Assembly: GCF_041886205.1 (NCBI RefSeq)
Contig: NZ_CP169029.1
Source of the DNA: Escherichia coli
GTDB taxonomy: Bacteria; Pseudomonadota; Gammaproteobacteria; Enterobacterales; Enterobacteriaceae
Direction: 5' to 3' (one strand)
Length of the DNA: 64,000 nucleotides
Shown here in pieces: positions 1-64,000 of the stretch. How positions within the stretch are numbered: the first letter of the stretch is position 1; each line of letters starts with the position of its first letter. The notes beneath the pieces were generated by a model, which worked only from the letters and a program-made list of their open reading frames with translations, ran no database searches and was not told where the DNA came from. The translations under genes were made by a program, and so were the position numbers.

Positions 1-572
1 GCAAACCAGCTTGCGGCAAGGCGCTGTTTTTCTTTCATCTGACGTTGCAGGCTATCGTCGGTGATCAGCCGTAACGCCTGATTCGGGCAAGCGCGAACGC
101 AGGCCGGACCTTCTGGCAAGAAATCACACAGGTCGCATTTCACCGCGACGGTCTGGACACCCGGTTCCCAGCGCAGCAACGCATGTTGGGGCAGCACGTT
201 TTCTTCGCCGTCTTTGAGTGAGCCTTCAGCCTGAAAAACATATTGCGCATGGGCATTCACCGGACGGCTTCCTGAAGCGCTGATTGCGCCAAATGGGCAG
301 ACCACGGCGCAAAGCTTGCAGCCAATACAGAGGCTTTCGTTGAGTTGGATCGCATCATCCCTCTGAGAGATGGCATTGACCGGGCAGACCTGCAGGCAAG
401 GGGCTTCCTCACAGTGATGACACACGACAGGGGCAGTGATTGTTGACGTCTTCGCCAGGGCCAGGCGCGGGTGTTGCTGTAAACCTTGCGTTTTATGCAC
501 GTCCGAACAGGCAGCGAGACAGGTATTACATCCTGTACACCACAGTGGTTCGGCCACCACAAAGCGGTTCAT
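1..572 (-). CDS. hyfA: Hydrogenase-4 component A (4Fe-4S ferredoxin-type), 5' part; C-terminus lies outside the window
   Basis: Reverse-strand translation from ATG at 570-572 gives MNRFVVAEPLWCTGCNTCLAACS... with repeated CxxCxxCxxxCP ferredoxin motifs; AGGAG RBS upstream; runs off window start, so absent from the ORF track. Confidence 0.85.
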   Translation of the reverse strand, partial: MNRFVVAEPLWCTGCNTCLAACSDVHKTQGLQQHPRLALAKTSTITAPVVCHHCEEAPCLQVCPVNAISQRDDAIQLNESLCIGCKLCAVVCPFGAISASGSRPVNAHAQYVFQAEGSLKDGEENVLPQHALLRWEPGVQTVAVKCDLCDFLPEGPACVRACPNQALRLITDDSLQRQMKEKQRLAASWF

Positions 573-824
573 GTCGGCTCCTTGAAAATGATATGAAACA
601 TTGCATTTCATATTGCATAAAGGATGTCATTCTGATTAACTCAATATATTCAATAAGTTATGTATTGACTGGATTCTGAACGGTACAAAAATGATGGTCA
701 TTAACGTTCAGCAAAAAATGGATTCGACACCCGTGTCGCAGGGGAAAGCGAGAATGTGATCTTGGTCACGAGAAGTGAGGTATGCTGGCCGCAAGCGCAG
801 CCAGCACGGAATGGAGCAAAGTAA

Positions 825-1295
825 TCAGGCGTGTTCTTTCAGCCAGTTCAGCACAACGTCGTGGTGATTGCTGGTTTTGAAATCGTCAAAGACATGTTCG
901 ATTTTGCCATCAGCGTCAATCAGGAAGCTGATGCGATGAATGCCATCGTAGGTTTTGCCCATGAAGGACTTTTCACCCCAGACGCCGAATTGTTCGCACA
1001 CCTGGTGGTCCTCATCAGACAGGAGCGTAAAGTTAAGCAGCTCTTTTTCCGCAAAACGGGAGAGTTTTTCGGGTTTATCGGTGCTGATACCCAGCACATC
1101 AACGCCCGCTTTTTTCAACTCATCCATGTTATCGCGTAAGCCGCAGGCCTGTACGGTACAGCCGGGGGTCATGGCTTTCGGGTAGAAATAAACCAGAACA
1201 CGCTGTCCCTGGAAGTCGGTCAAATTAACTTGTTCTCCGTCTTGATCCGGCAAGCTAAATTTCGGTGCGATATCACCGGCTTTCAGTGGATTCAT
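825..1295 (-). CDS. bcp: Thiol peroxidase / peroxiredoxin Bcp
   Basis: ORF-track 156 aa protein recognised as Bcp (FYPKAMTPGCTVQACG peroxiredoxin active site); start overlaps gcvR stop (TAATG). Confidence 0.93.
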   Translation of the reverse strand: MNPLKAGDIAPKFSLPDQDGEQVNLTDFQGQRVLVYFYPKAMTPGCTVQACGLRDNMDELKKAGVDVLGISTDKPEKLSRFAEKELLNFTLLSDEDHQVCEQFGVWGEKSFMGKTYDGIHRISFLIDADGKIEHVFDDFKTSNHHDVVLNWLKEHA

Positions 1296-1867
1296 TACTT
1301 AACTCCATCCTGTTCATCATGTTGGGAATAATTGACGACGTTAATACTGCCTTGTGCATTGAGTTCTGTACATAGGGCTTTGAACGCTTGCTCAATATTT
1401 GCTGCGTCCGCAGATGCGGGGCTGTGGGCGGTTATCTGAATATGCAACTGCGCAGCCCGTTCATTTTCAGCAGGTTGCGTGCGCGACACCAGCTCCGCAA
1501 TGTTCATATGATGCGCGTCGAAAAGTGCTGTGAAGCGTTCAATTAAATGCGGGGAGTCTGCCACATCGACCTGAACCCAGACAGATGCTGGCATTGGCGG
1601 ACGCGGACGCGCCGTCGTGCGCTTCATCACGATTAAAAGATCCAGCTCGGCACCTTTCAACGGTAACGTTGATTCAATCAGAGTAATGGCATTCCATGAA
1701 CCGGAAAGCAGCATGATAAACGTGAACTCTTCTCCCAGCATCGCCAGGCGACTGTCTTCAATATTACAGCCGCAACTACTGACATGACGGGTGATGGTGT
1801 TCACAATTCCAGGGCGATCGGCACCCAACGCAGTGATCACCAGATAATGTTGCGATGACAGTGTCAA
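1295..1867 (-). CDS. gcvR: Glycine cleavage system transcriptional repressor GcvR
   Basis: ORF-track protein recognised as GcvR (tandem ACT-like domains); annotated N-terminus MTLSSQ corresponds to a TTG start at 1865-1867, the longer upstream ATG in the track is probably not used. Confidence 0.85.
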   Translation of the reverse strand: MTLSSQHYLVITALGADRPGIVNTITRHVSSCGCNIEDSRLAMLGEEFTFIMLLSGSWNAITLIESTLPLKGAELDLLIVMKRTTARPRPPMPASVWVQVDVADSPHLIERFTALFDAHHMNIAELVSRTQPAENERAAQLHIQITAHSPASADAANIEQAFKALCTELNAQGSINVVNYSQHDEQDGVK

Positions 1868-2012
1868 ACTGGTTATTCCTTTAAGGGGTGAGTTGTTCTT
1901 AAGGAAAGCATAAAAAAAACATGCATACAACAATCAGAACGGTTCTGTCTGCTTGCTTTTAATGCCATACCAAACGTACCATTGAGACACTTGTTTGCAC
2001 AGAGGATGGCCC

Positions 2013-2891
2013 ATGTTCACGGGAAGTATTGTCGCGATTGTTACTCCGATGGATGAAAAAGGTAATGTCTGTCGGGCTAGCTTGAAAAAACTGATTGATT
2101 ATCATGTCGCCAGCGGTACTTCGGCGATCGTTTCTGTTGGCACCACTGGCGAGTCCGCTACCTTAAATCATGACGAACATGCTGATGTGGTGATGATGAC
2201 GCTGGAGCTGGCTGACGGGCGCATTCCGGTGATTGCCGGGACTGGTGCTAACGCTACTGCGGAAGCCATTAGCCTGACGCAGCGCTTTAATGACAGTGGT
2301 ATCGTCGGCTGCCTGACGGTAACCCCTTACTACAATCGTCCGTCGCAAGAAGGTTTGTATCAGCATTTCAAAGCCATCGCTGAGCATACTGACCTGCCGC
2401 AAATTCTGTATAATGTGCCGTCCCGTACTGGCTGCGATCTGCTCCCGGAAACGGTGGGCCGTCTGGCGAAAGTAAAAAATATTATCGGAATCAAAGAGGC
2501 AACAGGGAACTTAACGCGTGTAAACCAGATCAAAGAGCTGGTTTCAGATGATTTTGTTCTGCTGAGCGGCGATGATGCGAGCGCGCTGGACTTCATGCAA
2601 TTAGGCGGTCATGGGGTTATTTCCGTTACGGCTAACGTCGCAGCGCGTGATATGGCCCAGATGTGCAAACTGGCAGCAGAAGGGCATTTTGCCGAGGCAC
2701 GCGTTATTAATCAGCGTCTGATGCCATTACACAACAAACTATTTGTCGAACCCAATCCAATCCCGGTGAAATGGGCATGTAAGGAACTGGGTCTTGTGGC
2801 GACCGATACGCTGCGCCTGCCAATGACACCAATCACCGACAGTGGTCGTGAGACGGTCAGAGCGGCGCTTAAGCATGCCGGTTTGCTGTAA
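2013..2891 (+). CDS. dapA: 4-hydroxy-tetrahydrodipicolinate synthase
   Basis: 292 aa from ATG 2013 ([17 protein letters not shown]...), AGAGGA RBS 6 nt upstream; recognised DapA sequence. Confidence 0.93.
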
Positions 2892-2907
2892 AGTTTAGGG
2901 AGATTTG

Positions 2908-3942
2908 ATGGCTTACTCTGTTCAAAAGTCGCGCCTGGCAAAGGTTGCGGGTGTTTCGCTTATTTTATTACTCGCTGCCTGTAGTTCTGACTCACGCTAT
3001 AAGCGTCAGGTCAGTGGTGATGAAGCCTACCTGGAAGCGGCACCGCTTGCGGAGCTTCATGCCCCGGCTGGAATGATTTTGCCGGTGACCTCCGGTGATT
3101 ATGCAATCCCGGTGACCAACGGTAGTGGTGCTGTCGGTAAGGCGCTGGACATTCGTCCACCAGCCCAGCCGCTGGCACTGGTTTCTGGCGCGCGTACCCA
3201 GTTCACGGGCGATACCGCTTCATTGCTGGTGGAAAATGGTCGTGGCAATACTCTGTGGCCGCAGGTGGTTAGCGTGCTGCAGGCGAAAAACTACACCATC
3301 ACCCAACGTGATGATGCTGGTCAGACACTGACAACCGATTGGGTACAATGGAACCGTCTGGACGAAGACGAGCAGTATCGTGGTCGTTATCAAATCTCTG
3401 TTAAGCCGCAGGGTTATCAGCAGGCGGTTACGGTTAAACTGCTGAACCTGGAACAGGCGGGCAAACCGGTTGCAGACGCGGCTTCCATGCAGCGTTACAG
3501 CACGGAGATGATGAACGTTATTTCCGCCGGTCTGGATAAATCTGCCACTGACGCCGCGAACGCTGCGCAAAATCGTGCCTCCACCACTATGGACGTACAA
3601 AGTGCAGCTGATGACACCGGTTTACCAATGCTGGTCGTACGCGGGCCGTTCAATGTGGTTTGGCAACGTCTGCCAGCGGCGCTGGAAAAAGTGGGCATGA
3701 AAGTGACCGACAGCACCCGTTCGCAGGGCAACATGGCCGTAACTTATAAGCCGCTGTCTGACAGCGACTGGCAGGAACTGGGCGCGAGCGATCCAGGCCT
3801 GGCATCCGGTGACTATAAACTGCAGGTTGGCGATTTAGATAACCGCAGTAGCCTACAGTTCATCGATCCGAAAGGTCATACTCTGACTCAGAGTCAGAAC
3901 GACGCGCTGGTAGCTGTCTTCCAGGCTGCGTTTAGCAAGTAA
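2908..3942 (+). CDS. bamC: Outer membrane protein assembly factor BamC (lipoprotein NlpB)
   Basis: [27 protein letters not shown] lipoprotein signal peptide with LAAC lipobox; recognised BamC; ATG at 2908 preceded by GGGAGA. Confidence 0.92.
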
Positions 3943-3948
3943 AAATAC

Positions 3949-3977
3949 AGGGCTGGAATCATCCGGCCCTTTTTTCT
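3949..3977 (+). terminator. Rho-independent terminator downstream of bamC
   Basis: agggctgg-aatcat-ccggccct stem-loop followed by TTTTTTCT. Confidence 0.7.
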
Positions 3978-3985
3978 GATATGAT

Positions 3986-4001
3986 ACGCAAACGTGTGCG
4001 T
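3986..4001. promoter_or_regulatory. PurR operator (PUR box) upstream of purC
   Basis: ACGCAAACGTGTGCGT, a near-palindromic match to the PurR box consensus (ACGCAAACGTTTGCGT-like), about 150 bp upstream of purC. Confidence 0.7.
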
Positions 4002-4048
4002 CGGCAGGAAAACGCGATTTTAGCGGTAATTCGCACGAAATTTGTTTG

Positions 4049-4100
4049 TCGGACGTCGTTCGGATAAAGCGTTCACGCCGCATCCGACAAAACATCCGGC
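4049..4100. repeat. REP (repetitive extragenic palindromic) element
   Basis: gtcggacgtcgttcggataaagcgttcacgccgcatccgacaa resembles the E. coli REP consensus (GGATAAGGCGTTCACGCCGCATCCGGC). Confidence 0.6.
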
Positions 4101-4154
4101 ACACCAGACAGCAAAAGATTTTAAAACGTTAATTCACACCCAGGAGTGATAAAG

Positions 4155-4868
4155 ATGCAAAAGCAAGCTGAGTTGTATCGTGGTAAAGCGAAAACCGTAT
4201 ACAGCACGGAAAACCCGGACCTGTTGGTGCTCGAATTCCGCAATGATACGTCAGCAGGGGATGGCGCGCGCATTGAGCAGTTTGATCGCAAAGGTATGGT
4301 GAACAACAAGTTCAACTACTTCATTATGAGCAAACTGGCTGAAGCGGGTATCCCGACTCAAATGGAGCGTCTGCTCTCCGATACCGAATGTCTGGTGAAA
4401 AAGCTGGATATGGTGCCGGTTGAGTGTGTCGTGCGTAACCGTGCTGCTGGCTCTCTGGTGAAACGTCTTGGAATCGAAGAAGGTATTGAGCTGAACCCGC
4501 CGCTGTTCGATCTGTTCCTGAAAAACGACGCCATGCACGATCCGATGGTCAACGAATCTTACTGCGAAACCTTTGGCTGGGTGAGCAAAGAGAACCTGGC
4601 GCGTATGAAAGAGCTGACCTACAAAGCGAACGACGTGCTGAAAAAACTGTTCGATGATGCTGGTCTGATTCTGGTCGACTTCAAGCTGGAATTTGGTCTG
4701 TACAAAGGCGAAGTGGTACTGGGTGATGAGTTCTCCCCGGACGGTAGCCGCCTGTGGGACAAAGAAACGCTGGAGAAAATGGACAAAGACCGTTTCCGCC
4801 AGAGCCTCGGTGGCCTGATCGAGGCCTATGAAGCCGTCGCCCGCCGCCTGGGTGTACAGCTGGACTGA
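4155..4868 (+). CDS. purC: Phosphoribosylaminoimidazole-succinocarboxamide synthase (SAICAR synthetase)
   Basis: 237 aa from ATG 4155 ([17 protein letters not shown]...), CAGGAG RBS; recognised PurC. Confidence 0.93.
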
Positions 4869-5035
4869 TTTTTCTGTTCATCATCTTGCCGTGCTGCTGG
4901 CACGGCAAGACAACCATTCTCGTAAGATGTGCATTGAACGCTCATTCCTCCGCCATTTCATCCCGCTTTCCTGTGGTAATCTTCCTCTGAACCACCTACG
5001 ATCATTTCTATAATGAATATATTGTTGAGGTATCT

Positions 5036-5899
5036 ATGCGTTGGCAAGGGCGACGTGAAAGTGACAATGTTGAAGACAGGCGCAATAGCTCCGGTGGTCC
5101 GTCAATGGGCGGTCCCGGTTTCCGTCTGCCGAGCGGTAAAGGCGGGCTGATTTTACTGATAGTCGTGCTGGTTGCAGGCTACTATGGCGTTGATTTAACC
5201 GGGTTGATGACCGGGCAGCCGGTTTCTCAACAGCAATCAACGCGGTCAATTAGCCCAAATGAAGACGAAGCCGCAAAATTCACCTCGGTGATTCTGGCAA
5301 CCACGGAAGACACCTGGGGACAACAGTTCGAAAAGATGGGTAAGACCTATCAGCAACCGAAGCTGGTCATGTACCGTGGAATGACGCGCACCGGATGCGG
5401 GGCGGGCCAGTCCATTATGGGGCCGTTCTATTGCCCGGCGGATGGCACGGTTTATATCGATCTCTCCTTCTATGATGACATGAAAGACAAACTTGGCGCG
5501 GATGGCGATTTTGCCCAGGGGTACGTTATCGCCCATGAGGTCGGTCATCATGTGCAGAAACTGTTAGGCATCGAGCCGAAAGTTCGTCAACTGCAACAAA
5601 ACGCGACGCAGGCGGAAGTGAACCGCTTATCTGTGCGTATGGAACTCCAGGCCGACTGTTTTGCCGGTGTCTGGGGGCATAGTATGCAGCAGCAAGGCGT
5701 TCTGGAAACCGGCGATCTGGAAGAGGCGCTGAACGCGGCGCAGGCCATCGGCGATGACCGTTTACAACAGCAAAGTCAGGGGCGAGTAGTACCAGACAGT
5801 TTCACTCATGGCACTTCTCAGCAACGCTACAGCTGGTTTAAACGTGGTTTCGACAGCGGCGATCCGGCACAATGCAATACTTTTGGTAAAAGCATTTAA
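5036..5899 (+). CDS. ypfJ: Putative zinc metallopeptidase YpfJ
   Basis: 287 aa; predicted N-terminal membrane anchor; HEVGHH (HExxH) zinc-binding motif; recognised YpfJ. Confidence 0.88.
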
Positions 5900-5913
5900 C
5901 TTCCGGGGCAGGG

Positions 5914-7929
5914 ATGGCTGAACTGACTGCGCTTCACACATTAACAGCGCAAATGAAACGTGAAGGGATCCGCCGCTTGCTGGTGTTGAGCGGGGAAGAG
6001 GGTTGGTGTTTTGATCATGCGCTTAAGTTGCGTGATGCCTTACCTGGCGACTGGCTGTGGATTTCGCCGCAGCCAGATGCTGAAAACCACTGTTTACCCT
6101 CGGCGCTACAAACTTTACTTGGGCGCGAGTTCCGGCATGCGGTATTCGACGCCCGCCACGGCTTTGATGCCGCTGCCTTTGCGGCACTTAGCGGAACGTT
6201 GAAAGCGGGAAGTTGGCTGGTTTTGTTACTCCCTGTATGGGAAGAGTGGGAAAACCAACCTGATGCCGACTCGCTGCGCTGGAGTGATTGCCCTGACCCT
6301 ATTGCGACGCCGCATTTTGTCCAGCATCTCAAACGCGTACTTACGGCGGATAACGACGCTATTCTCTGGCGGCAAAACCAGCCGTTCTCGTTGGCGCATT
6401 TTACTCCCCGTACTGACTGGCACCCCGCGACCGGCACACCACAACCAGAACAACAGCAACTCTTACAGCAGTTACTGACCATGCCGCCGGGCGTGGCAGC
6501 GGTAACTGCTGCGCGTGGGCGCGGTAAATCGGCGTTGGCAGGGCAACTCATTTCTCGTATTGCGGGCAGTGCGATTGTCACCGCGCCCGCAAAAGCGGCA
6601 ACGGATGTACTGGCACAATTTGCGGGCGAGAAGTTTCGCTTTATCGCACCGGATGCCTTGTTAGCCAGCGATGAGCAAGCCGACTGGCTGGTGGTCGATG
6701 AAGCCGCAGCCATACCTGCTCCGTTGTTGCATCAACTGGTATCGCGTTTTCCTCGAACGTTGTTAACCACTACGGTGCAGGGCTACGAAGGCACCGGACG
6801 TGGTTTTTTGCTGAAATTTTGCGCTCGCTTTCCGCATTTACACCGTTTTGAACTGCAACAACCGATCCGCTGGGCGCAGGGATGCCCGCTGGAGAAAATG
6901 GTCAGCGAGGCACTGGTTTTTGGCGATGAAAACTTCACCCATACACCACAAGGCAATATTGTCATTTCCGCATTTGAACAGACGTTATGGCGAAGCGAGC
7001 CAGAAACGCCGTTAAAGGTTTATCAGTTATTGTCTGGTGCGCACTACCGGACTTCGCCGCTGGATTTACGCCGTATGATGGATGCACCAGGGCAACATTT
7101 TTTACAGGCGGCTGGCGAAAACGAGATTGCCGGGGCGCTGTGGCTGGTGGATGAGGGCGGATTATCTCAAGAACTCAGTCAGGCGGTATGGGCAGGTTTT
7201 CGTCGCCCGCGGGGTAATCTGGTGGCCCAGTCGCTGGCGGCGCACGGCAGCAATCCACTGGCGGCGACATTGCGCGGACGGCGGGTCAGCCGGATAGCAG
7301 TTCATCCGGCTCGTCAGCGGGAAGGCACAGGGCAGCAACTTATTGCTGGTGCTTTGCAATATACGCATGACCTCGACTATCTTTCGGTGAGTTTTGGTTA
7401 CACCGGGGAGTTATGGCGTTTCTGGCAACGCTGCGGTTTTGTGCTGGTGCGGATGGGTAATCATCGTGAAGCCAGCAGCGGTTGCTATACGGCGATGGCG
7501 CTGTTACCGATGAGTGATGCGGGTAAACAACTGGCTGAAGGTGAGCATTACCGTTTACGTCGCGATGCGCAAGCTCTCGCAAAGTGGAATGGCGAAATGC
7601 TTCCTGTTGATCCACTAAACGATGCCGTCCTTTCTGACGACGACTGGCTTGAACTGGCCGGTTTTGCTTTCGCTCATCGTCCGCTATTAACATCGTTAGG
7701 TTGCTTATTGCGTCTGCTACAAACCAGTGAACTGGCATTACCGGCGCTGCGTGGGCGTTTACAGAAAAACGTCAGCGACGCGCAGTTATGTACCACACTT
7801 AAACTTTCAGGCCGCAAGATGTTACTGGTCCGTCAGCGGGAAGAGGCCGCACAGGCGCTGTTCGCACTTAATGAGGTTCGCACTGAGCGTCTGCGCGATC
7901 GCATAACGCAATGGCAATTTTTTCACTGA
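5914..7929 (+). CDS. tmcA: tRNA(Met) cytidine acetyltransferase TmcA
   Basis: 671 aa; Walker A ARGRGKS, C-terminal GNAT-like region; recognised TmcA (YpfI). Confidence 0.9.
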   Translation: MAELTALHTLTAQMKREGIRRLLVLSGEEGWCFDHALKLRDALPGDWLWISPQPDAENHCLPSALQTLLGREFRHAVFDARHGFDAAAFAALSGTLKAGSWLVLLLPVWEEWENQPDADSLRWSDCPDPIATPHFVQHLKRVLTADNDAILWRQNQPFSLAHFTPRTDWHPATGTPQPEQQQLLQQLLTMPPGVAAVTAARGRGKSALAGQLISRIAGSAIVTAPAKAATDVLAQFAGEKFRFIAPDALLASDEQADWLVVDEAAAIPAPLLHQLVSRFPRTLLTTTVQGYEGTGRGFLLKFCARFPHLHRFELQQPIRWAQGCPLEKMVSEALVFGDENFTHTPQGNIVISAFEQTLWRSEPETPLKVYQLLSGAHYRTSPLDLRRMMDAPGQHFLQAAGENEIAGALWLVDEGGLSQELSQAVWAGFRRPRGNLVAQSLAAHGSNPLAATLRGRRVSRIAVHPARQREGTGQQLIAGALQYTHDLDYLSVSFGYTGELWRFWQRCGFVLVRMGNHREASSGCYTAMALLPMSDAGKQLAEGEHYRLRRDAQALAKWNGEMLPVDPLNDAVLSDDDWLELAGFAFAHRPLLTSLGCLLRLLQTSELALPALRGRLQKNVSDAQLCTTLKLSGRKMLLVRQREEAAQALFALNEVRTERLRDRITQWQFFH

Positions 7930-8002
7930 CTCCTTCAATTTTCTCCCATGGTCATTGTGAGTCAGCGGCGTAAAATTAATGACATCAGTTAAGGAGTTCG
8001 CC

Positions 8003-8701
8003 ATGAAACATGACCATTTTGTTGTTCAAAGCCCGGATAAACCTGCGCAACAGTTATTGCTGCTTTTTCACGGCGTCGGTGATAACCCGGTAGCGATGGG
8101 GGAAATAGGCAGCTGGTTTGCGCCGCTATTTCCTGATGCGCTGGTGGTGAGTGTCGGAGGCGCGGAGCTGAGCGGTAATCCGGCGGGGCGTCAGTGGTTT
8201 TCGGTGCAGGGTATTACGGAAGATAATCGCCAGGCGCGTGTGGATGCGATCATGCCGACGTTTATTGAAACGGTACGCTACTGGCAGAAACAGAGTGGAG
8301 TAGGGGCTAACGCCACGGCGCTGATTGGTTTCTCACAAGGCGCGATTATGGCGCTGGAGAGTATTAAAGCCGAACCGGGCCTTGCTTCGCGCGTCATTGC
8401 CTTTAACGGACGCTATGCGAGCCTGCCGGAAACCGCGTCTACAGCCACGACAATTCACTTGATTCATGGTGGTGAAGATCCGGTTATCGATCTGGCGCAT
8501 GCGGTTGCGGCGCAGGAAGCGTTAATCAGTGCCGGTGGTGACGTGACGCTGGATATCGTGGAGGATTTAGGCCATGCGATCGACAATCGCAGTATGCAAT
8601 TTGCCCTGGATCACTTGCGTTATACCATTCCGAAACATTATTTCGACGAAGCGCTAAGTGGCGGTAAGCCAGGCGATGATGATGTGATTGAAATGATGTA
8701 A
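8003..8701 (+). CDS. ypfH: Esterase YpfH (phospholipase/carboxylesterase family)
   Basis: 232 aa from ATG 8003 (MKHDHFVVQSPDKPAQQ...), AAGGAG RBS; GFSQG serine-hydrolase motif. Confidence 0.88.
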   Translation: MKHDHFVVQSPDKPAQQLLLLFHGVGDNPVAMGEIGSWFAPLFPDALVVSVGGAELSGNPAGRQWFSVQGITEDNRQARVDAIMPTFIETVRYWQKQSGVGANATALIGFSQGAIMALESIKAEPGLASRVIAFNGRYASLPETASTATTIHLIHGGEDPVIDLAHAVAAQEALISAGGDVTLDIVEDLGHAIDNRSMQFALDHLRYTIPKHYFDEALSGGKPGDDDVIEMM

Positions 8702-8712
8702 AAGACAGATTA

Positions 8713-8797
8713 CCAGGCCTGATAAGACGCGTGATGCGTCGTATCAGGCATCGTTCACCATTGCCGGATGCGGCGTTAACGCCTTATCCGGCCTACG
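8713..8797. repeat. BIME: two REP elements between ypfH and ypfN
   Basis: gcctgataagacgcgtgatgcgtcgtatcaggc and gccggatgcggcgttaacgccttatccggcctac, both matching the REP consensus. Confidence 0.8.
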
Positions 8798-8811
8798 GTT
8801 GAGCACTCAGC

Positions 8812-9012
8812 TTACTTCTTCGGTTGATCCTTCTTCGGCCAGTCGTCGTCATCGTCCCACTTATCGTTGAAATCACGATGCGGGGGAAGCTCCGGCTTGT
8901 TGGCGAGAAATTTCTTATGGTCTACGCGCTTGAGATCTTTAATCACGTTCAGCAGGACGCCTACCAAAAAGACAATCACCAGAATCCACCAATATTTAGC
9001 CAGCCAGTCCAT
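8812..9012 (-). CDS. ypfN: Small membrane protein YpfN (UPF0370)
   Basis: 66 aa from the internal ATG ([27 protein letters not shown]...), single TM helix, acidic tail; GAGGGA RBS. Confidence 0.8.
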
Positions 9013-9039
9013 GCTTATTCCCTCTTGAAGAACCACTCA

Positions 9040-10167
9040 TCAGGCGACGAGCTGTTCCATGATACGTTGATACATACGGGCAAGTAGCTGCAGGTCGGCA
9101 GCGTTCACACATTCATTAATTTTATGAATAGTGGCATTGACCGGCCCGAGTTCCACCACCTGCGCCCCCATGCGGGCAATAAAGCGCCCGTCGGACGTTC
9201 CGCCTGTGGTCAGTAGCTGCGGTTTAATTTCATTATAGTGCTCAACCGCGTTAACGACCGCATCCACCAGTTTACCGCGCGCGGTCAAAAATGGCTGCCC
9301 GGAAAGCCACCAATCCACCGTATAGCGCAGTTGATGTTTTTCAAGCAGGGCAAGTACCTGCGCTTTGATCATCTCATCAGTCAGTTCGGTGCTGAAGCGG
9401 AAGTTAAACTGCACAAACAGTTCACCCGGAATAACGTTGTTACTGCCCGTTCCCGCCTGAATATTGGCAATCTGCATACTGGTCGCCGGGAAGAATTCAT
9501 TGCCCTGATCCCACTCAATAGCCACTAATTCATTAAGGAAAGGTGCTGCGCGATGTACCGGATTGTCAGCCAGATGTGGGTAGGCAACATGCCCCTGAAC
9601 GCCATGAATGGTAAGGTTGCAGGTTAATGATCCGCGACGACCATTTTTCACCACATCACCTACCACTTCGATACTCGACGGTTCGCCAACCAGGCAGTAA
9701 TCGAGACGCTCATTACGTGCCATTAACGCTTCGACGACTTTTACCGTACCGTTGTGGGCACTGGCTTCTTCATCAGAGGTGATCAGAAATGCCAGTCGCC
9801 CCGTATGGTTGGGATGTTGTGCGACAAAACGTTCTGCCGCCACCACCATCGCCGCCAGCGAGCCTTTCATATCTGCCGCACCGCGCCCGAATAACATGCC
9901 GTCACGAATGGTGGGTTCAAACGGGGGATTGATCCAACGATCGGCGTCGCCAGGCGGCACCACGTCGGTATGCCCGGCAAAGGCTAACGTTTCACCCTGC
10001 CCACGCCATGCCCAAAAATTCTGCGTATCGGCAAAGTCCATGCGTTCAACGGTAAAACCGATCGCCTGCAAACGTTCAATCAACAAAGCCTGGCATCCTG
10101 CATCATCAGGACTCAGGGAAGGGCGGCGAATAAGCTGTTGTGTCAGCTCAATAACCGGGCACGACAT
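9040..10167 (-). CDS. dapE: Succinyl-diaminopimelate desuccinylase
   Basis: 375 aa M20 peptidase-family protein; recognised DapE. Confidence 0.93.
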
Positions 10168-10170
10168 AGA

Positions 10171-10545
<375 letters not shown>

Positions 10546-10907
10546 TTATGAGAATAAATACTCATTTAAGGGTGAAAACATTTTGCCTGCAAATGATTAT
10601 CAGGAAATATAACATTATCGAAGTATTCAAATTAACAACTATTAAATAATATTAAACATTTTTAACGTAAACATTAAGAATATTCATCTTGTTATCTGTC
10701 TGTATTTTAACCAGAATTAAATCAGTATTAGATGCCGTATGAATATCTCGAAATGTTGCTGTGTATCACATACAAATCATCACCGCAGGACCATAGTATT
10801 TACATAAGATTTGTCCCCCGGAGGTAGTCATCGCAGCAATCGAGTAAATTAGCTTCACCACGGTATATTGTTTCCGTAGAATACCCATAATTATAAGAGA
10901 GGTTGTT

Positions 10908-10967
10908 ATGATTGAACGTGAACTGGGGAACTGGAAAGACTTTATCGAAGTTATGCTTCGTAAGTAA
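10908..10967 (+). CDS. ypfM: Small protein YpfM (19 aa)
   Basis: atg att gaa cgt gaa ctg ggg aac tgg aaa gac ttt atc gaa gtt atg ctt cgt aag taa = MIERELGNWKDFIEVMLRK, with AGAGAGG RBS; below ORF-track length cutoff; matches the known E. coli small protein. Confidence 0.7.
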   Translation: MIERELGNWKDFIEVMLRK

Positions 10968-11027
10968 TTCCTGAGACAAAGTACAAACAGCAAGAACCCG
11001 CTGAGCAGGTTCTTAATCGGAAAGTTG

Positions 11028-11061
11028 AAAAAGGCGACACATTGGCATGTCGCCTTTTTTA
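11028..11061. terminator. Bidirectional rho-independent terminator (ypfM / acrD)
   Basis: AAAAAggcgaca-cattggca-tgtcgccTTTTTT; A-run and T-run flank the stem, so functional on both strands; acrD stop is at 11066. Confidence 0.75.
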
Positions 11062-11065
11062 TTGC

Positions 11066-14000
11066 TTATTCCGGGCGCGGCTGCAGCGGGAAGCGGCGGC
11101 GCACCAGCACAAAGAACAGCGGCACGAAGTAAATAGCCAGAATAGTGGCCGAAATCATCCCGCCCATTACGCCAGTACCCACCGCATGCTGACCACCGGA
11201 ACCGGCACCCGTGCTGGTTGCCATTGGCAATACGCCGAAGATAAATGCCAGCGAGGTCATCAGAATCGGGCGTAAACGCTGACGGCAGGCGTGGAGCGTC
11301 GCTTCAAACAGGTCGTGGCCTTTTTGGTTCATCTCGTTAGCAAACTCGACGATCAGGATGGCGTTTTTCGCCGATAAACCAATGACCGTTAACAGGCCCA
11401 CCTGGAAGTAAACGTCGTTTTCCAGCCCGCGCATCCAGGTTGCCAGCAGCGCGCCGATTACCCCCAGCGGCACGACCAGCATTACCGAGAACGGCACCGA
11501 CCAGCTTTCATACAACGCAGCCAGACACAGGAATACCACCAGCAAGGAAATGGCGTACAGCGCCGGAGCCTGCGCGCCGGAAAGCCGCTCCTGATACGAC
11601 ATCGCCGTCCACTCCAGACCAAAGCCGTTTGGCAGCTGCTTCACTAACGATTCCATAATATCCATCGCCGTACCGGTACTGACCCCCGGTGCGGCTTCCC
11701 CAACAATCTCAACCGCAGAATAACCGTTATAGCGTTCCAGACGCGGCGAGCCTGTTTCCCAGCGTGAGGTCGCGAAAGCAGAGAAGGGCACCATGCCGCC
11801 ATTTTTATTTCGGACATACCAGAGATTGATGTCATCTGGCAGCATGCGATACGGCGCAGCTGCCTGCACATAGACTTTCTTCACGCGACCGCGATCCATA
11901 AAGTCATTCACATAGCTCGAACCCCAGGCGGTTTGCAGTGTGTCGTTAATATCGTCGATAGCAACGCCCAGCGCCTGAGCTTTACGCTGGTCGATATCAA
12001 TCTGCAACTGCGGACTGTCGTCGAGGCCGTTATGGCGCACACGGGTTAGCTCCGGGTTTTCCGCCGCCAGCGCCAGCAACTGATTACGTGCTGCCATCAG
12101 CGCATCGTGACCCGCTCCAGCGTGGTCCTGCAACTCCATATCAAAACCTGCAGAACTACCAAGACCGCTAATTGCTGGCGGGCTGCTGGCGATAACGCGA
12201 GCTTCTTTAATTTGGTTAAACGCCTTCGTTGCACGCTCGATAATGGCAAACGAGGTGCCGGTCTTACTGTCGCGTTCGCTCCAGTCTTTCAGGCGGATAA
12301 ACATTCGCGCCACGTTTTGCCCGTTACCCCCAGGGCCAGAACCAACGGTGGCAAACACCGACATGATGTTGTCTTTTTCATGGGTGAAGTAGTATTTCTC
12401 GATTTGCTCAACGACTTTCAGGGTCTGTTGTTGCGTTGAACCGCTGGGCAACTGTACCGAGGTAGTAAACATGCCACGGTCTTCCAGCGGTAAGAACGAC
12501 GTCGGCAAACGCAGGAACAGGAACACCATGCCGCCAAGCAGCAGGACATAAATCACAATCCAGCGCAGGCTACGGTGGAGAATTTTCGCCACCCCTTTTT
12601 CGTAGCGTTCGGCGTTGCGGTTAAACATCTGGTTAAACCAGGCAAAAAAGCCTTTTTGCCCATGATGCTCACCTTTTTTCAGTGGCTTAAGTAGTGTGGC
12701 ACACAGAGCCGGAGTGAGGATCATCGCTACCAGTACTGACAGCACCATCGCCGCAACAATGGTAATAGAGAACTGGCGATAGATGGCACCGGTGGTGCCG
12801 CCGAAGAAGGCCATTGGTACAAATACCGCCGAAAGAACCATCGCAATCCCGACCAGTGCCCCCTGGATCTGCCCCATCGATTTACGTGTGGCTTCGCGAG
12901 GAGTGAGTCCTTCCTCACTCATAATACGTTCGACGTTTTCCACCACCACGATGGCGTCATCCACCAGCAGACCGATCGCCAGCACCATCGCGAACATGGT
13001 TAAGGTGTTGACGCTGTAACCGAAGGCGTAAAGTACGGAGAAGGTTCCCATCAACACCACCGGCACGGCGATAGTGGGTATCAGCGTGGCGCGGAAGTTT
13101 TGCAGGAACAGATACATAACGAGGAAAACCAGAGCGATAGCTTCCAGCAGCGTTTTCACCACGTCTTCAATGGAGGCTTTAACAAACGAGGTGGTTTCAT
13201 ACGCCACCTTGTATTCCAGTCCGTGCGGGAAGTACTGCGCCAGCTCGTCGAGACGATTGAGCACCAGCTCCGCTGTCGCCATTTCGTTTGCGCCGGAGGC
13301 CAGTTTTACCCCCAGCCCGGAGGCTGGCTTACCATTGAAGCGGCTAAGATAATCGTATTTCTCCGCCCCCATTTCGACGGTGGCGACATCGCCCAGCCTT
13401 ACCTCTGAGCCGTCTTGATTCACCCTCAAGGTGATATCGCGGAACTGTTCTGGTGTTTGCAGCAGTGACTGGGCGTTAATGGTGGCGTTGAGCGCCTGCT
13501 TATCGACGGAAGGTGTACCACCAAGTTGCCCAACCGCAATCTGCGCGTTCTGTGACTCAATGGCATCAGTGACATCTTTAGCTGTCATCTGGAAACTGTT
13601 GAGTTTCGCCGGGTCCAGCCAGATACGCATGGAATATTGCGAACCATAGGCATCAATATCCCCGACGCCATTTACGCGGCTTAACGGGTCCTGAATATTA
13701 CTGGCAACATAATCAGCAATATCCTGTTTATCCATCGAACCATCGGTAGAGACGAAGGCAATGGTCAGAATGTTGGTATCGCCGGTTTTACGCACCGTCA
13801 CGCCCTGATTTTGCACCGCCTGCGGTAACTTTCGCATGGCTGATTGCAGCTGGTTTTGTACTTGCTGCACGGCTTCGTCCGGATCGGTGCCTGCTTTAAA
13901 ACTTAAAGTGACAGATGCCTGACCGGTGCCACTGCTCTGAGATGACATATACATGAGATTATCGAGGCCGGTCATATTTTGCTCGATAACCTGGGTCACG

Positions 14001-14179
14001 GTGTTTTCCAGCGTCTGGGCCGATGCGCCGGGATAGTTAGCGGTCACTCGCACATTCGGTGGCGCGAGATCGGGGTATTGTTCAACGGGCAATGAAAAAA
14101 TCGCCAGGGTACCTGTCAGACACAACAGGATTGCCAGCACCCAGGCAAAAATGGGGCGATCAATAAAGAAATTCGCCAT
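11066..14179 (-). CDS. acrD: RND multidrug/aminoglycoside efflux pump AcrD
   Basis: 1037 aa, 12-TM RND transporter; [20 protein letters not shown]-terminus; recognised AcrD. Confidence 0.93.
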
Positions 14180-14342
14180 TAAAAGAGGACCTCGTGTTTC
14201 TGCGTATCGTTGTAGGCTTGACTTGCTTCACTGTAGCGGCAAGGTACGAGCCAATCGTGGAGAAAAAAAGGAGTTAATGTAAATTATCATGCCCTTTTAT
14301 ACTGAACCTTAAGTGCAAGTATTCTTTGGTCAGTAGGAGGCA

Positions 14343-16043
14343 TTACATTAACTGACTTTCCTCACCCTCCGCAGAGCGAAAGCTAATACTCACTAACGTG
14401 CCGCCGCCGGAAGGTTGTGAAAAAGTCAGCGTCCCACCTAGCCGTTCCGCGCGTTCGCGCATGATATTCAGACCATAATGACCTTCGGGTTCTTTCGGTT
14501 CACCGATACCAATCCCGTTATCACGGATATAAACCGTGTGATTGCCGTCCGGCGCGGTGACGCAACTGACGGCGATTTCGCTGGCGTTGGCGTGCTTCAT
14601 CGCATTCAGCACCGCTTCGCGAATAATTTGCAACAAATGCACCTGCATTTGCGCATCCAGTGCCAGGGTTGGCAGACGGCAGTCGAGGGTCAGTTTGGCG
14701 CTGGTTTGATTTTGTAACGTATCCAGCATTTCCCTCAATGCGGAGGGGAGATCCGCCTGCTGCAGCGTCAGGCGGAAAGTAGTCAACAGCTCGCGTAACT
14801 GCCGATAAGCATCATTCAACGCTTGGGAAAAATCGGCCATGATACTTTGTGCGGTGGCGTTATCTTCCGGTATCGAACGCTTCAGTAACGTCAACTGGAT
14901 ACGTAAGTAAGAAAGTACCTGAGCCAGCGAGTCGTGCAATTCGCGGGCGATGGTCGCACGTTCTTCCATCAACAATAATTGCTGAAAATGCTTCTGCGCC
15001 TGATTAAAGTACAAACCGCGTCCCAGCATCGACGAAACGCTGTTAAGCAGCGGTTCTGATGATGAAACGTGACTATTTTGCCAGTGCAGTTCGCCGTAAA
15101 CCGTCTCTTGCATTGTCACCGGTAAAATCTGCATCGGCAATTCCGGGTTTGGTTGCCCTTCGCTAATCCGCCAGTTTTCACCGACATTTAACTCCAGATA
15201 TTCAGCCGCTTCATTGTCGCGAACAATCTGCAAAATATGGCGGAAACAATGCACATCAATCTGGCTAGTGTTCAGCGCCTGCGAACACTGATACAACACC
15301 TCCAGACGACGCTTGGCCTCGTGGAGATCGCGGGTCTTTTCTTCTACTGACGCTTCCAGCGAACGGTACAATTTATGCAGCTCGCTCGACATCTGGTTAA
15401 AGGTTTTTGCAAGCAGACCAAGCTCATTCGGCAGGTTGGTATCCAGCGGCGGCGAGTCGAACTGCCCGTGTTCAATACGCTGACTGGCGGTAACCAGCTG
15501 ATTCAGCGGGGCAACCACCTGATGGCGTATGCGGCGCAAAGTAAAAAAGACCAGCGTGAAAATACCGATGCCGCCAGCCAGGGAAATCGCCACCACCAGC
15601 AGCATTTTGCGTTCAGCGTAGTGCTGTAAAGCCAGTACGAACAGGTCTATCTGATTAACATAATTATTAATATTGGCCTGATACCACGGCAAATCGCCCT
15701 TGCTGAGCCGATTATTCATCTCCAGCCAGTTGGCATTCAGATGCGCATAGCGAGTTTTTACTGCTTCTGGCACATACCAGACGTTGAGGTTGGTTAATAC
15801 CGGTGAATGCAGTGCCTGCTGAAATAACTGGCGATGTGCATTGAGTTGTGGACTGCCACTTTGCAAGTCGTAGCCCAGGCGGTAACTCTGCATACGCAGC
15901 GATCCGGCAATATTGATAGCCTCAGCGTCGCGCAAACTGCTCGCCAGAGTTAGCAGAGCGATACCCGTGGAAAGAATCGACAGCAGCACAATGTAAAAAA
16001 AGGCCCGGGCCAGACTGGCCGAGACGGGTCGTTTAACAATCAC
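14343..16043 (-). CDS. narQ: Nitrate/nitrite sensor histidine kinase NarQ
   Basis: 566 aa from the GTG at 16041-16043 (MIVKRPVSAS...); HAMP and H-box (ELHDSLAQ) plus ATPase domain; ORF track begins 5 codons upstream at another GTG. Confidence 0.9.
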   Translation of the reverse strand: MIVKRPVSASLARAFFYIVLLSILSTGIALLTLASSLRDAEAINIAGSLRMQSYRLGYDLQSGSPQLNAHRQLFQQALHSPVLTNLNVWYVPEAVKTRYAHLNANWLEMNNRLSKGDLPWYQANINNYVNQIDLFVLALQHYAERKMLLVVAISLAGGIGIFTLVFFTLRRIRHQVVAPLNQLVTASQRIEHGQFDSPPLDTNLPNELGLLAKTFNQMSSELHKLYRSLEASVEEKTRDLHEAKRRLEVLYQCSQALNTSQIDVHCFRHILQIVRDNEAAEYLELNVGENWRISEGQPNPELPMQILPVTMQETVYGELHWQNSHVSSSEPLLNSVSSMLGRGLYFNQAQKHFQQLLLMEERATIARELHDSLAQVLSYLRIQLTLLKRSIPEDNATAQSIMADFSQALNDAYRQLRELLTTFRLTLQQADLPSALREMLDTLQNQTSAKLTLDCRLPTLALDAQMQVHLLQIIREAVLNAMKHANASEIAVSCVTAPDGNHTVYIRDNGIGIGEPKEPEGHYGLNIMRERAERLGGTLTFSQPSGGGTLVSISFRSAEGEESQLM

Positions 16044-16248
16044 ACGCGTCTTCTCCACAAAAAATCATTAATGTTCCAGTTCGCTGAAACGCAATTTAGT
16101 CAGTGATGGGATTATTTGATCTGCCACAGTTTATAGCGAAATAGTTACTTATTCTGGGCACATGAACATTGCCGATTCCCCTGTAAGTCGGGTAATAACA
16201 ACACTCATATAAAGAATAAGGTTTTTACAACCAAAAAAGAAGGTCGTT

Positions 16249-18228
16249 ATGAATCGTTTTATTATGGCCAACAGTCAGCAATGTCTGGGTTGTCATGCTT
16301 GTGAAATCGCCTGTGTCATGGCTCACAATGATGAGCAACATGTCCTGAGCCAACACCATTTTCATCCCCGAATTACGGTTATCAAACATCAACAGCAACG
16401 TAGTGCAGTGACCTGTCACCATTGTGAAGATGCGCCCTGCGCCCGTAGCTGCCCTAATGGCGCAATCAGCCACGTTGATGACAGCATTCAGGTCAATCAG
16501 CAAAAGTGTATTGGCTGTAAATCCTGCGTGGTGGCCTGTCCTTTTGGTACGATGCAAATCGTCCTGACACCCGTCGCGGCAGGAAAAGTAAAAGCCACGG
16601 CGCATAAATGCGACCTTTGTGCGGGGCGCGAAAACGGTCCTGCCTGTGTTGAGAATTGCCCGGCGGACGCGCTGCAACTGGTCACTGACGTCGCACTCTC
16701 CGGCATGGCGAAATCCCGCCGCTTGCGCACCGCGCGTCAGGAACATCAACCGTGGCATGCCAGTACCGCGGCGCAAGAAATGCCGGTAATGAGTAAAGTC
16801 GAACAAATGCAGGCAACGCCCGCGCGTGGCGAGCCGGATAAACTGGCGATTGAAGCGCGCAAAACCGGTTTTGATGAAATTTATCTGCCATTTCGCGCCG
16901 ACCAGGCACAACGGGAAGCCTCGCGCTGCCTTAAGTGCGGCGAGCACAGCGTTTGTGAATGGACCTGCCCGCTGCATAACCATATACCGCAGTGGATTGA
17001 ACTGGTGAAAGCCGGAAACATCGACGCCGCCGTCGAGCTTTCTCACCAGACCAACACCCTGCCGGAAATTACCGGACGCGTTTGTCCGCAAGACCGTTTG
17101 TGTGAAGGTGCCTGTACTATTCGCGATGAGCACGGCGCGGTAACTATCGGCAACATTGAACGCTACATTTCAGATCAGGCGTTGGCGAAAGGTTGGCGTC
17201 CTGACTTAAGCCATGTCACCAAAGTGGACAAGCGGGTGGCGATTATCGGTGCAGGTCCGGCAGGGCTGGCCTGTGCGGATGTTCTGACCCGCAATGGCGT
17301 GGGGGTGACGGTGTACGATCGCCATCCAGAAATCGGTGGCTTGCTCACTTTCGGCATTCCTTCTTTCAAACTGGATAAATCCCTGCTGGCACGCCGTCGG
17401 GAAATCTTCAGCGCGATGGGGATTCACTTCGAACTCAATTGTGAAGTGGGTAAAGATGTCTCTTTGGATTCGCTTTTGGAACAATACGACGCGGTCTTCG
17501 TTGGCGTAGGCACTTACCGTTCCATGAAAGCGGGTTTACCCAATGAAGATGCGCCGGGCGTTTATGACGCGCTGCCGTTCCTCATTGCCAACACTAAACA
17601 GGTGATGGGGCTCGAAGAGCTACCGGAAGAGCCGTTTATCAATACCGCCGGACTTAACGTCGTGGTACTGGGCGGCGGCGACACCGCGATGGACTGTGTG
17701 CGTACCGCACTGCGCCACGGCGCGAGTAACGTCACCTGCGCTTATCGTCGTGATGAAGCTAACATGCCAGGCTCGAAGAAAGAAGTGAAGAACGCCCGCG
17801 AAGAGGGGGCCAACTTCGAATTTAACGTCCAGCCGGTGGCGCTTGAGCTGAATGAACAAGGTCACGTCTGCGGGATTCGTTTCCTGCGCACGCGTCTTGG
17901 CGAGCCGGATGCCCAGGGGCGTCGGCGTCCAGTGCCGGTGGAAGGCAGTGAATTTGTCATGCCAGCCGACGCGGTGATTATGGCGTTTGGCTTCAATCCG
18001 CACGGGATGCCGTGGCTGGAGTCGCACGGTGTAACGGTAGACAAATGGGGCCGCATCATCGCGGATGTGGAAAGCCAGTACCGTTACCAGACCACCAATC
18101 CGAAAATCTTCGCTGGTGGTGACGCCGTGCGTGGTGCGGATCTGGTGGTTACCGCAATGGCAGAAGGACGTCATGCGGCACAGGGGATTATTGACTGGCT
18201 GGGGGTAAAATCAGTCAAATCTCACTGA
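16249..18228 (+). CDS. aegA: Putative oxidoreductase AegA (ferredoxin-like N-terminus fused to glutamate-synthase-small-subunit-like flavoprotein)
   Basis: 659 aa; N-terminal Cys clusters (CLGCHACEIAC, CIGCKSCVVACP), C-terminal GAGPAG dinucleotide-binding motif; GAAGG RBS. Confidence 0.9.
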   Translation: MNRFIMANSQQCLGCHACEIACVMAHNDEQHVLSQHHFHPRITVIKHQQQRSAVTCHHCEDAPCARSCPNGAISHVDDSIQVNQQKCIGCKSCVVACPFGTMQIVLTPVAAGKVKATAHKCDLCAGRENGPACVENCPADALQLVTDVALSGMAKSRRLRTARQEHQPWHASTAAQEMPVMSKVEQMQATPARGEPDKLAIEARKTGFDEIYLPFRADQAQREASRCLKCGEHSVCEWTCPLHNHIPQWIELVKAGNIDAAVELSHQTNTLPEITGRVCPQDRLCEGACTIRDEHGAVTIGNIERYISDQALAKGWRPDLSHVTKVDKRVAIIGAGPAGLACADVLTRNGVGVTVYDRHPEIGGLLTFGIPSFKLDKSLLARRREIFSAMGIHFELNCEVGKDVSLDSLLEQYDAVFVGVGTYRSMKAGLPNEDAPGVYDALPFLIANTKQVMGLEELPEEPFINTAGLNVVVLGGGDTAMDCVRTALRHGASNVTCAYRRDEANMPGSKKEVKNAREEGANFEFNVQPVALELNEQGHVCGIRFLRTRLGEPDAQGRRRPVPVEGSEFVMPADAVIMAFGFNPHGMPWLESHGVTVDKWGRIIADVESQYRYQTTNPKIFAGGDAVRGADLVVTAMAEGRHAAQGIIDWLGVKSVKSH

Positions 18229-18295
18229 TAGCCTGCGCAGACAAACCCGACTTCACAGCGTAAGATAATTGTTCATTTCGCGCTGTGGAGTCGGT

Positions 18296-18871
18296 ATGAC
18301 GCAACAAATCACCCTCATTAAAGACAAAATTCTCTCCGATAACTATTTCACCCTGCACAACATTACTTACGATCTCACGCGCAAAGATGGCGAAGTTATC
18401 CGCCATAAACGTGAAGTTTACGATCGCGGTAATGGTGCGACGATCCTCCTGTACAACGCGAAGAAAAAGACCGTGGTTCTGATTCGTCAGTTCCGTGTCG
18501 CTACCTGGGTTAATGGCAATGAAAGCGGGCAGCTGATTGAAACCTGCGCCGGGCTGCTGGATAACGACGAACCGGAAGTGTGCATTCGCAAAGAAGCGAT
18601 TGAAGAGACGGGCTATGAAGTGGGCGAAGTGCGCAAATTATTTGAACTGTATATGTCGCCAGGCGGTGTGACTGAGCTAATCCACTTTTTTATCGCCGAA
18701 TACAGTGACAATCAGCGCGCTAACGCCGGTGGCGGTGTCGAAGATGAAGATATTGAAGTGCTCGAGCTGCCGTTCAGCCAGGCGCTGGAGATGATCAAAA
18801 CCGGCGAGATACGTGACGGTAAGACGGTGTTATTGCTTAACTATTTGCAAACGTCACATTTAATGGACTGA
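18296..18871 (+). CDS. nudK: GDP-mannose pyrophosphatase NudK (Nudix hydrolase)
   Basis: 191 aa from [11 protein letters not shown]; Nudix box [22 protein letters not shown]. Confidence 0.9.
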
Positions 18872-18996
18872 AAAATAACAATAATATTTCGTTGTTTATT
18901 ATTGGCTCAATCCGACAAATCCGATTGAGCCGCGCTACCTGCGCAACGAAGATACGACTTGTGCTGTTTGTTTGAACTTCTGGGGTCGTACCGTCC

Positions 18997-20040
18997 ATGC
19001 GCTATCGCATTTTCCTTCTCTTTTTTTTCGCTTTGTTGCCGACGTCTTTGGTGTGGGCGGCACCAGCGCAACGGGCGTTTTCCGACTGGCAGGTCACCTG
19101 TAATAACCAAAATTTCTGCGTGGCGCGTAATACGGGCGATCATAATGGACTGGTGATGACCCTGAGCCGCAGCGCCGGGGCGCATACCGATGCCGTTTTA
19201 CGTATTGAGCGCGGCGGGTTGAAATCGCCGGATGCGTCTGAAGGGGAGATAGCGCCACGGCTGCTGTTAGATGGTGAGCCGTTGGCGTTAAGTGGTGACA
19301 AGTGGCTGATTTCACCATGGTTATTAGTAACCGATGATACGGCAACCATCACCGCGTTTTTGCAGATGATTCAGGAAGGGAAGGCGATCACCTTACGCGA
19401 CGGCAATCAGACCATTTCTCTGAGTGGCTTAAAAGCGGCGTTGTTGTTTATTGATGCTCAGCAAAAGCGCGTTGGCAGTGAAACCGCGTGGATAAAGAAA
19501 GGGGACGAACCGCCGCTCAGCGTACCGCCCGCGCCTGCACTGAAAGAGGTCGCGGTGGTTAACCCAACGCCGACGCCACTCTCACTCGAAGAACGCAACG
19601 ATTTGCTGGATTATGGAAACTGGCGGATGAATGGTCTGCGCTGCTCGCTTGATCCATTGCGTCGTGAGGTGAATGTCACTGCGCTGACTGATGATAAAGC
19701 GCTGATGATGATTAGCTGTGAGGCAGGGGCCTATAACACCATTGATTTGGCATGGATTGTGTCGCGTAAAAAGCCACTAGCCTCGCGCCCGGTTCGGTTG
19801 CGTTTGCCGTTCAACAACGGGCAGGAGACGAATGAACTGGAACTGATGAACGCAACATTTGATGAGAAATCGCGTGAACTGGTGACCTTAGCGAAAGGGC
19901 GCGGATTAAGCGATTGTGGCATTCAGGCGCGCTGGCGCTTTGACGGTCAGCGTTTTCGCCTGGTGCGTTACGCCGCAGAACCGACCTGCGATAACTGGCA
20001 TGGGCCAGATGCCTGGCCCACGTTGTGGATCACCCGTTAA
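18997..20040 (+). CDS. ypfG: DUF1176 periplasmic protein YpfG
   Basis: 347 aa with N-terminal signal peptide (MRYRIFLLFFFALLPTSLVWAAP); recognised YpfG. Confidence 0.88.
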   Translation: MRYRIFLLFFFALLPTSLVWAAPAQRAFSDWQVTCNNQNFCVARNTGDHNGLVMTLSRSAGAHTDAVLRIERGGLKSPDASEGEIAPRLLLDGEPLALSGDKWLISPWLLVTDDTATITAFLQMIQEGKAITLRDGNQTISLSGLKAALLFIDAQQKRVGSETAWIKKGDEPPLSVPPAPALKEVAVVNPTPTPLSLEERNDLLDYGNWRMNGLRCSLDPLRREVNVTALTDDKALMMISCEAGAYNTIDLAWIVSRKKPLASRPVRLRLPFNNGQETNELELMNATFDEKSRELVTLAKGRGLSDCGIQARWRFDGQRFRLVRYAAEPTCDNWHGPDAWPTLWITR

Positions 20041-20057
20041 ACAAAATGGCGGGGACA

Positions 20058-20130
20058 TGTAGGCCGGATAAGACGCGTCAGAGTCGCATCCGGCAATCAG
20101 CGTCCGGCAATCAGCATCCGGCGATCACCA
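20058..20130. repeat. REP element plus three degenerate ~14-bp tandem repeats
   Basis: gtaggccggataagacgcgtcagagtcgcatccggc (REP) followed by gcatccggcaatca / gcgtccggcaatca / gcatccggcgatca. Confidence 0.7.
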
Positions 20131-22134
20131 TCAGGCACCTTTCACTCCCAGCACCTTATGCGCTTTTGCCACAATATTCTCGGCGGTAAAGCCAAAGAAC
20201 GGGAACAGCTTATCCGCCGGAGCAGATTCCCCGTAACCCGTCATCCCGACAATTGCCCCTTTCAGACCAACATACTTGTACCAGTAATCGGCAATACCTG
20301 CTTCCACCGCTACGCGAGCCGCAACGTTAGAAGGCAACACCGACTCGCGATAGTCCTCATCCTGAGCGTCAAAAATATCGGTCGAGGGCAGGGAAACTAC
20401 GCGTACATTGCGACCTTCTCCTGCTAATTTCTCTGCCGCTTGCAGGGTAATTTCCATCTCTGAACCGGTGGCAATCAGAATAATATCTGGCTTACCGCCG
20501 CTGTCTTTCAGCACATAACCGCCACGAGCAATCTCTTTAACCTGATCCGGCGTACGTTCCACCTGGGCCAGATTCTGCCTGGAGAGGATCAGTGCCGTCG
20601 GTCCGTTGTGGCGCTCAACCGCCAGCTTCCAGCCCACCGCCGCTTCCACCTGATCGCACGGTCGCCAGGTGCTGAAATTTGGCGTTAAGCGCAGACTGGC
20701 CAGTTGCTCAACAGCCTGGTGCGTCGGACCATCTTCGCCCAGGCCAATTGAGTCGTGGGTATAAACCATAATCTGCCGCGCTTTCATCAGTGCCGCCATT
20801 CGCGCGGCGTTACGGGCGTATTCAACAAACATCAGGAACGTCGCGGTATACGGCACAAAGCCGCCGTGGTGCGCAATGCCGTTGGCGATAGCGGTCATGC
20901 CAAATTCACGCACCCCGTAGTGAATGTAGTTGCCCGCCGGATCTTCCTTCAGCGAAACAGAACCTTTCCAGATGGTCAGGTTGCTGGGAGCCAGATCCGC
21001 CGAACCGCCGAGCAGCTCCGGTAGTATCGGCCCGTAAGCGTTAAGCGTATTTTGCGAAGCCTTACGGGTAGCGATTTTCGCCGGATTTGCCTGTAACTCA
21101 TTGATATATTTCTGAGTCGTTTTCTCCCAGTCCTTCGGTAAACCACCGCTCATCCGACGGGTAAACTCTTCTGCCAGTTGCGGATGAGCCTTTTTATAGG
21201 CGGCAAACTTCTCATTCCAGCTCTGCTGCGCTTTTTCGCCTTTTTCGCGGGCATCCCAGGCGTGATAAATCTCTTTAGGGATTTCAAATGGCGGATGGTG
21301 CCAGCCCAGTTTTTGCCGTGCCAGCGCCACTTCTTCTTCCCCCAGCGGTGCGCCGTGCGCCTCTTCCTTACCTGCTTTATTCGGCGAACCAAAGCCAATC
21401 ACCGTACGGCAGATAATCAGCGACGGCTTATCTTTCACGCTTTGCGCTTCAAGGATCGCTTCCTTCACCGCCTGCGGATCGTGACCGTCGATTTCATGGA
21501 TCACATGCCAGTGATAGGCTTCAAAACGTTTTGCCGTATCGTCGGTAAACCAGCCTTCGGTTTCTCCATCAATCGAAATACCGTTGTGATCGTAAAAACC
21601 AATCAGCTTGCCCAGTCCCAGCGTGCCCGCCAGCGAACAGACTTCGTGGGAAATACCTTCCATCAGGCAGCCGTCGCCCATAAACACATAGGTGAAGTGA
21701 TCGACAATTTCATGATCTGGCTGGTTAAACTGCGCCGCCAGCGTACGCTCTGCTATCGCCAGCCCGACGGCGTTCGCCAAACCTTGTCCAAGTGGACCGG
21801 TGGTGGTTTCAACACCAGGCGTATAGCCGATTTCCGGGTGGCCTGGGGTTTTTGAATGCAACTGACGGAAGTTCTTCAGTTCTTCCAGCGGCAGGTCGTA
21901 GCCCGTCAGATGTAGCAAACTGTAGAGCAGCATTGACGCGTGACCGTTGGAAAGAATAAAGCGGTCGCGATCATACCAGGTTGGGTCGGTAGGGTTATGT
22001 TTAAGAAAATCGTTCCACAGCACTTCAGCAATATCAGCCATGCCCATCGGCGCGCCGGGATGACCAGAATTGGCTTTTTGTACCGCATCCATACTGAGTG
22101 CGCGAATCGCATTGGCAAGGTCTTTTCGGGACAT
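20131..22134 (-). CDS. tktB: Transketolase 2
   Basis: 667 aa from ATG 22134 ([18 protein letters not shown]...), GGAG RBS; ORF track extends 21 codons further upstream to an unlikely start. Confidence 0.92.
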
Positions 22135-22153
22135 ATAACACTCCGTGGCTGGT

Positions 22154-23104
22154 TTATAGTTTGGCGGCAAGAAGATCTTCCAGTTTGCGTTGATCAACGG
22201 CGAACAGACGAATGCCTTCAGACAGTTTTTCTACCGCCATCGGATCCTGATTGTGCTCCCAACGGAACTCCGCTTCGCTCATGGGAGCTGGGCGTGGGAA
22301 CGTCTGAGAAGGTGGGATTAATTTACGTACCACTGGCGAAACTTTTTCCTGCAGCTCCTTCAGCAAATTCGGTGCGATAGTCAGTCGATCGCAGCCGGTT
22401 AAGGCGAGGATTTGTTCGGTGCGACGGAAGCTCGCGCCCATCACAATGGTTTCATAGTGGTGTTGCTTATAGTAGTCGTAGATATTGCGCACCGATTTAA
22501 CGCCCGGATCTTCTTCCACCACATACGGGTCCATCGGCTTGCGTGCCTGATACCAGTCATAAATACGCCCGACAAACGGCGAAATCAGAAAAACGCCTGC
22601 TTCCGCACAGGCCCGTGCCTGTGCAAAAGAAAACAGCAGCGTCAGGTTGCAGTTAATACCTTCTTTTTCCAGCTCTTCTGCCGCGCGAATTCCTTCCCAG
22701 GTCGAAGCCAGCTTGATCAGAATGCGTGATTTCTCAACGCCTTGTTGCTGATACAAGTCCACCAGATGGCGCGCCTTCTCAATACTCTTTTCTTTATCAA
22801 AAGAGAGGCGTGCATCAACTTCTGTTGACACGCGACCGGGTACGATTTTGAGGATTTCAGCACCGAAATTGACCGCCAGTTTGTCACACGCTGCGACCAC
22901 CTGTTGTTCCTGGGTCTTGCCATTTTTTTTACCCCAGGCGATAGCATCGTCTATTAAATGCTCATATTGTGATAATCCGGCAGCTTTGAGTAACAGCGAA
23001 GGATTGGTGGTGGCATCCTGGGGATGATAATGGCGAATGGACTCAATATCGCCGCTGTCTGCCACGACAGTGGTGAACTGTTTGATGCCGTCTAACTCGT
23101 TCAT
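22154..23104 (-). CDS. talA: Transaldolase A
   Basis: 316 aa; recognised TalA; 19 bp upstream of tktB (talA-tktB operon). Confidence 0.92.
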
Positions 23105-23392
23105 AGGAAATACTCCTTGAAAAGTAAAGTGTTAGATGAGTGCGTTAATTCACACTTCTGAGAAATTTCGCTAAACGCATCAAAAAAGCATAGCAGACAG
23201 GCATGGTATTGCTGGATTAAGCAGGTAACATCAGTGTTATAGGATTATTACCAAAACATTATATTAATGGTGAGAGTTTTGACTTGCTCAAAGTCTGTAG
23301 ACTCCGGCAGGGTAATAATGTGCGCCACGTTGTGGGCAGGGGCTGTTGCCCACACACTTTATTTGTGAACGTTACGTGAAAGGAACAACCAA

Positions 23393-25672
23393 ATGGATGA
23401 CCAGTTAAAACAAAGTGCACTTGATTTCCATGAATTTCCAGTTCCAGGGAAAATCCAGGTTTCTCCAACCAAGCCTCTGGCAACACAGCGCGATCTGGCG
23501 CTGGCCTACTCACCAGGCGTTGCCGCACCTTGTCTTGAAATCGAAAAAGACCCGTTAAAAGCCTACAAATATACCGCCCGCGGTAACCTGGTGGCGGTGA
23601 TCTCTAACGGTACGGCGGTGCTGGGGTTAGGCAACATTGGCGCGCTGGCAGGCAAACCGGTGATGGAAGGCAAGGGCGTTCTGTTTAAGAAATTCGCCGG
23701 GATTGATGTATTTGACATTGAAGTTGACGAACTCGACCCGGACAAATTTATTGAAGTTGTCGCCGCGCTCGAACCAACCTTCGGCGGCATCAACCTCGAA
23801 GACATTAAAGCGCCAGAATGTTTCTATATTGAACAGAAACTGCGCGAGCGGATGAATATTCCGGTATTCCACGACGATCAGCACGGCACGGCAATTATCA
23901 GCACTGCCGCCATCCTCAACGGCTTGCGCGTGGTGGAGAAAAACATCTCTGACGTGCGTATGGTGGTTTCCGGCGCGGGTGCCGCAGCAATCGCCTGTAT
24001 GAACCTGCTGGTAGCGCTGGGTCTGCAAAAACATAACATCGTGGTTTGCGATTCAAAAGGCGTTATCTATCAGGGCCGTGAGCCAAACATGGCGGAAACC
24101 AAAGCCGCATATGCGGTGGTGGATGACGGCAAACGTACCCTCGATGATGTGATTGAAGGCGCGGATATTTTCCTCGGATGTTCCGGCCCGAAAGTGCTGA
24201 CCCAGGAAATGGTGAAGAAAATGGCTCGTGCGCCAATGATCCTGGCGCTGGCGAACCCGGAACCGGAAATTCTGCCGCCGCTGGCGAAAGAAGTGCGTCC
24301 GGATGCCATCATTTGCACCGGTCGTTCTGACTATCCGAACCAGGTGAACAACGTCCTGTGCTTCCCGTTCATCTTCCGTGGCGCGCTGGACGTTGGCGCA
24401 ACCGCAATCAACGAAGAGATGAAACTGGCGGCGGTACGTGCGATTGCAGAACTCGCCCATGCGGAACAGAGCGAAGTGGTGGCTTCAGCGTATGGCGATC
24501 AGGATCTGAGCTTTGGTCCGGAATACATCATTCCAAAACCGTTTGATCCGCGCTTGATCGTTAAGATCGCTCCTGCGGTCGCTAAAGCCGCGATGGAGTC
24601 GGGCGTGGCGACGCGTCCGATTGCTGATTTCGACGTCTACATCGACAAGCTGACTGAGTTCGTTTACAAAACCAACCTGTTTATGAAGCCGATTTTCTCC
24701 CAGGCTCGCAAAGCGCCGAAGCGCGTAGTTCTGCCGGAAGGGGAAGAGGCGCGCGTTCTGCATGCCACTCAGGAACTGGTAACGCTGGGACTGGCGAAAC
24801 CGATCCTTATCGGTCGTCCGAACGTGATCGAAATGCGCATTCAGAAACTGGGCTTGCAGATCAAAGCGGGCGTTGATTTTGAGATCGTCAATAACGAATC
24901 CGATCCGCGCTTTAAAGAGTACTGGACCGAATACTTCCAGATCATGAAGCGTCGCGGCGTCACTCAGGAACAGGCGCAGCGGGCGCTGATCAGTAACCCG
25001 ACAGTGATCGGCGCGATCATGGTTCAGCGTGGCGAAGCCGATGCAATGATTTGCGGTACGGTGGGTGATTATCATGAACATTTTAGCGTGGTGAAAAATG
25101 TCTTTGGTTATCGTGATGGCGTTCACACCGCAGGTGCCATGAACGCGCTGCTGCTGCCGAGTGGTAACACCTTTATTGCCGATACATATGTTAATGATGA
25201 ACCGGATGCAGAAGAGCTGGCGGAGATCACCTTGATGGCGGCAGAAACTGTCCGTCGTTTTGGTATTGAGCCGCGCGTTGCTCTGTTGTCGCACTCCAAC
25301 TTTGGTTCTTCTGACTGCCCGTCGTCGAGCAAAATGCGTCAGGCGCTGGAACTGGTCAGGGATCGTGCGCCAGATCTGATGATTGATGGTGAAATGCACG
25401 GCGATGCAGCGCTGGTGGAAGCGATTCGCAACGACCGTATGCCGGACAGCCCTTTGAAAGGTTCTGCCAATATTCTGGTGATGCCGAACATGGAAGCTGC
25501 CCGCATTAGTTACAACTTACTGCGCGTTTCCAGCTCGGAAGGTGTGACTGTCGGTCCGGTGCTGATGGGCGTGGCGAAACCGGTTCACGTGTTAACGCCG
25601 ATCGCATCGGTGCGTCGTATCGTCAACATGGTGGCGCTGGCCGTGGTTGAAGCGCAAACCCAACCGCTGTAA
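23393..25672 (+). CDS. maeB: NADP-dependent malic enzyme
   Basis: 759 aa; N-terminal malic enzyme domain plus C-terminal phosphotransacetylase-like domain; recognised MaeB. Confidence 0.93.
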
Positions 25673-25689
25673 TTCTTTTTTAACTCTCA

Positions 25690-25717
25690 CGCTTACCCTG
25701 AATATTCAGGGTAAGCG
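25690..25717. other. 28-bp perfect palindrome downstream of maeB (possible terminator hairpin or operator)
   Basis: cgcttaccctgaatattcagggtaagcg is its own reverse complement; T-run lies 5' of it rather than 3'. Confidence 0.5.
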
Positions 25718-25964
25718 GTTTGGCTGCAATATATTAGTAAAGCTTATTACTGAGTTTGCGAATAATAAAAAAAGCAGTCTATATAATATCTCGATATTAT
25801 TTTATTTATATTCATGCGTTGCATATGAAAGTTTATGCACCACAGCGAATATCTCTCCATTCTTAGTGATCTACCTCACCTTTTAAACGCGCTTGCCGAA
25901 TTTTGTTATTTACTCTGACGAAAAATTGTCACGATACACGAAAGTTTTTCACAGGCGGCGACTC
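25718..25964 (+). promoter_or_regulatory. eut operon main promoter region upstream of eutS
   Basis: AT-rich 250-bp gap immediately upstream of the first eut gene; position only, no site motif resolved. Confidence 0.4.
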
Positions 25965-26300
25965 ATGGATAAAGAACGCATCATTCAGGAATTTGTGCCC
26001 GGCAAACAGGTCACACTGGCGCATCTCATCGCGCATCCCGGTGAGGAACTGGCGAAGAAAATCGGCGTTCCGGATGCGGGCGCAATTGGCATTATGACGC
26101 TAACTCCCGGCGAAACGGCGATGATCGCCGGTGATTTAGCGCTGAAAGCCGCTGATGTGCATATCGGTTTTCTCGACCGATTCAGCGGTGCATTGGTGAT
26201 TTATGGCTCGGTGGGCGCAGTAGAAGAAGCGTTATCACAAACCGTCAGCGGTTTAGGTCGCTTATTAAATTATACGCTTTGTGAAATGACCAAAAGTTAA
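25965..26300 (+). CDS. eutS: Ethanolamine-utilisation microcompartment shell protein EutS
   Basis: 111 aa from [15 protein letters not shown]; BMC-domain protein; ORF track extends upstream. Confidence 0.88.
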
Positions 26301-26312
26301 TACGAGGCATTC

Positions 26313-26792
26313 ATGAAACGAATTGCGTTTGTGGGTAGCGTCGGGGCAGGAAAAACAACGTTATTTAATGCGTTGCAGGGGAATTATACCCTCGCCAGAA
26401 AAACACAGGCCGTGGAATTTAATGATAAGGGCGATATTGATACGCCGGGTGAATATTTTAACCATCCCCGCTGGTATCACGCCTTAATTACCACGCTACA
26501 GGATGTAGACATGCTGATCTATGTCCATGGCGCAAATGACCCGGAAAGTCGGTTGCCTGCCGGGTTGCTGGATATTGGCGTCAGCAAACGGCAAATCGCC
26601 GTCATCAGTAAAACGGACATGCCAGATGCTGACGTCGCCGCAACGCGAAAGTTATTGCTTGAGACGGGTTTCGAAGAGCCGATTTTCGAGCTAAACAGCC
26701 ACGACCCGCAAAGCGTGCAGCAACTGGTGGATTATCTGGCATCTCTCACCAAACAGGAGGAAGCAGGTGAAAAAACTCATCACAGCGAATGA
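26313..26792 (+). CDS. eutP: Ethanolamine utilisation protein EutP (P-loop GTPase/acetate kinase-like)
   Basis: 159 aa; Walker A GSVGAGKTT. Confidence 0.9.
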   Translation: MKRIAFVGSVGAGKTTLFNALQGNYTLARKTQAVEFNDKGDIDTPGEYFNHPRWYHALITTLQDVDMLIYVHGANDPESRLPAGLLDIGVSKRQIAVISKTDMPDADVAATRKLLLETGFEEPIFELNSHDPQSVQQLVDYLASLTKQEEAGEKTHHSE

Positions 26793-27468
26793 TATTCGTG
26801 AAGCACACGCGCGCGGCGAACAGGCAATGTCCGTGGTTCTGCGCGCCAGCATTATTACCCCGGAAGCCCGTGAAGTGGCGGATCTACTGGGTTTTACCAT
26901 CACCGAATGTGATGAATCGATCCCGGTAACGGCGTCCGTGCCCGCCAGCGTGCCAGCCGACAAAACCGAAAGCCAGCGCATCCGCGAAACCATCATTGCC
27001 CAGCTGCCGGAAGGCCAGTTTACCGAAAGCCTGGTCGCACAGCTGATGGAAAAAGTGATGAAGGAAAAACAGTCGCTGGAGCAGGGCGCAATGCAGCCGA
27101 GCTTCAAATCGGTGACCGGCAAAGGCGGCATCAAAGTGATTGATGGCAGTAGCGTCAAGTTTGGTCGTTTCGACGGCGCAGAGCCGCATTGCGTGGGCTT
27201 GACTGATCTTGTGACCGGAGACGACGGCAGCAGCATGGCCGCCGGTTTTATGCAGTGGGAGAACGCATTCTTCCCGTGGACCCTGAACTACGACGAAATC
27301 GACATGGTGCTGGAAGGAGAGCTGCATGTTCGCCACGAAGGCCAAACCATGATCGCCAAAGCAGGCGACGTGATGTTTATCCCGAAAGGCTCCAGCATCG
27401 AATTTGGTACGACATCCAGCGTGAAATTCCTGTATGTCGCCTGGCCGGCTAACTGGCAATCCCTATGA
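26767..27468 (+). CDS. eutQ: Ethanolamine utilisation protein EutQ (cupin)
   Basis: 233 aa; overlaps eutP 3' end by 26 nt in another frame; recognised EutQ. Confidence 0.88.
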   Translation: MKKLITANDIREAHARGEQAMSVVLRASIITPEAREVADLLGFTITECDESIPVTASVPASVPADKTESQRIRETIIAQLPEGQFTESLVAQLMEKVMKEKQSLEQGAMQPSFKSVTGKGGIKVIDGSSVKFGRFDGAEPHCVGLTDLVTGDDGSSMAAGFMQWENAFFPWTLNYDEIDMVLEGELHVRHEGQTMIAKAGDVMFIPKGSSIEFGTTSSVKFLYVAWPANWQSL

Positions 27469-28268
27469 AAGATTTCATCACCGAAGCATGGCTAAGAGCG
27501 AACCATACGCTCAGCGAAGGCGCAGAGATCCATCTCCCTGCGGACAGTCGCCTGACGCCCTCTGCCCGGGAGTTACTGGAAAGCCGCCATCTGCGCATCA
27601 AGTTTATTGACGAGCAGGGCCGCCTGTTTGTTGACGATGAACAGCAGCAGCCGCAGCCCGTTCATGGGCTGACCAGTAGCGATGAACATCCGCAGGCGTG
27701 CTGCGAACTGTGCCGCCAGCCGGTGGCAAAAAAGCCAGATACTCTGACTCACCTGTCGGCGGAAAAAATGGTCGCCAAAAGCGATCCGCGTCTGGGTTTT
27801 CGCGCGGTTCTCGACAGCACCATTGCGCTGGCAGTGTGGCTGCAAATTGAACTGGCGGAGCCGTGGCAGCCGTGGCTGGCGGATATCCGTTCGCGTCTTG
27901 GCAACATTATGCGTGCCGATGCGCTGGGGGAACCGCTGGGCTGCCAAGCGATTGTCGGGCTTTCTGACGAAGATCTGCATCGGCTTTCTCATCAGCCGCT
28001 GCGCTATCTCGACCACGATCATCTGGTGCCGGAAGCCAGCCACGGGCGCGATGCTGCGTTGCTCAATCTGCTACGCACCAAAGTGCGGGAAACCGAAACC
28101 GTAGCGGCGCAGGTCTTTATCACCCGCAGCTTTGAAGTATTACGCCCGGACATCTTGCAGGCGCTGAACCGCCTTTCGAGCACGGTCTACGTGATGATGA
28201 TCCTGAGCGTAACGAAGAAGCCGCTAACGGTGAAGCAGATCCAACAACGACTGGGGGAAACGCAATGA
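27465..28268 (+). CDS. eutT: Ethanolamine utilisation cob(I)alamin adenosyltransferase EutT
   Basis: 267 aa; ATGA overlap with eutQ stop; recognised EutT. Confidence 0.9.
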
Positions 28269-29281
28269 TTATTGAACGTTGTCGTGAACTGGCGTTGCGA
28301 GCGCCCGCCAGAGTGGTTTTTCCGGATGCGTTAGATCAACGTGTGCTGAAAGCTGCGCAATATTTACATCAACAAGGTCTGGCAACGCCCATTCTGGTCG
28401 CCAATCCGTTTGAACTTCGTCAGTTTGCGCTCAGTCACGGCGTGGCGATGGACGGGCTACAGGTGATTGATCCGCATGGCAACCTCGCAATGCGGGAAGA
28501 ATTTGCTCATCGCTGGCTGGCCCGCGCGGGCGAAAAAACGCCGCCGGATGCGCTGGAAAAACTTACCGATCCGCTGATGTTCGCCGCCGCAATGGTCAGC
28601 GCCGGTAAAGCGGATGTCTGTATCGCGGGCAACCTCTCTTCCACGGCGAATGTGCTGCGTGCCGGATTACGCATTATCGGCTTGCAGCCAGGCTGTAAAA
28701 CGCTCTCTTCCATTTTCCTGATGCTGCCACAGTACAGCGGCCCGGCGTTGGGCTTTGCCGATTGCAGCGTGGTGCCACAGCCGACGGCGGCGCAACTGGC
28801 GGATATCGCGCTTGCCAGTGCCGAAACCTGGCGCGCCATCACCGGAGAAGAGCCGCGCGTGGCGATGTTGTCGTTTTCCAGCAACGGTAGCGCCCGTCAC
28901 CCCTGCGTAGCCAACGTCCAGCAGGCGACAGAAATCGTCCGTGAGCGCGCACCAAAGCTGGTGGTTGATGGCGAGTTACAGTTTGACGCCGCCTTCGTGC
29001 CGGAAGTGGCGGCGCAAAAAGCGCCTGCAAGCCCGCTACAAGGCAAAGCCAATGTGATGGTTTTTCCGTCGCTGGAAGCCGGAAATATTGGCTACAAAAT
29101 CGCACAACGACTTGGCGGATATCGTGCCGTCGGGCCATTGATACAAGGACTTGCCGCGCCGATGCACGATCTCTCTCGTGGTTGTAGCGTGCAGGAAATT
29201 ATCGAGCTGGCGCTGGTGGCAGCAGTGCCGCGTCAGACAGAAGTGAACCGCGAAAGCAGTTTACAAACACTGGTTGAATGA
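28265..29281 (+). CDS. eutD: Phosphotransacetylase EutD (EutI)
   Basis: 338 aa PTA-family protein; ATGA overlap with eutT. Confidence 0.92.
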
Positions 29282-29319
29282 ACGGTCCCGTTCTGGACCC
29301 TGATAAAGAGGAAAGCACA

Positions 29320-29613
29320 ATGGAAGCATTAGGAATGATCGAAACCCGGGGCCTGGTTGCACTGATTGAGGCTTCTGACGCGATGGTTAAAGCTGCGCGC
29401 GTCAAGCTGGTTGGTGTTAAGCAGATTGGCGGCGGCCTGTGTACTGCCATGGTTCGTGGTGATGTTGCAGCCTGTAAAGCCGCGACCGATGCAGGTGCCG
29501 CAGCGGCACAGCGTATCGGCGAGCTGGTATCTGTACACGTTATCCCGCGTCCGCACGGCGACCTGGAAGAAGTCTTCCCGATCGGCCTGAAAGGCGATAG
29601 CAGCAACCTGTAA
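29320..29613 (+). CDS. eutM: Microcompartment shell protein EutM (BMC-H)
   Basis: 97 aa from [26 protein letters not shown] (canonical BMC domain), AGAGGA RBS; ORF track starts 14 codons upstream. Confidence 0.9.
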
Positions 29614-29719
29614 TCACCCTGTGTGACGTCGATTCGGGCGTCACGCTCTCTCCTTTTTCATTTTACCTTCTGCGGAGGGTAGGGGGAGCTTTTACCTGAA
29701 ATACGCCACGGAGGCGGGT

Positions 29720-30007
29720 ATGAAACTGGCAGTCGTCACTGGACAAATTGTTTGTACCGTACGCCATCACGGACTGGCGCATGACAAATTGCTGATGGTG
29801 GAAATGATTGATCCACAAGGTAATCCTGACGGGCAATGTGCCGTCGCCATCGACAATATTGGCGCGGGAACCGGGGAGTGGGTGTTGCTGGTGAGTGGCA
29901 GTTCCGCCCGCCAGGCGCATAAAAGCGAAACGTCACCGGTCGATCTGTGCGTGATTGGCATTGTCGATGAGGTGGTGTCTGGCGGTCAGGTAATTTTCCA
30001 CAAATAA
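29720..30007 (+). CDS. eutN: Microcompartment vertex protein EutN (BMV/CcmL-EutN family)
   Basis: 95 aa MKLAVVTGQIVCTVRHHGL...; recognised EutN. Confidence 0.92.
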   Translation: MKLAVVTGQIVCTVRHHGLAHDKLLMVEMIDPQGNPDGQCAVAIDNIGAGTGEWVLLVSGSSARQAHKSETSPVDLCVIGIVDEVVSGGQVIFHK

Positions 30008-30018
30008 GGCAGAACATC

Positions 30019-31422
30019 ATGAATCAACAGGATATTGAACAGGTGGTGAAAGCGGTACTGCTGAAAATGCAAAGCAGTGACACGCCGCCCGCCACCGTTC
30101 ATGAGATGGGCATTTTCGCGTCCCTGGATGACGCCGTTGCGGCAGCCAAAGTTGCCCAGCAAGGGTTAAAGAGCGTGGCAATGCGCCAGTTAGCCATTGC
30201 TGCCATTCGTGAAGCAGGCGAAAAACACGCCAGAGATTTAGCGGAACTTGCCGTCAGTGAAACCGGCATGGGCCGCGTCGAAGATAAATTTGCCAAAAAC
30301 GTCGCTCAGGCGCGCGGCACGCCAGGCGTTGAGTGTCTCTCTCCGCAGGTGCTGACTGGCGACAACGGCCTGACTTTAATTGAAAACGCGCCCTGGGGCG
30401 TGGTGGCTTCGGTGACGCCTTCCACTAACCCGGCGGCAACCGTAATTAACAACGCCATCAGCCTGATTGCCGCGGGCAACAGCGTCATTTTTGCCCCGCA
30501 TCCGGCGGCGAAAAAAGTCTCCCAGCGGGCGATCACGCTGCTCAACCAGGCGATTGTTGCCGCAGGCGGGCCGGAAAACTTACTGGTTACTGTGGCAAAT
30601 CCGGATATCGAAACCGCGCAACGCTTGTTCAAGTTTCCGGGCATCGGCCTTCTGGTGGTGACCGGCGGCGAAGCGGTAGTAGAAGCGGCGCGTAAACACA
30701 CCAATAAACGTCTGATTGCCGCAGGCGCTGGCAACCCGCCGGTAGTGGTGGATGAAACCGCTGACCTCGCCCGTGCTGCTCAGTCCATCGTCAAAGGCGC
30801 GTCTTTCGATAACAACATCATTTGTGCCGACGAAAAGGTACTGATTGTTGTTGATAGCGTAGCCGATGAACTGATGCGTCTGATGCAAGGCCAGCACGCG
30901 GTGAAACTGACCGCAGAGCAGGCGCAGCAACTGCAACCGGTGTTGCTGAAAAATATCGACGAGCGCGGAAAAGGCACCGTCAGCCGTGACTGGGTAGGTC
31001 GCGATGCGGCGAAAATCGCGGCGGCAATCGGCCTTAAAGTTCCGGAACAAACGCGACTGCTGTTTGTAGAAACCACCGCAGAACATCCGTTTGCCGTGAC
31101 CGAACTGATGATGCCGGTGCTGCCCGTCGTGCGCGTCGCCAACGTGGCGGATGCCATTGCGCTGGCGGTGAAACTGGAAGGCGGTTGCCACCACACGGCG
31201 GCAATGCACTCGCGCAACATCGAAAACATGAACCAGATGGCGAACGCCATTGATACCAGCATTTTCGTTAAGAACGGACCGTGCATTGCCGGGCTGGGTC
31301 TGGGCGGGGAAGGCTGGACCACCATGACCATCACCACGCCAACCGGTGAAGGGGTAACCAGCGCGCGGACGTTTGTCCGTCTGCGTCGCTGTGTATTAGT
31401 CGATGCGTTTCGCATTGTTTAA
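30019..31422 (+). CDS. eutE: Acetaldehyde dehydrogenase (acetylating) EutE
   Basis: 467 aa aldehyde dehydrogenase-family protein; recognised EutE. Confidence 0.92.
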   Translation: MNQQDIEQVVKAVLLKMQSSDTPPATVHEMGIFASLDDAVAAAKVAQQGLKSVAMRQLAIAAIREAGEKHARDLAELAVSETGMGRVEDKFAKNVAQARGTPGVECLSPQVLTGDNGLTLIENAPWGVVASVTPSTNPAATVINNAISLIAAGNSVIFAPHPAAKKVSQRAITLLNQAIVAAGGPENLLVTVANPDIETAQRLFKFPGIGLLVVTGGEAVVEAARKHTNKRLIAAGAGNPPVVVDETADLARAAQSIVKGASFDNNIICADEKVLIVVDSVADELMRLMQGQHAVKLTAEQAQQLQPVLLKNIDERGKGTVSRDWVGRDAAKIAAAIGLKVPEQTRLLFVETTAEHPFAVTELMMPVLPVVRVANVADAIALAVKLEGGCHHTAAMHSRNIENMNQMANAIDTSIFVKNGPCIAGLGLGGEGWTTMTITTPTGEGVTSARTFVRLRRCVLVDAFRIV

Positions 31423-31432
31423 GGAGTAACCG

Positions 31433-32269
31433 ATGGCGCACGACGAACAAGGGCTCACCCCACGTCTGCAAACGGCGGCAACGCTGTGTAACCAGACGCC
31501 CGCCGCGACGGAATCTCCGCTATGGCTGGGGGTGGATCTGGGCACCTGCGATGTGGTGTCGATGGTTGTCGACCGCGACGGTCAGCCGGTGGCGGTATGC
31601 CTCGACTGGGCCGATGTGGTCCGCGACGGCATCGTCTGGGATTTCTTCGGCGCGGTCACCATTGTTCGTCGCCATCTCGACACGCTCGAGCAGCAATTCG
31701 GGCGTCGTTTTAGCCATGCGGCGACTTCATTTCCTCCAGGTACGGACCCGCGTATTTCCATCAACGTGCTGGAGTCTGCCGGACTGGAAGTGAGCCATGT
31801 GCTGGATGAGCCAACCGCAGTCGCGGATCTACTGCAACTGGATAACGCCGGTGTAGTGGATATCGGCGGTGGCACTACCGGCATTGCCATCGTGAAAAAG
31901 GGCAAAGTGACGTACTCGGCGGATGAAGCCACCGGCGGACATCACATCTCTCTGACTCTCGCCGGAAATCGTCGTATTTCGCTGGAAGAGGCAGAGCAGT
32001 ACAAGCGCGGTCATGGTGACGAGATTTGGCCCGCGGTGAAACCGGTGTACGAAAAAATGGCGGACATTGTCGCCCGGCATATTGAAGGGCAGGGCATTAC
32101 TGATTTATGGCTGGCGGGCGGCTCTTGTATGCAACCGGGCGTGGCGGAACTGTTTCGCAAACAATTCCCGGCGTTAAAGGTGCATTTACCGCAGCACAGT
32201 TTGTTTATGACCCCGCTGGCGATCGCCAGTAGTGGGCGAGAGAAAGCGGAGGGGCTATATGCAAAATGA
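31433..32269 (+). CDS. eutJ: Ethanolamine utilisation chaperone-like protein EutJ (actin/Hsp70 fold)
   Basis: 278 aa; DLGTxxV and DIGGGTT ATPase motifs. Confidence 0.9.
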   Translation: MAHDEQGLTPRLQTAATLCNQTPAATESPLWLGVDLGTCDVVSMVVDRDGQPVAVCLDWADVVRDGIVWDFFGAVTIVRRHLDTLEQQFGRRFSHAATSFPPGTDPRISINVLESAGLEVSHVLDEPTAVADLLQLDNAGVVDIGGGTTGIAIVKKGKVTYSADEATGGHHISLTLAGNRRISLEEAEQYKRGHGDEIWPAVKPVYEKMADIVARHIEGQGITDLWLAGGSCMQPGVAELFRKQFPALKVHLPQHSLFMTPLAIASSGREKAEGLYAK

Positions 32270-33446
32270 ATTGCAGACCGCGCTCTTTCAGGCGTTCGAT
32301 ACCCTGAATCTGCAACGGGTAAAAACATTTAGCGTTCCACCGGTGACGCTTTGCGGTCCGGGCGCGGTGAGCAGTTGCGGGCAGCAAGCGCAAACGCGTG
32401 GGCTGAAACATCTGTTCGTGATGGCAGACAGCTTTTTGCATCAGGCGGGGATGACCGCCGGGCTGACGCGTAGCCTGGCCGTTAAAGGCATCGCCATGAC
32501 GCTCTGGCCGTGTCCGGTGGGCGAACCGTGCATTACTGACGTGTGTGCAGCCGTGGCGCAGTTGCGTGAATCAGGCTGTGACGGGGTGATTGCGTTTGGC
32601 GGCGGCTCGGTGCTGGATGCAGCAAAAGCCGTGGCGTTGCTGGTGACGAACCCCGATAGCACGCTGGCGGAAATGTCAGAAACCAGCGTTCTGCAACCGC
32701 GCCTGCCGTTGATTGCCATTCCAACGACCGCCGGAACCGGCTCTGAAACCACCAACGTAACGGTGATTATCGACGCGGTGAGCGGGCGCAAGCAGGTGTT
32801 AGCCCATGCCTCGCTGATGCCGGATGTGGCGATTCTCGACGCCGCATTGACCGAAGGTGTGCCGTCGCATGTCACGGCGATGACCGGTATTGACGCGTTA
32901 ACCCATGCCATTGAAGCGTACAGCGCGCTGAACGCCACACCGTTTACTGACAGTCTGGCGATTGGCGCTATTGCGATGATTGGCAAATCGCTGCCGAAAG
33001 CGGTGGGCTACGGTCATGACCTTGCCGCGCGCGAGAGCATGTTACTGGCTTCATGTATGGCGGGAATGGCGTTTTCCAGTGCGGGGCTTGGGTTGTGCCA
33101 CGCGATGGCGCATCAGCCAGGGGCGGCGCTGCATATTCCACACGGTCTGGCGAACGCCATGTTGCTGCCAACGGTGATGGAATTTAACCGGATGGTTTGT
33201 CGCGAACGGTTTAGTCAGATTGGTCGGGCACTGCGAACTAAAAAATCCGACGATCGTGACGCTATTAACGCGGTAAGTGAGCTGATTGCGGAAGTTGGGA
33301 TTGGTAAACGACTGGGCGATGTTGGCGCGACATCTGCGCATTACGGTGCATGGGCGCAGGCCGCGCAGGAAGATATTTGTCTGCGCAGCAACCCGCGTAC
33401 CGCCAGCCTGGAACAGATTGTCGGACTGTACGCGGCGGCGCAATAA
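32259..33446 (+). CDS. eutG: Alcohol dehydrogenase EutG (iron-containing)
   Basis: 395 aa from MQNELQTALFQAF with GGAGGGG RBS; overlaps eutJ by 11 nt; Fe-ADH family. Confidence 0.9.
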   Translation: MQNELQTALFQAFDTLNLQRVKTFSVPPVTLCGPGAVSSCGQQAQTRGLKHLFVMADSFLHQAGMTAGLTRSLAVKGIAMTLWPCPVGEPCITDVCAAVAQLRESGCDGVIAFGGGSVLDAAKAVALLVTNPDSTLAEMSETSVLQPRLPLIAIPTTAGTGSETTNVTVIIDAVSGRKQVLAHASLMPDVAILDAALTEGVPSHVTAMTGIDALTHAIEAYSALNATPFTDSLAIGAIAMIGKSLPKAVGYGHDLAARESMLLASCMAGMAFSSAGLGLCHAMAHQPGAALHIPHGLANAMLLPTVMEFNRMVCRERFSQIGRALRTKKSDDRDAINAVSELIAEVGIGKRLGDVGATSAHYGAWAQAAQEDICLRSNPRTASLEQIVGLYAAAQ

Positions 33447-33447
33447 A

Positions 33448-33731
<284 letters not shown>

Positions 33732-33762
33732 AATAAATAACAACTAACAGGGAGTAAAGGCG

Positions 33763-34989
33763 ATGGGAATTAACGAAATCATCATGTACATCATGATGTT
33801 CTTTATGCTGATAGCTGCCGTAGACAGGATCCTGTCGCAGTTCGGCGGTTCTGCTCGTTTCCTCGGTAAGTTCGGTAAAAGTATCGAAGGATCAGGCGGT
33901 CAGTTCGAAGAAGGCTTTATGGCAATGGGCGCTCTGGGTCTGGCGATGGTCGGTATGACCGCGCTGGCACCGGTACTGGCTCACGTACTCGGGCCGGTAA
34001 TTATCCCGGTTTACGAAATGCTCGGCGCAAACCCGTCAATGTTCGCCGGAACGCTGCTGGCGTGCGATATGGGCGGCTTCTTCCTCGCCAAAGAGCTGGC
34101 GGGCGGCGACGTAGCAGCGTGGCTATACTCTGGGTTAATTCTCGGGTCGATGATGGGGCCAACGATTGTGTTTTCCATTCCGGTGGCGCTCGGCATTATC
34201 GAACCTTCTGACCGTCGTTATCTGGCGCTCGGCGTGCTGGCGGGCATTGTGACCATTCCGATTGGCTGTATTGCTGGTGGTCTGGTTGCTATGTACTCCG
34301 GTGTGCAGATCAATGGTCAGCCGGTGGAATTCACCTTTGCGCTGATCCTGATGAACATGATCCCGGTACTTATCGTTGCGGTGCTGGTGGCGCTGGGGCT
34401 GAAATTCATCCCGGAAAAAATGATCAACGGCTTCCAGATCTTCGCCAAATTCCTCGTTGCATTGATCACCCTCGGTCTTGCTGCCGCGGTAGTGAAATTC
34501 CTCCTTGGCTGGGAACTGATCCCCGGTCTGGACCCTATCTTTATGGCTCCTGGCGATAAACCCGGTGAAGTGATGCGCGCCATTGAAGTTATCGGTTCTA
34601 TCTCCTGCGTGCTGTTAGGGGCGTATCCAATGGTGCTGCTGCTGACTCGCTGGTTTGAAAAACCGCTGATGAGCGTCGGTAAACTACTGAATATGAACAA
34701 CATTGCGGCAGCCGGCATGGTGGCAACGCTTGCCAACAACATCCCGATGTTTGGCATGATGAAGCAGATGGATACCCGCGGCAAAGTCATCAACTGCGCC
34801 TTCGCCGTTTCCGCTGCTTTCGCCCTGGGTGACCACTTAGGCTTCGCCGCTGCCAACATGAACGCCATGATCTTCCCGATGATTGTCGGCAAGTTGATCG
34901 GCGGCGTAACGGCGATTGGCGTGGCGATGATGCTGGTGCCAAAAGAAGACGCGACCACGACTAAAACCGAAGCGGAGGCACAATCGTGA
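33763..34989 (+). CDS. eutH: Ethanolamine permease/facilitator EutH
   Basis: 408 aa polytopic membrane protein; recognised EutH. Confidence 0.92.
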   Translation: MGINEIIMYIMMFFMLIAAVDRILSQFGGSARFLGKFGKSIEGSGGQFEEGFMAMGALGLAMVGMTALAPVLAHVLGPVIIPVYEMLGANPSMFAGTLLACDMGGFFLAKELAGGDVAAWLYSGLILGSMMGPTIVFSIPVALGIIEPSDRRYLALGVLAGIVTIPIGCIAGGLVAMYSGVQINGQPVEFTFALILMNMIPVLIVAVLVALGLKFIPEKMINGFQIFAKFLVALITLGLAAAVVKFLLGWELIPGLDPIFMAPGDKPGEVMRAIEVIGSISCVLLGAYPMVLLLTRWFEKPLMSVGKLLNMNNIAAAGMVATLANNIPMFGMMKQMDTRGKVINCAFAVSAAFALGDHLGFAAANMNAMIFPMIVGKLIGGVTAIGVAMMLVPKEDATTTKTEAEAQS

Positions 34990-36389
34990 ACACTCGCCAG
35001 CTATTGAGCGTCGGTATCGATATCGGCACCACCACCACCCAGGTGATTTTCTCCCACCTGGAACTGGTTAACCGTGCGGCGGTGTCGCAGGTGCCGCGCT
35101 ACGAATTCATCAAACGCGAAATTAGCTGGCAAAGCCCGGTGTACTTTACCCCTGTCGATAAACAGGGTGGTTTAAAAGAAGCGGAACTGAAATCGCTGAT
35201 TTTAGAGCAATATCAGGCTGCGGGCATTGCGCCGGAAAGCGTTGATTCTGGTGCCATCATCATCACCGGTGAAAGCGCGAAAACCCGCAATGCTCGCCCG
35301 GCGGTGATGGCGCTCTCTCAATCGCTGGGGGATTTTGTCGTTGCCAGCGCCGGGCCGCACCTCGAATCCGTGATCGCCGGTCACGGAGCCGGGGCACAAA
35401 CCCTTTCTGAACAACGGCTGTGTCGGGTACTGAATATCGACATCGGCGGTGGCACCGCGAACTACGCCCTGTTCGATGCCGGAAAAATCAGCGGCACCGC
35501 CTGCCTCAACGTCGGTGGTCGCCTGCTGGAAACCGACAGCCAGGGGCGCGTGGTTTACGCTCATAAACCGGGGCAGATGATTGTGGATGAGTGCTTCGGT
35601 GCAGGCACTGACGCCCGTTCGCTGACCGGCGCGCAGCTGGTGCAGGTTACCCGGCGGATGGCGGCGCTGATTGTCGAAGTGATTGACGGAACGCTTTCGC
35701 CGCTCGCGCAGGCATTGATGCAAACCGGTTTGCTGCCCGCAGGTGTTACGCCCGAAATCATTACGCTTTCTGGCGGCGTGGGCGAATGTTATCGCCACCA
35801 GCCCGCCGACCCGTTCTGTTTTGCCGATATTGGCCCACTTCTGGCAACGGCGCTGCATGACCATCCGCGCCTGCGTGAGATGAATGTGCAGTTTCCAGCG
35901 CAAACCGTACGCGCCACGGTGATTGGCGCGGGTGCACATACCCTTTCGCTCTCTGGCAGCACAATCTGGCTGGAGGGCGTACAACTGCCGCTGCGCAATT
36001 TGCCGGTGGCGATCCCAATTGATGAAACGGATCTGGTGTGTGCCTGGCAACAGGCGCTGATTCAGCTGGATCTTGATCCTAAAACTGACGCGTACGTGCT
36101 GGCGCTTCCCGCCTCGCTGCCTGTGCGTTACGCCGCGGTACTGACGGTCATCAACGCGCTGGTCGATTTCGTCGCGCGTTTTCCGAATCCGCATCCCCTG
36201 CTGGTGGTGGCCGGGCAGGACTTTGGTAAAGCTCTGGGCATGTTGTTGCGCCCACAGCTACAACAACTCCCGTTGGCAGTCATTGACGAAGTGATTGTCC
36301 GCGCGGGGGACTATATCGACATTGGTACGCCTCTTTTTGGCGGATCGGTTGTGCCGGTGACGGTGAAATCACTCGCATTTCCTTCCTGA
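34986..36389 (+). CDS. eutA: Ethanolamine ammonia-lyase reactivase EutA
   Basis: 467 aa; GTG start overlapping eutH stop (GTGA); recognised EutA. Confidence 0.9.
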   Translation: MNTRQLLSVGIDIGTTTTQVIFSHLELVNRAAVSQVPRYEFIKREISWQSPVYFTPVDKQGGLKEAELKSLILEQYQAAGIAPESVDSGAIIITGESAKTRNARPAVMALSQSLGDFVVASAGPHLESVIAGHGAGAQTLSEQRLCRVLNIDIGGGTANYALFDAGKISGTACLNVGGRLLETDSQGRVVYAHKPGQMIVDECFGAGTDARSLTGAQLVQVTRRMAALIVEVIDGTLSPLAQALMQTGLLPAGVTPEIITLSGGVGECYRHQPADPFCFADIGPLLATALHDHPRLREMNVQFPAQTVRATVIGAGAHTLSLSGSTIWLEGVQLPLRNLPVAIPIDETDLVCAWQQALIQLDLDPKTDAYVLALPASLPVRYAAVLTVINALVDFVARFPNPHPLLVVAGQDFGKALGMLLRPQLQQLPLAVIDEVIVRAGDYIDIGTPLFGGSVVPVTVKSLAFPS

Positions 36390-36400
36390 GGGAACGACTT

Positions 36401-37762
36401 ATGAAACTAAAGACCACATTGTTCGGCAATGTATATCAGTTTAAGGATGTAAAAGAGGTGCTGGCTAAAGCCAACGAACTGCGTTCGGGGGATGTGCTGG
36501 CGGGCGTTGCAGCGGCAAGCTCACAGGAGCGCGTGGCGGCAAAGCAGGTGTTGTCGGAAATGACCGTAGCGGACATCCGCAATAATCCGGTAATTGCCTA
36601 TGAAGATGACTGCGTGACGCGGCTGATTCAGGACGATGTTAACGAAACGGCCTACAACCAGATTAAAAACTGGAGCATCAGCGAACTGCGTGAGTATGTG
36701 CTGAGCGATGAAACCAGCGTGGACGACATTGCCTTTACCCGCAAAGGGCTGACCTCGGAAGTGGTCGCGGCGGTAGCGAAGATTTGCTCCAACGCGGACC
36801 TGATCTACGGCGCGAAGAAAATGCCGGTAATCAAAAAGGCCAATACCACCATCGGTATTCCGGGCACCTTTAGCGCCCGTTTGCAGCCAAATGACACCCG
36901 TGACGACGTGCAAAGTATCGCCGCGCAAATCTACGAAGGGCTTTCCTTCGGGGTGGGTGATGCGGTGATCGGCGTTAACCCGGTGACAGACGACGTGGAA
37001 AACTTAAGCCGCGTGTTGGACACCATTTATGGCGTGATCGACAAATTCAACATCCCAACTCAGGGCTGCGTACTGGCGCACGTCACCACCCAGATCGAAG
37101 CGATTCGTCGCGGCGCACCAGGCGGGCTGATTTTCCAGAGTATCTGTGGCAGCGAAAAAGGGCTGAAAGAGTTTGGCGTGGAACTGGCGATGCTCGATGA
37201 AGCACGCGCAGTGGGCGCGGAGTTCAACCGTATCGCCGGGGAAAACTGCCTCTACTTCGAAACCGGGCAGGGTTCTGCGCTATCCGCTGGCGCTAACTTC
37301 GGCGCAGACCAGGTGACGATGGAAGCACGTAACTATGGGCTGGCGCGTCATTACGATCCGTTTATCGTCAACACCGTGGTCGGCTTTATTGGGCCGGAGT
37401 ATCTCTACAACGATCGCCAGATTATCCGTGCGGGCTTAGAAGATCACTTTATGGGCAAGCTGAGCGGCATCTCTATGGGCTGTGACTGCTGCTACACCAA
37501 CCACGCTGACGCTGACCAGAACCTCAACGAAAACCTGATGATCCTGCTCGCCACCGCAGGCTGCAACTACATCATGGGGATGCCGCTGGGCGATGACATC
37601 ATGCTCAACTATCAGACCACCGCATTCCACGACACTGCCACTGTGCGTCAGTTACTCAACCTGCGCCCGTCACCGGAGTTTGAACGCTGGCTGGAAAGCA
37701 TGGGCATTATGGCAAACGGTCGCCTGACCAAACGGGCGGGCGATCCGTCACTGTTCTTCTGA
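36401..37762 (+). CDS. eutB: Ethanolamine ammonia-lyase large subunit EutB
   Basis: 453 aa; recognised EutB; begins 11 bp after eutA stop. Confidence 0.93.
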   Translation: MKLKTTLFGNVYQFKDVKEVLAKANELRSGDVLAGVAAASSQERVAAKQVLSEMTVADIRNNPVIAYEDDCVTRLIQDDVNETAYNQIKNWSISELREYVLSDETSVDDIAFTRKGLTSEVVAAVAKICSNADLIYGAKKMPVIKKANTTIGIPGTFSARLQPNDTRDDVQSIAAQIYEGLSFGVGDAVIGVNPVTDDVENLSRVLDTIYGVIDKFNIPTQGCVLAHVTTQIEAIRRGAPGGLIFQSICGSEKGLKEFGVELAMLDEARAVGAEFNRIAGENCLYFETGQGSALSAGANFGADQVTMEARNYGLARHYDPFIVNTVVGFIGPEYLYNDRQIIRAGLEDHFMGKLSGISMGCDCCYTNHADADQNLNENLMILLATAGCNYIMGMPLGDDIMLNYQTTAFHDTATVRQLLNLRPSPEFERWLESMGIMANGRLTKRAGDPSLFF

Positions 37763-37782
37763 TGACGCGGAGATAACACATC

Positions 37783-38667
37783 ATGGATCAAAAACAGATT
37801 GAAGAAATTGTACGCAGCGTGATGGCGTCAATGGGACAAGCGGCCCCCGCGCCGTCAGAAGCAAAGTGCGCCACCACCTGTGCGGCACCGGTGACCTCGG
37901 AAAGCTGCGCGCTGGATTTAGGCTCTGCGGAAGCAAAAGCGTGGATTGGCGTTGAAAACCCGCATCGCGCAGACGTATTAACAGAACTGCGCCGCAGCAC
38001 CGTGGCCCGCGTTTGTACCGGTCGTGCCGGTCCGCGTCCACGTACTCAGGCGCTGCTGCGTTTCCTGGCCGATCACTCTCGTTCGAAAGATACCGTACTG
38101 AAAGAAGTGCCGGAAGAGTGGGTGAAAGCACAAGGCTTGTTGGAAGTCCGCTCCGAAATTAGCGACAAAAATCTCTACCTGACTCGCCCGGATATGGGCC
38201 GCCGCCTGTGTGCAGAAGCTGTTGAAGCGCTGAAAGCACAGTGTGTTGCTAATCCGGACGTACAGGTCGTTATTTCTGATGGCCTGTCAACTGATGCGAT
38301 CACCGTGAACTACGAAGAGATCCTGCCACCGCTGATGGCGGGCCTGAAACAGGCCGGGCTGAAAGTCGGCACGCCATTCTTTGTTCGTTATGGTCGCGTG
38401 AAGATTGAAGATCAGATCGGTGAGATCCTCGGCGCGAAAGTAGTGATCCTGTTAGTGGGCGAACGCCCGGGATTAGGGCAGTCAGAAAGCCTCTCCTGCT
38501 ACGCCGTTTACTCACCGCGTATGGCGACCACCGTTGAGGCCGATCGCACCTGCATCTCAAACATTCACCAGGGCGGCACGCCGCCGGTTGAAGCCGCAGC
38601 GGTAATTGTGGATTTGGCGAAACGAATGCTGGAGCAGAAAGCATCCGGCATCAACATGACCCGATAA
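37783..38667 (+). CDS. eutC: Ethanolamine ammonia-lyase small subunit EutC
   Basis: 294 aa; recognised EutC. Confidence 0.92.
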
Positions 38668-38676
38668 GGAGGCATC

Positions 38677-39336
38677 ATGCCAGCTTTAGATTTGATTCGA
38701 CCGTCGGTAACCGCCATGCGGGTGATTGCCTCCGTTAACGCCGAATTTGCGCGTGAACTAAAATTGCCGCCGCATATTCGTAGCCTTGGGCTGATTTCTG
38801 CCGACTCCGATGACGTCACCTACATTGCCGCTGACGAAGCGACCAAACAGGCGATGGTCGAAGTGGTGTATGGCCGCTCGCTGTATGCGGGAGCTGCACA
38901 CGGACCGTCACCGACTGCCGGTGAAGTGCTGATTATACTGGGTGGGCCAAACCCGGCGGAAGTGCGTGCCGGTCTGGATGCGATGGTTGCACATATTGAA
39001 AATGGCGCTGCTTTCCAGTGGGCTAATGACGCAGAAAACACCGCATTCCTGGCACATGTAGTTTCGCGTACCGGTTCTTATCTCTCATCAACCGCCGGGA
39101 TCACGCTTGGCGATCCGATGGCGTATCTGGTGGCACCGCCGCTGGAAGCGACCTACGGCATTGATGCAGCGTTGAAATCTGCCGACGTACAGCTGGTGAC
39201 CTATGTCCCGCCACCGTCTGAAACCAACTACTCGGCAGCATTTTTAACCGGTAGCCAGGCCGCGTGTAAAGCAGCCTGTAACGCCTTTACCGATGCAGTG
39301 CTGGAAATCGCGCGTAATCCAATCCAGCGTGCGTAA
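38677..39336 (+). CDS. eutL: Microcompartment shell protein EutL (tandem BMC domains)
   Basis: 219 aa; recognised EutL. Confidence 0.92.
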
Positions 39337-39348
39337 CGGAGGTTGCCG

Positions 39349-39849
39349 ATGATCAATGCACTGGGATTGCTGGAAGTGGACGGCATGGTCGCCGCGATAG
39401 ATGCAGCGGATGCCATGCTCAAAGCAGCTAACGTTCGTCTGCTCAGTCACGAAGTGCTTGACCCTGGTCGCTTAACGCTGGTGGTGGAAGGCGATCTGGC
39501 GGCGTGTCGTGCGGCGCTGGACGCAGGTTGTGCTGCCGCGATGCGTACCGGGCGTGTCATCAGCCGCAAGGAGATCGGTCGGCCAGACGATGACACCCAG
39601 TGGCTGGTTACTGGCTTTAACCGCCAGCCGAAGCAACCCGTAAAGGAACCCGACGCGCCAGTTATCGTCGCCGAATCTGCTGACGAGTTGTTGGCGCTGT
39701 TAACATCAGTACGTCAGGGAATGACGGCAGGAGAAGTGGCTGCCCACTTTGGCTGGCCGCTGGAAAAAGCCAGAAATGCGCTCGAACAGCTCTTTTCTGC
39801 CGGGACGTTACGTAAACGCAGTAGTCGTTATCGTCTCAAGCCCCATTAA
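39349..39849 (+). CDS. eutK: Microcompartment shell protein EutK (BMC domain plus C-terminal helix-turn-helix-like tail)
   Basis: 166 aa from MINALGLLEVDGMVAAIDAADAM; ACGGAGG RBS 7 nt upstream of ATG 39349. Confidence 0.9.
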   Translation: MINALGLLEVDGMVAAIDAADAMLKAANVRLLSHEVLDPGRLTLVVEGDLAACRAALDAGCAAAMRTGRVISRKEIGRPDDDTQWLVTGFNRQPKQPVKEPDAPVIVAESADELLALLTSVRQGMTAGEVAAHFGWPLEKARNALEQLFSAGTLRKRSSRYRLKPH

Positions 39850-39894
39850 CCTGTCGGAGGTGCCGGGTGTCCTACAACACCCGGCATTAACATC

Positions 39895-40947
39895 ATGAAA
39901 AAGACCCGTACAGCCAATTTGCACCATCTTTATCATGAACCCTTACCCGAAAACCTGAAGCTCACGCCGAAGGTCGAAGTGGATAATGTTCATCAACGAC
40001 AGACAACGGATGTCTATGAACATGCTTTAACGATTACCGCCTGGCAGCAGATTTACGATCAGCTGCATCCGGGCAAGTTTCATGGTGAATTTACGGAAAT
40101 TCTACTCGATGATATTCAGGTTTTTCGTGAATACACCGGTCTGGCGCTGCGTCAGTCGTGCCTGGTCTGGCCGAACTCGTTCTGGTTTGGCATTCCGGCG
40201 ACGCGCGGTGAGCAGGGATTTATCGGTTCGCAATGTCTGGGAAGCGCGGAAATCGCCACCCGCCCTGGTGGCACTGAATTTGAACTGAGCACGCCGGATG
40301 ATTACACGATCCTGAGCGTGGTGCTTTCTGAAGATGTCATCACCCGGCAGGCTAACTTTTTGCATAACCCGGATCGGGTATTACATATGCTGCGTAGCCA
40401 GTCGGCGCTGGAAGTGAAAGAGCAGCATAAAGCCGCGCTGTGGGGCTTTGTCCAACAGGCGCTGGCGACGTTTTGCGAGAACCCGGAAAATCTCCATCAG
40501 CCTGCAGTGCGAAAAGTGCTGGGGGATAATTTGCTAATGGCGATGGGGGCGATGCTGGAAGACGCGCAACCAATGGTGACGGCGGAAAGCATCAGCCATC
40601 AGAGCTACCGTAGATTACTTTCCCGCGCCCGTGAATATGTGCTGGAAAATATGTCTGAGCCGGTGACGGTGCTGGACTTGTGTAATCAACTGCATGTCAG
40701 TCGCCGCACGCTACAAAACGCGTTTCACGCTATTTTAGGCATTGGCCCAAACGCGTGGCTGAAACGCATTCGCCTGAACGCCGTACGCCGCGAACTGATA
40801 AGCCCGTGGTCGCAAAGCACAACGGTAAAAGACGCCGCCATGCAGTGGGGATTCTGGCATCTGGGGCAATTTGCCACGGATTACCAGCAGCTGTTTGCCG
40901 AGAAGCCGTCGTTGACGTTGCATCAGCGGATGCGGGAATGGGGGTGA
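39895..40947 (+). CDS. eutR: AraC-family transcriptional activator of the eut operon, EutR
   Basis: 350 aa; C-terminal AraC-type HTH; recognised EutR. Confidence 0.92.
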
Positions 40948-40952
40948 GGGAG

Positions 40953-41855
<903 letters not shown>

Positions 41856-42725
41856 TTATCGCTTTTTCGAATGTGCTTTCTGGTTGTCGAACCAGTGGAA
41901 ATAACTGATCACGCCTTCAGCAATCGCTGTGGCGATTTTCTGACGAAACGCCGCCGTGCCTAACAGCCGCTCTTCTTCCGGGTTGGTGATAAACGAGGTT
42001 TCCACCAGCACCGAAGGAACCGACGGCGATTTCAACACCACAAACGCGGCTTGTTCGGTGTTGCGGCTGTGCAGTTTATGCACCGGCTTAATCTTCTTCA
42101 GAATATGCGAGCCAAGCGTCAGGCTGTTTTTAATAGTATCGGTTTGCACCAGATCAAACAGCACTTGCTGCAATAGGTGATCCTTGTCAGTCGCCTTTTT
42201 ACCGGCAACTTCATCGGCGCGGTTTTCGCGTTCAGACAGGTATTTCGCCATTGCGCTACTTGCCCCACGGTTAGAGAGGGCAAATACCGAAGCACCGGCA
42301 GCTTTCGGGTTGGTAAAGCCATCGGCATGAATTGACATAAACAGATCTGCGCCATGTTTATGGGCGATTTCAACGCGATCGTAAAGTGGGATAAACGTAT
42401 CGCCAGAACGCGTTAAACGCGCATCAATCCCATGATTACGCAAAATGGAACGGACGTTTTTAGCAATCGCCAGCACCACATGTTTTTCTTTCGAACCGTT
42501 GCGTCCAATCGCTCCGGTATCAATTCCGCCGTGGCCTGGATCGAGAACAACGACACGTTTGCCGCCAGATTTTTTGGCTTTCGGCTTGCTGTGTCCGTTG
42601 CTGGTTTTTAAAGGTTCGTCTTTGGCGATGGCTTGCGACATTCCTGACAACGTCAGGGCAGCCAAACCGGCTTTCAGCACCTGGCGGCGCGAAGTGAGTG
42701 TTTTTAGTGGTTTAAAAGTGCTCAT
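41856..42725 (-). CDS. amiA: N-acetylmuramoyl-L-alanine amidase AmiA
   Basis: 289 aa; Tat signal (SRRQVLKAG); Amidase_3 domain; 3 bp upstream of hemF. Confidence 0.92.
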   Translation of the reverse strand: MSTFKPLKTLTSRRQVLKAGLAALTLSGMSQAIAKDEPLKTSNGHSKPKAKKSGGKRVVVLDPGHGGIDTGAIGRNGSKEKHVVLAIAKNVRSILRNHGIDARLTRSGDTFIPLYDRVEIAHKHGADLFMSIHADGFTNPKAAGASVFALSNRGASSAMAKYLSERENRADEVAGKKATDKDHLLQQVLFDLVQTDTIKNSLTLGSHILKKIKPVHKLHSRNTEQAAFVVLKSPSVPSVLVETSFITNPEEERLLGTAAFRQKIATAIAEGVISYFHWFDNQKAHSKKR

Positions 42726-42938
42726 ACGGCCTGAGTTGTAATAATAAAGTTCCAGATGTTATATCGTATCGCGTAATCCGTTACGACGGTTTGATGTTGA
42801 GAATTGTTTTACTTTTCATTTCAATAGTTGACAACTCCCCATTATGCCACTTTTTCAACCGATTTTCGTCAGATATTGGCTAATTCGACCGTTCACGCCA
42901 TAATCAGCCTTTTAACCCGCAAAAAGGTAACGAATACC

Positions 42939-43364
42939 ATGGAGATACGCGTATTTCGCCAGGAAGATTTCGAAGAGGTCATCACCCTTTGGGAGCGTTG
43001 CGACTTGCTGCGTCCGTGGAACGATCCGGAAATGGACATCGAGCGTAAGATGATCCATGACGTCAGTTTGTTTCTGGTCGCTGAGGTGAACGGTGAAGTG
43101 GTCGGAACGGTGATGGGTGGTTATGACGGGCATCGCGGGTCTGCTTATTATCTTGGCGTGCATCCTGAGTTTCGTGGGCGTGGGATTGCCAATGCGTTGC
43201 TTAACCGGCTGGAGAAAAAGCTGATTGCTCGCGGCTGTCCGAAAATTCAGATCAATGTGCCGGAAGATAACGACATGGTGCTCGGAATGTATGAACGCCT
43301 GGGATATGAACACGCCGACGTGCTGAGTCTGGGTAAGCGTTTGATTGAAGATGAAGAGTACTGA
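42939..43364 (+). CDS. ypeA: GNAT-family acetyltransferase YpeA
   Basis: 141 aa from [14 protein letters not shown]; GNAT motif [10 protein letters not shown]; ORF track extends 37 codons upstream. Confidence 0.88.
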
Positions 43365-43800
43365 GTTCCATCCTGTCCATTATGATGCGCACGGTCGCCT
43401 GCGTTTACCCTTGCTCTTCTGGCTTGTGCTATTGCTTCAGGCGCGAACCTGGGTGCTGTTTGTCATTGCCGGTGCGTCGCGCGAGCAGGGTACTGCGCTG
43501 CTAAATCTGTTTTATCCCGATCACGATAATTTCTGGCTGGGGCTGATTCCTGGCATTCCGGCGGTGCTGGCGTTTTTGTTGAGCGGTCGGCGGGCTACGT
43601 TTCCTCGCACCTGGCGTGTACTCTATTTTCTGTTGCTGTTGGCGCAGGTGGTTTTACTTTGCTGGCAACCGTGGCTGTGGCTGAACGGTGAATCCGTTAG
43701 CGGTATCGGTCTGGCGCTGGTAGTGGCGGATATTGTGGCGTTAATCTGGCTGCTGACCAATCGACGTTTACGCGCTTGTTTTAATGAAGAAAAAGAATAA
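43345..43800 (+). CDS. yfeZ: Inner membrane protein YfeZ
   Basis: About 150 aa hydrophobic protein; start ambiguous (ATG 43345 or 43351); overlaps ypeA 3' end. Confidence 0.82.
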
Positions 43801-43860
43801 CGGCACTTTTTGGTGAATTTGCACTCCAAGCAACGTTATTGAATAACCAAAGGAAGTGAC

Positions 43861-44436
43861 ATGAAATCGCTGCGTTTAATGTTATGCGCTATGCCGTTGA
43901 TGCTGACCGGCTGTTCCACGATGTCGTCAGTTAACTGGTCTGCCGCTAATCCGTGGAACTGGTTTGGATCGTCCACCAAAGTGAGCGAGCAGGGCGTTGG
44001 TGAATTAACGGCGTCCACACCACTGCAAGAACAAGCCATTGCCGATGCGCTTGATGGCGATTATCGCCTGCGCAGCGGAATGAAAACCGCGAACGGCAAC
44101 GTGGTGCGCTTTTTTGAAGTGATGAAGGGCGACAACGTGGCGATGGTGATTAACGGCGATCAAGGCACGATCAGTCGCATTGACGTGCTGGATAGCGATA
44201 TTCCTGCTGACACCGGTGTTAAAATCGGTACATCGTTTAGCGACCTTTACAGCAAAGCATTTGGCAATTGCCAAAAAGCTGATGGTGATGATAACCGTGC
44301 CGTCGAATGTAAAGCCGAAGGCAGTCAACATATTAGCTACCAGTTCAGCGGGGAATGGCGTGGTCCTGAAGGGTTAATGCCTTCGGACGATACCCTGAAA
44401 AACTGGAAAGTCAGTAAAATTATCTGGCGGCGTTAA
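43861..44436 (+). CDS. yfeY: Lipoprotein YfeY
   Basis: 191 aa; signal peptide with LTGCS lipobox; recognised YfeY. Confidence 0.88.
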   Translation: MKSLRLMLCAMPLMLTGCSTMSSVNWSAANPWNWFGSSTKVSEQGVGELTASTPLQEQAIADALDGDYRLRSGMKTANGNVVRFFEVMKGDNVAMVINGDQGTISRIDVLDSDIPADTGVKIGTSFSDLYSKAFGNCQKADGDDNRAVECKAEGSQHISYQFSGEWRGPEGLMPSDDTLKNWKVSKIIWRR

Positions 44437-44447
44437 TTTGCGTCTGA

Positions 44448-45431
<984 letters not shown>

Positions 45432-45451
45432 GCGTTTCTGATTCGATGATG

Positions 45452-45488
45452 AAAGGCCAGGCAGTAACATTACTGACTGGCCTTTTTA
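45452..45488 (+). terminator. Rho-independent terminator downstream of yfeX (also abuts yfeW 3' end)
   Basis: aaaggccag...ctggccttt stem followed by TTTTATT. Confidence 0.65.
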
Positions 45489-46790
45489 TTACTGCTTTAA
45501 CGCCGCATACACCTGATCAACCACCCAACCATAAGTTGCAATCGGCAGCTGACCGCTTACGAACATATTGGGATTTTTTTGTGGATCGGCAACTGGCGAA
45601 TGTGGCTTGTTGCTTAACATCACAATCGCCATATGATTCACCGGATCGATAACGGTCACCGTTCCAGTCCAGCCAGTGTGACCGTAGGTTTGCGGGCTTG
45701 CCAGCGTGCCAAACGTCGGCGTCATGGTGGCATTACCATTCACGCGCCAGCCGAGGCCAAAAGTGGCGTCTTCCTTAGAGCTGGTGGTGAACATCTTCAC
45801 CGTTTCCGCACTGAACAACTGCACATCGCCATAGCCGCCGCCGTTCAGCATCGTTTGCATTAACACCGCAATATCGCCGGTATTGGAAAACAAACCTGCG
45901 TGCCCGGAAACACCGCCCATCGAATAAAAGGCTTTTTCATCGTGCACCTGACCCCAGAGAGTTGAGGTGCGGATATTCGGGAAGTGGATCACGCCATCGC
46001 GGGTATTGCCGTTCAGTTCCGTAGCAGCGATTTGCTGCGGTTTAAAGCCTTTCAGCAGCGGATTAAACACCGTATGCGTCAGACCGAGCGGGCGATAAAT
46101 CGACTCTTCAACATAGCGGTCAAGCGGCTGACCGGTGACCGACTCGACGATAAATCCAAGCAGCATATAATCGACATCGCTGTAGATATGCTTGCTGCCG
46201 GGCTGATACTCCAGCGGCGTGCGCTTGATCATCTCCAGCGTCTGGCCTTTATCCTGGGAATATAACGCGCCCGCGACCGCTTTATTCGGATATTGTGGGT
46301 CCGCCGGGAAACCGCCGCTGTGATGCAGCAGGTCAGAAATCCGCAGGGTGTTTTTGCCTTTGATGGTGTCATTTGGACTATCGGCAAATCCCGGAATATA
46401 TTTCGCAATCCGATCGTCAGGATGCAGCTTGCCTTCGCTCATTAGCTTTTGCAGAGCAAAGTTTGTGGCGTACATCTTGGTATTGGAAGCCAGGTCATAC
46501 AGCGTCCCGGTGGTGGCTTTGACAGGCTGTTCCATCAATACGCTGCCATCGTACTTTTTCGCCGCTCCCCAGGCTTTGCGATACACAATCTGATTATCTT
46601 TTATAATCAGCAGGTTTACGCCGGGATAACCGGCGTCCACTTGCTGGCTAATCCAGCGATCCATCTGGTTAAGCCGTTCGACGTTGAACCCTGCTTTCTC
46701 TGGCGAACTTTCTGTCAGAACAGGGAATTTTGCGGCGCTGACGCTACAACTAACAGCCAGCAGAGAAAGATAGAGCATTGTCCGTTTCAT
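45489..46790 (-). CDS. yfeW: Penicillin-binding protein 4B (class C beta-lactamase fold, DD-peptidase family) YfeW
   Basis: About 433 aa from the internal MKRTMLYLSLLAVSCSVSAAK (signal peptide); SxxK motif ASNTK; ORF track extends 29 codons upstream across the murP 3' end. Confidence 0.85.
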   Translation of the reverse strand: MKRTMLYLSLLAVSCSVSAAKFPVLTESSPEKAGFNVERLNQMDRWISQQVDAGYPGVNLLIIKDNQIVYRKAWGAAKKYDGSVLMEQPVKATTGTLYDLASNTKMYATNFALQKLMSEGKLHPDDRIAKYIPGFADSPNDTIKGKNTLRISDLLHHSGGFPADPQYPNKAVAGALYSQDKGQTLEMIKRTPLEYQPGSKHIYSDVDYMLLGFIVESVTGQPLDRYVEESIYRPLGLTHTVFNPLLKGFKPQQIAATELNGNTRDGVIHFPNIRTSTLWGQVHDEKAFYSMGGVSGHAGLFSNTGDIAVLMQTMLNGGGYGDVQLFSAETVKMFTTSSKEDATFGLGWRVNGNATMTPTFGTLASPQTYGHTGWTGTVTVIDPVNHMAIVMLSNKPHSPVADPQKNPNMFVSGQLPIATYGWVVDQVYAALKQ

Positions 46791-46794
46791 GATA

Positions 46795-48219
<1,425 letters not shown>

Positions 48220-48222
48220 GGG

Positions 48223-49119
48223 TTATTCCTTGTCTAAAACCTGACGAATAAAGCCGCCGTGTTGATCCAGGCGTTTTTTAGCTTCTGCGGCATCGAGATT
48301 TTTCAGCACCATCACAATGGCCGTTTTACAGTTGCGCTCGCAGGCAATTAACGCCGCTTCCGCTTGTTCGGCATTACATCCGGTGGCGTTTTTAACGATA
48401 TTGACCTGGCGCACATGCAGTTTTTCGTTGGTGGCGACCACATCGACCATCAGGTTGCCGAACACTTTGCCAGATTTAATCATCAGCCCGGTGGAGAGCA
48501 TATTGAGCACCAGTTTCTGCGCTGTACCTGCTTTCATCCGCGAAGAACCGGTAACCACTTCGGCACCTACAATCGGTGTAATGGCAAACTCTGCGGTGGT
48601 TGAAACGGCGCTCCCCGGATTACAGGAAATTCCCACTGTGCGGCAGCCGAGCTGGCGTGCGTATTCCAGTCCGGCAATTACATACGGCGTGCGACCACTG
48701 GCCGCAATACCAACCACCACATCCTGTGCCGTTAAATTAATATTTTTCAGATCGTTAACACCACCTTCCCGGCTATCTTCAGCGCCTTCCACCGCGTGCT
48801 GAATGGCATATTCGCCTCCAGCAATCAAACCAACCACCAGACCCGGTTTAACGCCGTAGGTGGGCGGACATTCGCTGGCATCCAGAATCCCCAGACGACC
48901 GGATGTTCCCGCACCGAGATAAATCAGACGACCGCCGCCGCTGACCTGGGCGTGGATAACATCGATCGCCGCGGCGATATCCGGCAGGACGCGCTCAACG
49001 GCAAGCGGTACGGTTTTATCTTCATCGTTGATAATCCGGCACATTTCCAGCGTCGATACGCGGTCAATTTCAGCCGAGGCGGTGTTCGAGCCTTCAGTAA
49101 TCATCTTTTCTAGTTGCAT
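48223..49119 (-). CDS. murQ: N-acetylmuramic acid 6-phosphate etherase
   Basis: 298 aa SIS-domain protein; recognised MurQ. Confidence 0.92.
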
Positions 49120-49222
49120 CGGTGGTGACCTTACTATTTACGATCAAATAATTGCAGATGTATGGAATCATATATCCCGAATTGACAGACTTAAAGGAAT
49201 CATTGAGTCTACACTCGCAGAG

Positions 49223-49238
49223 TGTGAAGAGCGTCATA
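49223..49238. promoter_or_regulatory. Candidate CRP site in murQ-murR divergent promoter region
   Basis: TGTGA-agagcg-TCATA, close to CRP consensus TGTGA-N6-TCACA. Confidence 0.5.
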
Positions 49239-49282
49239 AGAACTTAAGCTGAATTTTTGCTGCCAGCCCAGGAGAGTGGAAG

Positions 49283-50140
49283 ATGTTGTACCTGACGAAA
49301 ATACGCAATGCGGAAAGTGAATTTACCGGGAACGAGCAAAAAATTGCTGACTTTCTGCGGGCCAACGTGAGTGAGCTGAAATCCGTCTCTTCGCGCAAGA
49401 TGGCGAAACAGCTCGGCATCAGTCAGTCGAGCATTGTGAAATTTGCCCAGAAGCTCGGCGCGCAAGGATTTACTGAATTGCGTATGGCGTTAATTGGCGA
49501 ATACAGTGCCAGCCGGGAGAAAACGAATGCCACGGCGCTGCACCTGCACAGTTCGATTACCAGTGATGATTCGCTGGAAGTGATTGCCCGCAAACTGAAT
49601 CGCGAAAAAGAGCTGGCGCTGGAGCAAACCTGTGCGTTGTTCGACTACGCGCGGCTGCAAAAAATCATTGAGGTCATCAGTAAAGCACCGTTTATCCAGA
49701 TAACTGGCCTGGGCGGGTCGGCGCTGGTGGGGCGCGATCTGTCGTTCAAACTGATGAAAATTGGCTATCGCGTGGCCTGCGAAGCCGACACGCACGTACA
49801 AGCCATCGTTTCCCAGGCGTTGAAAAAAGGCGATGTACAAATCGCTATCTCTTACAGCGGCAGTAAAAAAGAGATTGTCTTGTGCGCAGAAGCGGCACGA
49901 AAGCAGGGGGCAACGGTGATTGCCATTACTTCTCTGGCTGACTCTCCGCTGCGGCGGCTGGCGCATTTCACGCTCGATACCGTTTCCGGTGAAACCGAAT
50001 GGCGTAGCTCGTCGATGTCTACCCGCACGGCGCAAAATTCTGTTACCGATTTACTGTTTGTTGGTCTTGTGCAACTCAATGATGTGGAGTCATTGAAAAT
50101 GATTCAGCGCAGCAGTGAGCTAACACAACGCCTGAAATGA
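49283..50140 (+). CDS. murR: RpiR-family transcriptional repressor MurR
   Basis: 285 aa; N-terminal HTH plus SIS domain; divergent from murQ. Confidence 0.92.
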
Positions 50141-50268
50141 TGCATAAAGCAGCGACTGGATTGAGATTTTCCTGAATTAGTGAGCTGATCCGCAGCAATA
50201 TTTTGTTTATCCTGTATTTTCAGAGGGAATGGAGTGTAACGCTCTGTATTAACAAGGAGAGCATTAAA

Positions 50269-51060
50269 ATGGGTAAACTCACGGGCAAGACAGCACTGAT
50301 TACGGGCGCATTGCAGGGAATTGGCGAAGGAATTGCCAGAACTTTTGCGCGTCATGGCGCAAACCTAATCTTGCTGGATATCTCCCCTGAGATCGAAAAG
50401 CTGGCGGATGAACTGTGTGGTCGTGGTCATCGCTGTACGGCGGTTGTCGCCGATGTGCGTGACCCGGCGTCGGTAGCCGCAGCTATTAAGTGCGCGAAGG
50501 AAAAAGAAGGGCGCATTGATATCCTGGTGAATAACGCAGGCGTTTGTCGTCTGGGCAGTTTCCTCGATATGAGCGATGAAGATCGCGATTTCCATATTGA
50601 TATCAATATTAAAGGCGTATGGAACGTCACGAAGGCGGTGCTGCCGGAGATGATTGCGCGCAAAGATGGTCGCATTGTGATGATGTCTTCAGTCACTGGT
50701 GATATGGTGGCCGATCCGGGTGAAACGGCGTACGCCTTAACGAAAGCGGCGATTGTTGGCCTGACAAAATCGCTGGCGGTGGAGTACGCGCAATCCGGTA
50801 TTCGCGTTAACGCCATCTGCCCGGGATACGTCCGCACGCCAATGGCGGAAAGCATTGCCCGCCAGTCGAACCCGGAAGATCCAGAGTCGGTGCTGACTGA
50901 TATGGCAAAAGCAATCCCGCTGCGTCGCCTCGCCGATCCGCTGGAAGTCGGCGAACTGGCGGCCTTCCTCGCATCGGATGAATCCAGCTATTTAACCGGT
51001 ACACAGAATGTGATTGATGGCGGCAGCACACTGCCGGAGACGGTCAGCGTCGGTATCTGA
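50269..51060 (+). CDS. ucpA: Short-chain dehydrogenase/reductase UcpA
   Basis: 263 aa from MGKLTGKTALITGALQGIG (Rossmann TGxxxGxG), AAGGAGA RBS; ORF track extends upstream. Confidence 0.9.
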   Translation: MGKLTGKTALITGALQGIGEGIARTFARHGANLILLDISPEIEKLADELCGRGHRCTAVVADVRDPASVAAAIKCAKEKEGRIDILVNNAGVCRLGSFLDMSDEDRDFHIDINIKGVWNVTKAVLPEMIARKDGRIVMMSSVTGDMVADPGETAYALTKAAIVGLTKSLAVEYAQSGIRVNAICPGYVRTPMAESIARQSNPEDPESVLTDMAKAIPLRRLADPLEVGELAAFLASDESSYLTGTQNVIDGGSTLPETVSVGI

Positions 51061-51217
51061 TTCACCTCTGTTTCCTCCCTGCATGTGTGGGGAGGATTTC
51101 GTCTTATTCCCTTTTCAACTTCCAAATCACCAAACGGTATATAAAACCGTTACTCCTTTCACGTCCGTTATAAATATGATGGCTATTAGAAAGTCATTAA
51201 ATTTATAAGGGTGCGCA

Positions 51218-52234
51218 ATGGCCGTTAACTTACTGAAAAAGAACTCACTCGCGCTGGTCGCTTCTCTGCTGCTGGCGGGCCATGTACAGGCAACGGAACT
51301 GCTGAACAGTTCTTATGACGTCTCCCGCGAGCTGTTTGCCGCCCTGAACCCGCCGTTTGAACAGCAATGGGCCAAAGATAACGGCGGCGACAAACTGACG
51401 ATAAAACAATCTCATGCCGGGTCATCAAAACAGGCGCTGGCAATTTTGCAGGGCTTAAAAGCCGACGTTGTCACTTATAACCAGGTGACCGACGTACAAA
51501 TTCTGCACGACAAAGGCAAGCTTATCCCGGCTGACTGGCAGTCGCGCCTGCCGAATAATAGCTCGCCGTTCTACTCCACCATGGGCTTCCTGGTGCGTAA
51601 GGGCAACCCGAAGAATATCCACGACTGGAACGACCTGGTGCGCTCCGACGTGAAGCTGATTTTCCCGAACCCGAAAACGTCGGGTAACGCGCGTTACACC
51701 TATTTAGCCGCGTGGGGCGCAGCGGATAAAGCTGACGGTGGCGATAAAGCCAAAACCGAACAGTTTATGACTCAGTTCCTGAAAAACGTTGAAGTGTTCG
51801 ATACCGGCGGTCGTGGCGCGACCACCACTTTTGCCGAGCGCGGCCTGGGCGATGTGCTGATCAGCTTCGAGTCGGAAGTGAACAACATCCGTAAACAGTA
51901 TGAAGCGCAGGGCTTTGAAGTGGTGATTCCGAAAACCAACATTCTGGCGGAATTCCCGGTGGCGTGGGTCGATAAAAACGTGCAGGCCAATGGTACGGAA
52001 AAAGCAGCAAAAGCCTACCTGAACTGGCTCTACAGCCCGCAGGCGCAGACCATCATCACCGACTATTACTACCGCGTAAATAACCCGGAAGTCATGGACA
52101 AACTGAAAGATAAATTCCCGCAGACCGAACTGTTCCGCGTGGAAGACAAATTTGGCTCATGGCCGGAAGTGATGAAAACCCACTTCACCAGCGGCGGCGA
52201 GTTAGACAAGCTGTTAGCAGCGGGGCGTAAGTAA
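51218..52234 (+). CDS. cysP: Thiosulfate-binding periplasmic protein CysP
   Basis: 338 aa with signal peptide; recognised CysP. Confidence 0.92.
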
Positions 52235-53067
52235 TGTTTGCAGTTTCTTCAAGACGCGTGCTGCCGGGCTTTACTTTAAGCCTTGGCACCAGTCTGCTGT
52301 TTGTGTGCCTGATATTGCTGCTGCCGCTCTCTGCGCTGGTGATGCAGCTTTCTGAGATGAGCTGGGCGCAGTACTGGGAGGTGATCACCAACCCGCAGGT
52401 GGTCGCGGCCTACAAAGTGACGCTGCTGTCGGCGTTTGTGGCATCAATTTTTAACGGCGTTTTCGGCCTGCTGATGGCGTGGATTTTAACCCGTTATCGC
52501 TTTCCGGGCCGCACGCTGCTTGATGCGCTGATGGATTTACCCTTTGCGCTGCCAACGGCAGTCGCCGGTTTAACGCTGGCCTCGCTCTTTTCCGTGAACG
52601 GTTTTTACGGTGAATGGCTGGCGAAGTTTGATATCAAAGTCACCTATACCTGGCTTGGTATTGCGGTGGCGATGGCTTTTACCAGTATTCCGTTTGTGGT
52701 GCGTACCGTGCAGCCGGTGCTGGAAGAGTTAGGCCCGGAATATGAAGAAGCGGCAGAAACGCTTGGCGCAACGCGCTGGCAGAGTTTCTGCAAAGTGGTG
52801 CTGCCGGAACTTTCTCCGGCGCTGGTGGCGGGCGTGGCGCTGTCGTTTACCCGTAGTCTTGGTGAGTTTGGCGCGGTGATATTTATCGCCGGGAACATCG
52901 CCTGGAAGACGGAAGTGACGTCGCTGATGATTTTTGTGCGCTTGCAGGAGTTTGATTACCCGGCGGCGAGCGCGATTGCTTCGGTGATCCTCGCGGCATC
53001 ACTGCTGCTGCTGTTCTCAATTAACACTCTGCAAAGTCGCTTTGGTCGGCGTGTGGTAGGTCATTAA
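52234..53067 (+). CDS. cysU: Sulfate/thiosulfate ABC transporter permease CysU (CysT)
   Basis: 277 aa; start overlaps cysP stop by 1 nt. Confidence 0.92.
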   Translation: MFAVSSRRVLPGFTLSLGTSLLFVCLILLLPLSALVMQLSEMSWAQYWEVITNPQVVAAYKVTLLSAFVASIFNGVFGLLMAWILTRYRFPGRTLLDALMDLPFALPTAVAGLTLASLFSVNGFYGEWLAKFDIKVTYTWLGIAVAMAFTSIPFVVRTVQPVLEELGPEYEEAAETLGATRWQSFCKVVLPELSPALVAGVALSFTRSLGEFGAVIFIAGNIAWKTEVTSLMIFVRLQEFDYPAASAIASVILAASLLLLFSINTLQSRFGRRVVGH

Positions 53068-53942
53068 TGGCGGAAGTTACCCAATTGAAGCGTTATGACG
53101 CGCGCCCGATTAACTGGGGCAAATGGTTTCTGATTGGCACCGGGATGCTGGTTTCGGCGTTCATCCTGCTGGTGCCGATGATTTACATCTTCGTGCAGGC
53201 ATTCAGCAAGGGGCTGATGCCGGTTTTACAGAATCTGGCCGATCCGGACATGCTGCACGCCATCTGGCTGACGGTGATGATCGCGCTGATTGCCGTACCG
53301 GTAAACCTGGTGTTCGGCATTCTGCTGGCCTGGCTGGTGACGCGCTTTAACTTCCCTGGACGCCAGTTACTGCTGACGCTACTGGACATTCCGTTTGCCG
53401 TATCGCCGGTGGTTGCCGGTCTGGTGTATCTGCTGTTCTACGGCTCTAACGGCCCGCTGGGCGGCTGGCTGGATGAACATAATCTGCAAATTATGTTCTC
53501 CTGGCCCGGAATGGTGCTGGTCACCATCTTTGTGACGTGTCCGTTTGTGGTGCGCGAGCTGGTGCCGGTGATGTTAAGCCAGGGCAGCCAGGAAGACGAA
53601 GCGGCGATTTTGCTTGGCGCGTCTGGCTGGCAGATGTTCCGTCGCGTCACATTGCCGAATATTCGCTGGGCGCTGCTTTATGGCGTGGTGCTGACCAACG
53701 CCCGCGCGATTGGCGAGTTTGGTGCAGTGTCGGTGGTTTCCGGCTCGATTCGCGGCGAAACACTTTCGCTGCCGTTACAGATTGAATTGCTGGAGCAGGA
53801 CTACAACACCGTCGGCTCCTTTACCGCCGCCGCGCTGTTGACGCTGATGGCGATTATCACCCTGTTTTTAAAGAGTATGTTGCAGTGGCGCCTGGAGAAT
53901 CAGGAAAAACGCGCGCAGCAGGAGGAGCATCATGAGCATTGA
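53067..53942 (+). CDS. cysW: Sulfate/thiosulfate ABC transporter permease CysW
   Basis: 291 aa; start overlaps cysU stop by 1 nt. Confidence 0.92.
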
Positions 53943-55029
53943 GATTGCCAATATCAAGAAGTCTTTTGGTCGCACCCAGGTGCTGAATGATATCTCACTG
54001 GATATTCCTTCTGGTCAGATGGTCGCGCTGCTGGGGCCGTCCGGTTCCGGAAAAACCACGCTGCTGCGCATTATTGCCGGGCTGGAGCATCAAACCAGCG
54101 GGCATATTCGCTTCCACGGTACCGACGTGAGCCGCCTGCACGCACGCGATCGTAAAGTCGGTTTCGTGTTCCAGCATTACGCGCTGTTCCGTCATATGAC
54201 GGTGTTCGACAATATCGCTTTTGGCCTGACGGTGCTGCCACGTCGCGAGCGCCCGAATGCCGCAGCCATCAAAGCGAAAGTGACAAAATTGCTGGAGATG
54301 GTCCAGCTTGCCCATCTGGCGGATCGTTATCCGGCACAGCTTTCCGGCGGCCAGAAACAGCGCGTGGCGCTGGCGCGCGCGCTGGCTGTTGAACCGCAAA
54401 TTCTCCTGCTTGATGAACCGTTTGGCGCGCTGGATGCGCAGGTGCGTAAAGAGCTGCGTCGCTGGCTGCGTCAACTGCATGAAGAGCTGAAATTCACCAG
54501 CGTGTTCGTGACCCACGACCAGGAAGAAGCGACCGAAGTAGCTGATCGTGTAGTGGTGATGAGCCAGGGCAATATCGAGCAGGCTGATGCGCCGGACCAG
54601 GTATGGCGCGAACCAGCGACCCGATTTGTGCTCGAATTTATGGGCGAAGTGAACCGCCTGCAGGGAACCATTCGCGGCGGGCAGTTCCATGTTGGCGCAC
54701 ATCGCTGGCCGCTGGGGTATACGCCTGCGTATCAGGGGCCGGTGGATCTCTTCCTGCGCCCGTGGGAAGTGGATATCAGCCGCCGTACCAGTCTCGATTC
54801 GCCGCTGCCGGTACAGGTACTGGAAGCCAGCCCGAAAGGTCATTACACCCAATTAGTCGTGCAGCCGCTGGGGTGGTACAACGAACCGCTGACGGTTGTG
54901 ATGCATGGCGACGATGCCCCGCAGCGTGGCGAGCGTTTATTCGTTGGTCTGCAACATGCGCGGCTGTATAACGGCGACGAGCGTATCGAAACCCGCGATG
55001 AGGAACTTGCTCTCGCACAAAGCGCCTGA
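53932..55029 (+). CDS. cysA: Sulfate/thiosulfate ABC transporter ATP-binding protein CysA
   Basis: 365 aa; Walker [13 protein letters not shown] signature LSGGQKQR; overlaps cysW by 11 nt. Confidence 0.93.
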
Positions 55030-55050
55030 TAGGTTGAGTGAATGTTAAAC

Positions 55051-55086
55051 GCCCGGAGGCGCTTCCCGCGATCCGGGCTTTTTAAT
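55051..55086 (+). terminator. Terminator-like hairpin between cysA and cysM
   Basis: gcccgga-(14-nt loop)-tccgggc followed by TTTTTAAT. Confidence 0.5.
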
Positions 55087-55100
55087 GGCAAGGTTTGTAA

Positions 55101-55140
55101 CCTGTAGACCTGATAAGACGCGCAAGCGTCGCATCAGGCA
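55101..55140. repeat. REP element between cysA and cysM
   Basis: cctgtagacctgataagacgcgcaagcgtcgcatcaggca, REP-like palindrome. Confidence 0.7.
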
Positions 55141-55162
55141 ACACCACGTATGGATAGAGATC

Positions 55163-56074
55163 GTGAGTACATTAGAACAAACAATAGGCAATACGCCTCT
55201 GGTAAAGTTGCAGCGAATGGGGCCGAATAACGGCAGTGAAGTGTGGTTGAAACTGGAAGGCAATAACCCGGCAGGTTCGGTGAAAGATCGTGCGGCACTT
55301 TCGATGATCGTCGAGGCGGAAAAGCGCGGGGAAATTAAACCGGGTAATGTGTTAATCGAAGCCACCAGTGGTAACACCGGCATTGCGCTGGCAATGATTG
55401 CCGCGCTTAAAGGCTATCGCATGAAATTGCTGATGCCCGACAACATGAGCCAGGAACGCCGTGCGGCGATGCGTGCTTATGGTGCGGAACTGATTCTTGT
55501 CACCAAAGAGCAGGGCATGGAAGGTGCGCGCGATCTGGCGCTGGAGATGGCGAATCGTGGTGAAGGAAAGCTGCTCGATCAGTTCAATAATCCCGATAAC
55601 CCTTACGCCCATTACACCACCACCGGGCCGGAAATCTGGCAGCAGACTGGCGGGCGCATTACCCATTTTGTCTCCAGCATGGGAACAACCGGCACTATCA
55701 CCGGCGTGTCACGCTTTATGCGCGAACAATCCAAACCGGTGACCATTGTTGGCCTGCAGCCGGAAGAAGGCAGCAGTATTCCGGGCATTCGCCGCTGGCC
55801 TGCGGAATATCTGCCGGGGATTTTCAATGCTTCTCTGGTGGATGAGGTGCTGGATATTCATCAGCGCGATGCGGAAAACACCATGCGCGAACTGGCTGTG
55901 CGGGAAGGAATATTCTGTGGCGTCAGCTCCGGCGGCGCGGTTGCCGGAGCACTGCGGGTGGCAAAAGCTAACCCTGGTGCGGTGGTGGTAGCGATCATCT
56001 GCGATCGTGGCGATCGCTACCTTTCCACCGGGGTGTTTGGGGAAGAGCATTTTAGTCAGGGGGCGGGGATTTAA
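55163..56074 (+). CDS. cysM: Cysteine synthase B (O-acetylserine sulfhydrylase B)
   Basis: 303 aa from the GTG at 55163 (annotated N-terminus MSTLEQTIGNTPLVKL); PLP-lysine motif SVKDRAA; ORF track extends upstream into the REP region. Confidence 0.9.
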   Translation: MSTLEQTIGNTPLVKLQRMGPNNGSEVWLKLEGNNPAGSVKDRAALSMIVEAEKRGEIKPGNVLIEATSGNTGIALAMIAALKGYRMKLLMPDNMSQERRAAMRAYGAELILVTKEQGMEGARDLALEMANRGEGKLLDQFNNPDNPYAHYTTTGPEIWQQTGGRITHFVSSMGTTGTITGVSRFMREQSKPVTIVGLQPEEGSSIPGIRRWPAEYLPGIFNASLVDEVLDIHQRDAENTMRELAVREGIFCGVSSGGAVAGALRVAKANPGAVVVAIICDRGDRYLSTGVFGEEHFSQGAGI

Positions 56075-56076
56075 GA

Positions 56077-56445
56077 TTATTGCGCAGGCACTGTTTTATC
56101 CGTCTGCGCAATTAACGCATGTAAAAAAAGCTGTGCATTCTCATCGCTCTTACCGGGCATCTTCACGATATACGGCTTCCCGGTAATCGATGATGACGAA
56201 GCAACCTTGTCAATAAACTGCTCGGCAGTGTCAATGCGGTTACGGGTATTGCTGAGCTTCAGACGCAGGTGGGAAACCGCTTCATCGCAGGTATGTTCAT
56301 CGCCGTTGCGCACAAATATCAAATCCTTTTTCTGTGCTAATCCCTCCAGCATGGCGTTGATGCGGGCTTCTTCATGGGCAGTTAACTTCGCGTAAGCGGG
56401 GAGTGTCATTAGTAGTGTAATGACCAGACAAATGATTTTCTTCAT
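56077..56445 (-). CDS. yfeK: Uncharacterised secreted protein YfeK (DUF5329-like)
   Basis: 122 aa with signal peptide [19 protein letters not shown]; convergent with cysM, stops 2 bp apart. Confidence 0.8.
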
Positions 56446-56470
56446 TGAATTACCTTATCCTTGTTTTGTG

Positions 56471-56536
<66 letters not shown>

Positions 56537-56549
56537 GAGAAAAAATTAA

Positions 56550-57401
56550 ATGAGTAGTTTGTTGTTGTTTAACGATAAGAGCAGGGCACTGCAGGCGGAT
56601 ATCGTCGCCGTGCAGTCGCAGGTAGTGTACGGCAGCGTAGGCAACAGCATTGCCGTGCCTGCTATCAAACAGAACGGCCTGAATGTCTTTGCCGTGCCGA
56701 CGGTATTGCTGAGCAATACGCCGCATTATGACACTTTCTACGGTGGTGCGATTCCGGATGAATGGTTTAGCGGCTATTTGCGTGCACTTCAGGAGCGTGA
56801 TGCGCTGCGCCAACTTCGTGCTGTAACCACGGGCTATATGGGAACGGCATCGCAAATCAAAATCCTTGCCGAGTGGCTGACTGCGCTACGCAAAGACCAT
56901 CCTGACCTATTGATCATGGTCGATCCGGTGATTGGCGATATTGATAGCGGAATTTATGTCAAACCTGACCTTCCCGAGGCGTATCGACAATATTTACTGC
57001 CGCTGGCGCAGGGAATTACCCCCAATATCTTTGAGCTGGAAATCCTGACCGGTAAAAATTGCCGCGATCTCGACAGTGCCATTGCTGCCGCAAAAAGTCT
57101 GCTTTCAGACACATTAAAATGGGTGGTGATTACCAGCGCCTCCGGTAATGAAGAAAATCAGGAGATGCAGGTTGTGGTGGTCACTGCCGACAGCGTGAAT
57201 GTCATTTCCCATTCACGGGTAAAAACCGACCTGAAAGGGACTGGCGACCTGTTTTGTGCTCAGCTTATCAGTGGTTTGCTGAAAGGGAAGGCATTAAACG
57301 ATGCGGTGCACCGCGCGGGGTTGCGCGTACTGGAAGTGATGCGCTACACCCAGCAGCATGAGAGCGATGAATTGATTTTGCCGCTGCTGGCGGAAGCATA
57401 A
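56550..57401 (+). CDS. pdxK: Pyridoxal/pyridoxine/pyridoxamine kinase
   Basis: 283 aa ribokinase-fold protein; recognised PdxK. Confidence 0.92.
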
Positions 57402-57430
57402 AAAAATGGCGCCGATGGGCGCCATTTTTC
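57400..57430. terminator. Bidirectional rho-independent terminator (pdxK / crr)
   Basis: AAAAAAatggcgcc-gatg-ggcgccatTTTTT perfect stem flanked by A-run and T-run. Confidence 0.85.
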
Positions 57431-57443
57431 ACTGCGGCAAGAA

Positions 57444-57953
57444 TTACTTCTTGATGCGGATAACCGGGGTTTCACCCACAGTCACGCTACCGGACAGTTT
57501 GATCAGTTCTTTGATTTCGTCCATGTTGGAGATAACAACCGGAGTCAGGGTAGACTTGGCTTTCTCTTCCAGCAGCGGCAGATCAAATTCAATGACAGTA
57601 TCGCCAACTTTCACGCGCTGACCTTCTTCAGCAATACGCTTGAAGCCTTCGCCTTTCAGTTCAACGGTGTCGATACCGAAGTGGACGAACAGTTCAACGC
57701 CGCTATCAGATTCGATAGAGAATGCGTGGTTGGTTTCAAAGATTTTACCAATGGTGCCGTCTACAGGCGCGACCATTTTGTTACCCGTTGGTTTGATAGC
57801 AATACCATCACCAACGATTTTTTCCGCAAAAACGACATCCGGCACGTCTTCGATATTGACGATCTCGCCAGAGAGCGGAGCAATGATCTCAATAGTTCCG
57901 GTATCCTTCTTGTCGTCGGAAACCAGAGATTTCAGTTTATCGAACAAACCCAT
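57444..57953 (-). CDS. crr: PTS glucose-specific EIIA component
   Basis: 169 aa; recognised EIIA-Glc. Confidence 0.95.
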
Positions 57954-57993
57954 GATCTTCTCCTAAGCAGTAAATTGGGCCGCATCTCGTGGA

Positions 57994-59721
57994 TTAGCAG
58001 ATTGTTTTTTCTTCAATGAACTTGTTAACCAGCGTCATTAACTCGTCCGTTGTCGGTTGAGCAAGAGCCTGCTCTGCTAACACCTTCGCATCTTCGAAGT
58101 TCGTGTTACGGATAATCTTCTTAATGCGCGGGATAGAAATGGCGCTCATAGAGAATTCGTCCAGACCCATCCCCAGCAACAGAAGTGTAGCACGTTCATC
58201 GCCAGCAAGCTCACCACACATGCCAGTCCATTTGCCTTCAGCATGAGAAGCATCAATAACTTGCTTGATCAAGTTCAGCACGGACGGTGACATTGGCTGG
58301 TAAAGGTGTGAAATCATATCATTACCACGGTCAACTGCCAGAGTGTACTGCGTTAAATCATTGGTGCCGATACTAAAGAAATCAACTTCTTTGGCTAAAT
58401 GACGTGCAATTGTTGCGGCAGCCGGTGTTTCCACCATTACGCCGATTTCAATTGACTCGTCAAACGCTTTACCTTCGTCGCGCAGTTCCTGTTTGTAGAT
58501 TTCAATCTCTTTGCGCAGTGTACGCACTTCTTCAACAGAGATGATCATCGGGAACATAATGCGCAATTTACCGAAAGCCGAGGCACGCAGGATAGCGCGG
58601 AGCTGATCGCGCAGGATCTCTTTACGATCCATCGCGATACGGATAGCGCGCCAGCCGAGGAACGGGTTCTCTTCTTTCGGGAAGTTCATGTATGGCAGCT
58701 CTTTGTCGCCGCCGATGTCCATGGTACGAACGATAACCGCCTGCGAGCCACACGCTTCAGCCACTGCTTTGTAAGCAGCAAACTGTTCTTCTTCAGTGGG
58801 CAGCGCGTCGCGGTCCATGAACAGGAACTCAGTACGATACAGACCAACGCCTTCAGCGCCGTTACGCTCTGCACCTTCAACGTCACGAACCGTACCAATG
58901 TTAGCGCACACTTCTACCTGGTGACCGTCCAGCGTAATAGCTGGCAGATCTTTCAGTTTAGCAAGCTCTGCTTTTTCAGAAGCCACTTGCTCCTGAACAG
59001 CGCGCATTTTATCAATAACTTCGTTGGTTGGATTGACGTAAACCTGATTATTTACGGCATCCAGAATCAGATAGTCGTCATTTTTCACCTGAGAGGTGAC
59101 GCTACCGGTACCCACGATAGCAGGCAGTTCCAGAGAACGCGCCATGATAGAGGTGTGGGAAGTACGGCCACCCGCGTCGGTGATGAAACCCAGCACCTTC
59201 TTCAGGTTCAGCTGTGCGGTTTCGGACGGCGTCAGGTCAGCGGCAACCAGAATGACTTCATCCTGAATGGCGCTCAGGTCGATAATCTTCAGGCCCAGGA
59301 TGTTGCGCAGCAGGCGCTTACCGATATCACGTACGTCAGCCGCACGTTCTTTCAGGTATTCATCATCCAGCTCTTCCAGGGCAGAAGCCTGACCTTCGAT
59401 AACTTCATGAGCAGCTGCGTCAGCTGTCATGTGCTTATCTTTAATCAGGGCTATGATTTCCTGCTCCAGCTCCTCATCTTCGAGCAGCATAATATGCCCT
59501 TCAAAGATGGCTTCTTTTTCTTCACCGAACGTTTCACCAGCTTTCGTTTTGATCGTTTCCAGCTGGGCTGATGCCTTGGCACGACCGCTCAGAAAACGTT
59601 CAACTTCCTGATCAACCTGGTCGGCAGAAATTTTTTTCCGGTCAATGACAATTTCGTCTTCTTTCAGAAGCAGAGCTTTACCGAAAGCGATACCCGGGGA
59701 TGCTAAAATGCCTGAAATCAT
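57994..59721 (-). CDS. ptsI: PTS Enzyme I (phosphoenolpyruvate-protein phosphotransferase)
   Basis: 575 aa; recognised Enzyme I. Confidence 0.95.
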
Positions 59722-59765
59722 AACCCTACCTTACTTGTGACTGATTTTTAAAAGAACCCGGGAAA

Positions 59766-60023
59766 TTACTCGAGTTCCGCCATCAGTTTAACCAGATGTT
59801 CAACCGCTTTCTGCTCGTCTTCGCCTTCTGCGGAGATAGTCACAACGGTACCTTGAGTCAGGCCCAGAGTCTGCAGTTTAAACAGGCTTTTCGCGCTGGC
59901 GCTTTTGCCGTTGGAAGTCACAGTAATTTCAGAAGTGAAGCCCTTAGCTTCTTTTACAAACTGGGCAGCAGGGCGGGTGTGCAGACCGTTCGGAGCGGTA
60001 ATGGTAACTTCTTGCTGGAACAT
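59766..60023 (-). CDS. ptsH: PTS phosphocarrier protein HPr
   Basis: 85 aa [27 protein letters not shown] with active-site His15. Confidence 0.95.
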
Positions 60024-60355
60024 TGTATTTCCCCAACTTATAGGTTTAGTGTTGTGGAACTAAAGTCTAGTCTGGCGGTTCGACTTTAGCCTGGATAGTT
60101 AGCGCCAGTTTTTAACAGACGCGACGCACGAAGAGCGCAATACAGTCCATTGCTGGCGGGTGTTGACCGCTGACGTTTCGTACGTCATTAAACATTATGC
60201 CGCTAAAGGAAGAATTGAACCAAATCATAAAATCGATTCAGCTTTGGCTTTTCCTGTAACGATTAATTTCGCGCATCAAAATAATTAGTCTGGTTAAATA
60301 CCAGTTCCGACAGGCTGAATCAATGCCAGGAGGGGCGAAAGTTTGAAGCAGGCCA

Positions 60356-60386
60356 CAAAAAAGCACCTGAAAAGGTGCTTTTTTAC
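60356..60386. terminator. Bidirectional rho-independent terminator downstream of cysK
   Basis: AAAAAAgcacc-tgaaaa-ggtgcTTTTTT, about 20 bp past the cysK stop. Confidence 0.8.
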
Positions 60387-60406
60387 GCATTTTTAACAAG
60401 CTGGCA

Positions 60407-61378
60407 TTACTGTTGCAACTCTTTCTCAGTGAAGAGATCGGCAAACAATGCGGTGCTTAAATAACGCTCACCCGATGATGGTAGAATAACCACAATATTC
60501 TTGTTGGTAAAGCTTTCATCTTCTTGTAGTTTCAACGCTGCGGCAACAGCTGCTCCAGAAGAGATACCTGCAAGAATACCTTCTTCTTCCATTAGACGAC
60601 GGGCGGTAGAAATGGCTTCTTCATTGGTGATGCCAATGACTTTATCGACCAGCTTGAGATCGAGGTTAGCCGGGATAAAACCAGCGCCAATACCCTGAAT
60701 TTTATGCGGGCCAGGTTTAATCTCTTCACCTGCCAGCGCCTGGGCGATAACTGGAGAATCGGTTGGCTCAACGGCGACAGAGATAAGATCGGTCTTGCCT
60801 TTAGTGCCTTTAATGTAGCGGCTAACGCCAGTCAGCGTACCGCCAGTCCCAACGCCAGCAATAAATACATCAACCTGACCGTCGGTATCTTCCCAGATCT
60901 CCGGACCGGTGGTTTTTTCGTGAATTTCAGGGTTTGCCGGATTGCTGAATTGTTGCAGCAGCAGGTATTTATCTGGATTGCTGGCGACAATTTCTTCTGC
61001 TTTTTGGATTGCGCCTTTCATGCCTTTAGCACCTTCGGTCAGCACCAGGTTTGCACCTAACGCTTTCAGCAGCTTGCGGCGTTCAATACTCATGGTTTCT
61101 GGCATGGTCAGGGTAAGTTTGTAACCGCGAGCGGCAGCGACATAGGCCAGTGCAATCCCGGTATTACCGCTGGTTGGTTCAACCAGTTCAACGCCTGGTT
61201 TAAGCACGCCGCGCTTTTCGGCATCCCAAATCATGTTGGCACCGATACGGCACTTAACGCTGAAGCTGGGGTTACGAGATTCCACCTTCGCCAGAATGCG
61301 TCCGTTACCGATGCGATTCAGGCGAACCAGCGGCGTGTGACCGATAGTCAGCGAGTTATCTTCAAAAATCTTACTCAT
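60407..61378 (-). CDS. cysK: Cysteine synthase A (O-acetylserine sulfhydrylase A)
   Basis: 323 aa; recognised CysK. Confidence 0.95.
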
Positions 61379-61562
61379 GGCCTGTCCTTAACTGTATGAA
61401 ATTGGGATACAACAGGTAGCATACCCGCTCAGAGAATATGCGGAAGTAAGGATTTAGCATATCTATATGCAGAAGGGAAATAATGACATGCAAGATGGAA
61501 TAAGGGGCGGCATAAGCCACCCCTGTTTCACACAAGCGGTTTACAAAATAACCGGTAGATTG

Positions 61563-62324
61563 TTACCGCCACATCGCGTGTTTATCGCGATAGCAATCGA
61601 CCCACATCGCCGTCGCGCCACAAACGGCAACGGGCATGATGAACAGATTAAGCAGAGGGATCATCGTAAACAGGCTGGTTAAAGCACCAAACTGCATATT
61701 GGTGATTTTGCGTGTGCGCAGGGCGGTGCGCATCTCTTTAAACGGCACTTTGTGGTTATCGAAGGGGTAATCGCAATACTGGATGGCTAACATCCAGGCG
61801 CTAAACAGGAACCACAGTACCGGCGCGACGGTTTGCCCAATACCAGGGATGAAGTAAAGAATTAGTAATACAATTGCGCGCGGCAGATACCAGGCAAATT
61901 TTTGCCATTCGCGTTTCATGATTCGCGGCACATCTTTCATGATACCGAAAATCCCGGTATCTGGCGGTGTAGCGCCAGTCAATCGTGCTTCCAGTTGTTC
62001 AGCCAATAAACCGTTAAACGGAGCGGCAATCCAGTTAGCAATCGTGGAGAAGAAATAGCCAAACACTAACAGCACAGAGATGACAGCCAGAGGCCACAAC
62101 AGATAGCTCAGCCATTGTAACCAGTCCGGAACATAACTCATGAGAGTCGGGATCCAGACATCGAGTTGCGTAAAGAGCCACCAGAATGCGCCCCCCATCA
62201 ACAAAATATTGACCAGCAGCGGTAAAATAACGAAACGCCGAATCCCAGGTTGCGAGACGAGCTTCCAGCCTTGCGCAAAATAGTAAAAACCGCTGCGTGG
62301 GGCAGATGTGAATGATGAAACCAT
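61563..62324 (-). CDS. cysZ: Sulfate transporter CysZ
   Basis: 253 aa polytopic membrane protein; recognised CysZ. Confidence 0.92.
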
Positions 62325-62553
62325 AATCAGGATGAGCTCCTTTTGACCAATCCCAGGAAAATTCTGCGTATTTTACCGGGTAATTGCGCAATGGACAGTT
62401 AGGATATGTTCGAAAAAACAGCAAAAAGCACGATTTCATCTATCTTTGTGCTGTGAAAGTTAATAGTGCACTTGCACTTGAGGTAATCGGCAAATACTCT
62501 TAGTGAGTAAATGTTTGCCGTGGTGGCAAGGTGTTAGAACAACAGAGAATATA

Positions 62554-63540
62554 ATGATGCAGGATTTGCGTCTGATATTAATCATTGTTGGCGCGATCGC
62601 CATAATCGCTTTACTGGTACATGGTTTCTGGACCAGCCGTAAAGAACGATCTTCTATGTTCCGCGATCGGCCATTAAAACGAATGAAGTCAAAACGTGAC
62701 GACGATTCTTATGACGAGGATGTCGAAGATGATGAGGGCGTTGGTGAGGTTCGAGTTCACCGCGTGAATCATGCCCCGGCTAACGCCCAGGAGCATGAGG
62801 CTGCTCGTCCGTCGCCGCAACACCAGTACCAACCGCCTTATGCGTCTGCCCAGCCGCGTCAACCGGTCCAGCAGCCGCCTGAAGCGCAGGTACCGCCGCA
62901 ACATGCTCCGCGTCCAGCGCAGCCGGTGCAGCAGCCTGCCTATCAGCCGCAGCCTGAACAGCCGTTGCAGCAGCCAGTTTCGCCACAGGTCGCATCAGCG
63001 CCGCAGCCAGTGCATTCAGCACCGCAACCGGCACAACAGGCTTTCCAGCCTGCAGAACCTGTAGCGGCACCACAGCCTGAGCCTGTAGCGGAACCGGCTC
63101 CAGTTATGGATAAACCGAAGCGCAAAGAAGCGGTGGTTATCATGAACGTCGCGGCGCATCACGGTAGCGAGCTAAACGGTGAACTGCTTCTTAACAGCAT
63201 TCAACAAGCGGGCTTCATTTTTGGCGATATGAATATTTACCATCGTCATCTTAGCCCGGATGGCAGCGGCCCGGCGTTATTTAGCCTGGCGAATATGGTG
63301 AAACCGGGAACCTTTGATCCTGAAATGAAGGATTTCACTACTCCGGGTGTCACTATCTTTATGCAGGTACCGTCTTACGGTGACGAGCTGCAGAACTTCA
63401 AGCTGATGCTGCAATCTGCGCAGCATATTGCCGATGAAGTCGGCGGTGTAGTGCTTGACGATCAGCGCCGTATGATGACTCCGCAGAAATTGCGCGAGTA
63501 CCAGGACATCATCCGCGAAGTCAAAGACGCCAACGCCTGA
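62554..63540 (+). CDS. zipA: Cell division protein ZipA
   Basis: 328 aa from [26 protein letters not shown] (N-terminal TM anchor), long P/Q-rich linker, C-terminal FtsZ-binding domain; ORF track extends 17 codons upstream. Confidence 0.92.
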
Positions 63541-63570
63541 TACACTTAAGGCAAATTAACTCCTCTTCGA

Positions 63571-63594
63571 ACCCCCGCTTGTCGGGGGTTTTTA
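63571..63594 (+). terminator. Rho-independent terminator downstream of zipA
   Basis: acccccg-cttgt-cgggggt followed by TTTTT. Confidence 0.7.
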
Positions 63595-63601
63595 GCATTG
63601 A

Positions 63602-64000
<399 letters not shown>

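Follow-up and report, generated by a model that had tools for sequence, protein, structure and literature searches.

The cAMP-CRP site in the divergent murQP/murR control region of Escherichia coli and the candidate MurR boxes beside it

Introduction

The closest described system for the site considered here is the CRP site of the murQP operon of Escherichia coli itself. RegulonDB, as reproduced in Table S4 of Shimada et al. (2011), lists for murQP an activator site TATGACGCTCTTCACA at -71.5 and -79.5, and murP is recorded elsewhere as under 'CRP, MurR' control with Jaeger and Mayer 2008 (J Bacteriol 190:6598) as the source. The repressor MurR acts on two neighbouring repeats in the gap between murQ and murR and is released by MurNAc-6-P, which is described without coordinates or operator sequence in the paper on the MurR structure (NAR 2022); there, the relief of MurR binding by MurNAc-6-P was followed by EMSA on the whole intergenic fragment and not per box. 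Walker et al. (2023, eLife 12:RP86699) demonstrated by EMSA, footprinting, and in vitro transcription that the corresponding promoter PmurQP of Vibrio cholerae is activated by CRP from a site at -41.5.

Here, we describe the control region between murQ and murR in a window from an E. coli chromosome, where the window is the whole stretch of 64,000 nucleotides that was analysed. Two features of this region are central to what follows, namely the CRP site and the repeats that MurR might use. In the work of Jaeger and Mayer, cAMP-CAP reportedly activates the murQ promoter from an upstream class I site and is said to hinder murR transcription as well, acting as a roadblock. The promoters of murQ and murR are said to lie face-to-face, and MurR, probably as a tetramer, reportedly occupies two adjacent inverted repeats.

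The gap between murQ and murR

The gap is bordered by the following two genes:

48223..49119, minus strand: murQ, encoding the MurNAc-6-P etherase, first gene of murQ-murP-pbp4b (298-aa ORF and RefSeq annotation of identical sequence)
49283..50140, plus strand: murR, encoding a repressor of the RpiR/AlsR family (285-aa ORF and RefSeq annotation of identical sequence)

With murQ on the minus and murR on the plus strand, the gap comprises the 163 bp from 49120 to 49282. The initial annotation had taken exactly this interval for a divergent murQ-murR control region, which is confirmed by the bounds of both ORFs and by the RefSeq names in strains of 100% identity, as 601 bases around the CRP site are 100% identical to several complete genomes that carry RefSeq annotations of murQ and murR. 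Compared with K-12 MG1655, the gap has three substitutions (49189, 49249, and 49256), and the CRP site is unaffected by them.

Strain LHM10-1 (NZ_CP037903.1) is 100% identical around murQ/murR; elsewhere, several small indels (offsets of -152 to +48) and divergent patches, located at about 45.0-45.7 kb and 51-55 kb, set the window and this strain apart. At about 26000-40800 of the window, the eut operon runs from eutS to eutR without interruption. In K-12, the CPZ-55 prophage lies between eutA and eutB, and the distance between the CRP sites of murQ and talA differs by about 5 kb between the window and K-12, which is consistent with the presence of CPZ-55 in the latter.

The CRP site

One site in the gap corresponds to the RegulonDB entry:

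49223..49238, no strand assigned: cAMP-CRP site TGTGAagagcgTCATA (sequence, weight matrix, RegulonDB identity, and conservation across genera)

The plus-strand 16-mer is the reverse complement of the sequence in the RegulonDB rows, which is given in the sense of murQ. On the plus strand it reads TGTGA (49223-49227), agagcg (49228-49233), and TCATA (49234-49238), and it matches TGTGA-N6-TCACA in five of five plus four of five half-site positions with a 6-bp spacer. The reading of the initial annotation, which had placed a site with nine of ten matching positions here, is therefore exact. With TCATA, the distal half-site departs from the consensus, and the site lacks the A/T-rich flanks that are preferred by strong CRP sites.

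The consensus with at most one mismatch is found five times in the 64-kb window compared with 1.71 +/- 1.30 times in shuffled sequences, and scaling from the shuffles to the 163 bp of the gap gives a chance expectation of about 0.004 such matches. A match in at least nine of ten positions is present in only 13 of the 126 catalogued CRP sites. From these 126 distinct RegulonDB sites (Shimada et al., 2011, Table S4), with the murQP rows excluded, a symmetric weight matrix was built, the total information of which is low (5.1 bits) owing to numerous weak or mis-registered entries in the RegulonDB list. With this matrix TGTGAagagcgTCATA scores 9.92 bits and takes rank 7 among the 63,985 positions of the window, so that the check by weight matrix that had been proposed together with the first reading was passed, and it outscores 81% of the known CRP sites when the catalogue is scored by leave-one-out. 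Among roughly 5,450 intergenic positions of the window it ranks about third; the division into coding and intergenic positions is approximate, since upstream of 45.7 kb the positions of the window and of LHM10-1 do not correspond base by base. No other 16-mer in the gap exceeds about 5 bits with the same matrix. Further top intergenic matches are catalogued CRP targets, namely hyfA/bcp, talA/maeB, and ptsH (Shimada et al., 2011, Table S3), and the matrix therefore discriminates.

Strong intergenic matches to the matrix are located at 755-770, 23139-23154, 60214-60229, and 60342-60357. Three of these four coincide with or closely resemble the sequences given for hyfA/bcp, maeB/talA, and ptsH in the same Table S3, and the match at 60214 is the second one upstream of ptsH.

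The spacer between murR and murQ was not recovered by the genomic SELEX-chip for CRP, where it figures as a database target without SELEX sequence (Shimada et al., 2011, Table S3); the same SELEX-chip also missed galE and many other accepted CRP targets. In the available portions of the supplements of the ChIP-exo paper (Latif, 2018), murQ is not mentioned, and a search of the full-text literature for the sequence of the CRP site, for MurR-box strings, for face-to-face promoters, and for the old gene names yfeT and yfeU gave nothing relevant.

Transcription starts and promoter geometry

Transcription starts were taken from the TSS-seq table of Kim et al. (2012), in which three starts are listed for this region, and mapped from K-12 onto the window. 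Together with the promoter elements that we assign to them, they are as follows:

49159, minus strand: murQ start P1 with a 40-nt 5' UTR (Kim et al., 2012, K-12 position 2543755, 7 reads)
49235, minus strand: upstream start in the sense of murQ with a 116-nt UTR, within the CRP site (Kim et al., 2012, K-12 position 2543679, 8 reads)
49217, plus strand: murR start with a 66-nt 5' UTR (Kim et al., 2012, K-12 position 2543697, 14 reads)
49151, minus strand: further murQ start, deduced solely from the RegulonDB value of -79.5 (arithmetic)
49167..49172, minus strand: putative -10 hexamer TATGAT of murQ P1, at -13..-8 (sequence and distance to the start at 49159)
49190..49195, minus strand: putative weak -35 hexamer TTTAAG of murQ P1, 3/6 to consensus, with a 17-bp spacer (sequence)
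49182..49187, plus strand: perfect -35 hexamer TTGACA, at -35..-30 of the murR start (sequence and position of the start)
49125..49152, plus strand: promoter-like GTGACC-16-AATAAT, possible distal murR promoter with a start near 49159 (consensus scan only)

The centre of the CRP site at 49230.5 is located at -71.5 from the murQ start at 49159, which equals the RegulonDB value and is a class I position in the series -61.5/-71.5/-82.5/-92.5. The TATGAT hexamer is invariant in Escherichia, Citrobacter, and S. arizonae. A weak -35 like that of murQ P1 is typical of activator-dependent promoters. On the side of murR, no convincing -10 was found at normal spacing after TTGACA, and the CRP site spans +7..+22 of the transcript that starts at 49217. 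The table of Kim et al. (2012) has no start at 49151 and no TSS support for GTGACC-16-AATAAT. The start at 49235 is not among the RegulonDB promoter positions consulted here.

The starts at 49217 and 49235 are face-to-face with an overlap of 19 nt and thus complementary 5' ends. The starts at 49217 and 49159, on the other hand, are back-to-back, and the promoter map is therefore only partly reconciled with the face-to-face arrangement that Jaeger and Mayer reportedly described.

Orthologous control regions

A scan for MurQ in species-representative genomes gave 32 loci. In Escherichia, two Citrobacter, Vibrio, and Enterovibrio, murR is divergent beside murQ, and in Salmonella arizonae, another Citrobacter, and Rahnella it is located about 1.9 kb upstream of murQ. 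The best match to the CRP matrix is strong (10-12 bits) in every murR-linked control region and has the same register within the Enterobacterales. The site is TTTGACGCTCTTCACA in the Escherichia clades and E. whittamii, TTTGATTGTCCTCACA in Citrobacter, TTTGATAGCCCTCACA in S. arizonae, and TATGAACTTGGTCACA in Rahnella. These enterobacterial sites all have TCACA as the half nearer to the promoter and vary in the 6-bp spacer, and half-sites that are kept while the spacer has diverged are the pattern that would be expected of a protein-binding site. The Vibrio, Enterovibrio, and Grimontia loci carry TGTGATTnnTATCACC, nearer to the gene than the enterobacterial site, and this sequence matches the proven class II (-41.5) CRP site of V. 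cholerae PmurQP.

The 16-mer could in principle be a chance consensus match without any regulatory role, as near-consensus CRP-like 16-mers are also found inside coding sequence of the window (e.g., at 2519, 42143, and 21510) and as the SELEX-chip did not detect the spacer. The low number of matches expected in the gap and the entry as activator site in RegulonDB speak against such a coincidence, and the preservation of register and half-sites across four genera, with the spacer changing, makes it unlikely on comparative grounds; overall we regard it as highly improbable. Even less credible is that the 16-mer is an FNR site instead of a CRP site. FNR and CRP sites are related, and murQP is expressed in an FNR-dependent manner under anaerobiosis in Shigella flexneri according to RNA-seq data in the literature. 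However, the 16-mer matches TTGAT-N4-ATCAA in only 6 of 10 positions, its perfect half contains the G of GTGA by which CRP sites can be told from FNR sites, and the orthologous sites keep TCACA and not ATCAA. As the CRP site is such a poor FNR match, the FNR effect on murQP of S. flexneri is probably indirect. A CRP site is thus the reading that we follow, and the catabolite control of the MurNAc operon by CRP that had been suggested at the outset is supported by the activator entry in RegulonDB, the weight matrix, the class I distance from TSS-seq, and the register across genera.

In S. arizonae, Citrobacter sp. Res13, and Rahnella, a gene for a Porin_4-like protein of 361 aa and a DUF2057 gene are located ahead of murQ and would be driven by the CRP/MurR module:

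L010 584-2500, L020 581-2500, and L014 and L016 about 510-2476: loci with the Porin_4-like and DUF2057 genes

These two genes may provide a dedicated outer-membrane entry route for MurNAc.

Candidate MurR boxes

MurR operator repeats had been expected in the gap by the initial annotation, and two candidate boxes with a ATGATTCC core, 32 bp apart, can now be delimited from the repeated core and its conservation:

49165..49177, minus strand: candidate MurR box B GGATAtatGATTC, at -18..-6 of murQ P1, containing the -10
49197..49209, minus strand: candidate MurR box A GACTCaatGATTC, at -50..-38 of murQ P1 and likewise at -20..-8 of the murR start at 49217

The repeat reads GGAATCAT on the plus strand, and of the three copies of its core in the 64 kb two are inside the gap. 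The perfect -35 hexamer TTGACA at 49182-49187 is located between boxes A and B and inside the spacer of murQ P1. An alignment from Escherichia to Citrobacter contains invariant blocks at both boxes, AGACTCAATGATTC at box A and ATATATGATTCCA at box B, and the spacing TCACA-21-GATTCC-26-GATTCC is the same in E. coli and S. arizonae and amounts to 20/26 in Rahnella. Judged by these alignments, a register-conserved module of one CRP site and two boxes appears to extend across the Enterobacterales.

All near-palindromes of the type 6+3+6 in the control regions outside of Escherichia were collected by an arm-matching scan. A palindrome family (G)GAAT(A/C)-N3-(T/A/G)ATTC(C) recurs in every species scanned, for example as GGAATATTTTATTCC in Vibrio and Enterovibrio. 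Boxes A and B of E. coli are each just 4/6 self-complementary, and an inverted-repeat finder reported no inverted repeats in the gap at a seed of 6. Both boxes can be assumed to belong to a GAATA-N3-(T/G)ATTC family that is common to all murR-linked control regions, which would give a candidate consensus for the MurR box, and MurR is predicted to bind at boxes A and B.

Other repeats were rejected as the conserved MurR determinant, since their outer arms are not conserved in the Escherichia clades and in Citrobacter. These are the perfect palindrome ACACTCTGCGAGTGT and two imperfect inverted repeats that are confined to E. coli, GATGTATG-gaat-CATATATC and GACTTAA-N8-TTGAGTC. A perfect 15-bp palindrome ACACTC-tgc-GAGTGT at 49211-49225 has its centre at the murR start (49217) and shares bases with the TCACA half of the CRP site. 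The right arm of this palindrome is unconserved in the Escherichia clades and in Citrobacter, and the palindrome may either belong to the published 'adjacent inverted repeats' or be due to chance. A third palindrome of the MurR type adjoins the murR start codon in Citrobacter and S. arizonae and is absent from the shorter gap of E. coli:

L011 2331-2345, L010 607-621, and L020 604-618: palindrome GGAATCAnnAATTCC in the Citrobacter and S. arizonae loci

The position of box A also bears on a further reading of the CRP site, in which it would serve, as a class II-type activator site, a cryptic minus-strand promoter TTCACA-18-AATGAT (49228..49199) with a start near 49192. This pair of hexamers was reported by the promoter scan, and the centre of the CRP site would be near -38.5. 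This value deviates from the canonical -41.5, no start near 49192 is contained in the table of Kim et al. (2012), and AATGAT is part of the conserved box A, which leaves the cryptic promoter as a scarcely tenable explanation compared with the class I arrangement at murQ P1.

Population variation and lineages without murR

Among 5,426 complete E. coli genomes, 4,378 contain murR, and in 4,094 of the latter the 36-nt stretch around the CRP site is identical. In 1,047 of the 5,426 genomes, about one fifth, murR is absent (e.g., in the ST131 strain JJ2434). The allele of these genomes is nearly uniform and has ucpA directly after murQ, and E. albertii has the same murR-less allele:

window 49120-50268 compared with L002 (E. 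coli JJ2434) 4061-4339 and L008 (E. albertii) 2341-2500: murR-less allele

The homology between this allele and the window ends at 49209, just past box A. In the exact register of the CRP site, the allele carries a degenerate CRP-like sequence TTTCAGTGACATCACA with 8.6 bits, and remnants of both MurR boxes are present, with box B mutated to GATCCC. In JJ2434, pbp4b/yfeW is reduced to a fragment. A search of the full-text literature for murR in relation to phylogroup found nothing relevant.

That a CRP-like site is kept without murR argues that the site serves murQ. This is of importance for a reading in which the CRP site is mainly a negative element that blocks murR at +7..+22 as well as the start at 49235, and murQ activation is indirect. 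Such a role would fit the murR start at 49217 and the murQ-sense start at 49235 inside the site, and it would also fit the work of Jaeger and Mayer, in which CAP reportedly acts as a roadblock on murR. However, the degenerate site is kept in register in the 1,047 murR-less E. coli genomes and in E. albertii, which points to murQ as its main client. In addition, the role noted in RegulonDB is that of an activator, -71.5 is an activating class I position, and CRP activates murQP of V. cholerae directly. A mainly negative role is consequently very unlikely, and activation of murQ is the function on which the model below is built.

It is conceivable, albeit with somewhat less than even confidence, that in the murR-less lineages MurNAc catabolism and recycling are under CRP alone and hence derepressed, and that in murR-bearing strains MurR at box A acts as a CRP anti-activator and does not repress solely through occlusion of the -10, since box A is located where the alpha C-terminal domain of RNA polymerase must dock.

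Discussion

Taken together, the sequence at 49223-49238 is very likely the site at which cAMP-CRP acts in the control region between the divergent murQP and murR, and a class I activator site for murQ. In the absence of glucose, cAMP-CRP would bind there at a class I position, with its centre at -71.5 from the murQ start (49159) and on the same helical face as -61.5. CRP would then recruit RNA polymerase, presumably via the alpha C-terminal domain, to the murQ promoter, whose -10 (TATGAT) is good and whose -35 (TTTAAG) is poor. MurR on box B would cover the murQ -10 and on box A the region from -50 to -38, between CRP and the -35, and would shut the murQ promoter until it is released by MurNAc-6-P. 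With release of MurR by MurNAc-6-P and activation by CRP, murQ expression would need both signals. As the murR transcript starts at 49217, bound CRP on +7..+22 should impede murR transcription, and it would also cover the minor murQ-sense start at 49235. The sequence of the site, its score, its position relative to published starts, its database entry, and its conservation are results, whereas we infer that CRP contacts the alpha C-terminal domain and obstructs murR, that MurR occupies the two boxes, and that MurR at box A blocks activation by CRP.

The CRP site, its activator role, and its position are already known from RegulonDB, based on the study of 2008. There is nothing new for E. coli in the site itself, and the initial annotation was correct but ordinary; it does show that reading of the raw sequence alone can locate a genuine, experimentally supported regulatory site. 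The additions made here are modest and comprise the apparent extension of a module of CRP site and two boxes throughout the Enterobacterales, the candidate consensus for MurR boxes, and the absence of murR in a large lineage of E. coli. The latter, with a CRP-like site kept, could matter for cell-wall recycling and for the use of MurNAc in extra-intestinal pathogenic strains.

Compared with known systems, the site does not differ substantively from the CRP-murQP site of RegulonDB (Jaeger and Mayer, 2008), as the K-12 16-mer, the flanks, and the gene pair are identical. Class I promoters such as lacP1 (-61.5) and, at -71.5, glnAp and prpR likewise have a single CRP dimer upstream on the activating face and a weak -35. 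Unlike in these promoters, a candidate repressor box, box A, is located between CRP and the -35 of murQ, and the CRP site of murQ lies in the transcribed leader of the divergent murR. PmurQP of V. cholerae drives the same operon and also has a murR-linked palindrome of the GAATA-N3-TATTC family adjoining the CRP site; in contrast to E. coli, its CRP site is of class II (-41.5) and shared with HapR, and TGTGATTnnTATCACC cannot be aligned with the enterobacterial site. Similar in sequence is the CRP site TGTGAAGAGGGTCATA of chbBCARFG (RegulonDB, -83.5), which is identical to the murQ site in 15 of 16 positions including TCATA and differs in one spacer base. Each of the two precedes an operon for an amino-sugar PTS at a class I-type position, but they belong to different loci and have different flanks.

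Follow-up and report, generated by a model that had tools for sequence, protein, structure and literature searches.

A terminator-like hairpin, a REP element and a GTG-initiated cysM at the cysA-cysM junction of the Escherichia coli cysPUWAM operon

Several described systems bear comparison with the junction between cysA and cysM in Escherichia coli. In the E. coli rpsU-dnaG-rpoD operon, an operon-internal partial intrinsic terminator, T1, separates rpsU from dnaG, and MalH is a small RNA derived from the 3' end of malG. Intercistronic REP elements were reportedly described at malE-malF by Newbury et al. in 1987 and at hisJ-hisQ by Stern et al. in 1988, BIME-associated Rho-dependent attenuation is said to have been found by Espeli et al. 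in 2001, and Liang, Rudd and Deutscher are said to have shown in 2015 that a REP within about 15 nt of a stop codon can down-regulate translation.

Like rpsU-dnaG T1, the cysA-cysM junction places a hairpin and a U-tract between co-directional genes of one operon with lower output of the distal gene; the translation signals of this gene are poor, and the spacer contains no promoter for it. It differs from T1 in that termination here is a prediction from sequence, in that the hairpin appears to descend from a REP-like palindrome, and in the size of the deficit, about two-fold for CysM, whereas DnaG is reportedly far rarer than S21. As at malE-malF and hisJ-hisQ, a REP stem-loop occupies an untranslated stretch between genes of an operon for a binding-protein-dependent transporter, where it could shield the upstream mRNA from 3' exonucleases; unlike in those operons, it follows a terminator-like hairpin, is a single, lineage-specific unit, and precedes the gene for a biosynthetic enzyme, not genes for membrane components. 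The element belongs to the same repeat superfamily as BIMEs and naRNA4/REP325 (RF02564), matching half of the naRNA4 model, and departs from them in that the E. coli spacer has one REP unit. As in the cases ascribed to Liang et al. 2015, a stop codon precedes the REP, but the distance from that of cysA is 74 nt for the REP and 21 nt for the hairpin, outside the range of about 15 nt. On balance, we lean towards a leaky intrinsic terminator within the operon that acts together with weak initiation of cysM, with the REP as a later passenger.

The window, that is, the whole 64-kb stretch of E. coli DNA that we analyzed, contains the operon and the elements of the junction at the following positions:

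51218-52234, cysP (RefSeq annotation of strains LHM10-1 and K-12 MG1655)
52234-53067, cysU/T (RefSeq annotation)
53067-53942, cysW (RefSeq annotation)
53932-55029, + strand, cysA (open reading frame and RefSeq annotation)
55027-55032, + strand, in-frame tandem stops TGA-TAG of cysA, with TGA at 55027-55029
55030-55162, + strand, cysA-cysM spacer, a 133-nt untranslated junction inside the cysPUWAM operon
55051-55078, + strand, GC-rich hairpin folding into a 7-bp outer stem and a 3-bp inner helix
55079-55086, + strand, T-tract TTTTTAAT, starting at the base right after the stem
55085-55087, + strand, in-frame ATG upstream of cysM, inside the T-run region (from the list of open reading frames)
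55104-55139, + strand, single Z2-type REP unit, consisting of GTAG (55104-55107) and an imperfect palindrome to 55139
55152-55160, + strand, weak Shine-Dalgarno-like stretch GGATAGAGA, identified from its anti-SD duplex
55163-56074, + strand, cysM (cysteine synthase B), GTG start, 303 codons (RefSeq annotation of LHM10-1 and K-12)

The original prediction had proposed a terminator-like GC stem followed by TTTTTAAT between cysA and cysM, a REP palindrome after the T-run, a GTG start for cysM and a weak ribosome-binding site. All four are present: the stem and T-run at 55051-55086, the REP at 55104-55139 as a significantly folded, multi-copy element (z = -5.3), the GTG in the RefSeq annotation, and a Shine-Dalgarno stretch among the weakest of the neighborhood. 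The spacer (55030-55162) is identical, base for base (100%), to positions 2539584-2539716 of K-12 MG1655, and the sequence has thus long been present in databases. With a 331-nt query spanning the site, identity was 100% for strain LHM10-1 and 96-99% for other E. coli. The second in-frame stop 3' of cysA recurs in 33 of 58 Enterobacterales loci.

Some features of the window concern its wider surroundings. Compared with its best-matching strain, LHM10-1 (NZ_CP037903.1), it shows offsets of -44 and +3 nt, with small indels upstream of about 45 kb. In the window strain, yfeS is absent, and 2 nt separate the cysM stop (56074) from the end of the convergent yfeK (56077; window 56072-56077), leaving no room for a terminator between them; in the K-12 equivalent, yfeS is present 3' of cysM with a 188-nt gap.

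The outer stem of the hairpin is formed by GCCCGGA (55051-55057) pairing with TCCGGGC (55072-55078), with six G-C pairs, and begins 21 nt past the cysA stop. Two hallmarks of an intrinsic terminator, a GC-rich stem and a U-tract immediately 3' of it, are present; where a compact terminator hairpin has a loop of 3-8 nt, the outer arms here enclose 14 nt that are partly paired through the 3-bp inner helix. Folded alone, the hairpin reached -17.7 to -19.6 kcal/mol (z = -2.7), a stability equaled by 1 of 200 shuffles, and none of 60 shuffles of the spacer produced a hairpin of -10 kcal/mol or lower adjoining a T-run. We scanned both strands of the 64-kb window under one uniform rule, namely, a closed hairpin no longer than 33 nt that folds at -12 kcal/mol or lower and has five or more T in the next 8 nt, and found eight such sites, the most stable being that between cysA and cysM. 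Of the remaining seven, at least four mark the 3' end of a gene (bamC, yfeX, and the pdxK/crr site, counted on both strands), and a fifth is probably the site after acrD. Being the most stable of eight sites, the others of which are mostly located at gene 3' ends, the cysA-cysM hairpin with its T-run is terminator-like by sequence and looks like a genuine terminator. A consensus terminator scan with a loop of at most 8 nt reported no terminator at this hairpin, which it missed because of that loop limit.

Taking the cysA-cysM spacers from the cysM loci of 80 species, we found a hairpin of -10 kcal/mol or lower with at least 4 T right behind it in 47 of the 58 spacers from Enterobacterales; dinucleotide shuffles, a control that ignores the shared ancestry of the loci, gave an expectation of 4.1. 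The stems fall into at least six unrelated sequence classes, including GCCCGG..., GCGGCC..., GGCAACC..., TGCTCATCTC... and CAGCCTGG...; across the order, the shape and the T-run are kept and the sequence is not, and this diversity of stems speaks against one inherited accident. The motif is missing from about 11 of the 58 spacers, mostly those of Pantoea, Erwinia and Mixta. Together with the non-ATG start of cysM described below, the conservation of the hairpin and T-run argues that these features are likely to be under selection.

Within E. coli, the half of the spacer that holds the hairpin is single-copy, with a median of 1 place per genome, which rules out that the hairpin belongs to a repeat dispersed in E. 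coli, and it is present at 80% coverage or more in 5423 of 5426 genomes. The sole stem variant seen is a C-to-T change at 55078, which turns the closing G-C pair into G-U and the T-run into T6. In Citrobacter and Lelliottia, the spacer is about 67 nt long and reads stop, about 20 nt, GCCCGGTGGCGCTACGCTTACCGGGC, T5-6, 13-14 nt, GTG. In Enterobacter, Pluralibacter, Pseudescherichia and others, the same first hairpin, here with a CTAC tail, is followed by an inverted second copy preceded by GTAG; in spacers of the Enterobacter type, these REP-like palindromes form a pair, of which the second, inverted copy adjoins the T-run. The E. coli hairpin matches the other Enterobacteriaceae hairpins in its outer stem and in lying about 21 nt past the stop. 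Both partners of two stem pairs vary among 17 distinct versions of the Enterobacteriaceae hairpin: at pair 4, 10 versions have C-G and 7 have G-C, and at pair 7, the E. coli type has A-U where 10 others have U-A. Given these similarities, the E. coli hairpin can be read as an ortholog of an old REP-like palindrome that was kept beside a T-run.

Several loci depart from the common layout. E. coli AST205 (NZ_AP043614.1, locus L005, ~355-654) carries IS200C right after the TTTTT of the hairpin, at about window position 55084, which splits cysM from the operon. In the region 1-2433 of the Kluyvera (L017) and Enterobacteriaceae RIT691 (L027) loci, cysM is preceded by an ORF exceeding 800 codons that has no CysA match, and the order of stop, hairpin, T-run and GTG still follows this non-CysA ORF. 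In two Dickeya loci (L049 and L050) and in Rahnella inusitata (L036), cysM is not beside cysA, yet a terminator-like hairpin with a T-run lies closely upstream of it in the 220 nt examined; there, the hairpin comes from a different upstream gene, and the start of cysM is still GTG.

The element at 55104-55139 shows the features by which a REP is recognized: an imperfect palindrome of about 35 nt, a GTAG/CTAC end, an extragenic location and many dispersed copies. It begins 74 nt past the cysA TGA and stops 23 nt short of the GTG. Its fold reaches -20.0 kcal/mol (z = -5.3), a value that none of 200 shuffles equaled, and the element resembles a Z2-type unit at about 8716-8760 of the window. Queries containing it matched up to 18 megablast places per E. 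coli genome, with a median of 5. Against the Rfam naRNA4 model (RF02564), its score of 34.1 bits (E = 0.003) fell short of the gathering score of 59.5, and it aligned to model positions 44-76 only, that is, to one of the two REP units. The E. coli spacer holds this single REP and does not contain a BIME, defined by at least two inverted REPs with a linker. Full-length naRNA4 matches, which are REP pairs, occur elsewhere in the window at 8716-8793 (- strand), 33501-33582 (+) and 33601-33682 (+), two of them being tandem copies in the eutG-eutH gap of the eut operon. The NC_000913.3 annotation copy lists no REP in the spacer; it is REP-less even at malE-malF and hence uninformative on whether the spacer REP is catalogued.

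The distribution of the REP differs from that of the hairpin. It was detected in 5407 of 5426 E. coli genomes and is essentially fixed in the species; E. coli and E. albertii share it as some 65 nt inserted after the T-run and ahead of the ribosome-binding site. Citrobacter and Lelliottia have no REP after the T-run, and other REP arrangements are found elsewhere, with REP pairs at this position in loci L008, L009, L016, L020, L021, L023 and L024; true pairs at the site occur only in other genera, namely, Enterobacter, Pluralibacter and Pseudocitrobacter. In Pseudocitrobacter faecalis (L009, spacer ~1407-1565), a hairpin nearly identical to that of E. coli is accompanied by a Y+Z2 pair with Z2 in the opposite orientation, a difference from E. 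coli that, judged by sequence comparison, is REP turnover at one site. The Z2 REP is a later insertion in the Escherichia lineage and hence probably a passenger. Its inclusion in an attenuating design, as originally predicted, does not hold up given this restricted distribution and its absence from Citrobacter and Lelliottia.

Translation of cysM starts from poor signals. The anti-SD duplex of its Shine-Dalgarno-like stretch reaches -3.1 kcal/mol, placing cysM at rank 53 of 58 neighboring annotated genes, among the weakest, in a ranking computed on the sequence of strain LHM10-1 itself, and only 4 of these 58 genes, cysM included, start with GTG. At the homologous codon of 68 Enterobacterales loci, we found GTG in 65, TTG in 3 and ATG in none, and by comparison, cysA starts with ATG in 58 of 58 loci. 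Many Enterobacterales loci have an in-frame stop 6-12 nt upstream of the GTG or TTG, which excludes an alternative cysM start in those loci. Outside Enterobacterales (Pseudomonas, Vibrio, Oceanospirillales), cysM is not beside cysA, and in most loci, there is an in-frame ATG a few codons upstream, which is likely the start used there. The order-wide retention of a non-ATG codon suggests that selection has favored weak initiation of cysM.

We considered other ways to read the start region. The in-frame ATG at 55085, which would give a protein of 329 aa, has no Shine-Dalgarno and is not conserved, homology begins at the GTG, and in other E. coli strains, a +1 indel before the GTG breaks the frame; this candidate start was ruled out. 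The GTG at 55163 can be regarded on comparative grounds as a secure start, without recourse to proteomics, and the expected N-terminal peptide of CysM, with Met removed, would be STLEQTIGNTPLVK. A hairpin that might hide the start by pairing CACG (55145-55148) with CGUG (55162-55165) was not significant (z = -0.94). A 26-codon ORF (55150-55230) that overlaps the cysM start opens at 55150 with an out-of-frame ATG located 13 nt upstream of the GTG; it has no Shine-Dalgarno and is unconserved outside Escherichia-like loci.

The spacing of the elements bears on how cysM is transcribed. In most Enterobacteriaceae, 19-21 nt separate the end of the hairpin from the GTG, a gap in which a promoter cannot fit, so that cysM must be transcribed through the hairpin. 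In the window, a consensus scan found no sigma-70-like site on the + strand between 51559 and 58000, a range that includes cysA and the spacer. A cysM promoter in the spacer or the 3' end of cysA was accordingly discarded, there being no consensus match and the -10-like hexamers, inspected by eye, lacking the key A2 or T6. These features point to a cysM that would have no promoter of its own and would rely on read-through.

Published expression data allow the output of the genes to be compared. In the absolute proteome mass fractions of Mori 2021 (PMC8144880, Dataset EV9), which are anchored on ribosome-profiling synthesis rates, CysA accounts for 0.00061-0.00104, CysP for 0.00060-0.00075, CysM for 0.00025-0.00035 and CysK for 0.004-0.0065. 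Divided by molecular mass, these values put CysM, at the protein level, at about 0.4-0.7 of CysA on a molar basis, that is, about 1.5-2.6-fold below it, and at about 0.5 of CysP. The attenuation of CysM is thus modest, about two-fold, and with a GTG and a weak Shine-Dalgarno also at work, so small a deficit leaves little room for efficient termination. The proposal that the junction lowers cysM relative to the transporter genes therefore stands in part: the hairpin with its T-run and the non-ATG start are conserved and CysM is less abundant than CysA and CysP, but the deficit is only about 1.5-2.6-fold.

Two reports at the transcript level disagree in direction. In RNA-seq after H2O2 (PMC9026346), cysM rises together with other cys genes of the CysB regulon, which fits read-through and is silent on attenuation. 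A report on an APEC lsrR mutant (PMC13393413) gives cysUWA as up about 9-fold with cysM unchanged; there, cysP is unchanged too, an odd result given that the operon begins with cysP. The 3'-end and transcript-mapping data of Adams 2021, SMRT-Cappable-seq, TRS and TERMITe contained no entry for cysA or cysM.

Four other explanations have to be weighed against a leaky terminator combined with weak initiation. The main rival, which we consider doubtful although it deserves to be taken seriously, is that the hairpin brings about no useful termination, being a REP relic or an element of RNA stability or processing, and that low CysM results from translation alone. A shortfall of only about two-fold might indeed be accounted for by a GTG and a Shine-Dalgarno ranked 53 of 58, and the hairpin is related to REP-like palindromes, has a long apical region and was missed by the consensus scan; moreover, Erwiniaceae lack the hairpin yet have kept the GTG. 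What such an account leaves unexplained is the T-run, which a stability hairpin does not need and which is kept right behind the stem in 47 of 58 loci, those with unrelated stems included, as well as the resemblance of the site to the operon-end terminators of the window under the same criterion. This equivalence to operon-end terminators could also be taken further, to the view that the hairpin is an efficient terminator of a cysPUWA operon and that cysM is expressed from its own promoter, as would befit the flat cysM beside a roughly 9-fold change of cysUWA in the APEC lsrR mutant (PMC13393413). Of all the alternatives, we give this one the least credence: the scan of the + strand from 51559 to 58000 yielded no sigma-70-like site, the gap of 19-21 nt between hairpin and GTG in most relatives is too short, a promoter inside cysA would still meet the hairpin, cysM rises with the CysB regulon (PMC9026346), and CysM is comparable in abundance to CysA and CysP.

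The remaining two explanations assign the regulation to the REP or to a more elaborate module. That the REP is the main regulator, by stabilizing the upstream mRNA, by Rho-dependent attenuation or by blocking access of ribosomes to cysM, appears improbable to us. It is a stable stem-loop (-20 kcal/mol) ending 23 nt before the GTG and is fixed in E. coli (5407 of 5426 genomes), and the REPs of malE-malF and hisJ-hisQ are said to set differential expression in ABC-transporter operons. Against this, the element is lineage-specific, with none after the T-run in Citrobacter and Lelliottia and a different Y+Z2 pair in another orientation in Pseudocitrobacter; it is a single REP and not a BIME; at 74 nt from the cysA stop, it lies far outside the 15-nt range reportedly associated with effects on translation termination; and the terminator hairpin upstream already supplies a protective 3' structure. 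More remote still is the idea that the hairpin, U-tract and GTG form a tunable attenuator responsive to sulfur status, which would set the ratio of CysM, the enzyme of the thiosulfate branch, to the transporter through read-through or through the stability of the terminated RNA, or that the 3' end of cysA gives rise to an Hfq-binding 3'-UTR sRNA like MalH. The leaky terminator that we favor faces difficulties of its own: a 14-nt apical region with a small inner helix is atypical of strong terminators, and the consensus scan is silent; the deficit is only about 1.5-2.6-fold; about 11 of 58 spacers are without the motif; and the shuffle controls take no account of common descent.

Building on the observed anatomy, conservation and start codon, the lack of a promoter-like site and the lower abundance of CysM, we propose the following course of events, in which termination at the U-tract and the share of each step are what we infer. 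The hairpin and U-tract would act as a leaky intrinsic terminator, such that some transcripts from the cysP promoter end at the U-tract and yield a cysPUWA mRNA with a protective 3' hairpin, and the remaining transcripts read through and carry cysM. The latter would then be translated from a poor initiation region, with its GTG and weak Shine-Dalgarno, and termination and weak initiation together would render CysM somewhat rarer than the transporter proteins. The Z2 REP is most likely a passenger, and any influence it has on RNA stability would be secondary.

Each element of the junction is of a well-known kind, the GTG start is already in the reference annotation, and parts of the arrangement may have been noted already in the original 1990 description of the gene cluster. 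The comparison across loci adds four points: the hairpin with its T-run is old and conserved, the hairpin can be read as REP-like in origin, the REP insertion is young, and cysM starts with a non-ATG codon throughout the order. The current picture of operon regulation is unchanged, and the junction is a tidy, ordinary case. If the leaky terminator is real, one promoter would yield unequal amounts of the sulfate/thiosulfate transporter and of cysteine synthase B, and changes to the hairpin, the U-tract or the start codon (GTG to ATG) would offer a handle for engineering thiosulfate-based cysteine production. Beyond E. coli, the order-wide non-ATG start of cysM may serve as a clean, small case of selection on a weak start codon, and the site would illustrate how a REP-like palindrome beside a T-run can persist in the role of a terminator amid the turnover of neighboring REPs.

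Follow-up and report, generated by a model that had tools for sequence, protein, structure and literature searches.

The contiguous cysM–yfeK junction is the majority arrangement in Escherichia coli and is probably the unoccupied form of an accessory-gene insertion site

When two convergent genes end 2 bp apart in one Escherichia coli and have a third gene between them in K-12, which arrangement is the exception, and was a gene lost or gained? This question is raised by the cysM–yfeK junction in the 64,000 nucleotides of E. coli DNA (contig NZ_CP169029.1) that were analysed here and that we refer to, at their full length, as the window. The original prediction was that the two stop codons lie 2 bp apart with no terminator between them, that yfeS, which stands between yfeK and cysM in K-12, is missing through a small, strain-specific indel, and that the two convergent transcripts could read into each other. 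Direct reading and the list of open reading frames bear out the spacing to the letter, with the cysM stop TAA at 56072–56074, the letters GA at 56075–56076 and the yfeK stop at 56077–56079. The sequence near 56,060–56,090 reads ...GGG GCG GGG ATT TAA GA TTA TTG CGC AGG..., in which the yfeK stop appears on the plus strand as TTA (reverse complement, TAA). The gene order is cysA then cysM, convergent with yfeK, which is in turn divergent from pdxK, and the features of the region are as follows.

55163–56074, plus strand: cysM (cysteine synthase B), 303 aa, GTG start, stop TAA
56075–56076, no strand: spacer GA between the convergent stops, the probable empty insertion site, where K-12-type strains have a 959/975-bp cassette of BIME and yfeS
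56077–56445, minus strand: yfeK, encoding a 122-aa DUF5329 protein that ends ...KTVPAQ
56079–56112, no strand: inverted repeat or stem-loop, ATTGCGCAGGC-N12-GTCTGCGCAAT, whose 5' arm is formed by the last yfeK codons and the stop
56479–56506, minus strand: sigma-E-type promoter motif GAAACTT-N16-TCAAA, a pattern match in the yfeK–pdxK intergenic region
56550–57401, plus strand: pdxK, the divergent neighbour of yfeK (tblastn, 98.9% over 283 aa, and RefSeq annotation)

The window is 96.5–98.8% identical to K-12, and the K-12 proteins CysA, CysM, YfeK, PdxK and Crr all find matches in it at 95–100% amino acid identity (tblastn). For CysM, the final gene product of the cysPUWAM cluster, residues 1–303 align at 55163–56071 with 98.7% identity (tblastn), and RefSeq records that match the window at 99.9–100% annotate cysM at the identical position. 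The YfeK of the window contains the DUF5329 domain (PF17263, E=2e-31, 108.6 bits against a cut-off of 27), and its N-terminus looks like a signal peptide.

The K-12 record bears out this position of yfeS: its order is cysM, 188 bp, yfeS (735 bp, minus strand), 32 bp, yfeK (375 bp) and pdxK. Relative to the window, alignment gives a surplus of 959 bp in K-12 and 975 bp in BL21. The first part of this cassette, right behind the cysM stop, is a BIME made up of two REP elements. Next come yfeS and a short spacer containing the ribosome-binding site GGAGGT, and the end of yfeK is altered as well. That yfeS is missing from the window is confirmed, as K-12 YfeS gives no tblastn match at E<=1e-3 anywhere in the 64 kb and there are only 2 bp between the stops. 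Directly 3' of the cysM stop the BIME/REP pair is likewise absent, the entire 188-bp REP-containing spacer being missing in the alignment. The C-terminus of YfeK, which the original prediction had proposed for comparison, differs as well: it is ...TVPAQ here and ...TVPAEGN in K-12, the gene ending GCG CAA TAA in the window and GCG GAA GGA AAT TAA with the cassette, and the protein having 122 aa in the window and 124 aa where it accompanies yfeS. All three marks of the yfeS-bearing allele (the yfeS reading frame, the BIME/REP pair and a 124-aa YfeK ending ...PAEGN) are thus lacking from the window, which carries both marks of the yfeS-less allele, namely the contiguous 2-bp junction and a 122-aa YfeK ending ...PAQ with a full 11-bp stem.

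What did not hold is the view of this difference as specific to one strain. A 111-bp probe across the window junction found the contiguous, yfeS-less arrangement in 4,038 of the 5,426 complete E. coli genomes (74%), and the yfeS cassette, counted when at least 80% of the query was covered, was found in 1,381 (25%). Together the two counts account for 5,419 genomes, and the leftover oddities that were inspected proved to be cassette alleles, one of them with IS1397 in the BIME. Genomes free of the cassette match its REP part alone, at many places, which shows that yfeS has not been relocated in them. In an evenly spread sample the contiguous form occurred in O157:H7, SF-088 and many human and animal isolates, and yfeS was present in K-12, BL21, NCTC122 and others; HS also carries the cassette. 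An assembly artefact is ruled out by a junction common to thousands of complete genomes. The yfeS-less junction is the majority, already annotated E. coli arrangement.

The haplotype around the junction is itself rare, as at least 99% identity over positions 40000–64000 (24 kb) was reached in 9 of 5,426 genomes, the best match being strain wlxctx60 (100.0%). A T7 run in the window's yfeK (A7 on the plus strand) places Leu instead of Pro in the YfeK segment ...NAQLFLH.... In E. coli O157:H7 FRIK2455 (locus L028, 1178–1545), yfeK is annotated as a frameshifted pseudogene; this allele has lost 1 bp in an A-run about 50 bp from the 3' end, a run of which the window has the longest version. The cassette, too, has been disturbed in places: in E. 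coli HYM1 (locus L043, 4752–6101), the one case examined among about 50 genomes in which a 1.8-kb probe failed to align as a single place, an IS1397-family element lies within the BIME, between cysM and yfeS.

To which side the change is to be assigned depends on relatives outside E. coli. A YfeK search of genome contigs yielded 22 loci, to which Salmonella and Klebsiella were added by protein search and contig look-ups; in this sample, in which E. fergusonii was not found, yfeS was absent from all of the outgroups examined other than Pseudocitrobacter. Two divergent Escherichia species (about 90% nucleotide identity), represented by Escherichia sp. E1V33 and by SCPM-O-B-8794, have no yfeS. 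The latter, which is labelled E. coli, has the same TAA-GA-TTA junction as the window. In Escherichia sp. E1V33 (locus L004, 1400–1430) there is no spacer: the yfeK reading frame extends into the cysM 3' end, and the two genes overlap by a few codons. This is a third junction type, shared with Pseudocitrobacter cyperus (P0099), in which YfeK ends ...TVPSNP and the cysM stop is TGA. In UBA5654, Superficieibacter sp., C. amalonaticus and Entomohabitans, 7–84 bp separate the last aligned YfeK codon from the last cysM codon. Other lineages carry cargo of their own at the site.

Salmonella, locus L038, 4376–4726: a 116-aa open reading frame with no Pfam hit
Klebsiella, locus L039, 4398–4793: a 131-aa SnoaL-like gene that overlaps cysM by 4 bp
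E. albertii, locus L011, 4313–6152: a 1.84-kb insert of 34% GC with two low-GC open reading frames of 280 and 175 aa
C. sedlakii, locus L013, 4358–8185: a 3.8-kb insert with two open reading frames (628 and 654 aa), TPR repeats occurring in one of them
S. electus, locus L009, 4367–4894: a 0.53-kb segment

The composition and relatives of yfeS also bear on its origin. Its GC content is 39.2% (GC3 36.7%); cysM has 56.5% and the window 53.2%. The 244-aa YfeS of K-12 is annotated as a 'WGR domain-containing protein'; WGR is the sole Pfam domain, the only PDB match (2ra8) is through this N-terminal domain, and PADLOC returned zero hits to a known defence protein. Among its homologs, identity falls from at least 89% to at most 65% outside Escherichia and Pseudocitrobacter, and the distant homologs with a source name come from Paenibacillus, Dysgonomonas, Lysinibacillus, Clostridium and Bacteroidota, all of them Firmicutes or Bacteroidota. 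The single close variant (89%) that was looked up by contig lies in the same ptsHI-crr-pdxK-yfeK context.

Outside Escherichia the yfeS cassette occurs in one genus, Pseudocitrobacter, where its junctions are the same as in Escherichia. Compared with K-12, nucleotide identity is 95.9% in yfeS, 89.6% in cysM, 85.5% in yfeK and 68.6% in pdxK; as yfeS is closer between the genera than the flanking genes are, recent horizontal exchange is indicated. The resemblance extends upstream, where cysW, cysA and cysM of Pseudocitrobacter (loci L006, L007 and L041 against window 53100–57953) are 89–97% identical to the window at the nucleotide level, compared with 89–96% for other Escherichia species and 82–89% for Salmonella, Klebsiella and Citrobacter. 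On the other side, pdxK (68%) and crr (90%) are as far apart as is usual between genera, the change from one level to the other occurring within yfeK. The simplest reading is that the cys segment was exchanged by recombination between Escherichia and Pseudocitrobacter, one breakpoint lying within yfeK. Pseudocitrobacter was dropped as an independent outgroup, its cys region being Escherichia-like. Each of three junction types is present in both genera (...PAQ with 2 bp, ...PSNP overlapping cysM, and ...PAEGN with yfeS), and P. faecalis has the empty junction as in the window.

The edges of the cassette are less tidy than its distribution. It is flanked by an 8-bp direct repeat, GGATTAAT, and the flanks share GATTA/GGATTAAT; relative to the empty allele there is an extra G at the left junction, and a 6-bp insertion with one substitution at the right. 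A clean insertion signature was sought and rejected, as a simple duplication of the target site does not give the observed sequences, and a simple deletion between the repeats does not give them either. Import of a donor tract together with the cassette was likewise rejected: in a comparison of yfeK variable sites among six empty and four filled E. coli alleles plus outgroups, the filled alleles formed no distinct haplotype outside the last few yfeK codons. The two cassette types (959 and 975 bp) are about 5% apart and occur on different yfeK backgrounds within E. coli.

Taking these observations together, we consider it probable (at roughly 0.85) that the window has a small insertion site for accessory genes in its unoccupied, ancestral-type form. 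On this account the 959- or 975-bp cassette present in about one quarter of E. coli genomes, among them K-12, BL21 and HS, would have entered precisely here; the polarity would be an insertion in K-12-type lineages, not a deletion in the window lineage, and the cassette would have spread by homologous recombination through the conserved flanks. A gain in K-12-type strains is favoured because the outgroups are without yfeS, because yfeS is low in GC and has no close relatives, and because it is so similar across genera. Of the indel in the original prediction, the 959-bp difference from K-12 stands, and a deletion here is unlikely given the low GC of yfeS and its absence from outgroups other than Pseudocitrobacter. 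The non-clean junctions count against an insertion, as does the GGATTAAT repeat, which could equally mediate a deletion. Accessory-gene deletion is frequent in E. coli, and the opposite history would be that yfeS is ancestral here and was lost from the window strain or lineage by recombination between the GGATTAAT copies, in a small deletion that also trimmed the C-terminus of YfeK, which is two residues shorter in the window. However, recombination between these repeats predicts TAAGGATTAATTTCCTTCCGCAGG, and TAAGATTATTGCGCAGG is observed. Such a loss also sits badly with the spread of the empty junction, which P. faecalis, one divergent Escherichia species and 74% of the E. coli genomes all have, and with a gene that is compositionally foreign, has no close enterobacterial relatives and occurs in no outgroup outside Pseudocitrobacter. 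We regard this history as quite unlikely and largely refuted; the difference is most likely not a deletion in the window strain.

The sharing of all three junction types between Escherichia and Pseudocitrobacter, and the 5% divergence of the two cassette types on different E. coli yfeK backgrounds, could also be taken to mean that the two alleles, empty and filled, have been maintained by selection as an old polymorphism in both genera, neither being simply ancestral; one example would be a trade-off between YfeS under envelope stress and a tight cysM/yfeK junction. Long co-divergence, however, is not what the identities suggest: yfeS at 95.9% between genera, against flanks at 85–90%, fits recent exchange, and an Escherichia-like cysW-cysA-cysM stretch (89–97%) beside pdxK at 68% and crr at 90%, which are not Escherichia-like, points to recombinational import. 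We consider an old balanced polymorphism highly improbable. A wider interpretation, which we entertain only tentatively and think rather unlikely as a whole, would join three elements. The site would be a recurrent insertion hotspot in Enterobacteriaceae, with at least six cargoes (yfeS and those of E. albertii, C. sedlakii, S. electus, Salmonella and Klebsiella); its alleles, including the yfeS cassette, would have moved between genera on an Escherichia-like tract from cysW through cysA and cysM to the 3' part of yfeK; and the 11-bp stem of the empty allele would be a coding-embedded, bidirectional 3'-end element for both mRNAs, relaxed in cassette alleles so as to let yfeK–yfeS co-transcription through.

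The insertion of a cassette at this point would also alter a transcription unit. The gene yfeK is among listed sigma-E promoters (PMC3326320), in K-12 yfeKS has been considered one unit of the sigma-E regulon (PMC2685091), and sigma-E dependence of yfeK/yfeS in K-12 is also supported by PMC6850105. The window retains the putative sigma-E motif, and the unit there would be yfeK alone. Where the cassette is present, yfeS would lie on the sigma-E-driven yfeK transcript (yfeKS), and where it is absent yfeK would be monocistronic.

A junction of 2 bp leaves the question of how the two transcripts end. As originally predicted, no terminator was called between the stops: a consensus scan for sites resembling intrinsic terminators gave none at the junction or close to it. 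The stem-loop at 56079–56112 folds with 11 bp on the plus strand, in the sense of cysM (-16.3 kcal/mol, z=-2.83), and with 9 bp on the minus strand, in the sense of yfeK (-13.5 kcal/mol, z=-2.95). It has the GC-rich stem of at least 5 bp that is expected of an intrinsic terminator; the short loop (about 3–8 nt) and adjacent U-tract are lacking, the loops being 12 nt (plus) and 16 nt (minus) and the tails, UUAACGCAUG (plus) and AAUCUUAAAUCC (minus), being without a U-tract. Given the long loop and the lack of a U-tract, the stem-loop fails the definition of a Rho-independent terminator. No Rfam family matches positions 55800–56700 even at E<=1, and there is no tRNA in the 64-kb window.

The full stem is nevertheless kept in eight of the nine yfeS-less alleles compared, the exception being the overlapped junction of Escherichia sp. 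E1V33. It is identical in O157:H7, SF-088, EC0585, TUM18781 and P. faecalis, and in one divergent Escherichia, where an A has changed to G, the pairing is kept as G-U. In all five of the cassette-bearing alleles the stem is 7 bp (-9.5 kcal/mol), a shortening that results from the Q-to-E codon change and the 6-bp insertion. Judged from folding and position, the stem-loop may stabilise or help to form the 3' ends; alternatively, Rho may act past each reading frame. Both mRNAs would then end at or just past the 11-bp stem-loop, or be ended by Rho once translation stops, and either kind of end would leave a short antisense overlap. Some overlap of the cysM and yfeK 3' ends is plausible, and would be unremarkable, being of a kind usual for convergent bacterial genes.

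Several other differences from K-12 were seen along the window, where presence/absence differences in small repeat elements are frequent. The eutB–eutA region is uninterrupted at window 36389, and the K-12 records (loci L026/L027) have there a 6.77-kb block of the CPZ-55 prophage (intZ, yffL–yffS), which interrupts the eut operon. K-12 alone has a 152-bp BIME, of the same type as that in the yfeS cassette, in the pbp4b–yfeX spacer (window 45454–45483), and a 142-bp segment in the cysP–ucpA spacer (window 51102–51105). Rfam matches to the REP-type naRNA4 (CssrE) occur in the window only at 8716–8793 and 33501–33682. The second of these belongs to a REP/BIME region (33445–33682) with two tandem copies, at 33501–33582 and 33601–33682, and an overlap of about 100 bp between BLAST alignments to K-12 near this region suggests a difference in the copy number of a unit of about 100 bp. 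Inside the cys operon, the cysA–cysM spacer (55030–55162) contains two elements in succession: CCCGGAGGCGCTTCCCGCGATCCGGGCTTTTT, a hairpin that resembles a terminator and has a T-run, and GCCTGATAAGACGCGCAAGCGTCGCATCAGGC, a REP-like palindrome; the consensus scan probably missed the hairpin owing to the loop limit of the scan.

In summary, K-12 is not the default gene map of E. coli at this locus. Its yfeS is an accessory gene present in about 25% of complete genomes, the absence of yfeS from the window is the norm and not an event in the strain, and for most E. coli the sigma-E unit known from K-12 as 'yfeKS' reduces to yfeK. The site offers a tidy natural example of neutral cargo gathering between convergent genes, and its empty allele one of a 2-bp tail-to-tail pair whose 3'-end formation must occur inside coding sequence. 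It is mildly notable, in addition, that the cargo varies by enterobacterial lineage and that Escherichia and Pseudocitrobacter seem to have exchanged alleles. Beyond this bookkeeping the consequences are few, as the arrangement is ordinary and already annotated.

Three known systems provide the closest comparisons. The junction of O157:H7 and most RefSeq E. coli resembles that of the window in gene order, in the 2-bp spacing, in the 122-aa YfeK ending ...PAQ and in the 11-bp stem-loop, and differs from it in point differences only, such as the T7 run, which is unique to the window. The yfeKS locus of K-12 and BL21 has the same flanking genes, the same sigma-E-type promoter motif and the same CysM C-terminus (...FGEEHFSQGAGI before the stop), but differs in its BIME, in yfeS and in two additional yfeK codons, and has the stem at the yfeK end weakened to 7 bp. 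Bidirectional intrinsic terminators can serve convergent bacterial genes, and they share with the element at 56079–56112 a single GC-containing palindrome at convergent gene ends that is foldable on both transcripts; unlike them, however, this element has a loop of 12–16 nt instead of 3–8 nt, has no U-tract, and is embedded in the yfeK coding sequence.

Follow-up and report, generated by a model that had tools for sequence, protein, structure and literature searches.

A single hairpin in the gap between the convergent genes pdxK and crr of Escherichia coli very probably serves as a Rho-independent terminator for both genes, one on each strand. Its anatomy and fold are those of an intrinsic terminator in either direction, RNA 3′ ends mapped in vivo lie at the hairpin on each strand with local read-through of ~0-1%, and its structure is conserved among species through compensatory change. 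The case is weaker in the pdxK direction, where the U-tract has five nucleotides, the RNAs end slightly past the U-run and the stop codon is near the GC core.

The pdxK-crr gap contains a hairpin with terminator features on both strands

In the 64,000-nt stretch of E. coli DNA analyzed here (the window), pdxK and crr run toward each other across a gap of 42 bp (57402-57443) according to the ORF list. RefSeq annotation of identical E. coli DNA and Pfam matches confirm the identities of both genes (Table 1), and the gap has the length given in the preliminary description of this DNA. The crr gene is the last gene of ptsHI-crr. Over 1.7 kb around the hairpin the sequence matches several E. coli chromosomes at 100% identity, and in these pdxK and crr are annotated, with ptsI and yfeK as neighbors. 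Between 57380 and 57460 a single base, inside pdxK, differs from K-12 MG1655, and the intergenic DNA is identical; window positions correspond to 2593787 minus the K-12 coordinate, a conversion that was checked on both stop codons. Small ORFs also run across the hairpin, such as 57406-57621 on the + strand, antisense to crr.

The sequence from 57396 to 57433 reads GCAT AAAAAAA TGGCGCC GATG GGCGCCA TTTTT CACT. The A-run, stem, 4-nt loop and T-run that had been described from the letters are all present (A7/TGGCGCC/GATG/GGCGCCA/T5), and the stem, which has 7 bp of which 6 are G-C pairs (GGCGCC), contains no mismatch. The earlier count of an 8-bp GC stem referred to a real hairpin and was slightly loose, as there are six G-C pairs, seven pairs with the T-A pair and eight when one A-T pair from the runs is added. 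The A-run begins within the pdxK stop codon TAA, whose two A it shares, and consists of 6 A instead of 7 in some E. coli strains. The GC core begins 5 nt past the pdxK stop and 19 nt past the crr stop. On the pdxK side the U5 tract is followed by C and is shorter than ideal for an intrinsic terminator.

RNAfold pairs 12-13 bp once the A and U runs join the stem, giving fold energies with the runs of -19.6 kcal/mol for the + strand and -19.4 kcal/mol for the - strand, compared with -7.3 +/- 2.4 kcal/mol for shuffled sequence (z ~ -5; none of 200 shuffles was as stable). The core hairpin, with the runs removed, folds at -14.2 kcal/mol in the pdxK sense and -12.9 kcal/mol in the crr sense. A scan that required a perfect stem (6 bp or more, 4 or more of them G-C) with a run of 4 or more A on one side and 4 or more T on the other found four such hairpins in the window (11033-54, 44492-510, 57407-24 and 60363-78), and dinucleotide shuffles (n = 100) yielded a mean of 0.07 with a maximum of 2. 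A stricter class of these hairpins has two members, those at 11033 and 57407, and none in any of the 100 shuffles.

A built-in promoter and terminator scan did not report the pdxK-crr hairpin, by our reading because the A and T runs, together with a G-T pair, were taken into the stem and left no T-tail. As a clean example of a canonical two-way terminator that such a simple scan misses, the element would serve well as a positive control for programs that predict terminators. A scan of 54000-64000 against Rfam at E <= 1 found no family at the hairpin.

Table 1. Coordinates in the window of the pdxK-crr terminator, its flanking genes, the mapped RNA 3′ ends and two similar hairpins
Feature	Position	Strand	Source or remark
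pdxK CDS, pyridoxal/pyridoxine/pyridoxamine kinase	56550..57401	+	ORF list, RefSeq annotation, Pfam Phos_pyr_kin/PfkB
pdxK stop codon TAA	57399-57401	+	
crr mRNA 3′-end peak, published	57392..57404, dominant 57399-57401	-	on the pdxK stop codon; PMC10687069 Supplementary Data 2-4
A-run, A7	57400..57406	.	templates U7 of the crr-sense terminator; sequence
5′ hairpin arm TGGCGCC	57407..57413	.	sequence, folds
Loop GATG, 4 nt	57414..57417	.	sequence
3′ hairpin arm GGCGCCA	57418..57424	.	sequence, folds
T-run, T5	57425..57429	.	U5 tract of the pdxK-sense terminator; sequence
pdxK mRNA 3′-end peak, published	57426..57435, dominant 57434/57435	+	PMC10687069 Supplementary Data 2-4
crr stop codon TAA	57444-57446 (complement)	-	
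crr CDS, PTS enzyme IIA-Glc	57444..57953	-	ORF list, annotation, Pfam PTS_EIIA_1
Hairpin A5 / GGCGACA ... TGTCGCC / T6	11028..11061	.	between convergent ypfM and acrD
Hairpin A6 / GCACCT ... AGGTGC / T6	60356..60386	.	after cysK (-), upstream of co-directional ptsH (-)

RNA 3′ ends map to the hairpin on both strands

Bar et al. 2023 (PMC10687069) reanalyzed Term-seq and RNAtag-seq data and called 3′ termini with the TRS method. Their Term-seq table for BW25113 contains a "Primary pdxK" terminus at K-12 2536352-2536361 on the - strand of that genome (dominant 2536352, signal 1, adjusted p 0, 0, 0 in the three replicates) and a "Primary crr" terminus at 2536383-2536392 on its + strand, window 57395-57404 (dominant 2536386, signal 0.9988, adjusted p 0, 0, 0). 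Independent RNAtag-seq of MG1655 places the ends at 2536352-2536360 (dominant 2536353) and 2536383-2536395 (dominant 2536387), and a third table in the same paper gives 2536353 for pdxK and 2536388 for crr. Thus, three data sets agree on both ends, the Term-seq of BW25113, the RNAtag-seq of MG1655 and the authors' own paired libraries (PMC10687069). The signal in these tables, R = L/(L+D), equals 1 minus the local read-through and compares a 3-nt window with the next 67 nt; with R = 1.0 for pdxK and 0.99-0.999 for crr, local read-through is ~0-1% both ways.

The dominant crr end falls 6-8 nt beyond the stem, where the U7 tract finishes. The dominant pdxK end falls 10-11 nt beyond the stem, 5-6 nt beyond U5, in a mapping that uses a 3-nt window. 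The tabulated 3′ UTRs measure 46 nt for crr and 34 nt for pdxK (PMC10687069), and, as the two peaks flank the hairpin, the crr and pdxK mRNAs overlap by ~35 nt, roughly 57399-57435. Read density over crr is ~60 times that over pdxK (PMC10687069 Supplementary Data 4). In 3′-end maps of this kind, termination and 3′-to-5′ exonucleolytic trimming back to a hairpin look alike; we infer that both sets of ends here are driven by the hairpin rather than produced by processing, and that both arise independently of Rho.

The preliminary description had proposed a bidirectional intrinsic terminator common to pdxK and crr and had named Term-seq 3′ ends on both strands as the check, with a lack of ends at the T-run or A-run side speaking against it. 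Ends were found at 57426-57435 (+) and 57392-57404 (-) (PMC10687069), and, because both sit on or just past the U-runs, the data show the opposite of such a lack; the proposal is thus supported by published ends on both strands.

Adams et al. 2021 (PMC7815308) give a curated list of Term-seq ends for three conditions, which has no 3′ end at K-12 25363xx; it does contain the end at the cysK hairpin, 2533432. Each published 3′-end data set carries many ends unique to that set (Bar et al., PMC10687069), and, with both ends present in the three data sets above, we read this absence as incompleteness of a stringent list, although it counts as evidence against the two-way reading. Supplementary file 2 of Adams et al. 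lists no Rho-termination region at K-12 2,536,000-2,536,799, a negative whose meaning is weakened by the low expression of pdxK. Neither pdxK nor crr is present in the TERMITe supplements, and a literature search found no paper that treats pdxK, crr and the terminator together.

The preliminary description had also pointed to similar A-stem-T structures after ypfM/acrD and after cysK. Both are real, and each has published ends on one side only (ypfM; cysK). The ypfM gene occupies 10908-10967 (+) and the acrD stop codon 11066-11068 (-); the hairpin between them folds at -20.6 and -18.0 kcal/mol, and the Term-seq ends include one for ypfM (K-12 2590707-2590717) and none for acrD (PMC10687069). 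For cysK an end is listed at 2533427-2533437, with none on the opposite strand among the rows listed (PMC10687069). Among the three hairpins compared, two-way use is documented for pdxK-crr only.

Pairing in the post-crr hairpin is conserved across species

Loci for comparison were collected with the last eight crr codons plus the stop codon, one genome per species, which gave at least 120 loci from Enterobacterales, Aeromonas and Enterovibrio. A post-crr hairpin was counted if its stem had 5 bp or more, including 4 or more G-C pairs, if the next 8 nt held 5 or more T and if it started no more than 70 nt from the crr stop. Among the matches listed, 106 of 119 usable loci (species) carry a perfect hairpin of this kind with its T-run, and the remaining 13 mostly harbor an imperfect hairpin, for example with a G-U pair or one mismatch. 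These hairpins comprise at least 28 distinct arm sequences and at least 64 distinct loops. The pairing is conserved across species and the sequence is not, which argues for an RNA structure and against a DNA-binding motif.

Covariation was examined in an alignment of 70 distinct Enterobacterales sequences with a GGCRCC core, which were picked for a perfect hairpin, so that 100% pairing of the core is true by construction. The informative part of this alignment is therefore the double, compensatory changes that its sequences display at two positions, pair 9-29 (UA 38, CG 25, AU 7) and pair 13-25 (GC 39, AU 31), counted in the 70 sequences among the matches listed. The covariation score was 0.233 versus 0.127 +/- 0.008 in shuffled alignments, none of 500 of which scored as high, and controls in which the pairing was slid reached at most 0.110.

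The gene that converges on crr varies. It is pdxK in 43 loci among the matches listed; elsewhere the convergent ORF encodes a PLP-dependent enzyme (Pfam PALP) that we read by eye as cysM (L047, with a similar ORF, also by eye, in L034), a sensor histidine kinase (L014 by Pfam; a similar ORF in L027 by eye), a Dyp-type peroxidase (L022), a GGDEF protein (L020) or a GntR regulator (L043). Among the matches listed, the 28 species in which pdxK abuts the hairpin have a mean A-run of 4.9, with at least 4 contiguous A in 25 of 28 (89%), and the 15 species in which pdxK lies more than 150 nt off have a mean of 3.1, with at least 4 A in 6 of 15 (40%). The latter belong to Citrobacter, Salmonella arizonae, Klebsiella/Raoultella and Kluyvera, and their A-run is typically broken to AAGAA. 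The crr-side T-run is longer with a distant pdxK, 6.7 versus 5.3 with an abutting pdxK among the matches listed. That the A-run is better kept beside an adjacent pdxK would fit selection from both sides, in an association that rests on few clades (Citrobacter, Salmonella, Klebsiella) and on statistics that ignore kinship.

In general, an upstream A-tract strengthens intrinsic terminators. An A-run of at least 4 precedes the hairpin in 7 of the 13 listed loci whose downstream gene is co-directional by ORF call, and in 6 of the 13 listed loci with a distant convergent gene. As A-runs are thus common also where no convergent gene is adjacent, the A-tract alone is no proof of use in the reverse direction.

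IS4 insertions at the hairpin center

At least six E. coli genomes carry IS4 at the exact center of the hairpin, among them SMS-3-5, SC516 and RMDEC465. In SMS-3-5 the junctions read ...AAAAAAATGG[CGCCGATGGGCG]-IS4-[CGCCGATGGGCG]CCATTTTT, and in RMDEC465 IS4 occupies the same hairpin position in a flipped loop allele, [CGCCCATCGGCG]. The target duplication is 12 bp in the two IS4 copies whose junctions were read, and these copies lie in different loop alleles. The flipped loop, CATC in the pdxK sense, occurs with no IS4 in 17-19 of 5426 E. coli genomes, and about 56-59 of 5425 genomes have no contiguous match across the hairpin site.

The target rule of IS4 is AAA-N20-TTT. Two sites were checked against it, and it fits both, the pdxK-crr hairpin and the site of the IS4 (insG) copy of E. 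coli strain 7/2, AAA-TAGGC[ATCTTGGTTCTG]GTG-TTT. A literature search for this rule gave no match, and a review of the IS4 family goes no further than strong specificity in the target arms. Because the element inserts at the hairpin center, carriers would be natural knock-outs of both terminators, and such strains could serve as natural mutants for the effects of terminator destruction. In Pantoea sp. alder81 (L119) the hairpin is likewise split at its center by sequence resembling an IS4 end; neither a right junction (within 2.8 kb) nor an IS4-type transposase was found there.

Discussion

The pdxK-crr element combines a stable GC stem-loop, an adjacent U-tract, a position just after a stop codon, in vivo 3′ ends and a conserved structure, by which intrinsic terminators are recognized, and it is a single hairpin in a convergent gap with A7/T5 flanks and ends on both strands, as expected of a bidirectional one. 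A polymerase arriving from crr (- strand) would transcribe A5, UGGCGCC-CAUC-GGCGCCA and then U7; the hairpin would form in the exit channel while a weak rU:dA hybrid occupies the active site, and the RNA would be released at ~57399-57401. A polymerase arriving from pdxK (+ strand) would transcribe A7, UGGCGCC-GAUG-GGCGCCA and then U5, with its end falling between 57426 and 57435. The A-run of either direction would thus double as the template for the U-tract of the opposite one, so that the 3′ UTRs, ~46 nt for crr and ~34 nt for pdxK, would overlap, and neither gene would be transcribed antisense into the other. In the pdxK direction, a ribosome terminating at the stop codon, 5 nt away from the GC core, would sit over the 5′ arm.

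The canonical model of E. coli intrinsic terminators is reportedly that of d'Aubenton Carafa (1990) and Lesnik (2001). The pdxK-crr hairpin resembles these terminators in its GC-rich 7-bp stem, 4-nt loop, immediate U-tract and site after a stop codon, in RNA ends at or just past the U-tract and in an upstream A-tract that can lengthen the stem. It differs in that it qualifies on both strands at once and in that its A-tract overlaps a stop codon; nothing essential differs. A bidirectional terminator between convergent genes is said to have been described by Postle and Good in 1985, the tonB-P14 terminator. As related in a later preprint, SEnd-seq found "overlapping bidirectional terminators" to be widespread (Ju, Li and Liu 2019). 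The pdxK-crr element shares with tonB-P14 and this SEnd-seq class a single hairpin between convergent genes and ends on both strands, here with an overlap of ~35 nt. The same preprint describes its example, the ynaJ-uspE element, as one that is weak when transcribed from one side alone and that relies on collisions, whereas pdxK-crr looks strong and canonical each way. The primary termini of crr and pdxK in genome-wide maps (Bar et al. 2023, PMC10687069; Term-seq data of Dar and Sorek 2018) concern the same locus and this very element; in those tables each end has its own entry, and the site is never called a bidirectional terminator. As both 3′ ends are in published tables, the element is already known. 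REP/BIME palindromes are likewise extragenic and hairpin-forming and often lie between convergent genes, but the pdxK-crr hairpin is single-copy, lacks the REP consensus, is flanked by A and T runs and has a much shorter stem; with one mismatch tolerated, the 64-kb window still contains a single GGCGCC-N4-GGCGCC, in place of the multiple copies typical of REP/BIME, and the site has no Rfam match. In Citrobacter youngae (L059) a REP-like sequence was observed after crr.

The explanation closest to a two-way terminator is that the hairpin works in one direction only, for the highly expressed ptsHI-crr, its A-tract being an ordinary strengthener and the pdxK RNA, whether read through or ended by Rho, being trimmed back to the hairpin. 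The weaknesses of the pdxK side all lean this way, namely just five U, a dominant end 5-6 nt beyond the U-run and a stop codon 5 nt from the GC core, as do the A-runs of at least 4 in 7/13 co-directional and 6/13 distant-convergent listed loci and the ~60-fold higher read density of crr, under which selection from the crr side would dominate. We nonetheless regard it as unlikely: R is 1.0 for pdxK with an adjusted p of 0 in three replicates and no read starts in the downstream 67 nt, Adams et al. list no Rho-termination region nearby, A-runs of at least 4 are found in 89% of species with an abutting pdxK versus 40% with a distant one among the matches listed, and the hairpin is at least as stable in the pdxK sense as in the crr sense (-14.2 vs. 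-12.9 kcal/mol).

Two further explanations are less probable still. Head-on collisions between polymerases might drive termination, the hairpin serving to pause them and so set their meeting point; convergent genes whose 3′ ends overlap across a single hairpin suit the SEnd-seq class, and under heavy crr transcription pdxK polymerases would often meet opposing traffic. The canonical intrinsic features are, however, complete in both directions, unlike those of ynaJ-uspE, and the 60-fold imbalance leaves the crr side unexplained: with crr read ~60 times as densely as pdxK and yet ~99% end formation at crr, most crr terminations must take place with no pdxK polymerase present. Moreover, the hairpin plus T-run persists after crr where the downstream gene is co-directional by ORF call. 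We therefore consider a collision-driven mechanism improbable. That the palindrome is due to chance, is an extragenic repeat or is bound by a protein, instead of acting at the RNA level, is scarcely credible. GGCGCC-N4-GGCGCC is indeed a palindrome in DNA and, with one mismatch allowed, has at least one match in 39 of 100 shuffles, but the full structure of A-run, stem and T-run is absent from the shuffles, the hairpin is a single copy in the window with no Rfam family, RNA 3′ ends on both strands map to it, and the compensatory changes among species contradict this reading as well. A Rho-independent terminator shared by pdxK and crr thus accounts best for these observations.

As a more tentative proposal, which we hold to be possible but somewhat short of probable, the A-tract that serves pdxK would be retained only for as long as a convergent gene lies next to the hairpin, and the hairpin would offer IS4 the geometry AAA-N20-TTT, which the element hits centrally. 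If true, retention of the A-tract beside an adjacent gene would be evolutionary evidence of selection on both directions. The element sets where the transcripts of ptsHI-crr and pdxK end, which matters little beyond annotation; for the cell, the terminator would keep transcription of a very active sugar-transport operon from running antisense into a vitamin B6 salvage gene of low expression, and vice versa.

Sequence variation in the pdxK/crr hairpin and A-run

Within E. coli, the hairpin between the convergent pdxK and crr genes carries an alternative, flipped-loop allele, in which window positions 57414-57417 read CATC in place of GATG (pdxK sense) on the same stem. Of 5426 E. coli genomes, 17-19 carry this allele in an uninterrupted hairpin; it could have arisen either by two substitutions or by inversion of the loop between the two arms. 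The adjacent A-run (window 57400-57406) also varies in length within the species, with six A residues in strain ARL09/232; in other sampled genomes of the 98.3% identity band, the match likewise falls short of the query length by one base. On the crr side, the 6-A allele has a U-tract that is one residue shorter.

Other hairpins and Rfam matches in the window

A further hairpin in the window, the fourth, is flanked by A-rich and T-rich sequence (Table), and an AGGAGG-ATG start lies approximately 20 nt downstream of it. The K-12 copy of this hairpin coincides with an "orphan" Term-seq 3' end (2550560/1), located just upstream of yfeX (Adams et al., PMC7815308). The cysK terminator loop (window 60369-60372) differs from that of K-12 by one base, reading GCACCTTTTCAGGTGC in the cysK sense compared with GCACCTTTTTAGGTGC in K-12. 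The cysM (+, end 56074) and yfeK (-, end 56077) genes are also convergent, with a gap of 2 bp, and no hairpin is present in this gap (window 56074-56077). In K-12, these genes are separated by an extra gene, yfeS, which is missing from the window, LHM10-1 and SMS-3-5. Two Rfam matches fell below their gathering scores (Table), one of them to the 3' part of naRNA4, described by Rfam as a nucleoid-associated noncoding RNA.

Coordinates of IS4 insertions, the fourth hairpin and sub-threshold Rfam matches
Feature	Sequence	Coordinates	Strand	Detail
IS4 insertion in pdxK/crr hairpin	Window	57403-57428		Corresponding site
IS4 insertion	L128 (NZ_CM177019.1)	311-345 and 1740-1775
IS4 insertion	L129 (NC_010498.1)	1600-1640 and 3040-3075
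Fourth hairpin	Window	44492-44510		TGCCACG GATTG CGTGGCA
Rev42_5p_UTR	Window	62067-62500	+	46.8 bits; gathering score 229
naRNA4 (3' part)	Window	55108-55140	-	34.1 bits; gathering score 59.5

The crr terminator region in other species

In species with 250-400 nt between pdxK and crr, REP-like palindromes, such as GCCGGATAAGGCGTTTACGCCGCATCCGGC, occur in the additional DNA; these were read in the first 100 nt past the crr hairpin or stop at loci L059 (Citrobacter youngae), L063, L084 and L091 (Salmonella arizonae). In C. youngae, a REP-like element directly abuts the crr stop, and a search of the first 130 nt beyond this stop revealed no canonical hairpin with a T-run. In Pantoea sp. alder81 (L119, 6440-6520), the crr terminator hairpin is interrupted at its center, the junction reading ...CGGCACCCAATGGGTG and then TAATGCTTGTCAGTTAAAG, the latter similar by eye to the IS4 left end (about 15/18). 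The right junction of the interrupting sequence was not found within 2.8 kb, nor was an IS4-type transposase found by tblastn.

IS4 insertion into the pdxK/crr hairpin

IS4 occupies the exact center of the pdxK/crr terminator hairpin in RMDEC465, SMS-3-5, SC516, TCM3e1 and at least two further E. coli genomes. Both copies whose junctions were read (n = 2) are flanked by a 12-bp target duplication, and the two reside in different loop alleles. The target rule described for IS4 is AAA-N20-TTT, a pattern that is matched by the pdxK/crr hairpin site and also by the one IS4 (insG) copy of E. coli strain 7/2 that was examined. In approximately 56-59 of 5425 genomes, no unbroken match spans the hairpin site, whatever the cause. 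Insertion of IS4 into the pdxK/crr hairpin would be predicted to destroy both terminators.

Follow-up and report, generated by a model that had tools for sequence, protein, structure and literature searches.

We are highly confident in one explanation for the low-complexity linker of the cell division protein ZipA in this Escherichia coli DNA: the linker is a disordered tether rich in proline and glutamine (P/Q), the open reading frames (ORFs) stacked over it arise from its nucleotide composition, and its length varies in frame through events between short direct repeats. The DNA analysed is a stretch of 64,000 nucleotides, referred to below as the window, and the features of the zipA locus within it are collected in Table 1.

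The identity of the gene is clear. Its product matches the profile TIGR02205 (“cell division protein ZipA”) from end to end, covering profile positions 1-284 of 284 with E = 6e-125 and 417 bits against a cutoff of 119.65, and residues 194-317 match PF04354 (ZipA_C; E = 6.5e-46). The gene lies between cysZ, upstream on the minus strand, and ligA, downstream on the plus strand, and this order, an enterobacterial synteny, was kept in every locus that we fetched. In E. coli VE-T9, the annotated zipA has 100% identical DNA and carries the RefSeq label zipA. More broadly, zipA was matched in 5,425 of 5,426 complete E. coli genomes and was labelled zipA throughout among the matches listed; the identity between the window DNA and zipA was 97-99% in essentially all of these genomes. 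Every feature of the ZipA family that we tested was found.

Downstream of the gene, a terminator-like hairpin can be read from the sequence. A scan for promoter and terminator consensus sequences returned zero promoter-like sites and did not pick up this hairpin, probably because its stem can reach into the T run. An Rfam scan of positions 62200-63700 at E ≤ 1 gave a single, sub-threshold match, to asX2 from the zipA terminator into the beginning of ligA, which we took as chance given its 27 bits against a gathering score of 70; no family was found in the linker.

Table 1. Features of the zipA locus, in window coordinates
Feature	Position	Strand	Remarks
cysZ	61563-62324	-	CysZ NF003433, E = 2.8e-135
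zipA	62554-63540	+	328 aa plus stop
N-terminal transmembrane anchor, residues 7-28	62572-62637	+	Limits from PMC6904479; modelled helix at residues 2-31, pLDDT 83-95
Charged domain, residues 29-85	62638-62808	+	Limits from PMC6904479; modelled as coil, pLDDT about 50
P/Q domain, residues 86-185	62809-63108	+	Predicted disordered linker and in-frame indel site; 54% P+Q, G+C 0.65
C-terminal FtsZ-binding domain, residues 186-328	63109-63537	+	PF04354; PDB matches; pLDDT 95-98
Exact 10-nt repeat, left copy, CGCCGCAACA	62813-62822	+	Family D7; partner 81 bp away
Exact 10-nt repeat, right copy, CGCCGCAACA	62894-62903	+	Pair bounds the 81-bp duplication (355 aa)
9-nt repeat, left copy, GCCCAGCCG	62848-62856	+	GCGCAGCCG in most alleles; partner 69 bp away
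9-nt repeat, right copy, GCGCAGCCG	62917-62925	+	Joined to the left copy by the 69-bp deletion
Direct-repeat copy 1, CAACCGGTCCAGCAGCC, codes QPVQQP	62860-62876	+	Families D3/D4; left breakpoint of the 60-bp (308 aa) and 99/111-bp (295 aa) deletions
Direct-repeat copy 2, CAGCCGGTGCAGCAGCC, codes QPVQQP	62920-62936	+	Right breakpoint of the 60-bp deletion
Site of the 12-bp indel	62925/62926	+	Inside repeat copy 2; one more GTGCAGCAACCC unit in 332-aa alleles
Direct-repeat copy 3, CAGCCGTTGCAGCAGCC, codes QPLQQP	62959-62975	+	Edge of the 39-bp unit that is present three times in the 354-aa allele; right breakpoint of the EM10-18-28 deletion
Antisense ORF, 71 aa, R/L-rich	62689-62904	-	Overlaps the left edge of 62780-63150; judged spurious
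Alternative-frame ORF, 97 aa, R/S-rich	62771-63064	+	Judged spurious; not present in the homologue with 77% identity
Antisense ORF, 97 aa, A-rich, GTG start	62780-63073	-	Judged spurious
Antisense ORF, 66 aa, G/C/A-rich	62943-63143	-	Judged spurious
Antisense ORF, 48 aa	63016-63162	-	Overlaps the right edge of 62780-63150; judged spurious
Terminator-like hairpin of zipA	63571-63593	+	ACCCCCG-CTTGT-CGGGGGT followed by a T run; read from the sequence
ligA	start 63611	+	LigA NF005932

A preliminary description of the window had singled out positions 62780-63150 as the linker. This interval corresponds to ZipA residues 76-199 and holds the whole P/Q domain; since the domain itself, by the published limits (PMC6904479), is shorter (Table 1), the interval is slightly too wide at both ends. 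The same source divides the protein into a transmembrane segment, a charged domain, the P/Q domain and the FtsZ-binding domain, and in a simple scan, residues 5-23 form the hydrophobic segment. Ohashi et al. (2002), as cited in PMC6904479, described the P/Q domain as an unstructured, flexible tether and provided experimental evidence for its disorder, and the authors of PMC6904479 report a more compact P/Q conformation under their own conditions. Our AlphaFold2 model, built on 61 homologues, shows coil without secondary structure over approximately residues 35-175, with pLDDT of about 50, and a folded domain over residues 186-328. Residues 185-328 are matched by PDB entries 1f46, 1f47 and 1f7w, and the full-length sequence is matched by 9iue. 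On the model's prediction, the region is the intrinsically disordered, P/Q-rich tether of ZipA.

The composition of the tether is extreme. Residues 86-185 comprise 30% proline, 24% glutamine and 16% alanine. The G+C content of the P/Q domain is 0.65, as compared with 0.49 and 0.51 in the flanking parts of the gene; it ranges from 0.63 to 0.69 in 150-nt windows over the linker, and the highest 300-nt G+C content of the entire 64 kb is found here (0.663 at 62772). As such, the preliminary description was right to call the linker P/Q rich, given the family and domain matches and the 54% P+Q, and right to call it G+C rich (0.65-0.66). Its term “repetitive” holds in part. Tandem Repeats Finder, run over 62500-63600 with a minimum score of 30, returned no array, and the term therefore fits only the direct repeats of 10-31 nt, which are imperfect and dispersed. 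Four copies coding QPVQQP or QPLQQP start at 62860, 62920, 62959 and 63025, and the start-to-start spacing of the repeats is a multiple of three in all 14 of 14 cases.

The codons of the linker, almost all of them CCN, CAR, GCN and GTN, make its DNA G+C rich and leave few stop-forming T/A combinations in the other five frames, so that long stop-free runs, and with them ORFs on both strands, arise mechanically and probably encode no proteins. The preliminary description counted three overlapping alternative-frame ORFs and called them spurious. The count stands if the minimum is set at 60 aa and only ORFs contained in the interval are taken; five overlap it when the minimum is lowered to 48 aa. 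The linker is not unique in its four-deep stack of ORFs: the same depth is reached in 23 segments that make up about 4.5% of the window.

We compared the longest stop-free runs in the alternative frames with three types of shuffle, in which we permuted synonymous codons without changing the protein, the order of codons in the linker, or the order of codons in the whole gene. The observed runs were 98, 40, 101, 71 and 107 codons, and the synonymous-codon shuffle gave means of 107, 77, 121, 65 and 113 codons for the same five frames, with no observed value in the upper tail. In all three shuffles, and for every alternative frame, the longest runs equalled or exceeded the observed ones, and ORF lengths are thus as composition predicts. 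The one marginal case is the 71-codon antisense run, which fell in the upper 3% of the linker codon-order shuffle, a weak signal given that the value carries no correction for the number of frames (five) and of shuffles (three).

This single excess is one of three observations that might favor a genuine overlapping gene within zipA, encoded by at least one of the alternative-frame ORFs (the 97-aa ORF on either strand or the 71-aa antisense ORF). The other two are that the ORFs reach 97 aa here and 135 aa in other E. coli alleles and persist across Escherichia, and that a few GenBank genomes list the exact 71-aa antisense ORF as a “hypothetical protein” (e.g., VET9_12640). Nevertheless, we consider such a gene extremely unlikely, because its expected traces are missing from zipA itself. 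The synonymous divergence (pS) between the window allele and its relatives is about the same in the P/Q part as in the FtsZ-binding part, at 0.40 and 0.44, respectively, against E. albertii, 0.37 and 0.33 against E. marmotae, 0.37 and 0.37 against P0083 (a divergent 330-aa allele labelled E. coli), and 0.68 and 0.70 against a homologue with 77% identity. Therefore, we see no added constraint on the synonymous sites of zipA.

In addition, the best-conserved of the six frames over the linker is that of zipA, with an amino acid identity of 0.84-0.87 as compared with 0.64-0.83 for the alternative translations. The second-best frame, which is antisense, is also second-best in the globular domain, and its rank is therefore a generic effect of codon phase. 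The starts and stops of the alternative ORFs are unstable, with boundaries that move between alleles and species: the antisense ORF of 71 aa takes lengths between 57 and 135 aa in E. coli alleles, with longer versions in other species, and the plus-strand ORF is lost in the 77%-identical homologue. None of the ORFs has a Pfam match, four of the five exact sequences were not found in a collection of 15 billion proteins, and the RefSeq/PGAP annotation of the fetched loci calls none of them. Neither the synonymous constraint nor the conserved alternative product of an overlapping gene was found. Altogether, and in agreement with the preliminary description, we read the alternative-frame ORFs as spurious by-products of G+C-rich composition that are probably not translated.

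The disordered tether also varies widely in length. We searched 1.84 billion representatives exhaustively with HMMER and obtained 5,029 homologues at E ≤ 0.001. Of the 150 best, 117 carry both a hydrophobic anchor at the N-terminus and a complete C-terminal domain. In these 117 representatives, the anchor and the FtsZ-binding domain are separated by a spacer of 83 to 703 aa (median 162 aa, which is also its length in E. coli). Only the closest homologue, at 77% identity, has a spacer strongly enriched in P and Q (0.37); most other spacers have a P+Q fraction of 0.1-0.25 and are more charged. Variation between species, as the preliminary description had stated, is thus plain.

The preliminary description had also proposed the linker as a plausible site of in-frame indels, to be checked by alignment across strains. 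The alignments leave no doubt on length variation, which is larger than had been guessed. Specifically, in a sample of 40 evenly spaced ranked rows from the 5,426 complete E. coli genomes, the zipA coding sequence was 987 bp in 22, 999 bp in 17 and 888 bp in one (about 55% and 43% for the first two). The 987- and 999-bp alleles differ in having one versus two copies of a 12-bp unit, GTGCAGCA(A/G)CC(C/T), which codes QPVQ, and the 888-bp allele (295 aa) is without the segment between QPVQQP- and QPLQQP-coding repeats.

Allele-specific queries retrieved further length classes from the complete genomes. The 930-bp allele was found in 22 genomes of human isolates, one of them labelled O25:H4; among the matches listed, the full-length alleles nearest to it include those of EC958 and JJ1887, whose SNP haplotype it shares. 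Human and bovine isolates with genomes of about 5.4 Mb carry the 903-bp allele (29 genomes), and the 927-bp allele was found in 3 genomes and the 888-bp allele in at least one. Where checked, the 888-, 903- and 930-bp alleles were annotated as intact zipA. Within Escherichia (E. coli, E. albertii and E. marmotae), public ZipA proteins are 300-375 aa long. In pairwise alignments of these proteins, nearly all indels are in frame and lie at residues 75-185; the acidic stretch of residues 54-56 has a few small ones as well (EDV duplicated, DED deleted), and no indels were seen in the FtsZ-binding domain. As expected of a flexible tether, the segment is predicted to be without stable structure and naturally changes in length and sequence in alleles annotated as intact.

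The window allele itself is an example of this variation. It is separated by 4 differences from the 332-aa allele of SF-173 and by 10 from the 328-aa allele of K-12, from which its protein differs at R120/H, S148/P and V195/I, and it sits on an SF-173-like haplotype that otherwise encodes 332 aa. Judging from these haplotypes, the window allele apparently reached the 328 aa of K-12 by an independent loss or gain of the 12-bp unit.

Length differences in such DNA might be produced by sequencing or assembly errors. The linker is G+C rich with short repeats, many of the variant proteins were seen once, on a draft or metagenome contig, and two of them, P0013 and P0015, resemble frameshift errors in the transmembrane region. 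However, identical deletion alleles recur in 22, 29 and 3 independently finished complete genomes, and the 309-, 300- and 308-aa proteins are each carried on hundreds of contigs (exact proteins on 827, 484 and 371 contigs and in 1861, 599 and 478 blocks of the collection). Moreover, every deletion allele has the SNP haplotype of a full-length parent allele, and the repeats, which are imperfect and at most 31 nt long, are too short to mislead modern assemblers. We therefore regard an artefactual origin of the length differences as most improbable and treat them as real alleles of zipA.

The junctions of these alleles point to how they may have formed. Of 33 inferred single indel events, 31 lie within residues 76-190. 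The 69-bp deletion (309 aa, and also a 305-aa allele) has its breakpoints in two copies of (G)CGCAGCCG; the 60-bp deletion (308 aa) has them in QPVQQP-coding copies 1 and 2, the 84-bp deletion (300 aa) in CGCAGCC...GTGCA motifs, and the 99/111-bp deletion (295 aa) in QPVQQP- and QPLQQP-coding copies. Among the expansions, the 81-bp tandem duplication of the 355-aa allele has the exact CGCCGCAACA pair at its breakpoints, and the triplicated 39-bp unit of the 354-aa allele is bounded by (G/T)TGCAGCAGCC.

Across all events, perfect microhomology at the breakpoints averages 4.9 nt, as compared with 1.6 nt for size-matched random in-frame events placed in this DNA (Mann-Whitney p about 1e-13, which is indicative only, since the 33 events are not fully independent and the assignment of parents is approximate). 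Identity over 20 nt around the breakpoints shows the same direction, with means of 11.0 and 8.2, respectively, and several breakpoints have just 1-3 nt of perfect microhomology. With regard to history, a recurrent origin of the length variants appears supported by the SNP backgrounds: the 69-bp deletion is present on four SNP haplotypes, the 300-, 308-, 354- and 355-aa alleles have one haplotype in common, with 0-1 differences among them, and the 328-aa window allele is nearer to the 332-aa allele of SF-173 than to K-12.

From this junction anatomy, we infer a slippage mechanism. Because QPVQQP, AQP and similar motifs recur in frame, the DNA carries many short direct repeats, which are imperfect and whose spacings are multiples of three. 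Replication slippage, or illegitimate recombination at short homology, between these repeats would then delete or duplicate whole codons. Because the repeats code the same peptide in the same frame, the products of slippage would automatically be in frame, and because ZipA is essential and the tether tolerates changes in length, in-frame products would survive. The expected outcome is a series of length alleles within the species and a very wide range of spacers between species.

Real length alleles need not be neutral, and selection might act on linker length by tuning the spacing between the Z-ring and the membrane, the timing of division or the sensitivity to inhibitors that depend on ZipA; such selection would account for the fixation of deletion alleles in successful clones. 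Three observations are consistent with this. The deletion alleles are fixed in coherent groups (the 22 human isolates, and the 29 isolates of human and bovine origin), the median spacer across species equals the 162 aa of E. coli, and pN/pS in the linker is below 1. The last of these means that the composition of the linker is under some constraint: within Escherichia, pN/pS is 0.13-0.23 in the linker versus 0.01-0.09 in the FtsZ-binding domain, and over the full range of comparisons it is 0.13-0.37 versus 0.01-0.13, so that the linker evolves faster at the protein level than the FtsZ-binding domain and still below neutrality.

However, hitch-hiking of a neutral indel predicts clonal fixation equally well, lengths of 295-375 aa are all found in viable isolates, and the spacer range between species exceeds 8-fold. 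Selection on linker length is, in our judgment, unlikely, and the compound view that the tether is a recurrent hot spot of in-frame indels with non-neutral length alleles is quite unlikely. If it were true, the deletions of 23 and 28 residues that are fixed in particular groups of human and bovine isolates would alter Z-ring-to-membrane spacing, division timing or the susceptibility to the Kil protein of phage lambda. Nothing in the present data supports the adaptive reading over hitch-hiking.

The repeat-mediated length variation of the tether has practical consequences. Since the length alleles (the 12-bp unit and the 60-, 69-, 84- and 99/111-bp deletions) are recurrent, they are unreliable as phylogenetic characters, and they can disturb gene-by-gene typing schemes. 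For annotation, linkers of G+C-rich low complexity stack stop-free frames, and one antisense ORF of zipA has already entered GenBank. With regard to function, an essential division protein appears to tolerate tethers of about 67 to about 147 residues in Escherichia and a far broader span of lengths in other species, which fits the flexible-tether model, and the natural series of alleles from 295 to 375 aa is free material for testing the dependence on tether length in vivo.

In the literature, we found no paper that catalogues linker-length alleles of zipA within E. coli; papers pairing zipA with “indel” did so through a coincidence of reference lists. Such a catalogue of alleles within one species would add description without revealing a new type of phenomenon. 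Three elements are already established: the disorder of the P/Q tether, the variation of that tether between species, and in-frame indels that arise between repeats in low-complexity linkers. Our findings leave the current understanding unchanged, and their practical value is modest.

The closest known system is the ZipA of E. coli K-12 (b2412): the gene is the same, as are its synteny and its layout in four domains; its protein is 99% identical to that of the window, and its SNP haplotype differs. For the variation itself, a precedent exists in another division protein. Touzain et al. (2010; PMC2884548) described “small variable segments” in E. coli genes, with the P/Q-rich ftsK as the richest example, and attributed the variation partly to slippage between repeats of less than 30 bp. 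The P/Q-rich linker of FtsK is like that of ZipA in showing in-frame intragenic length variation in a low-complexity linker of a division protein, although the protein is a different one. The C-terminal linker of FtsZ is likewise a disordered spacer in the connection between the Z-ring and the membrane and varies between species in both length and sequence, but it belongs to a different protein and is not P/Q rich in E. coli. Finally, zipA resembles simple-sequence contingency loci in that its variation is recurrent, homoplasic and apparently mediated by repeats. In contrast to such loci, it has no homopolymer or perfect tandem array, its sole tandem unit being the 12-bp QPVQ unit in one or two copies, and the result is an in-frame change in length, not the switching of a gene.

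Across the cysZ-zipA intergenic region and the start of zipA, conservation among Escherichia species is far above that of the flanking DNA. When the Escherichia marmotae sequence is compared with the window, identity reaches 98.7% in the intergenic region and 99.2% in zipA codons 1-85, with a synonymous divergence from the window allele (pS) of 0.035, against 87-93% identity and a pS of 0.33-0.37 for the remainder of the gene. The 71 nt of cysZ adjoining the block are 96% identical. The comparisons with E. albertii and with P0083, a divergent 330-aa ZipA allele labelled E. coli, likewise find the block more conserved than its flanks, whereas no such excess is seen between the window and a 78%-identical homologue. 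This pattern could reflect a tract of interspecies recombination; it could also arise from constraint on synonymous sites, with divergent promoters or 5' mRNA features as its source.

Features in and around zipA
Feature	Position	Strand	Description
Conserved block	62325-62808		~480 bp; cysZ-zipA intergenic region and zipA codons 1-85; from cross-species identity
Acidic D/E-rich run	62713-62721	+	ZipA residues 54-56; small in-frame indels
71-aa antisense ORF	62689-62904	-	within zipA; several E. coli genomes deposited in GenBank list it as "hypothetical protein"
asX2 (Xanthomonas sRNA) Rfam match	63570-63646	-	27 bits, E=0.008; sub-threshold

The zipA allele of the window is uncommon among E. 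coli: in the search of complete genomes, identity of at least 99% was found for 16 of the 5,427 matching records, and strain VE-T9 carries the same allele at 100% identity. It has valine at residue 195, where the other alleles encode isoleucine, and a synonymous GCC at 62850 that leaves the left member of the GCGCAGCCG repeat pair (62848-62856 and 62917-62925) a weaker match. The same search gave two zipA matches on plasmid-labelled records and two copies in one genome, and zipA, an essential gene, went unmatched in one of the 5,426 complete genomes. Replicon mislabelling or assembly problems probably account for these cases.

Two further matters concern annotation. The antisense ORF is named VET9_12640, MC04F13_10360, JNE25003_23600 or VEE43_12570 in GenBank and is absent from the RefSeq annotation of VE-T9, although present in that strain's GenBank record. 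The asX2 match, whose 27 bits fall short of the gathering score of 70, overlies the hairpin of the zipA terminator together with the first bases of ligA, and is most likely due to chance.

In-frame indels also occur beyond the P/Q domain: in alignments of the acidic run, EDV is duplicated in the Escherichia protein variant P0012 and DED is deleted in P0014. Among ZipA homologues, P0202 has 874 aa, with 703 residues between the anchor and the FtsZ-binding domain. P0249 is also very long (685 aa), and its FtsZ-binding domain is placed discordantly, from residue 218 in one alignment and at residues 477-671 in another.
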